A stretch of DNA of 38,029 nt from a virus (IMGVR_UViG_3300025114_000010:1-38029); one strand, 5' to 3'; numbered from the stretch's first letter, positions 1 to 38,029 are shown. Numbers and translations: made by a program. The notes: generated from the letters alone by a model not told the origin.

Positions 1-63
1 GGGGGCTTTAGTCTCGAAGGTTTTACCATTTCTCAGCGGAAAACCGTAGCGTAAGGACAATGA

Positions 64-303
64 GTGAAGGAACTAATTTTATTCGTATGTGCATTTTCCA
101 ATCCACAATGCGAAAAGTACCCAGAGAAAATAGTTGTGGAGTATGAAAATAATGTCTTATGTCACAAAGTTGCTCAAGAAGCAGCAGCTGCGATCTTGCG
201 TCAAACTGATAGACTTATGTCTTACAGCTGCGATGGTAAGCAGTATTTTCCTCATCCCGATCCTCCTTATCTTCCTGTTCCAGATGATCATACGATAGGT
301 TAG
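64..303 (+). CDS. hypothetical small Cys-containing protein
   Basis: GTG start after AAGGA; hydrophobic N-terminus followed by C-x6-C (LFVCAFSNPQC); abuts the endolysin. Confidence 0.55.
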   Translation: MKELILFVCAFSNPQCEKYPEKIVVEYENNVLCHKVAQEAAAAILRQTDRLMSYSCDGKQYFPHPDPPYLPVPDDHTIG

Positions 304-307
304 ACGA

Positions 308-730
308 ATGGGATTTTATTTCGGTCAAAAATCCATAAAAGAACTTAAAACTTGCGAGGATGCTCTCCAGATAGTGGCTAGACAGGCCATACAAGGCCAT
401 ATGGACTTCTCAATCATTGAAGGGTACCGAACCCCCGAAAGGCAAGAGATGTTGTTCAGGCAAGGTCTAAGCAAGATTGACGGCATTTTAATCAAAGGAA
501 GGCATAATTATGAACCCTCAAGAGCTTTTGATGTTGTTCCTCATCCAATGGTGTTAAATAATATTTCGGTGTGGAAGGAACCTGAGCGGTTCTACATCTT
601 GGCTGGTGTGATGCTGACAGCTGCAAAAAGCTGTGGTATTGAGGTTAGATGGGGAGGGGATTGGGATGGAGATGGTTCAACAAAAGACCAAACATTCCAT
701 GACTTAGGACATTATGAACTGTTTAACTAG
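308..730 (+). CDS. endolysin, M15-family (L-Ala-D-Glu-type) peptidase
   Basis: Motifs EGYRTPERQ, H-x6-AFD (RHNYEPSRAFD), WGGDW and DLGHYEL are typical of phage M15C peptidases; followed by holin and spanins. Confidence 0.9.
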   Translation: MGFYFGQKSIKELKTCEDALQIVARQAIQGHMDFSIIEGYRTPERQEMLFRQGLSKIDGILIKGRHNYEPSRAFDVVPHPMVLNNISVWKEPERFYILAGVMLTAAKSCGIEVRWGGDWDGDGSTKDQTFHDLGHYELFN

Positions 731-743
731 ACTGTTTAACTAG
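718..743. repeat. 13-bp tandem duplication ACTGTTTAACTAG
   Basis: Exact copies at 718-730 and 731-743; the first copy contains the endolysin stop codon. Confidence 0.85.
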
Positions 744-756
744 AAGGAGAAAGAAG

Positions 757-951
757 ATGGAAGCGTTATTAAATATCTGGTCATTAATTCCTGAATGGAT
801 TCAGGCGTTGTGCGGGCTTGTTAGCGCCGCAACGGCGGTGACGGCTCTGACGCCCTCAAAATCGGACGATCATATGCTAAACTCGATCCTTAAAATCCTC
901 AACATGTTGGCCGGTAATGTTGGTCACAATAAGAACGCCGATGCTGAGTAG
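757..951 (+). CDS. putative holin
   Basis: Strong RBS (AAGGAG); small hydrophobic protein with a TPSKSDD motif, lying between endolysin and spanins. Confidence 0.65.
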   Translation: MEALLNIWSLIPEWIQALCGLVSAATAVTALTPSKSDDHMLNSILKILNMLAGNVGHNKNADAE

Positions 952-1150
952 CACGTTTTTTGTTGGTGGGCTCCTATTTGCTGTAGTGGGGATAGCTATG
1001 TGGGTCACTTATCGTTGGGGCAGAGCGGACGAAAAGCGGATCGCATCCGAGGATGCTGTCGACAACGCGAGGAAACGACATGAAATCGACGAAGATGTGG
1101 CTGGTATGTCTGACGTTGAGCTTATTGAGCGGCTGCGTAAACACCAGTGA
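941..1150 (+). CDS. putative i-spanin (Rz-like)
   Basis: N-terminal TM segment (FFVGGLLFAVVGIAMWV) followed by a charged helical region; overlaps a lipoprotein gene; start placed at ATG 941. Confidence 0.7.
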   Translation: MLSSTFFVGGLLFAVVGIAMWVTYRWGRADEKRIASEDAVDNARKRHEIDEDVAGMSDVELIERLRKHQ

Positions 1151-1262
1151 TGGCTGCTCTTGGGTAGAAAGGATTACTGTTGATGAAGCCGACGTACTGG
1201 CGAGGGCGACCCAGGAGCAAATCGTAGCCCACAATATGGCAGTTGAAGAATTTTGTCGTTAA
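1080..1262 (+). CDS. putative o-spanin lipoprotein (Rz1-like)
   Basis: MKSTKMWLVCLTLSLLSG-C signal peptide with lipobox; ATG 1080 after GAGG; overlaps the 3' end of the i-spanin in another frame. Confidence 0.8.
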   Translation: MKSTKMWLVCLTLSLLSGCVNTSDGCSWVERITVDEADVLARATQEQIVAHNMAVEEFCR

Positions 1263-1265
1263 TTT

Positions 1266-1499
1266 TTAAGGCTGAAAATCAAGGCCATTATAAACTCCAT
1301 CATCAAAACATTTGTATGAAAGAATTTTAATTTCATACCGATCAAAAAGAAGTGTCTTTTCTTTTTGTAAAGTTGCTATTGCTGCTTCTGTTTGAGAACA
1401 AGTGTTTAGAAAAAAGTGAGCTTCTCCGCTTTGCTTAAATTTATCACAAGTTGGCTCGGCAGCAAGACAGAAATACACGACCAGAAGAGCTTTTTCCAT
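1266..1499 (-). CDS. hypothetical small Cys-containing protein (AT-rich)
   Basis: Probable start MEKALLVVYFCLAAEPTC after AGGA; lies downstream of the minus-arm terminator. Confidence 0.55.
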   Translation of the reverse strand: MEKALLVVYFCLAAEPTCDKFKQSGEAHFFLNTCSQTEAAIATLQKEKTLLFDRYEIKILSYKCFDDGVYNGLDFQP

Positions 1500-1518
1500 A
1501 TGAATTTTCCTACTCCAT

Positions 1519-1548
1519 AAAAAAAGGGGCACCTGCTAAGGTGCCCCT
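1519..1548 (-). terminator. intrinsic terminator of the leftward arm
   Basis: Stem AGGGGCACCT/AGGTGCCCCT with a 4-nt loop, followed by a U-tract on the minus strand. Confidence 0.85.
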
Positions 1549-1727
1549 GATTTCAGTTCTATTTTGATTGCTTGAGAAATCTCCAGCAGAGAGCTCGCAA
1601 GCTCGGCGTTGTGGTCGGGTTTGTTAAATGCTTGTACGCTTCCTTGGTCCACTTTATGACCATCTCTTTCGTCGCTGCATCCATTTTCTTAGCCTCCTTG
1701 TCAGCTTGTTGTACACAGCCCAGAACA

Positions 1728-1976
1728 TCATTGTCCGACCATGTATGTTGCAGTTGAGCCGACGCCCAACCGTGATGTACGTCTCAAAGGTGACATGCCC
1801 ATAGCCCTAGTCTTTAGGGCAATTGTTCGCATCATGGCAGCCATTGACCCGTGAGGATGTTTTGGCTTTTTGCGACCTTTGTAAAACAGTGCAATCAATT
1901 CCTTGATTGGCACATCTTTCCTGCTGGCACACACATGATTGTATAGCAACAGCTCATTGTCGTTTAGTTTTACCAT
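1728..1976 (-). CDS. hypothetical basic protein, possibly winged-helix DNA-binding
   Basis: Overlaps the helicase stop; GGAGG RBS; basic 82-aa protein; fold is a guess. Confidence 0.6.
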   Translation of the reverse strand: MVKLNDNELLLYNHVCASRKDVPIKELIALFYKGRKKPKHPHGSMAAMMRTIALKTRAMGMSPLRRTSRLGVGSTATYMVGQ

Positions 1977-3637
1977 TCTTCCTCCTCCAGCCAGTTTCTG
2001 ATATCACCCAGAGCCATGTCACTGACTGTCTTCTTGTTACGCAGGTTGCGCAGAATTTTAGCATCAACAGAGCCGACACCGATCAAGTCAGTATACACTA
2101 CGCCACCTGTCACGCCGATCCTATGGATCCTGTCTTCAGACTGCCAACGCTCAATTGAGTTGTCGGAGTTTGAATAGTAGACTGCTCGTCTGCACTGGCC
2201 TTGAAGATTAAGGCCAACACCACCAGCTGCAGGATTGCTGACAAAGTATCTGGGAGAACCTTCCTCTTCACTGAGGAATCGCTCAATCGCTAGTTTGCGC
2301 TCTTTGTCGCTGGTTGCCCCATAATAAGTGACACAGTCGTCACCAAGCATGGACTTGATTAACTCAATGTCCTTAACAAAGCGTGCCCATATGATGACCT
2401 TTCCTTCAATACTTTCCAGGCACTCTGCCAGAGCTGTGAGGCGTGGGTTCTTCTTCTGACCCTTTTCAATCATGATGATGTTCTCATCATCATCAACCAT
2501 AAACCCGCTGGCAATTTGCTGCATGCGCATCACTGCCACAGCAGCATTAGAAGCAGTTGAGATTTCACCAGAATCAATCTGGGTGATAAGCAACTTCTTC
2601 ATCTCCTTGATCATGGACCTCTGCTTCTTACTCAGATCAAATTTCCATCGATCGTAAGCCTTCGGCAAGATGCCAATGTCTTCCTTGGTGGCCCTGAATG
2701 TGTAGGACTTAACTTTCTCTTGCAGCCTCTCAACATTCTTATGGCCAACTATGGCTCGTCCTTCAAAGCCTCCCATGATGCAATACTCATTGCGGAAGGC
2801 TGTGATGTAACGGATGCCTATGATCCTTTCATCAAGCCACTTGAACTGGGCCCACTCTTCTGTCAGGTCTTTGGCGATTGGGGTACCAGTTAAGGCCAAG
2901 CGATAGTCAACACAGTTGCCAAGCTCATTGGCAGCTTTCCATCGTTTGGATTTAGCATTCTTGATGGTGTGGCTTTCGTCCACAATCATCAGCACCTTGC
3001 CTTTGTGGCTCTTGATGAACTCTAAACAAGTGAGCCTGCCCTTTGCAGTCTTTATGCCATCAATGTTGATGGCCAACCACTTAAGGTCCTCTCCCTTGCA
3101 CAGCTCTTCTGGCAGCAGGAACAGTGGACAGATTAGGTTCAACTGGGGCCAAACTCCGGCTGTAAACTCACAGCCTGAATGTGTAGGGAGCTGCTCATCC
3201 ACCCACTGGCGGTGAACACCCTTGGGGGCAACCACCAATACACCAGTGATTTTGCCAGCACAAAACAGCCCACCAGCATGGTCAATTGCGACCTTTGTCT
3301 TGCCGGTTCCCTGCTCCATGAACAGAGCAAATGATTTCTGGGCTGTGCAACGCTCCAGAGCTATGATTTGATGGTTGTAGGGTGTGGTCTTCTGTTCATA
3401 TGGTGCAAAACCTAAGGCAGTGCTGAGATCGTCCCCCTGCACCAAAATAGGGTCCTTTATATCAAGGATTATGCCACCCTCCTTCAAGACCTCCATATTG
3501 TGGTCAGTAGCCTCCATCTTGAGGCCACCTCCCTTGAGCCATTTGCGCCGACCCTCCAGCCGTGGCAACACCATCATGATTGCTGGGGTCATCCGTGTGT
3601 GGAGGGTGGCATATTTGCCTTCAATTGTCAACAACAT
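1970..3637 (-). CDS. SNF2-family (SF2) helicase
   Basis: Motifs MEQGTGKT, IVDESH, LTGTP, GGVGLNLQ and QSEDRIHRIG; start moved to ATG 3637 (GGAGG RBS) because the longer ORF runs through a palindromic repeat. Confidence 0.92.
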   Translation of the reverse strand: MLLTIEGKYATLHTRMTPAIMMVLPRLEGRRKWLKGGGLKMEATDHNMEVLKEGGIILDIKDPILVQGDDLSTALGFAPYEQKTTPYNHQIIALERCTAQKSFALFMEQGTGKTKVAIDHAGGLFCAGKITGVLVVAPKGVHRQWVDEQLPTHSGCEFTAGVWPQLNLICPLFLLPEELCKGEDLKWLAINIDGIKTAKGRLTCLEFIKSHKGKVLMIVDESHTIKNAKSKRWKAANELGNCVDYRLALTGTPIAKDLTEEWAQFKWLDERIIGIRYITAFRNEYCIMGGFEGRAIVGHKNVERLQEKVKSYTFRATKEDIGILPKAYDRWKFDLSKKQRSMIKEMKKLLITQIDSGEISTASNAAVAVMRMQQIASGFMVDDDENIIMIEKGQKKNPRLTALAECLESIEGKVIIWARFVKDIELIKSMLGDDCVTYYGATSDKERKLAIERFLSEEEGSPRYFVSNPAAGGVGLNLQGQCRRAVYYSNSDNSIERWQSEDRIHRIGVTGGVVYTDLIGVGSVDAKILRNLRNKKTVSDMALGDIRNWLEEEEW

Positions 3638-3650
3638 AACTTGTATCCTC

Positions 3651-3795
3651 CAAGGTTCGGAGTTCGCTTTTTTCATTGTATTCCAAAACTCCAGGGAATT
3701 ATTATTTCTTTTCTTAATTCCCTGAAAGTCTTGAAACAAGTAAAAATTACGAACTCCGAACCTCACTTTTGTGTGAAACCAAGGATTTAGTTTTT
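3651..3795. repeat. imperfect palindromic element, copy 1 (inverted relative to copy 2)
   Basis: AGGTTCGGAGTTCG (3653-3666) and CGAACTCCGAACCT (3750-3763) form a terminal IR; the reverse complement aligns with 18779-18922. Confidence 0.92.
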
Positions 3796-3807
3796 CGGTG
3801 AATTCGC

Positions 3808-4194
3808 TCACCGAGCCTCCACGAACTTGTGTTGGATGTCCCAACGAAGGTGATGGCTCTCGCCACCGGAAGCTAAATAGTCCTCATACAAGATACCGGG
3901 ATTGTCCTGGACAATCTTGAATGCATGCCAGCCATGCGACCCTGCTTGTCTGGGATTGCCGTCAACGATGGGAAAGAGACCCTTCCCGTTGTTGCCAGCT
4001 GGACGTCCCCGGTTGTCGTCCTTGGGGCCAAGAGTCTTGGCCAGCTCAGTTGTGCGCCTAATGCCAGACTCCCTGTTTGAGAACTTCTTGACGGATGGGA
4101 TGATGTCGCCGGTCTGTTTCTCAACCTCAATAGCAAGGTTGTTGTATTCAGCAGCGAGTTGCTTTAAAGTCAGTCTTGAATAATCTTTGGCCAT
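3808..4194 (-). CDS. hypothetical protein
   Basis: Start MAKDYSRL after a GAGGAGG RBS; C-terminal NPRQAGS...HLRWD segment. Confidence 0.8.
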   Translation of the reverse strand: MAKDYSRLTLKQLAAEYNNLAIEVEKQTGDIIPSVKKFSNRESGIRRTTELAKTLGPKDDNRGRPAGNNGKGLFPIVDGNPRQAGSHGWHAFKIVQDNPGILYEDYLASGGESHHLRWDIQHKFVEAR

Positions 4195-4240
4195 TATGGC
4201 CTCCTCTTCTTTGGTTGGTGGGCACTTGGCCCTGATACCC

Positions 4241-4274
4241 AAAAACCCCGGCCACCTCCTAAGAGGCTCCGGGG
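4241..4274 (-). terminator. putative intrinsic terminator after the DUF932-like gene
   Basis: Minus strand CCCCGG-AGCCTC-TTAG-GAGGTGG-CCGGGG followed by TTTTT. Confidence 0.7.
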
Positions 4275-4301
4275 CATGGGAGCGTTTAGCTCGCTGTTTT
4301 A

Positions 4302-5255
4302 TTAAGCTGCCATTTCGTACAGCTTTTGCTCAACATCAATCTTATGCCGAGCGATGTCGCCGACCCATGCACGATGCATGCGAGTGGCGTTGTTGCGTCC
4401 AGCAACGTGATCACCCCAGTGGGTGACACCGTTTAGGACTCCCCACCCAGTACCAGGAGCAGCACCAGGAGCATTGTTGATTGAGTTGATGATCTCGCTC
4501 AACACTTTGGGCTGGGACTCAGGGAGCATGATGTCGTCGTAGGCTTCGCTCTCTGCGACCTTGGGTATTATCGTGGGCACGATCACCTCACGAACAGCAT
4601 CCTCAATGCCGATTTTGAGTTTTGAGATTGTCTTAAATCTCTTCTCGGCAATAATCAGATGATTGTGAGCCTCGTTGACCTTCTCCTTGGCAGCTGCGAC
4701 GTCGAACTCTGTCAGATGGTTCTGAGAGTAGTTCAGGTCGGAGGAGCCTTCAGCCATCGCCAGCGTGTTAGCGCAGACGACCCTGACAGTGGTGGTGCGG
4801 ATCTGAGTGGACCTGCCAACTTCCATCGGTGATGTGATCAGCAGGTAGCCATGCACTTCGTCACCCTTGCGGACTGAGAAGGTATGGTCCAATTTGGCCA
4901 GACCCCAGACAGTGCGACCGCCACGCAACGAGCCAGCTGTCTCCAGCTTGGCCCCACCAGCTTCAACATACTCGCGCATGAAGCTGATAGTCTCTTCCGG
5001 CTGGAACGGTGTCCATGCTCCGGAGCAAACACTCATGACCTTGTTGTCTGTGTTACGGGTCAGAGCGAACTTGTCATCGACTGGCAGGGCATCACCGTTG
5101 GGCAACTTCGCAACCAGCGGCAACTTCTCAAGACGCCAGTTAAGGCCAGCAGCCTCAAGCATCTCTTCAACGCTAACGTCTTGATCGACCCTAGCACCAA
5201 GTCCATGCCAAGGGACTGCACCTGCGTAGGCCATTGTTTCAACTTGATGTGACAT
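4302..5255 (-). CDS. DUF932/DUF945-family phage/plasmid protein
   Basis: MSHQVETMAYAGAVPWHGLG, AGLNW, ETAGSLRGGR, TTVRVVCANTL and GTGWGVLNGVT are family hallmarks; start ATG 5255 after GGAG. Confidence 0.88.
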   Translation of the reverse strand: MSHQVETMAYAGAVPWHGLGARVDQDVSVEEMLEAAGLNWRLEKLPLVAKLPNGDALPVDDKFALTRNTDNKVMSVCSGAWTPFQPEETISFMREYVEAGGAKLETAGSLRGGRTVWGLAKLDHTFSVRKGDEVHGYLLITSPMEVGRSTQIRTTTVRVVCANTLAMAEGSSDLNYSQNHLTEFDVAAAKEKVNEAHNHLIIAEKRFKTISKLKIGIEDAVREVIVPTIIPKVAESEAYDDIMLPESQPKVLSEIINSINNAPGAAPGTGWGVLNGVTHWGDHVAGRNNATRMHRAWVGDIARHKIDVEQKLYEMAA

Positions 5256-5272
5256 ATTAGTCTCCAATGTTT

Positions 5273-5436
5273 GAGGGAGGCACTTACCGGGAAGGGTCCG
5301 GCCACCACAGCCTGAACTTCTCCAGTGCCTTTCCAGTGTGTATGCATCACCTCTGGTCCAGCGCGTCGCCTCTCGGAACTGGCGCATTGCGTTATTTGGT
5401 CGTGTCAATGCTACCTTCCCGGTAAGTGCCTCTCTC
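5273..5436 (-). ncRNA. candidate structured RNA closed by a 23-bp stem
   Basis: IR arms 5273-5295 and 5414-5436 (22/23 complementary) enclose 118 nt with internal helices; strand inferred from operon direction. Confidence 0.5.
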
Positions 5437-5441
5437 GGTGT

Positions 5442-5505
5442 GGGCAAGCTCATCAGTGCAGGATGCCCGTGACCTGCAGACCGGGGCGATGCCCCGGTTT
5501 CGCCT
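5442..5505 (-). ncRNA. hammerhead ribozyme, type II (HH1)
   Basis: AGGC-GAAA-CCGGGGC(auc)GCCCCGG-UC^-UGCAGG(ucacgggcau)CCUGCA-CUGAUGA-GCUU; loop I GGGCA pairs with the 3' tail UGCCC; predicted cut between 5479 and 5478. Confidence 0.93.
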
Positions 5506-5512
5506 TTTGGTT

Positions 5513-5713
5513 TCAGGTAAACGCTTTGTCCTGGCATTTCTGACACATTCCGCTGATGGTGTACTCTTTCTTTGAGAGATCATCAGTGAACTCTTTGGCA
5601 TGGCCGTCGCACATCATGCACATGCCAGCTGCGATCGTTTCGACACGATCCTTCCCCATCATGTTGCCGAGGAAGGCATCAATGCCATAGACTTTAGGAG
5701 TTGCTTCAGTCAT
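5513..5713 (-). CDS. small zinc-ribbon-like protein
   Basis: CMMC...EYTISGMCQKCQD (two CxxC); start ATG 5713 after GAGGAG; lies between HH2 and HH1. Confidence 0.8.
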   Translation of the reverse strand: MTEATPKVYGIDAFLGNMMGKDRVETIAAGMCMMCDGHAKEFTDDLSKKEYTISGMCQKCQDKAFT

Positions 5714-5736
5714 TTTCTTTCTCCTCATAGTAGTAA

Positions 5737-5798
5737 GCCCTGTCTCATCAGTTGGGGGAGGGCAGATCCCCAAGACCGACCCGAAGGTCGGTTTCGAC
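5737..5798 (-). ncRNA. hammerhead ribozyme, type II (HH2)
   Basis: GUC-GAAA-CCGACC(uucg)GGUCGG-UC^-UUGGGG(aucugcccuc)CCCCAA-CUGAUGA-GAC; loop GCCCU pairs with tail AGGGC; predicted cut between 5774 and 5773. Confidence 0.95.
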
Positions 5799-6139
5799 TA
5801 AATTTGGGTGAATCCGAAAGAGGTGCACAGCCACTTTGAGCCGTCTTCCTTCTCGACGATGTCGCCAACGCTCATGGAGTGAAGGTCGGCGTGGCGGCGA
5901 ACCATCTTCTCGTCAACCTCGCTCCAGCGGTTCATGACCGCAAAGCCAACTTCGAGGTCGTCAGTGCTGACATCCGCAACGTGATTGTAGAGGCCAAGCT
6001 CCTGTGCCTTCTCAATCTTGCCGAACGTGGCGTCGAGGTAGGCTGGGTAAAACTCCGGAACAGGCTCGTTGTTGCGGCTGGCCATATTGACCTGATTGAC
6101 TTGAGGAGTGGTGAGAACGATCTGGTGGACTTTCAACAT
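5798..6139 (-). CDS. YodL-like domain protein
   Basis: C-terminal HSMSVGDIV...WLCTSFGF resembles the YodL-like signature; start ATG 6139 after GGGAG; lies between HH3 and HH2. Confidence 0.72.
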   Translation of the reverse strand: MLKVHQIVLTTPQVNQVNMASRNNEPVPEFYPAYLDATFGKIEKAQELGLYNHVADVSTDDLEVGFAVMNRWSEVDEKMVRRHADLHSMSVGDIVEKEDGSKWLCTSFGFTQI

Positions 6140-6162
6140 GATGTTGACTCCCTTTAAGGTGG

Positions 6163-6228
6163 TGCCCTGACTCATCAGTGTGGGGAGGGCAGATCCCACA
6201 GACCGGGCAACGTGCCCGGTTTCGTCAG
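6163..6228 (-). ncRNA. hammerhead ribozyme, type II (HH3)
   Basis: UGAC-GAAA-CCGGGCA(cgu)UGCCCGG-UC^-UGUGGG(aucugcccuc)CCCACA-CUGAUGA-GUCA; loop UGCCCU pairs with tail AGGGCA; predicted cut between 6201 and 6200. Confidence 0.95.
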
Positions 6229-6689
6229 ATGCGCTTGATGCGCTTGATGGCAACGGCTCTCATCGCACGACCTTTTGTCCAGTCGTGGTTGACTCCGTCA
6301 ATAACCGCCAGAACGTGACCTCTTGTATAAATCAAGTAGGTCTCGCCATCCGCCCAGACCTTGTTGAAGCGGTCCATGTGGTGGGTGGTAACTGATCGTA
6401 GATTCTTGTGGTTGCCAGGATACTGGCTGATGAACTCTTGCTGGTCCACCGTCTCCATTTCGAAGCCAAACTCCTTGAGAGCTGAAGACATGTCCCATAC
6501 GGATGAGCCTCTTCCTTTTTTGCGGCCAGCATGTTCCAGAGCAGTGTGGGCAACTAGGTAGTCAACGTTGCAGACTGCTGCCAGAGCTTTGACCGTGCAG
6601 TCATTGCTTTCTCCGATAGAGTCAGCAGCAACCTGCATGGAGTTGAACTTGTCAGTCATGATGCGTTTATCAGAAGCGATGCCAACCAT
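6225..6689 (-). CDS. phage early protein, possibly a Cys/His (papain-like) enzyme
   Basis: GAGGAGG RBS; NDCTVKAL...RGHVLAVIDG..HDW spacing is reminiscent of Cys-His-Asp folds; lies between HH4 and HH3. Confidence 0.75.
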   Translation of the reverse strand: MVGIASDKRIMTDKFNSMQVAADSIGESNDCTVKALAAVCNVDYLVAHTALEHAGRKKGRGSSVWDMSSALKEFGFEMETVDQQEFISQYPGNHKNLRSVTTHHMDRFNKVWADGETYLIYTRGHVLAVIDGVNHDWTKGRAMRAVAIKRIKRI

Positions 6690-6713
6690 GATGGCCTCCT
6701 CTTCTTTGATTGG

Positions 6714-6777
6714 TGGGCTGTCTCATCAGTTGGGGTAGCCCGTTTCCCCAAGATCGGGCAGTGTGCCCGATTTCGAC
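6714..6777 (-). ncRNA. hammerhead ribozyme, type II (HH4)
   Basis: GUC-GAAA-UCGGGCA(cac)UGCCCGA-UC^-UUGGGG(aaacgggcua)CCCCAA-CUGAUGA-GAC; loop GGGCU pairs with tail AGCCC; AUC triplet; predicted cut between 6752 and 6751. Confidence 0.93.
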
Positions 6778-6784
6778 TTTGTTG

Positions 6785-6917
6785 TTTGACTCGCAGAGTT
6801 TGCGTGCCCCTCGCTGGGGTCGGATCTCTTGCCGGAAACCAGGAACCGTCTTTTGGGGGTCAACCCACCTGCGAGGATCAAGAGCCATCGGGCCAGGTGC
6901 CGGTTCCTACCGGACCC
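6785..6917 (-). ncRNA. candidate structured 5' leader RNA
   Basis: GC-rich tract between the promoter and HH4 with complementary pairs AGGAACCG/CGGUUCCU, CACCUG/CAGGUG, CUCUUG/CAAGAG, CUCGCAG/CUGCGAG and CCCC/GGGG. Confidence 0.45.
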
Positions 6918-6919
6918 TA

Positions 6920-7065
6920 GTATTATCGCTGAAAATGGCACAAAAGAAAAGTGTTTTTTCACTAATTCTTAGATTTTCTTTTTAGCCTTTTCAACGATTT
7001 AACGATTTTCTTCTCTGCCAATTTGAAAAACCTTTCATTTTATATAAAACTGGGGCATAATAGGC
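6920..7065. promoter_or_regulatory. divergent promoter region
   Basis: AT-rich gap between oppositely oriented arms; -10-like GATAAT (minus, 6927-6922) and CATAAT (plus, 7056-7061). Confidence 0.65.
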
Positions 7066-7118
7066 GTGCTGGATCCCCAACAGCACCATACCTTTTGGAT
7101 GGGGAATGAAAGGAGGCC

Positions 7119-7919
7119 ATGATGGCCAAAGCAATCACTAAGAAGAAGTCAACCGCTGTCTCAGTTGCTAATGCGTTTGACGGAGGCAACACAGGCCTCG
7201 AAAATGTAGGGGCCAACGATCTACTGGTTCCTCGCCTCTCGATTCTGCAGGCGCTCTCACCGCAAATCTCCAAGAAGAAGGCTGAGTACATTGAAGGTGC
7301 CCAGATTGGTGACATCTGCGATATTGGCACTGGTGAGGTTTTCAACGATGGCATTTTATTCTTGCCGGTGTTTTACCGCAAGGATTATCTTGAGTGGGCA
7401 CCTCGTGCCAGCGGCCAAGGCTTGGTCAACATCCACTCTGACCCTGCCATCTTGGATCAGACTACCCGCAACGAGAAGAAGCAGCCAATTCTTCCGAATG
7501 GGAATTACATTGCAGAGACTGCTCAGTTCTTCGGACTCAATCTGACAGCCGAAGGACGCAAGTGTTTTCTGCCAATGGCGTCGACCCAGCTCAAGAAGGC
7601 TCGTAAGTGGCTCACACTTGCCACTGGCGAAAAGCTGACGAGGGTCGATGGTTCAACTTATACGCCGAAGCTCTTTTATCGGTGCTACCATCTCACAACC
7701 GCTGAGGAGTCCAACTCTGAAGGCGAATGGGCTGGTTGGAAAATTGACCGTGGCGCCACGCTGCCTGAATTGGAGGCAGAGGGTGTTGTGGCTGATTGGC
7801 AGTCAATCAAATCTGACTGTGAAGGCTTCCTTGAGACTTTGATCAAGGGTAGTGCCAACGCTGATGTTGCGAGCATGCAACCGGCATCATCGACCTCCAA
7901 CAATGAGGAGGATATGTGA
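7119..7919 (+). CDS. phage replication-module protein, probable ssDNA-binding protein
   Basis: AAGGAGG RBS; GLEN...PRLSILQALSPQ and YLEWAPR motifs; acidic C-terminal tail (NNEEDM); first gene of the replication arm. Confidence 0.65.
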   Translation: MMAKAITKKKSTAVSVANAFDGGNTGLENVGANDLLVPRLSILQALSPQISKKKAEYIEGAQIGDICDIGTGEVFNDGILFLPVFYRKDYLEWAPRASGQGLVNIHSDPAILDQTTRNEKKQPILPNGNYIAETAQFFGLNLTAEGRKCFLPMASTQLKKARKWLTLATGEKLTRVDGSTYTPKLFYRCYHLTTAEESNSEGEWAGWKIDRGATLPELEAEGVVADWQSIKSDCEGFLETLIKGSANADVASMQPASSTSNNEEDM

Positions 7920-8488
7920 TGATTGATGTTGTCGATGAATTTGACGTCGGCACAGATGGGGAGGCTTCGGCCTCCCCGGATGCCCTGGCTTCACTTCGCA
8001 AACACATTCAGGAAATGATTGAGATGGAGGAGATCATTGACCAGCTTGAGGGAGATCTAAAGGCTGCTAAGCAATCCTTGCAGGCTTTGCGCACTGGCCG
8101 GTTGCCAGATCTTATGGCAGAGATCCAGAGCGATCACTTCACCCACAATGGCTGGGAGTGCAAGGTCACCAACTTTGTGAACGGCTCGCTGCCTAAAGGA
8201 GAGAAAGAGCGTAAGGCTGCACTTGATTGGCTCAAGGCTCATGATGGTGAAGGTCTGATTCGTACAGAGGTGAAGATGGCGTTTGGCGTCAGCCAGCACG
8301 ACGAAGCAAAAAGCCTCGCTGAGTCCTTGGTTAAAGATGGCCATCCTGTGAATCTGGACCTTGGGGTCAATGCAATGCAGCTGAAGGCTTATGCCAGTGA
8401 GCGCATACGCAATGGTGAAGACATTGATGCCGACACCCTTGGACTTTACACAGGCAAGGTCGTGAAAGCGACAAGGGTGAAGAAATGA
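7916..8488 (+). CDS. hypothetical phage protein with N-terminal coiled coil
   Basis: Translationally coupled; heptad region followed by LPDLMAE and ALDWLKAHDGEGLIR. Confidence 0.75.
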   Translation: MMIDVVDEFDVGTDGEASASPDALASLRKHIQEMIEMEEIIDQLEGDLKAAKQSLQALRTGRLPDLMAEIQSDHFTHNGWECKVTNFVNGSLPKGEKERKAALDWLKAHDGEGLIRTEVKMAFGVSQHDEAKSLAESLVKDGHPVNLDLGVNAMQLKAYASERIRNGEDIDADTLGLYTGKVVKATRVKK

Positions 8489-9390
8489 TTGTGGTTGGTG
8501 CAGGCATGGCTGGCCTTTTGGCTGGTGCTATGCTCAGGGGAGAATGCTCAGAGATTATTGAGCGACAGACAGAAATCCCCAACAACCACTCAGCTGTTCT
8601 GCGGTTCCGGTCCACTGTTGTGGCTGATGTGTTGAACATCCCCTTTAAAGAAGTCAGGGTGATGAAGGCTTCTCACCCATGGCGCAACCCGGTCGCAGAT
8701 GCGATGGCCTACAGCTACAAGAACACAGGGTCGTCGTCTCTGCGATCAATTACCACTGCCACTGGGGAAGTCTCCACAAGATACATTGCCCCTCCCAATC
8801 TGATCCAGCGTATAGCTGATTGTGTTGTGGCACCGATCAAGTTTGGCATGAGTGTTGATAGTGGCTATTTCAAACCATGCAAGCCTGTCATATCAACAAT
8901 ACCAATGCCCATCTTGATGAAGATGCTTGATTGGGACATCAAGGCTGAGTTCAACCACGTCAGTGGTCGCAACATCAAGGCACGAATTGATGACATGAAC
9001 GCCTACTTCAGTCTGTATGTGCCCCAGCCAGAGTTTCCAGGGTCAAGGATATCAGTCACAGGCGACGAGATGATTGTTGAGTGCCCCATCATGGATGAGC
9101 CTAACCCAGCGAGCCTTGAACAGATCATGGCCTTCGCCTCTGGGGTGATCGGGATTGGGGCTGACAGAATAAAAGAAGTGACAGTCCACGAACAACGATA
9201 TGCTAAGATACTTCCTATCGACGACACAGAACGCAAGCGTTTCATTCTTTGGGCGACTGAAGTTTATAACATTTACTCTCTTGGCCGGTTCGCCACATGG
9301 CGTCCTGGCTTACTGATGGATGATGTAGTCAATGATGTTCGCGTCATTCATCGCCTGATCAATGGCGAAACTAACTATTCTCATAAATAA
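8485..9390 (+). CDS. FAD/NAD(P)-binding oxidoreductase-like protein
   Basis: N-terminal VVGAGMAGL dinucleotide-binding motif; VISTIP; C-terminal SLGRFATW...MDDVV, similar to UDP-galactopyranose mutase-like flavoproteins. Confidence 0.85.
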   Translation: MIVVGAGMAGLLAGAMLRGECSEIIERQTEIPNNHSAVLRFRSTVVADVLNIPFKEVRVMKASHPWRNPVADAMAYSYKNTGSSSLRSITTATGEVSTRYIAPPNLIQRIADCVVAPIKFGMSVDSGYFKPCKPVISTIPMPILMKMLDWDIKAEFNHVSGRNIKARIDDMNAYFSLYVPQPEFPGSRISVTGDEMIVECPIMDEPNPASLEQIMAFASGVIGIGADRIKEVTVHEQRYAKILPIDDTERKRFILWATEVYNIYSLGRFATWRPGLLMDDVVNDVRVIHRLINGETNYSHK

Positions 9391-9401
9391 GGATATGAAC
9401 A

Positions 9402-9920
9402 ATGGCTTCAAGAAATTTGACCGACCTAAATGTGCACACGCCTTACAAGCTGTTCGGGCCGCAACCAGCTTATGTCATCGGGGACAAGCTGTTTCTGTTG
9501 ACTTGGTCTGATAGCAAAAAGGGAGGCTGCATGATTCGTGAGGACTCTCTTGCATGGCTGAAGTCTCACCAAGACACCCACCAGTGCTTCATTCAGGCAA
9601 CCAACAAGATCTCTGGGCTGAGGCTTGAGATCCCTTTGAGCGAGCTTCCTGATAGGCCATTCAGAGTTTATGGGGATTGTGATGGCTTCTTCATTTACCG
9701 TGGAGACTTTGAGCAGTTTACTTCTCTTTCTCAAGAGACCCACACACTGATTGTGCCAGAGCCACAGCCTATCAACTCTGTTCACATCACTGAGATATCA
9801 GGTTACGCCAAGAGTACCAATCCGAGCTTCTCAACGTTGTGTGCTGGGGTGGCGAAAAAGGGATTCCTGGGCCCATTCCTCAGAGACTATGCTGGCAACA
9901 TTTACGTGATAGAAAGGTAA
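9402..9920 (+). CDS. hypothetical protein
   Basis: 172-aa ORF with AAGGA RBS filling the gap in the operon. Confidence 0.7.
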   Translation: MASRNLTDLNVHTPYKLFGPQPAYVIGDKLFLLTWSDSKKGGCMIREDSLAWLKSHQDTHQCFIQATNKISGLRLEIPLSELPDRPFRVYGDCDGFFIYRGDFEQFTSLSQETHTLIVPEPQPINSVHITEISGYAKSTNPSFSTLCAGVAKKGFLGPFLRDYAGNIYVIER

Positions 9921-9924
9921 GCCA

Positions 9925-10665
9925 ATGAAAGTATCCCTTATCGATTGCACAGGCATGGGAACTGATGACCCGTCCAATTATGCAGCGTCCATTCTTATTT
10001 TCACCAAGAGCACACGGCTCGAGATGAAGCCTGGATTGCTGACTGAAATCAAAGCATGGCCGTGGAAGAAAAAGGAGGAGGAGTTGACCTACATGGCCAA
10101 TACCATTCCATCCTCCTGGGAGTTCTGCCATTACACGTTCATGATTGAAGGTGTCACCAGAGCGTTCACCCATCAGCTGGTCCGGACGCGCACAGCCTCC
10201 TTTGCCCAGCAAACGATGAGGGTGCTTAATGTTGAAGGGTGGAAATATGGAACAGGCCCGACTGTGGCAGATGACCACCGGCGACAGGGCTATTACGATA
10301 ACGCCATGACTGTCATCGACAAAGCGTATGCGGAGTTGATAAAAATGGGTGCCAAGACTGAGGATGCTCGTGGGATCCTGCCAACGAACATTCACACCAA
10401 TATCGCCATGGGTGCCAACCTTAGAGTGCTGTGTGAGATGATCCGCAAGCGATCATCCCCACGAGTTCAAGGGGAGTATCGTGATTTCATCTCCCTGCTC
10501 AAATCCCAAATCCTTGTGATCCATCCATGGGCTGATATATTCTTTGCCCAGAACTTTGACAAGGCTGCAGATGACCTTTGCTCCCACCTCATTGACGCTA
10601 ATGGGCTGAACGAGAACCAACGCACAGCTATGATCAAGCTGGTTGACCAAATGAGGGCAGGATAA
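9925..10665 (+). CDS. thyX: divergent ThyX-like flavin-dependent thymidylate synthase homolog
   Basis: WEF..YTFMIEGVTRAFTHQLVRTRTASFAQQTMR, EDARGILP, NLR and QGEYR; the canonical RHRxxSxxxxSxR motif is altered. Confidence 0.82.
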   Translation: MKVSLIDCTGMGTDDPSNYAASILIFTKSTRLEMKPGLLTEIKAWPWKKKEEELTYMANTIPSSWEFCHYTFMIEGVTRAFTHQLVRTRTASFAQQTMRVLNVEGWKYGTGPTVADDHRRQGYYDNAMTVIDKAYAELIKMGAKTEDARGILPTNIHTNIAMGANLRVLCEMIRKRSSPRVQGEYRDFISLLKSQILVIHPWADIFFAQNFDKAADDLCSHLIDANGLNENQRTAMIKLVDQMRAG

Positions 10666-10826
10666 TGTTGGGCAAATTCTGTCCAGAGCTGCCATTTGAT
10701 CTGGAAGAATTATTCTGGTTGGGGATGGACAGGATTGAGTGGAAATTCAAGATCGGTACAAATGTGATTATGAGCGTGGTCGAGCGCAACCTTGCCTTGG
10801 TCACCCAGCTAGTGAGGGTGCCATGA
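10665..10826 (+). CDS. hypothetical 53-aa protein (not in ORF track)
   Basis: MLGKFCPELPFDLEELFW...; coupled at both ends (TAATG and ATGA overlaps). Confidence 0.55.
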   Translation: MLGKFCPELPFDLEELFWLGMDRIEWKFKIGTNVIMSVVERNLALVTQLVRVP

Positions 10827-11263
10827 CCTCAATCGTCGTCGATATGGATGGTACGCTGTCCAACTGCAAACACCGCCAGCACCACGCAGAGCAAGGCCAA
10901 TGGGACGAGTTCCACTCTAAGCTGTCAGAGGACAAGACCTACTATGACGTGCAGTGGCTACTTGAACGGTTGCCTGATTCAATCCAGGTCATCGTCTTGA
11001 CTGGCCGCAACGAGACCTATCGCTCAAAGACCTTTGAGTGGCTGAGCGACAAAGGCATATTCGTTGACATGTTGCTGATGAGGCCCGATGGTGACTTCCG
11101 GCCAGATCATGAGCTAAAACCGAAACTGCTGGAGGAGGCGTTTGGTTCAAAAGACCTCGTCATTGACAATGTCATGTTTGTGCTTGATGACCGGGACAAG
11201 GTCGTTGAGGCTTGGCGCAATTATGGTTTGGACTGCTGGCAGGTCCGGCCAGAAGGCTACTGA
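10823..11263 (+). CDS. HAD phosphatase, similar to the T4 PNK (PseT) 3'-phosphatase domain
   Basis: VVDMDGTL, LTGR, MRPDGDFRPDHELK and DDRDKVVEAWR..GLDCWQV; no kinase domain. Confidence 0.88.
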   Translation: MTSIVVDMDGTLSNCKHRQHHAEQGQWDEFHSKLSEDKTYYDVQWLLERLPDSIQVIVLTGRNETYRSKTFEWLSDKGIFVDMLLMRPDGDFRPDHELKPKLLEEAFGSKDLVIDNVMFVLDDRDKVVEAWRNYGLDCWQVRPEGY

Positions 11264-11691
11264 TGCAAAGCAAGACTATGAGCATTGTGGAGATCGTCAG
11301 CAGCAAGTCTGTTGGGTTCACAATGGCCTTGGGCCTGACCTATTGGGTCGTCCCGTCGATATGGGGAGTTGAGGTCGGTGCCGAAAGTGCATTGTTTGTG
11401 ACTGCTCTTTACACAGGTGTGGCTTTAGCAAGGTCATATATTTTCAGGCGGTTGTTCAACTGGCTGTCAATCAGAAACAAGGAGGAGAGAAATGAAGAAG
11501 GTGCCAGAGCTTCTGCACCAGGCAGCAGCCATATTCGAGGATCGCAACAAGTTGTACGGGGACAACTACAAAAGGTTCGGCGGGATAATGCAGCAGCTGT
11601 TCCCAGACGGCCTGACTCTGAGCTCCCCAGAAGACTTCAACCGCATCGGCATTTTTGTTCAGATACTGTCAAAATTTACACGGTATGCTGA
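11263..11691 (+). CDS. small two-TM phage membrane protein with a long overlapping tail
   Basis: MQSKTMSIVE...GF...RSYIFRRLFN pattern with two hydrophobic segments; TGATG coupling; the frame runs 200 nt into the next gene. Confidence 0.6.
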   Translation: MQSKTMSIVEIVSSKSVGFTMALGLTYWVVPSIWGVEVGAESALFVTALYTGVALARSYIFRRLFNWLSIRNKEERNEEGARASAPGSSHIRGSQQVVRGQLQKVRRDNAAAVPRRPDSELPRRLQPHRHFCSDTVKIYTVC

Positions 11692-11836
11692 GCTTTTCTC
11701 TGAGGGTGGTCACTCTGACTCTCTTGATGATGCTGCTGTCTATGCTATGATGCTTCAAGAGCTTGACACCGACAGTGAACCAGAGCTGCCATTTGATGCA
11801 GCACACGAAGTTGACAAAATGAGAGGAAGAATTTGA
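11492..11836 (+). CDS. nucleotide-modification-associated (Nmad1/DUF6378-like, MazG-related helical) protein
   Basis: AAAIFEDRNKLYGDNY...KFTRY...HSDSLDDAAVYAMML; AGGAGG RBS. Confidence 0.7.
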   Translation: MKKVPELLHQAAAIFEDRNKLYGDNYKRFGGIMQQLFPDGLTLSSPEDFNRIGIFVQILSKFTRYAELFSEGGHSDSLDDAAVYAMMLQELDTDSEPELPFDAAHEVDKMRGRI

Positions 11837-11997
11837 TGGCAAAGAAAGAGGAAAAGCCCAAGGGTTATACCATGGTCATAACTGACCCGGATGGTAAAGA
11901 AATGATCCGCAAGTTTGCACCAGCTAAGATTATTGACCAAGCCAATTTCACCAAGGTGCACAAGGTCAAGGCTCTCTTGAATATATTCAGCAAATGA
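11836..11997 (+). CDS. hypothetical 53-aa basic protein (not in ORF track)
   Basis: MAKKEEKPKGYTMVITDPDG...; coupled to both neighbours (TGATG and ATGA). Confidence 0.6.
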   Translation: MAKKEEKPKGYTMVITDPDGKEMIRKFAPAKIIDQANFTKVHKVKALLNIFSK

Positions 11998-12530
11998 CAT
12001 GCACGCTCATTTTCGACACAGAAACCACTGGCCTCATTGACAACTCCCTGATCAGGGAGCAGCACCAGCCTAGGATAATCGAGTTCTTCGGCAATATGAT
12101 CAATGAGAAAGGCAAGGTCATCGAGGAGTTGGAGTTCTTCGTGGACCCTGGCATCCCCATCCCACCGATCATCACCAAGATCACCGGCATCAATGCACAG
12201 ACCTTGAAGGGTGCTAAGCCATTCAACGAACATGCTGATGCAGTCATCAAGTTGATTGGGTCTTCGGATGCTGTGGTGGCTCACAACCTGAGCTATGATC
12301 ATGCCATCATGGAGTTTGAGATGCGGCGGCTGGGTCTTCAGCCAGAGTGGCCTGACACAATGGTGTGCACTGTTGAGGAGACTGAATGGTTCAAGGGTCA
12401 CCGGCTCAAGCTGCAAGACCTTTATGAGTATTTGTTTGGCGAGGTGTTTGAGAATGCCCACAGGGCACGCAACGATGTTGATGCTCTTACCCGGTGCTTC
12501 AATGAGCTCAGGAAGCGAGGGGACATCTGA
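11994..12530 (+). CDS. dnaQ: DEDDh 3'-5' exonuclease (Pol III epsilon-like)
   Basis: FDTETTG, AHNLSYD and AHRARND motifs; directly upstream of dnaE. Confidence 0.92.
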   Translation: MTCTLIFDTETTGLIDNSLIREQHQPRIIEFFGNMINEKGKVIEELEFFVDPGIPIPPIITKITGINAQTLKGAKPFNEHADAVIKLIGSSDAVVAHNLSYDHAIMEFEMRRLGLQPEWPDTMVCTVEETEWFKGHRLKLQDLYEYLFGEVFENAHRARNDVDALTRCFNELRKRGDI

Positions 12531-15394
12531 TGGCACGTATCCGCACAGGCTATTCCTTTCGCAATGCTGTGGGCAAGCTGGACAATGTCATTAAAAGATT
12601 GTCCGAAATACACAACGAGGATGGAATCTACCCAGCTGCACCTATCACCGACAGAGCAAGTGCATTTGGCTGGGTGCGCTGGTCGAAGCTCTGCGAGGAC
12701 CACGACGTAAGGCCTGTGTTCGGGGTTGAGCTGGCTGTGACCAAGTCCATCAATGAGAAGCGACCGGTTGCTGACCACTGGACATTCATAGCTGGCAAGA
12801 GCCTCGTGCCAATCAATCAGCTCATAGAGCTAGCCACGCAGCAATTCCGGTATCAGCCATTGCTGACCTATGAGCAAGCCTTGGCCAGTGGTGTAACAGT
12901 TATCGTCGGGCACCGTTCAGACCTGGACTCTGTTCCTCTTGGCAAGGACATATACATCGGCCTGGGCCCAGCCACCAGCAAGGGTTACATCGCCAAGGCT
13001 CTGAAGTTGAAGCATCAGCTGATTGCTGTGAGCGATAACAAGTATCCTTGGGCAAATGACCAAGGATTTTACGAGGTGGTGTGCGGCCGGAATGCCAGCA
13101 CCCAATCGTACCCTCAGCACATATTATCGGACAAAGAGTGGAAGAAGGCAGTGTCTAAGGCTGTGCTCAGCCCTAAAACCCTACGCCAAGCGATGCTGAA
13201 CACAAAGTCTGTTTTAAATAAATCTGTGGCAAAACTTGAGCAAGCTCATTTACTAATTCCGGAGAAGCCAAAGGCTTTACTGACGATGTGCCTTGAAGGT
13301 GCAGAGAAGTATGGCATTGATTTGAGCGATCCAATTTACAAAGAGCGCATGGATTATGAGCTTGGGCTGATAGCTGAGAAGCAATACGAGGATTATTTTT
13401 ACATCGTCGCTGACATCTGCGAGTTCGCTCGCAGCAGGATGATTGTTGGACCGGCTCGTGGTTCGTCGTGCGGAAGCCTTGTGTGCTACATGCTTGGCAT
13501 TACAACCATTGACCCAATCCCCTATGGCCTTATCTTTGAACGGTTCATTGACATCAACAGGGATGACTTGCCAGACATTGACATCGACTTCTCTGATCAG
13601 CAGAGGCAGCTGGTCTTTGATTACATCAAAGACAAGTATGGCAAGGAGCGATGCGCTCGGCTCGGCACAGTGGCCATGTACAAGTTCAAAAGTGCACTGG
13701 GTGAAAGCGGTGCTGCCCTTCACGTCCCCCGGTGGAAGTGCGATGCTGTGAGCGAGTCAATGATCGTGCGGTCATCAGGCGACTCACGTGCACTGAACAC
13801 CCTCGAGGATACGATGAAGACTATGCCGGCTGGCATTGAGCTGCTGGAGGAATTCCCTGAGATGATGGTGGCCACCAAGATGGAGGGTCACCCACGGCAT
13901 TACTCCCAGCATGCGGCTGGAATCTGCATCGCTCAGAACCCCATCACAGACACCATCCCCATTGACCACCGCTCTGGCGCCACCATGTGCGACAAAAAGG
14001 ATGCTGAGGATTTGAACCTGCTCAAGATTGATGCATTGGGCCTGACCCAGCTGAGTGTGTTTGAAGATTGCCTTGAGCTGGCAGGATTGACCAGAGACGA
14101 GCTGGGTGATATCCCACTTGACGACAAGGCTGCATTTGATGTCTTGAATGATTCACATTTTGCTGGCATCTTTCAATTCAATGGGATGGCCCTGCAATCC
14201 ATAATCAAGCAGTTCAAGGTGAAGTGTTTCGACGACATCGTCTGTGTCACTGCGTTGGGTCGGCCAGGTCCACTAGCCTCTGGCGGTGCCCATGAATGGA
14301 TCAGGCGCAAGAATGGCATCAACCCAATCACCTACCCTCATGAGATATTTGAGCCTTACCTGAAGGACACCATGGGCATCGTCCTGTTTCAGGAGCAGGT
14401 GATGCAGATTGGTAAGGAGATTGGTGGCCTTGATTGGGAAACAGTCAGCACACTCCGCAAGGCGATGAGCAAGTCACTGGGCAAGGAATACTTTGACCAG
14501 TTCGGTGACCCTTGGAAAAAGGGTGCACTGGCCAAGGGTGTTGACCCCAAGGCAGCCGACAAGATCTGGGATGACCTGTGTGCGTATGGTTCATGGTCAT
14601 TCAACAAGAGCCACTCTGTGGCCTATGGCATGATCAGTTATCAATGCTGTTGGCTCAAGGCACATCACCCATTTGAGTTTGCAGCTGCCACTCTCAGCCA
14701 TGAAAATGACCCTGGGAGGCAGATCCAGTTGCTCAGGGAGATGCATGCAGAAGGCTACAGCTATGTGCCAATTGACCCAGAGAACTCTGGCCGGAAATGG
14801 TCGATCGGAGACAGGGACGGAAAAAAGGTTCTTGTGGGCCCATTGAACAACGTCAAGGGCATAGGCCCGAAGCTGGTGGCCAACATCACAGCTGCCCGTA
14901 GCCGTGGTGAGCCAATGCCTGACCGTGCACGCAAGCTGATGGAGAATGCCGTCACTCCGATTGATTCTCTGTGGCCGATACGTGATGGGTTCAGGAAGCT
15001 GCTGCCTGAACCTGCTGAGAGAAACATATACACACCACCCACCAACATTGAAGATGTGCAGATTGAGGCAGATGATTACGAGACCCTTGTGTTCTGCACA
15101 CTGAGCAAGATCAATCCACGTGACGAGAACGAAGTGGTGATCGTGGCAAGGCGAGGCTATGAGGTCAAGGATGGCTTGACCACCTCACTGAATTTGCAGT
15201 TGACAGATGACACAGACACTGTCTTCGGAAAGATTGACCGCTGGAAATTTCCTAAGATGGGCAAAGAGATTATTGATCGTGGTCGTGTGGGCAAAGCTCT
15301 GTACGCTATTAAAGGCAGGGTGCGTGGCGGTGGCTCATTCCGCATGATCATGATCAAAGGCATCAGATACATAGGAGACTTGGATGAAAATTAA
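12530..15394 (+). CDS. dnaE: DNA polymerase III alpha-like (family C) polymerase
   Basis: GPARGSSCGSLVCY, FERF, PDIDIDF, HAAG, KIDALGL, FNKSHSVAY and VKGIG motifs; degenerate N-terminal PHP domain. Confidence 0.96.
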   Translation: MARIRTGYSFRNAVGKLDNVIKRLSEIHNEDGIYPAAPITDRASAFGWVRWSKLCEDHDVRPVFGVELAVTKSINEKRPVADHWTFIAGKSLVPINQLIELATQQFRYQPLLTYEQALASGVTVIVGHRSDLDSVPLGKDIYIGLGPATSKGYIAKALKLKHQLIAVSDNKYPWANDQGFYEVVCGRNASTQSYPQHILSDKEWKKAVSKAVLSPKTLRQAMLNTKSVLNKSVAKLEQAHLLIPEKPKALLTMCLEGAEKYGIDLSDPIYKERMDYELGLIAEKQYEDYFYIVADICEFARSRMIVGPARGSSCGSLVCYMLGITTIDPIPYGLIFERFIDINRDDLPDIDIDFSDQQRQLVFDYIKDKYGKERCARLGTVAMYKFKSALGESGAALHVPRWKCDAVSESMIVRSSGDSRALNTLEDTMKTMPAGIELLEEFPEMMVATKMEGHPRHYSQHAAGICIAQNPITDTIPIDHRSGATMCDKKDAEDLNLLKIDALGLTQLSVFEDCLELAGLTRDELGDIPLDDKAAFDVLNDSHFAGIFQFNGMALQSIIKQFKVKCFDDIVCVTALGRPGPLASGGAHEWIRRKNGINPITYPHEIFEPYLKDTMGIVLFQEQVMQIGKEIGGLDWETVSTLRKAMSKSLGKEYFDQFGDPWKKGALAKGVDPKAADKIWDDLCAYGSWSFNKSHSVAYGMISYQCCWLKAHHPFEFAAATLSHENDPGRQIQLLREMHAEGYSYVPIDPENSGRKWSIGDRDGKKVLVGPLNNVKGIGPKLVANITAARSRGEPMPDRARKLMENAVTPIDSLWPIRDGFRKLLPEPAERNIYTPPTNIEDVQIEADDYETLVFCTLSKINPRDENEVVIVARRGYEVKDGLTTSLNLQLTDDTDTVFGKIDRWKFPKMGKEIIDRGRVGKALYAIKGRVRGGGSFRMIMIKGIRYIGDLDEN

Positions 15395-17585
15395 ATCGCT
15401 TGATGATCTGAAATCAGTCAGAGCATATCTAACAAGGGTGGGGGCAGAGGCCCGATCCCTCAAGACAGCTGTTATCAGGGAGCAGTTCGGTAACTATTGG
15501 AAAGACCTTGCAATCATCCGTTTCAACAAGGAAGGCGAAGTCAATTGCTCGGTCGCTGAGCACGCACCAACAGACTTGGAGGAGGCTTCCATCAAGCAGG
15601 AGTTCGCCAACGTAGAGTGGCCGACCATCAAGCCTCTGCACTCCATCGTCAAGCCTCCCAAGATGATCAAGGAAGCTGCCAAGGAGGACATATACGAATT
15701 CAGGAACACTACTGGTGAGATCATCTTCATTCAGGTACGCATTGAGCGTGAGGGAGACAAGAACTATGTGCCCTGGACCTTCTGGGACGATGACACGTGG
15801 CGGTGTTGTGAGCCTGACGGTCCATTGCCTTTGTACGGCGCAGACCGGCTCAAAGACAACTACGCAGTCTTCATCCACGAAGGAGCCAAAGCTGCCAGAC
15901 ACTGCCAGTGGATGGTTGATGCCGAGGAGGACAATGCCAAGAAGACTTTGGCGACGCACCCTTGGGGCAAGGAGCTAGCTGGTGCAGCTCACATAGGTTG
16001 GGTCGGTGGGGCCATGAGCCCGTACCGCACTGACTGGTCAATCCTGCAGAAGATGGGAATCAAAAGAGCATACATCGTAGCGGACAACGACGAGCCTGGG
16101 AGGGCAGCTGTACCAGCGATCTCTCAACAGCTCCGGGCACCAACATTCATGATTCAATTCACTAATGAGTGGCCAGCATCGTTTGATCTGGCTGATGAGT
16201 TCCCTGAGTACTTGTTCGGTGAGGCTGGCGAGGCGCGACACTATGTAGGACCTAGCTGGCGCGATTGCCTGCATCCTGCCACATGGGCCACCGATCTGGT
16301 AGCTAACCCCAAGGGCAAGGCCACCCCGGTACTCAGGGATTCATTCAAGCATATGTGGTCTTACGTTGAAGAGGCTGACATGTTCATCTGCACTGAGATG
16401 CCTGAGATCATCCGCTCAGAGCCGATACTGAATAAGATGCTGGCACCCTTCAGCCATGCAGCAGAGACTTCCCGGCTCATCACCAAGGCATATAGAGGCA
16501 GGTCCACTAGGGTGTGCTACCGTCCTGATCATGATGGGTTGTTGGTGACATTTAGGGGCAGCTCGGCAATCAACTTGCATGTCCCAACAAACATTAAGTC
16601 TGTCAAGGGTAATTCAAAGCCTTGGGAGGGCTTCCTGGGTTATATGTTCATGAATGAGAGCGAGTGCCATGAGGTCATGAGGTGGTGTGCAACCCTGATC
16701 GCCAAGCCAGAGATACGCATGGGCTACGGCATGTTGCTGGTCTCTGAGAAGCAAGGCATAGGCAAGACGACCCTAGGTGCCCACATCCTTGCGCCATTGG
16801 TAGGGGACCAAAATGTAGGCTTCCCTGGTGAGACTGACATAGCCAATTCAGCCTTCAATGACTGGATGGCCAACAAGCGCCTCGTCGTTGTGGGAGAGAT
16901 ATATTCCGGTCACTCATGGAAAGCCTACCACGCACTCAAGCCGGTGATTACTGACAGGGACGTGACCGTCAATCAGAAGTACATGAGGCAGTACCGTATT
17001 GAAAACTGGTGTCATGTGCTGGCCTCATCAAACTCCATGCGTGCATTGAAGATGGAGAACGATGATCGACGATGGTTCTATCCGGAGGTGAGCGAGGTGG
17101 CATGGCCCAAGAGCAAGTTCCGTGACCTGCGCAAATGGATTGATGGTGGTGGGCTAGCCATCATCAAGCACTGGGCAGAGAACTTCGGAGATTACGTTGA
17201 TGTAGCTGACCGAGCGCCTATGACCGAGCGCAAGAAGGAGATGATTGAAGGCTCAAGGAGCGAGGCTCAGGCCGAAGCTGTGGCCTTGGCTGAAAGCCTA
17301 GCCGACTCTCAGGTTCCTGGCGCTATGGCCATGAAAGATGTGGTGATGTGGGTGCGCCAAGCCTCGCAGGGTAGGGTCTTTGACTCTGACTATGAGCTGC
17401 GCAAGGCGATGACTGAAGCTGGCTTACGCTCATGGCCGAAGAGGGTGAAGATTTCTGGCCGTTTGCAAAATGTGGTGATGAACGAGTTGCTGTGGGACGA
17501 GGCTAAACGTAACAAGGCAGACTCAATTGAAACCATTCGTGAGGCGTGCAAAAAGCCTTCCGAGTTTATGGAGTCAGCAATGTGA
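15384..17585 (+). CDS. primase-helicase (TOPRIM plus SF3/DUF5906-like NTPase)
   Basis: IHEGAKAA, VADNDEPG and FDLAD (TOPRIM); QGIGKT Walker A, ASSN and DDRRW. Confidence 0.87.
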   Translation: MKIKSLDDLKSVRAYLTRVGAEARSLKTAVIREQFGNYWKDLAIIRFNKEGEVNCSVAEHAPTDLEEASIKQEFANVEWPTIKPLHSIVKPPKMIKEAAKEDIYEFRNTTGEIIFIQVRIEREGDKNYVPWTFWDDDTWRCCEPDGPLPLYGADRLKDNYAVFIHEGAKAARHCQWMVDAEEDNAKKTLATHPWGKELAGAAHIGWVGGAMSPYRTDWSILQKMGIKRAYIVADNDEPGRAAVPAISQQLRAPTFMIQFTNEWPASFDLADEFPEYLFGEAGEARHYVGPSWRDCLHPATWATDLVANPKGKATPVLRDSFKHMWSYVEEADMFICTEMPEIIRSEPILNKMLAPFSHAAETSRLITKAYRGRSTRVCYRPDHDGLLVTFRGSSAINLHVPTNIKSVKGNSKPWEGFLGYMFMNESECHEVMRWCATLIAKPEIRMGYGMLLVSEKQGIGKTTLGAHILAPLVGDQNVGFPGETDIANSAFNDWMANKRLVVVGEIYSGHSWKAYHALKPVITDRDVTVNQKYMRQYRIENWCHVLASSNSMRALKMENDDRRWFYPEVSEVAWPKSKFRDLRKWIDGGGLAIIKHWAENFGDYVDVADRAPMTERKKEMIEGSRSEAQAEAVALAESLADSQVPGAMAMKDVVMWVRQASQGRVFDSDYELRKAMTEAGLRSWPKRVKISGRLQNVVMNELLWDEAKRNKADSIETIREACKKPSEFMESAM

Positions 17586-18121
17586 TTGAAAGATATCAAA
17601 AGGGACATGTGAACGGGTTCGTGCCGCTTAGGTCAGGCAACATGGTGCATTTGATGATACCCAAGTGTGGGACCAACACTGTCGCTGAGGTGCTTCAGCA
17701 TCGCAATGGCTGGGAGCGGTTCAGAGAAAAGATGTTTGATGAGGAGTGGGAGTACACTGCCATTGTGCGTCACCCTGTTGACCGTTGGGTGAGTGGGGCA
17801 ATGCAATACGAGCAGGGTGGACAGCAGCGTCGGCATGGGTCTGTTGACAATGCCATTAAGAAGATGGTGTTTGACTGCCACACAGCGCCACAATATCTGT
17901 GGCTGATGGGCTTTGATGGTCATGTCAATCTCAAGTTGTTCAAGCTAGAGCACATTAAGCGTTTGTGGGAGCATCTTGGCATTACAAATTGGCGTGGAGT
18001 GCACAAACAGAAACGGATATACTTCCCAGGCCGAAGCAAGTTGGTGCTTGAGGAGAAGCATGAGGAACGCATCATGGATCACTATGCTGAGGATATGAGA
18101 CTTTATGAAAGGGCAGAATGA
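17582..18121 (+). CDS. sulfotransferase family 2-like protein
   Basis: 5'-PSB motif IPKCGTNT, 3'-PB motif VRHPVDRWVS, DCHTAPQ and C-terminal YAEDMRLY; GTGA coupling to the primase. Confidence 0.8.
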   Translation: MIERYQKGHVNGFVPLRSGNMVHLMIPKCGTNTVAEVLQHRNGWERFREKMFDEEWEYTAIVRHPVDRWVSGAMQYEQGGQQRRHGSVDNAIKKMVFDCHTAPQYLWLMGFDGHVNLKLFKLEHIKRLWEHLGITNWRGVHKQKRIYFPGRSKLVLEEKHEERIMDHYAEDMRLYERAE

Positions 18122-18354
18122 TGGCTGAGATAATAGGTGTGAAGAGGCCAGCGTGGCCTGTGAGGATGGAGATCAATGGCAAGGGTGTAAAGCTCAATGC
18201 TGATGGTAGTGTTGAAGGAGACATTGATGAGTTCATTAAGGAGGGTGAAGGGTATAAAGGTGATCTTGGTCCTCTTGGTGTTCCGCTTTGGTTGGTGCTC
18301 ATACACCTGAGAGAAGAGAAAATATTCCAGAATGTCAGCAAAAATCAAGTGTGA
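18118..18354 (+). CDS. hypothetical protein
   Basis: Coupled 78-aa ORF in the operon. Confidence 0.55.
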   Translation: MMAEIIGVKRPAWPVRMEINGKGVKLNADGSVEGDIDEFIKEGEGYKGDLGPLGVPLWLVLIHLREEKIFQNVSKNQV

Positions 18355-18763
18355 GCGCGATGTGCGCAAATGGGTCACTAAAGAGTTTGGTGATCAGGTG
18401 CTGTGGGTTGAACATGCCTCTGGTGGCAGTGTTGGCTTCCCTGATTGTGTGCTGCTCATGGATCAGATGTGCTGGCCGATGGAGCTTAAATATGGCAACA
18501 TTAAGAATGGCTATTGGTCTGGGTGGCTTCGTTCTGCACAAAGGATGGTTGGTAAACAGTTCTTGAAGCATGGTGTGAAAATGCACATCCTTGTTGGTTC
18601 GGAATTTGAAAAGGTGCTATGGCTGTGCTCTTTTGAAAAGTATTTTCAGGCTGGTGAAGATGATAAAGAGGTGAAAATGGAACCTGTTTCCTGTCGGCTT
18701 GATGTTGTTTCTGCATTGTCCAAGTTGCCTGCAGCTAAAAAGCTGTGTGATGGGCTGTCGTGA
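18332..18763 (+). CDS. PD-(D/E)XK nuclease (VRR-NUC/resolvase-like)
   Basis: E...GFPD...MELK...LRSAQ motif pattern. Confidence 0.8.
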   Translation: MSAKIKCERDVRKWVTKEFGDQVLWVEHASGGSVGFPDCVLLMDQMCWPMELKYGNIKNGYWSGWLRSAQRMVGKQFLKHGVKMHILVGSEFEKVLWLCSFEKYFQAGEDDKEVKMEPVSCRLDVVSALSKLPAAKKLCDGLS

Positions 18764-18778
18764 TTGTGGAAAAAACCA

Positions 18779-18922
18779 AAAAGTTAAGTCCTTGTTTTCA
18801 TTGAATACTGAGGTTCGGAGTTCGCTTTTTTTGCTTGTTTCAAGACTTTCAGGGAATTAATAAAGAGAAAGTAATTCCTAAGAGTTTTGGAATACAATGA
18901 AAAAAGCGAACTCCGAACCTTG
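18779..18922. repeat. imperfect palindromic element, copy 2
   Basis: 21-bp perfect IR AGGTTCGGAGTTCGCTTTTTT (18811-18831) / AAAAAAGCGAACTCCGAACCT (18900-18920), with inner imperfect arms. Confidence 0.92.
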
Positions 18923-18947
18923 AGCCATACAGACCTGAAACTGTGTG

Positions 18948-19025
18948 ATTTGAAAACACACTTTGGCTTTATATAAAACAGGAATTTTTATTTTGTTTCT
19001 TTTTGTGGCAGTTTGGTGCATAACT
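18948..19025 (+). promoter_or_regulatory. putative promoter region of the packaging/virion operon
   Basis: TTGAAA-16 nt-TATAAA; shares motifs with the 6930-7050 divergent region. Confidence 0.5.
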
Positions 19026-19056
19026 TCTGTACCGTTTAGAACGGCGTGTTTACGGA

Positions 19057-19374
19057 TTGGGAAGTGTGGCTGTTAAAAAATCAATGAATGGCACAGGCAA
19101 GGAGGCCACGCAATTTAAAGCAGGCAATCCTGGTCGTGCCAAAGGCTCGAAGAACAAGCGCACTGTGGCTGTGGCCGAAGCACTGCAGTCAGCGTTTGAT
19201 GGCATTGGTGGGGTTGATGCTCTTATCAAATATGCAAAGACAGACACCGAAGGCTTTTATAAGCTATGGGTCAAGATGCTCCCACAACAAATTAAAGCAG
19301 ACATAAGCATGAACGCTCCACTCATTGAGATCATCCAAGAGGGGAGGCGACGTGCATCACACAAACAAAGTTGA
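19057..19374 (+). CDS. putative terminase small subunit
   Basis: QFKAGNPGRAKGSKNK N-terminal motif; directly upstream of the large terminase; start may be GTG 19066. Confidence 0.72.
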   Translation: MGSVAVKKSMNGTGKEATQFKAGNPGRAKGSKNKRTVAVAEALQSAFDGIGGVDALIKYAKTDTEGFYKLWVKMLPQQIKADISMNAPLIEIIQEGRRRASHKQS

Positions 19375-20872
19375 TCCTGAGGTGATGCTGTGTGAGGACA
19401 TGGCGCTCTTTTATACTGACCCATTAGGGTTTGTGATGTATGCATATGACTGGGACAATGATGCATCAATTCAGATAGTTGAGTTGGCTGAGCCATGGGC
19501 CAGTAAGTATAATAGTAAGTATGGTCCTGATAAGTGGTCATGCAAGTTCCTTGATCGTTTGGGTGAGGAAGTTAAGAAGCGAGGCTTTGATGGCATCAAT
19601 GCTGTCAACCCCATACGCATGGCAGTGACGTCTGGCCATGGCGTAGGCAAGAGCGCAATGACTGGTTGGTTGGTCAACTGGATCATGAGCACTCGCCCAT
19701 ACGCTCAGGGCACAGTCACTGCCAACACATATGCTCAGCTTGAGACCAAGACGTGGGCCCAAATCATTAAGTGGACTAAGAAGTGTGCCACATCACATTG
19801 GTTCGCAACGTCAGCCACTAAGATGTATCACAAGGACCACTCGGAGTCCTGGTTTTGTTCAGCCCAGACATGCCGTGAAGAGAACAGTGAGGCATTCGCT
19901 GGTCAGCATGCTGTGAACAGTACATCCTTTTACATCAATGATGAAGGCTCTGCCATTGCCAATATCATTTATGAGGTGCAGGAGGGTGGCCTGACCGATG
20001 GTGAGTCTATGCAGTTTAACTTTGGCAACCCAACACGCAACACTGGCTTCTTCCGTGAGTGCTGGCGCAAGTTCCGTCATCGCTGGATCACATTCAAGGT
20101 GGACAGCCGTGATGTTCAGATCACCAACAAAGAGCACCTACAGTCGCTCATTGATGACTATGGCATTAATAGTGACACTGTCAAGGTGCGTGTACTAGGT
20201 GAGTTCCCAGCCCAGTCATTCAAGCAATTCATCAACGAGGCTGATGTTGAGGCAGCCATGGATCGTCACATCAAGCAGACATCCTACAGCTTTGCACCCA
20301 AGGTCATTGGCGTTGACCCGTCATGGTCAGGAGATGATGAGTTCGTCATAGGCATTCGCCAAGGACTCTTTTATAAGCAGCTGGGTAAATGGGAGAAGAA
20401 TGATAATGATATTGAGATGGCCAACATCATTGCACGATTTGAGGATGATGAGGGAGCTGATGCTGTCCACGTTGACGGTGGGTTTGGCACTGGCATTGTG
20501 AGTGCTGGCAAGACCATGGGTCGCAACTGGCAGATTGTATGGTTTAGCGCCAAGAGCCCAGATGTCGGTTGCATGAACCTGCGTGCCTATATGTGGAACC
20601 AAACACGTGTGTGGCTTAAGGACGGTGGGTGCATCCCTAAGGACGACATCCTTCATAGTGACCTCACAGGCCCAGAGACTGTGCCTCGTGTTGATGGCAA
20701 GATCCAGCTGGAGTCCAAAGAGGATATGAAGCGTCGTGGTGTGCCATCGCCCAACAGAGCTGATGCTCTGGCTCTGACATTTGCTATGCCTGTGGTCAAG
20801 GTTGATCATGTGCCAGTTAAGAAACAGAAAGCCCAGCATGACTTTGACCCATATGCACAGGAGAACGCATAA
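19352..20872 (+). CDS. terL: terminase large subunit
   Basis: SGHGVGKS (Walker A), INDEGS (Walker B), GNPTR, IGVDPS and SPNRADAL; exact start uncertain (19325, 19352 or 19385). Confidence 0.95.
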   Translation: MHHTNKVDPEVMLCEDMALFYTDPLGFVMYAYDWDNDASIQIVELAEPWASKYNSKYGPDKWSCKFLDRLGEEVKKRGFDGINAVNPIRMAVTSGHGVGKSAMTGWLVNWIMSTRPYAQGTVTANTYAQLETKTWAQIIKWTKKCATSHWFATSATKMYHKDHSESWFCSAQTCREENSEAFAGQHAVNSTSFYINDEGSAIANIIYEVQEGGLTDGESMQFNFGNPTRNTGFFRECWRKFRHRWITFKVDSRDVQITNKEHLQSLIDDYGINSDTVKVRVLGEFPAQSFKQFINEADVEAAMDRHIKQTSYSFAPKVIGVDPSWSGDDEFVIGIRQGLFYKQLGKWEKNDNDIEMANIIARFEDDEGADAVHVDGGFGTGIVSAGKTMGRNWQIVWFSAKSPDVGCMNLRAYMWNQTRVWLKDGGCIPKDDILHSDLTGPETVPRVDGKIQLESKEDMKRRGVPSPNRADALALTFAMPVVKVDHVPVKKQKAQHDFDPYAQENA

Positions 20873-21111
20873 TGTGTATTGGCCCTTTCGCACCTAAAAT
20901 CCCATCACCACCCAAGTTTGAGCCACCGCCAGTTCCGCCACCACCGCCGCCACCTCCCACCAAGGCGAATGAATCGGTGAGGCGGGCACGTGAGGATGCT
21001 GAAACGCGTGCACGCCACCTTGCTGGTGACCGTTCAACCATTGGCCCCCTAGGTGCACAAGGACTATTGGTGCCAGAGAATACTGGCAAGACAACTCTGT
21101 TAGGAGGTTAG
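20872..21111 (+). CDS. small proline-rich putative virion protein
   Basis: Met-Cys start, poly-Pro tract and C-terminal TGKTTLLGG; lies between terL and portal. Confidence 0.8.
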   Translation: MCIGPFAPKIPSPPKFEPPPVPPPPPPPPTKANESVRRAREDAETRARHLAGDRSTIGPLGAQGLLVPENTGKTTLLGG

Positions 21112-21115
21112 ACCG

Positions 21116-21361
21116 ATGTGTGGAGGATCAGCGCCATCACCACCAGCGCCAGCGCCAGCGCCAGCGCCGCCACCGCCTGCTCCGTTGCCTCCCAAGGCAC
21201 CAAAGGGCAGTAGGCGTCGTGCCAATGCAGCTTACTCAGCAACAAGGTCCAGGAACTCTGGAGCTTTGCAGCAGACAGGCGCAAGTGCAACCATCGGATC
21301 AAGCACCTTGCTGTCACAGGTAGGAGCAGGGTCCACTGGCAAGACTCTTTTAGGAGCTTAA
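21116..21361 (+). CDS. small proline-rich putative virion protein (paralog of the previous gene)
   Basis: MCGG start, Pro-Ala repeats and C-terminal TGKTLLGA; AGGAGG RBS. Confidence 0.8.
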   Translation: MCGGSAPSPPAPAPAPAPPPPAPLPPKAPKGSRRRANAAYSATRSRNSGALQQTGASATIGSSTLLSQVGAGSTGKTLLGA

Positions 21362-21362
21362 C

Positions 21363-23105
21363 TTGGCCACAGTCAATCCCATCGCAGGATCCAGCAACAC
21401 AAAGCCCACCACAGCGCATGATTATGTCACACGCCGCATTGGTGCTATGAACTCAGAAAGAGCTTCGTGGGACTTCCATTGGAAAGACTTAATGGATAAC
21501 TTCTCTCCTCGCAGAGGGAAGTTTCTATCCACTGACCGGAACAAAGGCGCTAAGCGAAACACATTATCAAATAATACACCTTTGTTCGCTAGACGAGTTC
21601 TGGTCAGTGGGCTTATGACGGGCATCACCAGCCCAGCAAGACCTTGGTTCCGGCTGTCATCGCCAGACCCTGACATGGATGACTTTGGCCCAGTACGTGA
21701 GTGGCTTGACAGTGCAGAGAAGCTGATGTACAAAGTGTTTGCCTCGTCCAACTTGTACAAGGCGCTGCCACTCATTTACGAAGAGGCAGGAGTCATCGGT
21801 ACAGCTGCCATGATCCAAGAGGATGATTTTGACAACGTCATACGCTTCACCAACTTCACTGTTGGCGAGTACATGCTGGACATTGATGGCAGGTTGAAGG
21901 TGGACACATTTGGTCGTGAGTATGAGATGACCGTTCACCAGTTGATTGATGAATTTGGTTACGAGAATGTCAGTCGGACTGTTCAGAACCTTTATGACGT
22001 GGGCACATATGGCTCATGGATCAAGGTCGTCCACCTGATTGAGCCAGTCAGCAACATGGAGTTTGATGAGTTTAATCTTGATCCGAAGTTCAAGTGGCGC
22101 TCTATCTATTATGAACCAGGCAGGGACGGCCTACATAAGACCAAGTTCCTCCGTGTCAAAGGCTATGAGAATTTTCCAATCCTTGCCCCTCGTTGGGATG
22201 CCAAGGCAGGTGACATATATGGATTCAGCCCTGGCATGGATGCTCTGGGCGATAGCCGGGTACTGCAGGTTCAAGAGCGTGAGAAGGGCAAGGCAATTGC
22301 CAAGATGGTTGCCCCACCGACCACTGCTCCAAGCGCACTCAAGAATACCAATGTCAGCTTGCTTCCTGGAGCGAACAACTTTAGTGATGACCCTAATAAC
22401 ATCTTTAAGCCGATCTATCAGGTTAACCCCAGAGTGGCAGAGCTGAGTGCAGACATACAGTTGACAGAGGATCGCATCAACAGAGCCTTTTACGTGGATC
22501 TGTTCCTGTTGATCAGTCGGCAGGACGATATACGCACAGCCACTGAGATCAACGCAAGGCAGGAGGAGAAGCTGCTTCAGCTAGGTCCAGTGCTTGAGGG
22601 CATGCATGACGAGCTACTTGACCCGCTCATTGACAACACCTTTGCTCGCCTGATGAGGCTGAGTGAGCCGGGATGGTCAGACGAAAGCCAGCCCCAGATG
22701 CTTCCGCCACCTCCTGATGAGATCTTCGGTGCAGAGCTCAAGGTTGATTACATCAGCATCCTCGCTCAAGCCCAGAAGCTGGTAAGCACTGGCGCTATGG
22801 AGCGTTGGGTTGGGTTCACTGGTCAGCTAGCTGGCTTACGGCCGGAAGTTCTTGATAAGCTCAATGCTGACGAGATCGTTGAGATCATGGCAGATGATCT
22901 TGGTGTTCCGAACCAAGTGGTTATTGGTGAGGAGCAGGTTCAAGAGCAACGTCAGGCACGTGCCGAGAAGATAGCGCAGCAAGAGACTGCACAGAGCCTC
23001 CAAGGTGTAATAGAAGGAGCCAAAGGATTAAGCGACACCGATACCACTGCTGGCAATGTGCTGGGTGATCTTGTTGGTGGGTTGAATTCGCAGGGAGGCC
23101 AATAA
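21363..23105 (+). CDS. portal (head-to-tail connector), T7/BPP-1-like
   Basis: LMTGITSPARPWF, PRW...YGFSPGMDALGD and RTATEINARQEEKLLQLGPVL motifs. Confidence 0.95.
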   Translation: MATVNPIAGSSNTKPTTAHDYVTRRIGAMNSERASWDFHWKDLMDNFSPRRGKFLSTDRNKGAKRNTLSNNTPLFARRVLVSGLMTGITSPARPWFRLSSPDPDMDDFGPVREWLDSAEKLMYKVFASSNLYKALPLIYEEAGVIGTAAMIQEDDFDNVIRFTNFTVGEYMLDIDGRLKVDTFGREYEMTVHQLIDEFGYENVSRTVQNLYDVGTYGSWIKVVHLIEPVSNMEFDEFNLDPKFKWRSIYYEPGRDGLHKTKFLRVKGYENFPILAPRWDAKAGDIYGFSPGMDALGDSRVLQVQEREKGKAIAKMVAPPTTAPSALKNTNVSLLPGANNFSDDPNNIFKPIYQVNPRVAELSADIQLTEDRINRAFYVDLFLLISRQDDIRTATEINARQEEKLLQLGPVLEGMHDELLDPLIDNTFARLMRLSEPGWSDESQPQMLPPPPDEIFGAELKVDYISILAQAQKLVSTGAMERWVGFTGQLAGLRPEVLDKLNADEIVEIMADDLGVPNQVVIGEEQVQEQRQARAEKIAQQETAQSLQGVIEGAKGLSDTDTTAGNVLGDLVGGLNSQGGQ

Positions 23106-23422
23106 TGGCAGAAGTAGCTGAAGACTTTACTGACCCACGGCAGCACAAAAAGCGAAGCAAGGCTTTCAAGCTGCGTGAGACAAAGGAGAAGGAAGACTTA
23201 AGCAAGATGCTTAAAGACCCATCAGGGCGCAGAGTGCTATGGCGGATCATGGAGCAATCAAAATTGTTGGCGCCAGATATGTTCACTGGCAACAGCACCA
23301 CTTTTTACAACCTGGGCAAGCGTGACCTCGGTCTTTGGTTGTACAACGAAATCATGGGGTCAGAACCTCAAGCGTTCATGAAGATCATGGACGAGCAATT
23401 AAAGGAGACGTTACATGGCTGA
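23105..23422 (+). CDS. Bbp19-like phage protein
   Basis: SGRRVLWRI...TFYNLGKRDLGL; position after the portal. Confidence 0.75.
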   Translation: MAEVAEDFTDPRQHKKRSKAFKLRETKEKEDLSKMLKDPSGRRVLWRIMEQSKLLAPDMFTGNSTTFYNLGKRDLGLWLYNEIMGSEPQAFMKIMDEQLKETLHG

Positions 23423-24119
23423 AAAAGTTGCGGAAGAAAACACCGAACCCGCAGGTGAAAGTCAAGACGAGTCTTCAGACGATAAGGACGTGACCTCCTC
23501 GGCCGACGAAACCTTATTGACTAAAGACGAAGCTGCTGATCAAGATGCCGACAAAGCAGAGGACACCGAGAGTGACGATGCTGAAGGCGACGGTGAAGCA
23601 GAGCCTGTTGATTACGAAGATCTTACAATGCCTGAGGGCATGGAGATCGACGAGGCAATGTTGGGAGAATTCAAAGATATCGCTGCCAAGATGAATGATG
23701 GTAAGGGATTGTCCAAAGAAGATGCCCAGCTGCTTGTTGATTTCAGAGCTAAGACCGTCAAGGATTCAATAGGCGAATGGGAGCTCAAGTTCTCTGAGTG
23801 GCGAGGCGAACTGCTAAGCGACAAAGAGATCGGTGGTGACAAGTTTAAAGCAGAAACTGTCCCCAACGTCCTTGCAGCCACCGAAAGGTATGGCGACAAG
23901 GAGATGCTTGTCCTCCTACAAACGAACAAGATGTATGGTGAGAACCCTGCACTCGTTCGCATGCTAAACCGTGTCGGGGAAACACTGCGAGCAGATCAAC
24001 ACGCTCGTGGAAGAGCGTCGGGACCGAATGATGAAGAAGCTCGGTTGCGTCGCATGTATCCAAGCCATTACAACGAGGACGGGACCATGAAAGAACAAAC
24101 GACTGGTTCCAAGTCTTAG
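23415..24119 (+). CDS. capsid scaffolding protein
   Basis: Highly acidic N-terminus, NPALVRML.RVG and C-terminal RMYPS; directly upstream of the major capsid gene. Confidence 0.8.
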   Translation: MAEKVAEENTEPAGESQDESSDDKDVTSSADETLLTKDEAADQDADKAEDTESDDAEGDGEAEPVDYEDLTMPEGMEIDEAMLGEFKDIAAKMNDGKGLSKEDAQLLVDFRAKTVKDSIGEWELKFSEWRGELLSDKEIGGDKFKAETVPNVLAATERYGDKEMLVLLQTNKMYGENPALVRMLNRVGETLRADQHARGRASGPNDEEARLRRMYPSHYNEDGTMKEQTTGSKS

Positions 24120-24146
24120 TTGCATGCTAAATAAGGAGAAAAGCAA

Positions 24147-25151
24147 ATGGCAACTCTCTCTGTCAAAAATCCCACTTTGCTGGATCTGGCTAAGGCCACT
24201 GATCCGGATGGTGGGATCGCAGACATCGTTGAGATCCTCTCTGAAACGAATGAGGTTCTTGATGACATGACCTGGGTCGAGGGCAACCTCACCTCAGGCA
24301 ATAGAACGTCGATCCGTACTGGACTGCCCACCCCTACGTGGCGCAAGATGTATGGCGGCGTGCAGCCGGACAAGGGCACTCAGACCCAAGTCGATGACAC
24401 CACAGGTATGCTGGAAGCATATGCTGAGGTGGACAAGGCTTTGGCTGATTTGTCCAACAACACTGCAGCTTTCAGGATGGTTGAAGAACGTGGCCACCTT
24501 GAAGGTCTCAACCAGGAAATCGTCGATACGCTGTTTTATGGAAATGAAGACTCCGAGCCGGAAGCCTTTACTGGTCTTTCTCCTCGCTTCAACTCCACCA
24601 CTGCAGCCAACGGCGAGAACGTCATCGCAGGTGGTGGCAGTGGTTCAGACAACGCCTCAATCTGGCTTATTGTTTGGTCACCTCAGACATGCTTCGGCAT
24701 CATCCCCAAAGGCTCGGTTGCTGGTCTTCAGCGCACTGATCTTGGTGAAGTCACCATTGAGGATGCATCTGATGGCTCCAACTCTGGCCGCATGCAGGCG
24801 TATCGGACTCACTATCGCTGGGATGCAGGCCTCTGTGTCCGTGATTGGCGTTATGTGGTTCGCATCGCCAACATCGACAAAAGTACTCTGACTGCAGATG
24901 CATCCAGTGGTGCTGATATCCCTGACCTGATGTTTCAGGCTATGACGCAGATCCCCAACCTTTCGCTTGGTCGGGCTGCTTGGTACATGTCTCGTAACAC
25001 CATGTCGTACTGTCGTCGCCAGGCAACCAATGCTACGTCTGGTTCCACTTTGACCATCGATAATGTGGGCGGTAAGATGATCACCCACTTCTCGGGCATT
25101 CCTCTGCGGCGTTGCGACAGCCTCTCCGCTGATGAAGCAACGGTCAGCTAA
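24147..25151 (+). CDS. major capsid protein (BPP-1 Bbp17-like)
   Basis: PTLLDLAK, LSETNEVLDD, RTGLPTPTWR, FTGLSPRF and RDWRYVVRIANID; strong AAGGAG RBS. Confidence 0.95.
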   Translation: MATLSVKNPTLLDLAKATDPDGGIADIVEILSETNEVLDDMTWVEGNLTSGNRTSIRTGLPTPTWRKMYGGVQPDKGTQTQVDDTTGMLEAYAEVDKALADLSNNTAAFRMVEERGHLEGLNQEIVDTLFYGNEDSEPEAFTGLSPRFNSTTAANGENVIAGGGSGSDNASIWLIVWSPQTCFGIIPKGSVAGLQRTDLGEVTIEDASDGSNSGRMQAYRTHYRWDAGLCVRDWRYVVRIANIDKSTLTADASSGADIPDLMFQAMTQIPNLSLGRAAWYMSRNTMSYCRRQATNATSGSTLTIDNVGGKMITHFSGIPLRRCDSLSADEATVS

Positions 25152-25176
25152 CCCTGGATCAAGAAGGAGTATTGAA

Positions 25177-25659
25177 ATGATCTTGGATGAAAGACTTGAG
25201 TTCTGCGACGATACGGACATTTCGGCATCTGCCGGCACCGCTCTCGTTGGAGACGTCATCGACCTGGAAGTTGCCCGCGACATTGGCGGTGGTCAGCCGA
25301 TCTATCTGTATATCCGTACAGGTGGCACGGAAATCATCACCGGTGGCTCAGCTGGAACACTCGGGTTCAAACTGGCATCAGACTCTGGGGCTGCGATCAG
25401 CACCTCAACGTCAACGATCCATCTTGCGACGACGCTGTTCGTCACTGATGGCACAGATGCTAATGCTGCAGAGATGAAAGTCGGCGGCACCATCTTCTTT
25501 GGGGCACTCCCAGGTGAAGGTGATCCATACGAGCGTTACGTAGGCCTCTTGGCTGTAACTGCGACGACCACGACGACTGCTGGCACGATCAATGCCGGTT
25601 TGACGTTTGATCCGTCAACGTTCTCGTCCAATAAGGTGTACGCGGACGCCACCAACTAA
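25177..25659 (+). CDS. capsid cement/decoration protein (Bbp16-like)
   Basis: MILDERLEF..., DVIDL..RDIGGG.P, ERYVGL and AGTINAGL; start ATG 25177 after AAGGAG. Confidence 0.85.
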   Translation: MILDERLEFCDDTDISASAGTALVGDVIDLEVARDIGGGQPIYLYIRTGGTEIITGGSAGTLGFKLASDSGAAISTSTSTIHLATTLFVTDGTDANAAEMKVGGTIFFGALPGEGDPYERYVGLLAVTATTTTTAGTINAGLTFDPSTFSSNKVYADATN

Positions 25660-25700
25660 AGGGTGTTAGCAGGGGAGCGGTAACACCCGCTCCCCACCCT
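25660..25700 (+). other. intergenic hairpin after the capsid genes (stabiliser or weak terminator)
   Basis: GGGGAGCGG/CCGCTCCCC stem with outer AGGGTG/CACCCT arms; no U-tract. Confidence 0.55.
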
Positions 25701-25724
25701 TGCCATTGAGAAGGAGCAATTGAT

Positions 25725-26525
25725 ATGGCATCATTCACTTCTGCTGGTGACTCTCTCGTATTGTCTGTCCCTAATAAAGGAACGACAATTGATGTGGCGA
25801 TCTCCGGCACTTACAACATGACCATCGACCTTGAGCGTGAGGTTGGGGCTGTGGGCTCTGGTGCATGGGAGTTGATTGAAAGCTATTCAACTGCCAATGC
25901 CACAGTCGCAGATACTTATACGTCTGACAATTTCAACGAGCGCATTCGGCTCTTTGTTACTGTTGACACATCAGGAACTGCGACTGCTACTCTCACCGAC
26001 AATGATGATAAGCTGAAGACCAAGTGGACTGATCAGGTTGGCAATGCTCTTATGGAGTTGCGTGATTCTGGTCTGATCCTTTATAAAGGTGTGCGTCATG
26101 GCACTGGGCATTCCGCTGTTGTTAATACAACAGAGGCCTTGGCCTTGACTGCTGCAGCTCATGCCGGTCGTATTGTCACCGCCAATCATGCAACAGGTTT
26201 TGCAATCACATTGCCTGAAGCAATTGGCAATGGTGATGTTTACACAGTCTTCTATGGTACTACCGTTGCGTCTGGTAGTGCAACAATTGTGGCTCCATCG
26301 GCCAGCACATCGTTCCTTGGTGGTTGTGGAATCTCAACCGATATCGCAGGTGTGACGATCATCTGTAATACCGGCGATGATACCATCACCATGAACGGTG
26401 GGACGACTGGCGGTCTGCTCGGTACTTGGTTCCGGTTCACAGACGTTGCCTCGGGCATCTTTATGCTTGAAGGCTTCCTCTGCTCGACTGGCTCCGAAGC
26501 TGATCCATTCAGCGCAGCCGTTTAA
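25725..26525 (+). CDS. putative head fibre/decoration structural protein
   Basis: Thr/Gly/Ala-rich beta-type composition; ITLPEA.G.G and DTITMNGGTTGG motifs; located in the capsid module. Confidence 0.65.
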   Translation: MASFTSAGDSLVLSVPNKGTTIDVAISGTYNMTIDLEREVGAVGSGAWELIESYSTANATVADTYTSDNFNERIRLFVTVDTSGTATATLTDNDDKLKTKWTDQVGNALMELRDSGLILYKGVRHGTGHSAVVNTTEALALTAAAHAGRIVTANHATGFAITLPEAIGNGDVYTVFYGTTVASGSATIVAPSASTSFLGGCGISTDIAGVTIICNTGDDTITMNGGTTGGLLGTWFRFTDVASGIFMLEGFLCSTGSEADPFSAAV

Positions 26526-26536
26526 GGAGCAGTACC

Positions 26537-26722
26537 ATGCTTGTGAACTTTAAAAGGGATTTTCATTATGGGGAGGGTCGTTTCAGGGAGCGAAATAACC
26601 CTAATGAGGTTCCAGACTCAATGGCGGACGAACTTCCCGCTGATGTAGAGATCGTTGAAGGTCCAGCGAAGAAGGCTAAAGCCAAGGCACCTAAAAAGGT
26701 CAAGGCGAAGGCAAAGGCTTAA
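26537..26722 (+). CDS. small protein with Lys/Ala-rich tail
   Basis: AAGGAG RBS; tail KKAKAKAPKKVKAKAKA. Confidence 0.75.
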   Translation: MLVNFKRDFHYGEGRFRERNNPNEVPDSMADELPADVEIVEGPAKKAKAKAPKKVKAKAKA

Positions 26723-26727
26723 GTCTA

Positions 26728-26767
26728 GAAGGGGACAGGGTTTACCTCCCTGGCCCTTGTCCCCTTC
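26728..26767 (+). terminator. hairpin, possible terminator at the end of the head module
   Basis: GAAGGGGACA-GGG / CCC-T-TGTCCCCTTC stem; poor U-tract. Confidence 0.5.
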
Positions 26768-26786
26768 GCTCTTATGAGGAATTGAA

Positions 26787-27407
26787 ATGGCAGTTAGCGA
26801 AGCACAGATTTGCAACTTGGCTCTTGCTCACATCAAGCAGACCAAGACCACAATCGCCAATCTTGATACAGACACAGGCAATACAGCTGTTCAGTGCAGG
26901 ATTCACTATGATACATGTAGGCAGTTTGTGCTCGTTGATCATAACTGGAACTTTGCAACACGCAGAGTTGGCTTGGCAGACATAAGCTCTGACCCGATGT
27001 CGCCGGTCATCTGGGGGTTCCGTTATGACTACCCATCTGACTGCCTTAAGATACAAGAGATTGAGCCTCTCAACAAGCTTAACTCTCCAACCCCATTTGC
27101 TGTTGAACAGGAAAATGATGGGTCGGGACTCAGCATCTTGACCGATCAGGAGGATGCTCGTGTTGCTTACACCACAGATGTTACCAACACCACCCTGTTC
27201 TCACCAGCCTTCATCAAGTCTCTTGGCTGGTACCTTGCCAGCGAGCTTGCCCCGGCACTGTCAGGAAGCGAGACAATTCAAGAGGCTGCACTGACAGTTT
27301 ATCGCAACACGCTCATTGCTGCCCAGGCAATCGACTCTGGCGAAGGACAAGCAGACCCAGAGCTCAATTCACCTTGGGAGCGTGCAAGAATAGGGGGACG
27401 CGCATAA
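26787..27407 (+). CDS. head-tail adaptor / tail tubular protein A-like
   Basis: ICNLAL, HNWNFATRR, YDYPSDCL and F...LASELAPAL motifs. Confidence 0.88.
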   Translation: MAVSEAQICNLALAHIKQTKTTIANLDTDTGNTAVQCRIHYDTCRQFVLVDHNWNFATRRVGLADISSDPMSPVIWGFRYDYPSDCLKIQEIEPLNKLNSPTPFAVEQENDGSGLSILTDQEDARVAYTTDVTNTTLFSPAFIKSLGWYLASELAPALSGSETIQEAALTVYRNTLIAAQAIDSGEGQADPELNSPWERARIGGRA

Positions 27408-27778
27408 TGCCAACAAAGTTGGATGCTAAACTTTTCAGAATGTTTCCCACAAATCAAAATAAATTTGATCCTGAGGGTTCAGAATATGATATGGAAACTG
27501 CTTTGAAAGCAGGAATGACTGCGAGTGAGGACCCTGGTGAAAATTTTGGTCATTTTGGTTCTGTTGTTCAGACTACAAAAAAGGAGCGAAAAAAACATAA
27601 TTTGCCTGAAGACAGTTTCTTAATTCTTAAGGGTCGTAACCATCCCACTTTTCATAAAGCTGAAGAGGCTGAAAACAAACGAGGTTTTAAGATTGTCAAA
27701 AAGGGAAAAAGATACTATTCAATTCCAGATCCCGAAGGTGAAGGCACCATGCTAAACTTTTCAACATACTCCATTTGA
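27407..27778 (+). CDS. hypothetical protein (AT-rich insertion)
   Basis: TAATG coupling; visibly more AT-rich than the flanking tail genes. Confidence 0.65.
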   Translation: MPTKLDAKLFRMFPTNQNKFDPEGSEYDMETALKAGMTASEDPGENFGHFGSVVQTTKKERKKHNLPEDSFLILKGRNHPTFHKAEEAENKRGFKIVKKGKRYYSIPDPEGEGTMLNFSTYSI

Positions 27779-27802
27779 TGAGCTTGAGAGAAGAATAAAA
27801 TA

Positions 27803-30787
27803 ATGCCATCGGAAATCCCACAAATAGCATTTTCAGGCGGCGCTATATCGCCAGCAACATTCTCACGTGCTGACCTTGCCAAGTTCGGTTCGGCGGTCAA
27901 GACGTTGCGCAACTTCTTTGTGAGGGCAGAAGGTGGTGCCTCAAACAGAGCTGGCTTCACCTATATGAAGGAAACAAAGGACAGTTCTGTTCAGTCTCGC
28001 ATCATTGGTTTTGAGTTTAACGAGGAGCAAGCTTACATCTTGGAGTTTGGCAATCTTTATTGCAGGGTGTACAGCAATGGCGGTGCCGTGCTTGAATCAA
28101 CAACTACGATATCAGGTGCAACAGTTGCCAACCCTGTTGTGATCACTGATACAGCACACCCATATTCCAATGGTGAGGAGATATTCATCACTGGTGTTGT
28201 GGGCATGACTGAGTTGAATGATAAGTTTTACAAGGTGGCCAATAAAGCCACAAACACTTACGAGCTTACAGACATTGATGATGCTAACATTGATGGATCA
28301 GCATTCACAGCCTATTCATCCGCTGGCACATCAGCAGTTGTCCACACCATCACCACACCTTACACGACTGCCGATCTTGCTAAGCTGAAGTACAGGCAAT
28401 CGAACGACACACTTTATTTAACCCATACATCTTATGCACCACGCACTTTGGTCAGGACTGGTGCAGCCAACTGGACTCTCACTGTCATAGACTTTGAGCC
28501 AGACCATACATTCCCAACAGGGATAGGTGTTACAGTTAACACCACTGGCAGCGAGACCGATATTTATATTGTGACAGCAGTGGCTGAAGAGACTGCAGAG
28601 GAAAGTCTTATTGGCATCAACAATACCACTCAGGCTATATCTGGTGCCACTGCTGCTGACCCAGTTGTGCTCACTGTTACGTCGCACCCATTCGAGGATG
28701 GGGATGAAATCCACATATCTGGCGTGGTCGGGATGACTGAGCTCAATGGTCGCCGTTTCATTGTTGCCAATGAAGCAACAAATAGCATTGAGCTTAAAGA
28801 TGAAGATGGCTCTGCACACACCACCTACAGCTCAGGTGGCTCGGCCAATCAGACATTTGTGAAAGTTACGAACAGCAACACCACGAGAGACAACACAATA
28901 GCATGGACTGCTGTTGCCGGCACTGATTCATACAACGTCTATCGAGAGGATAATGGGCTCAAAGGGTTCATTGGAGCAACAGAGGATGCTACATTCCTGG
29001 ACGACAACATTGCACCCGATCTGGATGATACCGCTCCCAAGTGGCGGCAACCATTTGAGACAGCCACCAACTACCCAGGAGCGATTGGCCTTCATGAGCA
29101 GAGGTCTGTCTTTGGCAATACAACCACAGACCCATTGACGCTCTGGATGTCACAGACATCTCAGTTTGAGAACATGAATGTGTCATCTCCAACACGAGAC
29201 GCTGACGCTGTTACAGTCAGGCTGGTGACTGGGCGAGGCAATGAGATTCGTCACTTTAGGTCTTTCCAGGACCGGCTGTTTATCTTTACATCTGGTGCTG
29301 TGTGGTCGCTGCAGCCTGGTGGTGACGTTGATGCCATAACCCCAGCCTCAAAGAAGCTGTCAATTGAAGAGTATCTTGGATCAACCGATGTGCCACCTCT
29401 GACGATTAAGTCGAACCTACTCATCTGCTCTGGCCAAGCCAACCTTGGCTTCGAAATCCACTCCCTAGGCTACAAGTTTGAGACTGATGCTTACGCTGGC
29501 TCTGACCTGACTGTCCTTGCTCGGAATTTGTTTGAAGACTACACCATCAACGAGTGGGCATACGCAGAGCGCCCATTCAGGTTTGTGGCATGCATCAGAG
29601 ACGATGGCAAGATTCTTGTCATGACCTATCTCCAGGAGCACCAGGTGTTTGCATGGAGTTTGTGGGAAGCGTCTGGAACCGATGCCGCCTTTGAGAGTAT
29701 TGCTTCTGTGCCAGAGGGTCAGGTTGACAAGATTTATGTGATTGTCAAGCGCACAATAAACGGATCAACCAAAAGATACATTGAGCATCTTCACACCAGA
29801 TCATTCACAGCCATCGAAGATGCCTTCTTTGTTGACAGTGGCCTTACTCTTGATACGCCAATCACGATCACAGGTATCACAGCTGCCAATCCTGCAGTTG
29901 TCACAGCAACTGCCCATGGCCTGACCGATGGTGATCCTGTCAAGATCAGGGATGTGTCTGGGATGACAGAGGTTAATGGGGATCAGTTCATCGTCATTGA
30001 GAAGACGACCAACACCTTTGAGATACTGGATACAGATGGTTTTCACAATGTCACTGGTGTCACAGCAGCCAACCCTGGGGTTGTCACGACACTCAGCGCC
30101 CATGGGTTCACCACTGGGGATGAGGTTGGCTTCTTGACGATTGGTGGCATGACTGAGCTGAATGGCAATGGTTACACAATCACTGTGTTAACAACAACCA
30201 CTTTTTCAATCGGAGTTGACACATCCGCATTCACTACATTTACGAATGGCGGAAAGGTATACTTGAACACTGATTCCTCAGCCTTCACAGCTTATGCCTC
30301 GGGCGGCGAGGTGCACCTGGAGGTGACATCTGTTTCTGGCCTTGATCATCTTGAAGGTGAAGCAGTTATTGCGCTTGCTGATGGCAATCTTGTCACAGGC
30401 TTGACGGTTGCAAGTGGTGCCGTCACGCTAGCCACTGCAGCATCGGTAGTTCACGTCGGGAAGAGTTACGATGGTACGATTGATAGCTTACCACTGGACC
30501 TTCCTGGCCCAGTACCGACAGTTGCAAAGCGCAAAGTTGTTAAGCAGGTGTCAGTCAGGGTTCAGGACACTCGTGGTTTGTTCATTGGGCCGGATTCAAC
30601 CGACCTTGAGGAATACCCATCAAGGTCAACCGAGCTGTGGGGTGATCCTGCTGCGACCTTGACCGATTTAATCAAGTTGCCCATCAGTGATGATTGGGCT
30701 CGAGAGGCTGGGATAACAATTAAGTCTGAACAGGGATTGCCAATGACAATACTCTCAATGATGGTGGACACCGATGTCGGATCATGA
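27803..30787 (+). CDS. tail tubular protein B / nozzle with four inserted FCCH-like beta repeats
   Basis: FSGGAISP...R.D, LEFGNLYCR, HEQR, EHQVFAW and SGLDHLEG motifs; repeats of I(S/T)GxTxANPxVxTxxxH...GMTELN. Confidence 0.9.
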   Translation: MPSEIPQIAFSGGAISPATFSRADLAKFGSAVKTLRNFFVRAEGGASNRAGFTYMKETKDSSVQSRIIGFEFNEEQAYILEFGNLYCRVYSNGGAVLESTTTISGATVANPVVITDTAHPYSNGEEIFITGVVGMTELNDKFYKVANKATNTYELTDIDDANIDGSAFTAYSSAGTSAVVHTITTPYTTADLAKLKYRQSNDTLYLTHTSYAPRTLVRTGAANWTLTVIDFEPDHTFPTGIGVTVNTTGSETDIYIVTAVAEETAEESLIGINNTTQAISGATAADPVVLTVTSHPFEDGDEIHISGVVGMTELNGRRFIVANEATNSIELKDEDGSAHTTYSSGGSANQTFVKVTNSNTTRDNTIAWTAVAGTDSYNVYREDNGLKGFIGATEDATFLDDNIAPDLDDTAPKWRQPFETATNYPGAIGLHEQRSVFGNTTTDPLTLWMSQTSQFENMNVSSPTRDADAVTVRLVTGRGNEIRHFRSFQDRLFIFTSGAVWSLQPGGDVDAITPASKKLSIEEYLGSTDVPPLTIKSNLLICSGQANLGFEIHSLGYKFETDAYAGSDLTVLARNLFEDYTINEWAYAERPFRFVACIRDDGKILVMTYLQEHQVFAWSLWEASGTDAAFESIASVPEGQVDKIYVIVKRTINGSTKRYIEHLHTRSFTAIEDAFFVDSGLTLDTPITITGITAANPAVVTATAHGLTDGDPVKIRDVSGMTEVNGDQFIVIEKTTNTFEILDTDGFHNVTGVTAANPGVVTTLSAHGFTTGDEVGFLTIGGMTELNGNGYTITVLTTTTFSIGVDTSAFTTFTNGGKVYLNTDSSAFTAYASGGEVHLEVTSVSGLDHLEGEAVIALADGNLVTGLTVASGAVTLATAASVVHVGKSYDGTIDSLPLDLPGPVPTVAKRKVVKQVSVRVQDTRGLFIGPDSTDLEEYPSRSTELWGDPAATLTDLIKLPISDDWAREAGITIKSEQGLPMTILSMMVDTDVGS

Positions 30788-31244
30788 TTATGAGATCAGA
30801 GAGTCAAAGCTGGAGGATGCATTCCTCATGGCTCACAACATGAGAGAGGTGGATGTTCAGGAAATATGGGCCTCTCACATGATCAGGCCTCTTGAGGCTC
30901 TGGTTTATTGCATTCGCAACTCTGAGAATTCAACCACTGGCTTAGTTGATGGTGAGATTGCCTGCATGTTTGGAATCATTCGTCAAAACTTATTAGGATC
31001 AGTTGGAACCATCTGGTTGCTTGGCACAGACTTGCTTAAAATGCATGGGATTCGCTTTTTGAGAGAGAATAAAAAGAAAATTGTTGAAATCTCTGAAGAA
31101 TTCACGATAATAGAAAATTATTGTGATGCTCGCAACAGGACAACGCTGAAATGGCTTGATTGGCTTGGGTTCGTAATAGAAGAAGCGAAGCCTTATGGTA
31201 TTTACAATCTCCCATTCCACCATTTTCACAAAGAGGTGGCATGA
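30774..31244 (+). CDS. GNAT-like protein (T7 gp13 / internal virion protein A-like)
   Basis: MREVDVQEI, IWLLGT and NYCDARNRTTLKWLDWLGF motifs; canonical position after the nozzle. Confidence 0.82.
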   Translation: MSDHDYEIRESKLEDAFLMAHNMREVDVQEIWASHMIRPLEALVYCIRNSENSTTGLVDGEIACMFGIIRQNLLGSVGTIWLLGTDLLKMHGIRFLRENKKKIVEISEEFTIIENYCDARNRTTLKWLDWLGFVIEEAKPYGIYNLPFHHFHKEVA

Positions 31245-31897
31245 TGTGCTTTGATGTAGTGTCTGCAGCCACCATGGCATCCATATTCGGTAAAGGTGTT
31301 GGTGCCTTGACTGCGTTTGATGTCATAGGTGTGGTCGGCACAGTTGTTTCAGCAACAAGCTCGTATCAGACTGCCACCAATCAGCAGGATCAGTACGCAT
31401 ATCAGGCTGCAGTTAACCGGAATAATGCAATTATCAGGGATCGGCAAGCAGCAGATGTGGAAGCACAAGGCAGGCAGGACGCTCAGACCCGCAAGTTATT
31501 GACAAAGGCACAAGCTGATCGTGCTTTGGTCAGCTTGGCTGGCCAAGGCGGTGATGTAACCACAGGAACCTCAATCAATCTTTTGGCTGACATCGAAGAA
31601 GCTGGCGAGCTTGACCGGCTCAAGGACATAAATAATGCAGAACGGGAAGCAAGTGCTATTCGAGCTGATGCTACCAACTTAAGAGCGAATGCAATTGCCA
31701 ATGAAAGGGCGGCTGGCTCAATAAACCCACTTCTTACAGCAGGCACCACTGCTTTGTCCGGACTTGGGACAGTGGGTGCTCAATGGTACCAGAGATCTTC
31801 CCCGTCTAATATTATCATTACCGGTGGCCAACAACCGCCATCTCGTACACTCCCTCGCGCTCGCAATAGTGAGTGGGACTTTGGGTTACTTACATAA
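31241..31897 (+). CDS. internal virion (ejection) protein, gp14-like
   Basis: (M)MCFD start after GAGGT; hydrophobic Gly/Ala N-terminus, Ala/Gln-rich helix and GGDVTTGTS. Confidence 0.78.
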   Translation: MMCFDVVSAATMASIFGKGVGALTAFDVIGVVGTVVSATSSYQTATNQQDQYAYQAAVNRNNAIIRDRQAADVEAQGRQDAQTRKLLTKAQADRALVSLAGQGGDVTTGTSINLLADIEEAGELDRLKDINNAEREASAIRADATNLRANAIANERAAGSINPLLTAGTTALSGLGTVGAQWYQRSSPSNIIITGGQQPPSRTLPRARNSEWDFGLLT

Positions 31898-33759
31898 TGG
31901 CTACAGTTCCAACACCTCTTTCTCTTGGGCAGGGCCAAGTTCAGACAACTCCTGACAGGACACCGCTGCAAAGCCCAGACATAAATGCAGTCACTGCGCC
32001 TGGTCGTATCCAAGCAGAACAGCTTAGCAATCTTGGCGGTGCCATCGCCCAGACAAGCTCCAATATTCAGCTGGCAGTTGATAAGGTGAAGAGCCGAGAG
32101 GACACCATCGATCGTGCTCGCAAGATCACACAGTTTAATAAAGAAGCAGAGAAGATTCTTCAGACTGCCAAGGACACCACAGACCTGTCATTGCCTGAGG
32201 CCATTCAAGACCTTAATACACAGCTCAGGGCCAAGCAGAACGAGCTTCTGTCAGACCATGGTGGCTCAGGCGACAGCAATGCAACTTTGGCTGCCCAGCT
32301 TGAGGTAGCAAGGTCTGGCTTTGCTAGCCTAGGAGCGCAAGAAAATGTTACACGGCAAAAGGCCATCGTCAATAACATCCTTGAAGAGAGGATGGGTGGC
32401 ATAACAGCACAGGCGTTAAGAGAGCCAGGAGGATTAGAGAAGTATTTCAAGGAGTGGGACAGCGTTGTCGCTGATATGGCTGATGGCCTGGACCCAGAGG
32501 AAGAGATAGCTCACCTAGAGGCTGGCAGGTCCGCTATCGTGTTGAGCGCCATTGATGCTTTCATAGCCAGAGGGAATTACCTTGAGGCTAAGAAGCTGAT
32601 TAATGAGAATCCATTCGTGATGAAGGCTCTTGATCCGGCACAGCAGCGTCAGGTGATGACCGAGATCGCCACAGGCCTTAAGGCTCAGGACGCATTGAAT
32701 AATGCAGGCAATCTCAAGGTTCAAGAGGCTGAGCAAATCCTTGGTCGCAAACTCAACGGCCCAGAACGGGTCAAGTTGGCTGGCCTTGCTAATACAGGAA
32801 CCCAGACTATAGCTGGGAAGATAGCAGACATTGAAAAAGCAATCGGTCGCGAACTCACTCGCGAGCAGAAAGAAGTCCTTGCTGGTCTCAGGTCCAAGCC
32901 GACAGCCGGAGGTGGCGAACTCGTCACCGAGGCGGGCAAGGCTTGGTCCGATGTTGACAGGGCCAAGGATAGGTGGGGGGAAGGATCCACACAGCACAAC
33001 GCATTGGTGGAAGTCGCAAAAGCCCTACAGAGCGGAGAAGACATCTCCGTGTCAGATGAGGGTGGCCTTCGGAAAGAATTCACGAAGCTCGCTCAGCCTT
33101 ACGTCTTAGTGCGAGACGCATACGACAAAATCGAGGTTTCGGCCAAAAACTCAACACCAGCTGGTGATATCTCTCTGATCATTGCCTATATGAAGCTGTT
33201 GGATCCAGGCTCAACTGTTCGCGAGGGTGAGTTCGCCACCGCCGAACAAGCAGGTAATGTTGGTCAACGGATTTACTCCATGTATGTAAAGCTGGTCACC
33301 TCTAAAGGTCGCCTCTCCCCTGAACAACGAAGCGACTTCGTGCAACGCTCCAAGGCGCTCATGCAAGGGTATCAGAAGAGTCACGAGCACCTCGAGGTGG
33401 TATTTAGGAAGTTAGCTAAATCCATGGGTGCGAACCCAGACCACGTCGTCATCGATTTCGTTGGCGATCGCGACCGGATCAATCAACTACTACCAGAAGA
33501 CGGCCCTGTCGATGATGTGATACCGATAGAGCCAACTGAGATTGACCTAAAGGGTGAGCCTATTGTGTCCCAGCCAAGGTCTGTCGCAGATGAAAACGGG
33601 CGTTCAGAGAGCCAGCCAGCAAAAGTGAAGCGTGATCCGAATGCGAAGATTGATTTCGATAATATGGATGCTGCAGCGTTAGGCCAAATTGACATCAAGG
33701 GACTGTCCAAGGCTGATAAGAACGCTCTCAGAAAACGTCTCAAGGAGCTTGGGCTATGA
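31897..33759 (+). CDS. putative internal virion (ejection) protein
   Basis: Large helical protein in the ejection-protein position; contains a YMKLLDPGSTVREGEF motif; start ATG 31897 (TAATG). Confidence 0.72.
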   Translation: MATVPTPLSLGQGQVQTTPDRTPLQSPDINAVTAPGRIQAEQLSNLGGAIAQTSSNIQLAVDKVKSREDTIDRARKITQFNKEAEKILQTAKDTTDLSLPEAIQDLNTQLRAKQNELLSDHGGSGDSNATLAAQLEVARSGFASLGAQENVTRQKAIVNNILEERMGGITAQALREPGGLEKYFKEWDSVVADMADGLDPEEEIAHLEAGRSAIVLSAIDAFIARGNYLEAKKLINENPFVMKALDPAQQRQVMTEIATGLKAQDALNNAGNLKVQEAEQILGRKLNGPERVKLAGLANTGTQTIAGKIADIEKAIGRELTREQKEVLAGLRSKPTAGGGELVTEAGKAWSDVDRAKDRWGEGSTQHNALVEVAKALQSGEDISVSDEGGLRKEFTKLAQPYVLVRDAYDKIEVSAKNSTPAGDISLIIAYMKLLDPGSTVREGEFATAEQAGNVGQRIYSMYVKLVTSKGRLSPEQRSDFVQRSKALMQGYQKSHEHLEVVFRKLAKSMGANPDHVVIDFVGDRDRINQLLPEDGPVDDVIPIEPTEIDLKGEPIVSQPRSVADENGRSESQPAKVKRDPNAKIDFDNMDAAALGQIDIKGLSKADKNALRKRLKELGL

Positions 33760-36149
33760 TGGCAGAGCCTAACCTTATCAATCCTGATGAGTCTCCTGTT
33801 TCTGGTGGTCTCTTTGGGACCACTACAGAAGAGGAAGCTGTAATTGCGCCTGCAGACCTTACGTCTGGGATCATACCAAAAGAAGAAGAGGTGCAGAACC
33901 CGCCAGGACAAGATGGTGCACCAGAACCGATAAGTCCAGCTCCTGTTGATGAGGACGTTGAGCCACCTCAAGAACCTGACGAAACAGTACCACCCACAGA
34001 AGAGGCTCCAGGTCCAGAGCCTCAACCTGATGAGGTAGAACCAAATACTGAGGCCTCGCTTGAAGATGCCCAGCTTAACCTTCGCTTATCGATAGCCAGA
34101 GGCGAAGACCCGACAGCTCCGAAGAAGATTCATGTGAAGATCGGTGACACTGAAATCATCATCAATCATGTTGGCCTTGGGCCACCGACATCAGAAGAGA
34201 TCAAGGCTGCTATCGCAAATTACAGAAAAACACCTGAATTTGCAGCCACCATCGACAAAGAGACTGGCTCCTCTAACAGGATAAGGCTCGCAGTTGGCTC
34301 TGCTCAAACCCCAGAAGACAAGCTGGCCACGCTGCGTAGGTTTTACCCTGATGCAGTTGCATACGATGGCGACAACTTTGTGTATACTGATCCAAGCACA
34401 GGAAAGACCATCTTGCACAATCCAGAAGGCTTGGACGTTGGAGATGTTGCTGGATCAGCCAGAGAAATCACCCAAGGTGTGTTTTCAACAGGTGGTGCTG
34501 TGGCTGGCGGTACTGGTGGTTTTATAGTAGGGACGCCTACAGGCCCAGGAGCGCTCCTGACAGGGACTAAAGGAGCCATCATAGGGTCTGGGGTTGGAAA
34601 TGCCTTAGGAGGTGCTACATTTGACTTTTTTGCTAGTGCTTTTGGGCTGACTGTGGACACGAGAGGTCCCCTGGAGCAAACCCTTGGGACAGTCACTGAC
34701 TATGGTATTGGCGTTGTTGGCCAGAGGGGCGGTGATATTGCATCAATTGGCCTCCAGAAAGCCTTTGGTGGTGGAAAAGAGGGAGCCAAGTTTCTTTACC
34801 AACAGTTTATCAAGTTGGGCGTTAAGGAGCCTCCGGCCGGAGCAGTCACTGGAAGCAGGGCACTTGGCTCGATCGAGAAAGGTTTAGGTAACACCCCATC
34901 TTCGGCTCAGATACTTCAAGACAAGGCAGAGGCAGTTATTAAGCAGGTGACAGAAACAGCCAGGAAGACTGTTGCAAAGTTTGGCGAAGCCAAAAGCACT
35001 CAGGGTGCTGGCCAAATAGTTAAGAAGGCAGCAGAGAATGCTGCAAAGAAATTTGGGTTTAAGCAAGAGAAGATTTACACCGAAGCCTTTGATCTGGTTG
35101 GCGAGAACGCACCTGTTGCCCTGAATGCTGTCAAGGTTCTCAGGCAGGAGCTGGAGGATCAGCTTGCCACAGCACCAGCCTCCCTTGCCAAAAGCCTTGG
35201 GCCTGCAATCAAATTCCTGAAAGGTGTCGAAAAGGATGCTCCAACATTCAAGTCATTCCGTATGATAAGGACAACTCTAAGGGAAGATCTTGCCTCACCG
35301 ACCTTGACTGGCTCATCAGGGTCTGGCAACTTGAACATGGCAAGGGCATATGGGGCGCTGACACAGGACATGTCGGCCACTGCTGCTCGGGCTGGACCAA
35401 AGGCTGCTTCTAAGATAAAACAGGCAGACAAGCTTACTCGTATATGGATGGAGAAGTCTGCAGCCTTGATGAATAAGATTGACAAGTTCGATGCAGATGA
35501 GAAGGCATTCAAGTTCATACAAACATCTGCCAAGGATGGTGGCTCTGCTCTTGCAAGACTGCGTGGCCACTTTGCGCCAGAAGAGTGGGATGTGATTGCT
35601 GCAACAGTTCTTCACAAGATGGGCCTCGCAACAAACAGTGCACAAAATGCCGCTGGCGATGTCTTCTCTGTGTCAACATTCATGACCAATTATGCAAAGT
35701 TGGCGAAGGATGCTCCAGAGGCTTTGAAGGTCTTGTTCAGTGGACCACGGTACAAAGAGGCCAACGAGGCTCTTAATCTCTTAGTTCGGGCCACATCATC
35801 GCTGAAGGCTATTGAGAAGCTGACCAACTCTTCCAACACTGCCAATAGCATGATTGCATATTCAACGATCTCCACCCTAGGTGCTGCATTGGGTGCAGCG
35901 GCAGGTGGGGATCTCCCCTCTGCCGCTGGCGGCGTTATAACAGTCATTGTTGCACCAAGGGTGGCGGCTAAGCTGATCACCAATCCTAAATTTGTTAAAT
36001 GGCTCGTCACACCCATAACAGACCCATCCAAGATTCCTGCGCATATAGGGAGGCTGGTTGGGATCGGCAAGGTTGCTCCGGAGATCAAAGAGGAAATTCA
36101 TGCATACATCAAGGCGCTAAGTGGAGAACCTGAAGGAGCAGCAGAATGA
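33756..36149 (+). CDS. putative large internal virion (ejection) protein
   Basis: Pro/Glu-rich N-terminus, Gly-rich hydrophobic segments and C-terminal AKLITNPKFVKWL; precedes the tail fibre. Confidence 0.72.
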   Translation: MMAEPNLINPDESPVSGGLFGTTTEEEAVIAPADLTSGIIPKEEEVQNPPGQDGAPEPISPAPVDEDVEPPQEPDETVPPTEEAPGPEPQPDEVEPNTEASLEDAQLNLRLSIARGEDPTAPKKIHVKIGDTEIIINHVGLGPPTSEEIKAAIANYRKTPEFAATIDKETGSSNRIRLAVGSAQTPEDKLATLRRFYPDAVAYDGDNFVYTDPSTGKTILHNPEGLDVGDVAGSAREITQGVFSTGGAVAGGTGGFIVGTPTGPGALLTGTKGAIIGSGVGNALGGATFDFFASAFGLTVDTRGPLEQTLGTVTDYGIGVVGQRGGDIASIGLQKAFGGGKEGAKFLYQQFIKLGVKEPPAGAVTGSRALGSIEKGLGNTPSSAQILQDKAEAVIKQVTETARKTVAKFGEAKSTQGAGQIVKKAAENAAKKFGFKQEKIYTEAFDLVGENAPVALNAVKVLRQELEDQLATAPASLAKSLGPAIKFLKGVEKDAPTFKSFRMIRTTLREDLASPTLTGSSGSGNLNMARAYGALTQDMSATAARAGPKAASKIKQADKLTRIWMEKSAALMNKIDKFDADEKAFKFIQTSAKDGGSALARLRGHFAPEEWDVIAATVLHKMGLATNSAQNAAGDVFSVSTFMTNYAKLAKDAPEALKVLFSGPRYKEANEALNLLVRATSSLKAIEKLTNSSNTANSMIAYSTISTLGAALGAAAGGDLPSAAGGVITVIVAPRVAAKLITNPKFVKWLVTPITDPSKIPAHIGRLVGIGKVAPEIKEEIHAYIKALSGEPEGAAE

Positions 36150-38029
36150 CACTCACAACACAGACCCCTAAAGAGATCAAGACAGGCAATGGGAGCACGA
36201 CTGTTTGGTCATTCACATTTGTGATTAATCAATCATCTGACCTTGTTGTTGTCAAGACTGTCACTGCCACTGACGCTGAAACAACACTCACTGAGGGCAC
36301 TGGCACCACCAACTATTCTGTGTCTGTTGGCACGTATCCTGGTAATGGCTCAATTACTTATCCTGCAACTCTGGGCACTGAACTTCCATCAACTGAGACG
36401 ATAACCCTCAAGCGTGTTGTTGATATTGACCAAGACACCGACCTAGTCAACCAAGGTGCATGGTCGCCAAGCACAGTTGAGAATGCATTTGATTATTCAC
36501 GCATGATTGATCTCCAGCAAGACGAGGACATTGACAGGTCACTCAAGGTTCCTGTTTCTGTTGACACAAGTGCTGTTTCGACAACGCTTCCTGCTCCTGT
36601 TGGTGGCAGCTATATCAGATGGAATGCTGGCGGTACAGCGATGGAGAACACCACCACCACAGCAGGGCAGCATTTAATAGCTGATGGCACTGTCTCACTT
36701 CCTGGATATTCATTCACCTCTGACTCTAACACTGGGTTCTATAGGATTGGCTCTGGCAACGTTGCTTATTCAGCCGATGGGTCAAAGGTCGTTGATTACA
36801 GCACTTCTGGAGTAAGCATAACAGGTACCCTTACATCATCAGGGATTCTTTCCGTTGATGACACTACTGAAAGCACTTCTGGCACCACGGGTTCTATACA
36901 CACCGATGGCGGATTGGGTGTGGCTAAGAAATTACACGTTGTCGGTGTCGCCACCCACGGCGACGACATAGTTTCCGACACAGATAGTACTGATGATTTG
37001 GGCACAACCGGAGTGCGGTGGGCCAATCTTTGGGTCGATGATATTACGATGACCAACGACCTCGATGTTGGCAACGACCTCACAGTCGCCGGTAACCTAA
37101 CCGTCAACGGGACCACCGTGACGAACGACGCGACCAACACAGTTATAAAAGACCCGTTGATTGGATTAAACGAGGGGGCAGCATCAAACGCCAACGACCT
37201 CGGCATTGTCATGGAGCGCGGATCTACCGGCGATAACGTATTCATGGGGTGGGACGAATCTGGTGATTATTTTGCCTTCGGAACCACCACAGATTTAAGT
37301 TCTTCTACCGGAAATATCACCTACTCGTTAGGACAGGCTCGTTTTGAGGGCTTAAATCTGAGCGGCACATCCGCTGATTTAGGGACCGTCACAACTGTAG
37401 ATGTCGATGGCGGCACGATTGATGGGACGGCTATTGGTGGCGCGGCCACGGCGGCTGGTGCGTTCACAACCGTTGACGGGACATTGGCTCATTTCACAAC
37501 TAGCCTACAACTTGCGACGGGGGCGACTGTTACCGGCATCCTCGATGAAGACGCTATGGGGTCGGACAGTGCCACCGAGCTTGCCACTCAGCAAAGCATC
37601 AAGGCTTATTCAGATTCCAACGCCCTTGCTCCAGGTATGCCGATGACTTGGGAATCAGACACAGATTCTGCCGATAAGGGCGATGGACGCATCTGGCTGA
37701 ATCACGGCACGCCATCCAGTGCGACTTTGCTCTACATGGACGATAATTTGAATAACGGCAGCACTGATATTTCCGCTCTCGTCGGCAGTCTCGACGATCC
37801 AACCGCCAGCAATTCCGCCGTTATTACCATCCACGAGGGGGCCAATGGCGGGGCCGCATTGATTTTCAAAGTTAGCGGAGCCGTCACCGATCTCACAACT
37901 CATCAATCTGTGGCCGTTACGCATGTCGCGACGGTTGGATCATTTACAGATGGGGACATAGTCGGCGTTCTGGTTGCCTATTCCGGTGACGACGGCGGCG
38001 GTGGTACGATGGATAACGTCGTTGACGAT
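36146..38029 (+). CDS. tail fibre protein, 3'-truncated by the window edge (not in ORF track)
   Basis: ATGA-coupled start MTLTTQTPKEIKTGNGSTTVWSFTF...TLKR...QDTDLVN...VENAFD resembles podovirus fibre N-terminal anchors; Thr/Gly/Asp-rich frame open where spot-checked and in frame at the end. Confidence 0.85.
   Translation, partial: MTLTTQTPKEIKTGNGSTTVWSFTFVINQSSDLVVVKTVTATDAETTLTEGTGTTNYSVSVGTYPGNGSITYPATLGTELPSTETITLKRVVDIDQDTDLVNQGAWSPSTVENAFDYSRMIDLQQDEDIDRSLKVPVSVDTSAVSTTLPAPVGGSYIRWNAGGTAMENTTTTAGQHLIADGTVSLPGYSFTSDSNTGFYRIGSGNVAYSADGSKVVDYSTSGVSITGTLTSSGILSVDDTTESTSGTTGSIHTDGGLGVAKKLHVVGVATHGDDIVSDTDSTDDLGTTGVRWANLWVDDITMTNDLDVGNDLTVAGNLTVNGTTVTNDATNTVIKDPLIGLNEGAASNANDLGIVMERGSTGDNVFMGWDESGDYFAFGTTTDLSSSTGNITYSLGQARFEGLNLSGTSADLGTVTTVDVDGGTIDGTAIGGAATAAGAFTTVDGTLAHFTTSLQLATGATVTGILDEDAMGSDSATELATQQSIKAYSDSNALAPGMPMTWESDTDSADKGDGRIWLNHGTPSSATLLYMDDNLNNGSTDISALVGSLDDPTASNSAVITIHEGANGGAALIFKVSGAVTDLTTHQSVAVTHVATVGSFTDGDIVGVLVAYSGDDGGGGTMDNVVDD

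What the first reader, a model, noticed from the sequence alone, without database searches (positions are those of the whole stretch)
5442..6777. Array of four type II hammerhead ribozymes punctuating the early operon, one gene per interval
Seen: four minus-strand elements (5442-5505, 5737-5798, 6163-6228, 6714-6777) each contain the complete hammerhead core in type II order: stem II 5' arm, GAAA, stem III, UC, stem I, CUGAUGA, stem II 3' arm. Stem sequences differ between copies but always pair, which is compensatory change. Exactly one RBS-bearing gene lies between each pair. HH2 and HH3 begin on the upstream gene's stop codon (TAGTC, TGAC), and HH1 begins 8 nt after one. Known: hammerheads self-cleave after NUH, and type II forms have been reported in phage and bacterial intergenic regions. 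Inference: the first leftward transcript processes itself, without proteins, into monocistronic RNAs of 551, 427 and 295 nt (cuts at 6752/6751, 6201/6200, 5774/5773, 5479/5478). This would be analogous to RNase III processing of T7 early RNA but independent of the host.
Basis: partly seen in the sequence, partly recalled or inferred. Interest (0 to 1): 0.93.

Follow-up and report, generated by a model that had tools for sequence, protein, structure and literature searches.

The report
Four hammerhead ribozymes between phage genes
An uncultured phage carries four intact hammerhead RNA motifs, one at each boundary of three small genes, which likely cut one long message into single-gene pieces with folded ends; this layout has been known in phages since 2011, so this is a clean new example rather than a new kind of thing.

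Summary
Observation confirmed. Four type II hammerheads lie on the minus strand with perfect cores, and all 68 of 68 stem cells pair. Predicted cuts follow 6752, 6201, 5774 and 5479. Shuffles give 0.04 per window. This scan found the same kind before (105 findings, at least 88 genomes), and IMG/VR holds longer arrays. What this locus adds is a comparison. Among the nine nearest relatives, the same region carries hammerheads (2 phages), promoter-like motifs each followed by a 5' hairpin (5), or an uncatalogued repeated RNA motif (2). So the ribozymes likely stand in for internal promoters, giving each gene a protected 5' end in front of its ribosome site. Cleavage, transcription, timing and purpose are untested here. 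New member of a known kind; interest 0.3.

The parts
6922..6950 (-). Promoter-like motif (TTTTCT-N17-GATAAT), the only one of its kind in the leftward early region; recurs before gene units in relatives
   Evidence: same 22-nt stretch twice in L002 and a 78% match in L140. Not flagged by the sigma-70 scan. Function inferred.
6778..6915 (-). ORF-less leader with a 5' hairpin; would be released as a ~160-nt RNA by the first cut (start site estimated)
   Evidence: fold z = -1.68, not significant; no Rfam hit; no homologue in 248 fetched loci or cultured phages
6715..6777 (-). Type II hammerhead a; predicted cut 6752/6751; pseudoknot 6741-6737 with 6719-6715
   Evidence: not listed by Rfam up to E = 10
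6225..6689 (-). ORF A, 154 aa, conserved phage protein of unknown function; faint peptidase C39-like signal only
   Evidence: phrog_3754 E 9e-16; PF03412 16.5 bits, below cut-off 22; Atlas neighbours unnamed viral clusters
6163..6226 (-). Type II hammerhead b; stem II overlaps ORF A's stop; predicted cut 6201/6200; pseudoknot 6191-6186 with 6168-6163
   Evidence: RF02276 31.7 bits
5798..6139 (-). ORF B, 113 aa, conserved protein with a weak YodL-like C-terminus
   Evidence: 15 proteins at E <= 0.001, one near-identical and 14 at 45-60%; PF14191 14.6 bits, below cut-off 24
5737..5798 (-). Type II hammerhead c; stem II overlaps ORF B's stop; predicted cut 5774/5773; pseudoknot 5763-5759 with 5741-5737
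   Evidence: RF02276 33.0 bits
5513..5713 (-). ORF C, 66 aa, small protein with two CxxC motifs
   Evidence: phrog_19722 E 4e-8; CxxC motifs read from the translation
5442..5504 (-). Type II hammerhead d; predicted cut 5479/5478; pseudoknot 5468-5464 with 5446-5442
   Evidence: RF02276 36.7 bits
5273..5436 (-). Structured spacer: 23-bp, 96% inverted repeat enclosing 118 nt, between hammerhead d and the DUF932 ribosome site; candidate RNase III site or small RNA
   Evidence: fold z = -3.96; absent in L140, where a hammerhead abuts the DUF932 SD; no homologue found
4302..5255 (-). DUF932 gene (317 aa), the message following the last cut
   Evidence: PF06067 E 5.5e-30
4241..4274 (-). GC-rich hairpin plus five T after DUF932; possible end of the transcript
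   Evidence: read from the sequence; fold z = -1.81; not flagged by the terminator scan

Best explanation
The four motifs are pseudoknotted type II hammerhead ribozymes that likely cut a single leftward phage transcript as it is made, and so would give each small gene its own mRNA with a folded, nuclease-resistant front end just before its ribosome-binding site, probably doing the job that internal promoters do in related phages. Shown from sequence: complete cores, covarying stems and pseudoknots; one gene per interval; cuts 24, 24 and 34 nt after the upstream stop and 60-62 nt before the next start. Inferred: one promoter at 6950-6922 drives the whole unit, and cleavage yields pieces of ~160 (leader), 551, 427, 295 and ~1,240 nt (DUF932). 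Because stem II is the open stem, each cut leaves the stem III hairpin with a 2',3'-cyclic phosphate on the upstream piece, and a 5'-OH plus the stem I hairpin/pseudoknot on the downstream piece. Both ends of every message would thus be structured. The unit 'ribozyme + A/C-rich spacer + SD + ORF' behaves as a module that can be added or lost without needing its own promoter.
For: Anatomy. Precedent: three tandem arrangements cleaved completely in vitro and one in E. coli (PMC3088659); three type II hammerheads were found cleaved in D. vulgaris cells (PMC8782182 abstract). Position is general: among 135 distinct hammerheads from 100 pattern-matched IMG/VR loci, 110 have a stop triplet within 8 nt before the core (28 in a control window), 109 have an SD plus start within 60 nt after it, and 96 have a pseudoknot of 4 bp or more (tail-swapped control mean 29.5, max 39). 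Substitution for promoters: the window has 4 hammerheads and 1 promoter motif in this region, and L145 has 9 and 1. Hammerhead-free L141, L142, L143 and L148 have 4, 2, 3 and 2 motifs, and L140 is mixed. Promoter-started units in those relatives mostly begin with a 5' hairpin, an A/C-rich spacer and the SD, the same order as the hammerhead 3' products. ORF A's closest homologue (L002, 64%) has its own promoter motif and a terminator-like hairpin and no ribozyme. L140 has ORF A-hammerhead-DUF932 directly, so ORFs B and C look like added modules.
Against: No cleavage, transcription or stability data for this phage. Rfam gathering scores are not reached. The promoter motif is my own regular expression and was not picked up by the sigma-70 scan. 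The promoter-versus-ribozyme contrast rests on 10 related, non-independent contigs of unequal length with an unresolved tree; L144 (1 motif, 0 hammerheads, only 1.8 kb examined) does not fit, and one L140 motif lies in a coding region. Folding models show no gain in SD accessibility on cleavage (unpaired fraction 0.44/0.44, 0.52/0.44, 0.64/0.67, 0.57/0.51 before/after), so a translation-boosting role is unsupported. Pseudoknot-blind models give stem I only 0.1-0.4 probability for the copies at 5479 and 5774. The genes do not need the ribozymes: 2 of 44 ORF A loci carry one, one of them the window's own sequence, and the ORF B homologue L260 has none. That 5'-OH ends resist 5'-end-dependent RNase E attack is recalled, not checked in a paper here.
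Confidence: 0.6

Rival explanations
1. The ribozymes cut, but the purpose is to shorten or grade expression: cleavage exposes ends that speed decay of some pieces, so accessory genes are switched off after a brief burst (glmS-like logic without a ligand).
For: Self-cleavage triggers decay for glmS, and differential stability of processed pieces is a published hypothesis (PMC6765202 section 13 passage). 3' UTRs after cleavage are only 24-34 nt.
Against: Both new ends carry hairpins, and the 3' product mirrors the 5' hairpin-spacer-SD start of promoter-driven units in relatives, which points to protection. The four copies have identical geometry, which gives little room for grading.
Confidence: 0.15
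2. Cleavage of the nascent RNA insulates downstream genes from polarity: Rho or nucleases loaded on a poorly translated upstream accessory gene are cut off from the polymerase, which lets variable genes be swapped in safely.
For: One promoter motif serves four genes; gene content between ribozymes differs among relatives; each ribozyme sits right at a stop codon. The mechanism is inference from recalled Rho biology.
Against: No direct test. It does not explain the first ribozyme, which has no gene upstream, only a ~140-nt leader. It is compatible with the best explanation rather than exclusive of it.
Confidence: 0.1
3. The released pieces are ligated into circles or spliced, by reverse hammerhead ligation or by host RtcB acting on 5'-OH and 2',3'-cyclic-phosphate ends.
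For: The end chemistry is what RtcB joins (PMC8782182 passage). Each released piece carries the 3' half of one ribozyme and the 5' half of the next.
Against: The hybrid stem II is mismatched at its middle pair in 3 of 3 released pieces, which disfavours self-ligation here, although 36 of 41 neighbouring pairs in other loci are compatible at the first two pairs. Perreault et al. looked for circular or spliced products and found none. No RNA ligase was among the ORFs scanned.
Confidence: 0.08
4. The elements are mostly passengers or DNA-level repeats: duplicated ribozyme-SD modules that help exchange accessory genes by recombination, with cleavage slow or unimportant.
For: Copies are 60-74% identical direct repeats; a 33-nt SD leader is shared between ORF A and the gene at 4194 without any ribozyme; 77 of 80 gp34-bearing loci have no strict hammerhead.
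Against: Stems and pseudoknots have diverged by compensatory change while the catalytic core is invariant, which is selection on RNA structure and catalysis, not on DNA identity.
Confidence: 0.07

Closest known systems
Clustered hammerhead ribozymes flanking single genes in prophages (Perreault et al. 2011, PMC3088659; C. scindens, A. caulinodans, A. tumefaciens; read: abstract, sections 6, 11 part 1, 17 and passages; supplementary files not opened)
   Same: Several hammerheads close together, each flanking one gene or a short block; type II topology with the loop-I/3'-tail pseudoknot; the same proposed processing into single-gene mRNAs; flanked genes not constant.
   Different: Four copies rather than three; podovirus-like genome with no integrase among the ORFs scanned (contig incomplete); a ribozyme also precedes the first gene; relatives show the same region organised by internal promoter motifs, which I did not see discussed in the sections read.
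Rfam RF02276 Hammerhead_II
   Same: Three copies align end to end with the model, E 5e-5 to 1e-3; the two copies in relative L140 pass the gathering score (46.5, 42.1 bits).
   Different: The window's copies fall 0.3-5.3 bits short of the gathering score and one is not reported; they have a 3-bp stem II and a 6-bp stem I with a 10-nt loop.
RNase III processing of phage T7 early RNA (recalled, no paper read)
   Same: One long phage transcript cut between genes into mostly monocistronic messages with hairpin ends.
   Different: Cutting would be by the RNA itself, leaving 5'-OH and 2',3'-cyclic phosphate instead of 5'-phosphate and 3'-OH; no T7-like RNA polymerase among the ORFs scanned.
RiboJ-type synthetic ribozyme insulators (passage in PMC8750797; original Lou et al. 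2012 seen only as a reference entry)
   Same: A self-cleaving ribozyme just upstream of the RBS removes upstream RNA and standardises the 5' end.
   Different: Natural, repeated gene by gene, type II so the upstream piece also keeps a hairpin; no modelled gain in SD accessibility here.

Membership tests
Type II hammerhead ribozyme (structural class, Perreault 2011) | Catalytic core C3-U-G-A-N-G-A9, G12-A-A-A15.1, U16.1-H17 | tested here: met
   4 of 4 copies, no deviation
Type II hammerhead ribozyme (structural class, Perreault 2011) | Three stems around the core; stems I and III closed by loops, stem II open | tested here: met
   68 of 68 cells paired; 9 positions with two-sided changes
Type II hammerhead ribozyme (structural class, Perreault 2011) | Loop I / 3'-tail pseudoknot of 4 bp or more | tested here: met
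   5, 6, 5 and 5 bp in the same register, with compensatory changes
Type II hammerhead ribozyme (structural class, Perreault 2011) | Self-cleavage 3' of H17 giving 2',3'-cyclic phosphate and 5'-OH | not testable with these tools
   needs an in vitro or in vivo cleavage assay
Rfam RF02276 as curated (score threshold, not a biological feature) | Score at or above the gathering threshold of 37 bits | tested here: not met
   36.7, 33.0, 31.7 bits; fourth copy not listed up to E = 10. Filed under the structural class, not as a formal Rfam match.
Clustered phage/prophage hammerheads (Perreault 2011, Fig. 3) | Several hammerheads close together flanking single genes or short blocks | tested here: met
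   4 copies in 1.3 kb, one ORF per interval
Clustered phage/prophage hammerheads (Perreault 2011, Fig. 3) | Phage genome context | tested here: met
   major head, head-tail adaptor, tail, internal virion, DNA polymerase, primase and endolysin families
Clustered phage/prophage hammerheads (Perreault 2011, Fig. 3) | Frequent proximity to integrase / prophage state (common, not obligatory) | tested here: inconclusive
   no integrase among the 33 ORFs scanned against PHROGs; not every ORF was scanned and the contig ends inside a gene
T7-type RNase III processing of early RNA (works-like comparison only) | RNase III hairpins at gene boundaries | tested here: not met
   the four boundaries hold hammerheads; only the spacer at 5273-5436 has a long duplex

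The most novel reading that the evidence does not exclude
In this phage group one gene-boundary slot is filled interchangeably by three devices: an internal promoter with a 5' hairpin, a type II hammerhead, or a repeated ~55-nt RNA motif with no Rfam match (9 copies in L146/L147, stop codon to SD). That third motif, and perhaps the window's own 164-nt spacer or released leader, is an uncatalogued self-cleaving or processing RNA class, and the group is a natural experiment for what bacterial and phage self-cleaving ribozymes are for.
Probability: 0.1. Interest if true: 0.75.

Novelty: new member of a known kind. Interest (0 to 1): 0.3.

Why it matters
[quoted passage not shown] This locus does not change what is known to exist, but it is a compact test case: four canonical ribozymes in 1.3 kb under one likely promoter, and relatives that organise the same genes with promoter motifs instead. 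If the ribozymes replace internal promoters by making protected 5' ends, they are natural counterparts of synthetic ribozyme insulators and explain how phages add accessory genes as modules.

Tried and rejected
Rfam at gathering level over the window: 0 hits. Search for a fifth or variant hammerhead with type I/II/III descriptors and a profile of 7 copies: none. [quoted passage not shown] Homologues of the leader and spacer: none in cultured phages or fetched loci; the single outside IMG/VR match to a spacer arm (L261) is a chance match inside a coding region. Cultured relative with the array: none; the only blastn hit was to a DUF932 gene. Sequencing runs: no RNA holder was listed, which says nothing about expression, so no reads were laid. 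SD-unmasking by cleavage: not supported by folding models. Fixed link between these genes and ribozymes: rejected. Role of the HAD_PNKP phosphatase gene (10820-11263) in healing ribozyme ends: set aside, since it lies in the opposite-strand nucleotide-metabolism block next to ThyX and nothing ties it to the array; not tested further. Wider range for the L146/L147 motif: exact pattern found only in those two IMG/VR contigs. Literature: six answered searches listed no paper after 2011 devoted to phage hammerhead arrays or to their exchange with promoters; the library lacks most subscription papers, and Perreault's supplementary Dataset S1 was not opened, so related loci may already be listed there.

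Full report
Observation. The minus strand of 4500-7600 shows four elements in the order stem II arm, GAAA, stem III hairpin, UC, stem I hairpin, CUGAUGA, stem II arm. A type II descriptor on both strands of the 38-kb window finds these four and nothing else. One hundred dinucleotide shuffles give a mean of 0.04 hits at the loosest setting and none at stricter ones. Structure-anchored comparison shows invariant cores, identical geometry (3/8/6 bp, 10-nt loop I) and 68 of 68 cells paired, with 9 positions changed on both sides. Rfam gives no hit at gathering level. At E-value level RF02276 matches three copies at 36.7, 33.0 and 31.7 bits against a threshold of 37 and misses the fourth. A profile built from these copies and three from relatives finds no fifth copy. 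A second assembly is identical across the region.

Context. The window is a partial podovirus-like genome with replication genes rightward from 7119 and structural genes beyond; it ends inside a gene. The array lies in a leftward unit: promoter-like motif (6950-6922), ~140-nt ORF-less leader, ribozyme a, ORF A, ribozyme b, ORF B, ribozyme c, ORF C, ribozyme d, a structured spacer, DUF932, and a terminator-like hairpin at 4274-4241. ORFs A, B and C are real protein families of unknown function. 'Early' is an inference from this position and gene content. No cultured phage carries the region; gp34-like homologues in cultured phages are below 40% identity among the 30 rows listed.

How common. 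One exact geometry pattern matches about 290 IMG/VR stretches by the tool's estimate; 119 loci were returned, 80 with long flanks. Among them are arrays of 8 (L017, including an ArdA gene), 7 (L069), 5 (L088) and 4 (L076). I left out two loci of this same phage and de-duplicated, leaving 135 distinct hammerheads from 100 loci. Of these, 110 have a stop triplet just before the core (control 28), 109 have an SD and start within 60 nt after it, and 96 have a pseudoknot of at least 4 bp (tail-swapped control 29.5). The set is biased by my pattern. The scan's own index holds 105 earlier findings of this kind in at least 88 genomes, none on this genome or on look-alike DNA.

Relatives. Of 80 loci fetched with the neighbouring gp34-like gene, 3 have strict hammerheads, one being this phage. 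Among the nine closest (L140-L148, 48-63% identity), L140 has two and L145 nine. In L140 the order is promoter motif, ORF A, hammerhead, DUF932, so ORFs B and C with their ribozymes look like added modules and the window's spacer is absent. L141, L142, L143, L144 and L148 have no hammerhead in the region and carry 4, 2, 3, 1 and 2 copies of the promoter motif, against 1 in the window and 1 in L145. These promoter-started units mostly open with a hairpin, an A/C-rich spacer and the SD, the same order that a hammerhead 3' product would have. L146 and L147 have neither, but repeat a different motif at the stop-to-SD position (5 and 4 copies) with no Rfam match and two alternative folds. ORF A's closest homologue in L002 has its own promoter motif and terminator-like hairpin, while in L046 it is followed at once by a hammerhead. 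Against over-reading: these contigs are few, related and of unequal length; the tree does not resolve their order; the promoter motif is my own pattern; only 2 of 44 ORF A loci carry a hammerhead, one of them the window's own sequence; and the one other ORF B locus has none.

Mechanism. Shown: sequence and covariation of four complete ribozyme motifs and their fixed placement. Inferred from established hammerhead chemistry and published assays of the same arrangement (abstract): co-transcriptional cleavage at the four NUC sites, probability about 0.85. Inferred from anatomy and relatives: the purpose is to give each gene its own message with a structured 5'-OH end and a 3' hairpin, in place of an internal promoter, about 0.6 overall. 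Folding models give no support for improved ribosome access after cleavage and cannot model the pseudoknot. Rivals are faster decay, insulation from polarity, circularisation and passenger repeats. For circularisation, the hybrid stem II is mismatched in all three released pieces and no circles were detected in 2011.

Comparison with the known. Perreault et al. 2011 state that multiple hammerheads flank individual genes in prophage genomes, propose processing into single-gene mRNAs, and show cleavage for three tandem arrangements in vitro and one in E. coli (I read the abstract, sections 6, 11 part 1 and 17 and search passages, not the supplementary files). A 2019 review calls the purpose unresolved (passages). 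The elements meet every testable defining feature of the type II structural class and of the clustered phage arrangement, though not Rfam's score threshold. They work like T7 RNase III processing (recalled) and like synthetic ribozyme insulators (passage), but belong to neither. Papers PMC4033574 and PMC8782182 were seen as passages only.

Verdict. Real and correctly described, but a new member of a kind known since 2011 and met many times in this scan. The comparative view of promoters, hammerheads and an uncatalogued motif sharing one slot is the only added value; a word look-up for that idea returned nothing. Interest 0.3.

Noticed in passing
L146 (minus strand, 1770-5018, 5 copies) and L147 (minus strand, 2478-5215, 4 copies): A repeated ~55-nt motif sits between stop codon and SD exactly where relatives have hammerheads. 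It has a conserved bulged duplex with a variable central hairpin and an alternative fold that pairs the SD; no Rfam match; exact pattern only in these two IMG/VR contigs. Candidate RNase III site, translational switch or unknown ribozyme.
   Followed up: partly
window 5273-5436: 23-bp near-perfect inverted repeat enclosing a multi-hairpin 118-nt insert (z = -3.96); its 3' arm holds an anti-SD-like CCUCC next to the DUF932 ribosome site. No homologue found.
   Followed up: partly
window 6778-6915: ORF-less leader that the first ribozyme would release as a small RNA; L145, L146 and L147 also have long leaders before their first element, with no detectable sequence match to this one.
   Followed up: partly
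window 3653-3763: 49-nt imperfect inverted repeat just before the probable true start of the SNF2 helicase (near 3640, not the called TTG at 3844); an inverted repeat sits at the same place in L140, L142 and L143. Possible origin or regulatory element.
   Followed up: no
window 4191-4223 and 6686-6718: 33-nt, 94% identical SD leader shared by ORF A (after ribozyme a) and the gene at 4194-3808 (no ribozyme, no matching promoter motif).
   Followed up: partly
window 5442-6777: Stem II sequences alternate so that the hybrid stem II of each released fragment is mismatched (3 of 3), whereas 36 of 41 neighbouring pairs in other loci are compatible at the first two pairs. May be chance.
   Followed up: partly
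L017 1480-4660; L069 whole locus; L145 371-4924: Longer arrays of 8, 7 and 9 type II hammerheads; L017 includes an ArdA antirestriction gene, as in the published A. tumefaciens cluster; L145 copies have extended, bulged stem III.
   Followed up: partly
window 10820-11263: Stand-alone HAD_PNKP phosphatase domain gene (PF25109) in the nucleotide-metabolism block beside ThyX; could in principle act on cyclic-phosphate ends, no link shown.
   Followed up: no
window 18775-18922 and about 3650-3800: A 149-nt stretch near the helicase-proximal inverted repeat has an 85% identical second copy at 18775-18922.
   Followed up: no
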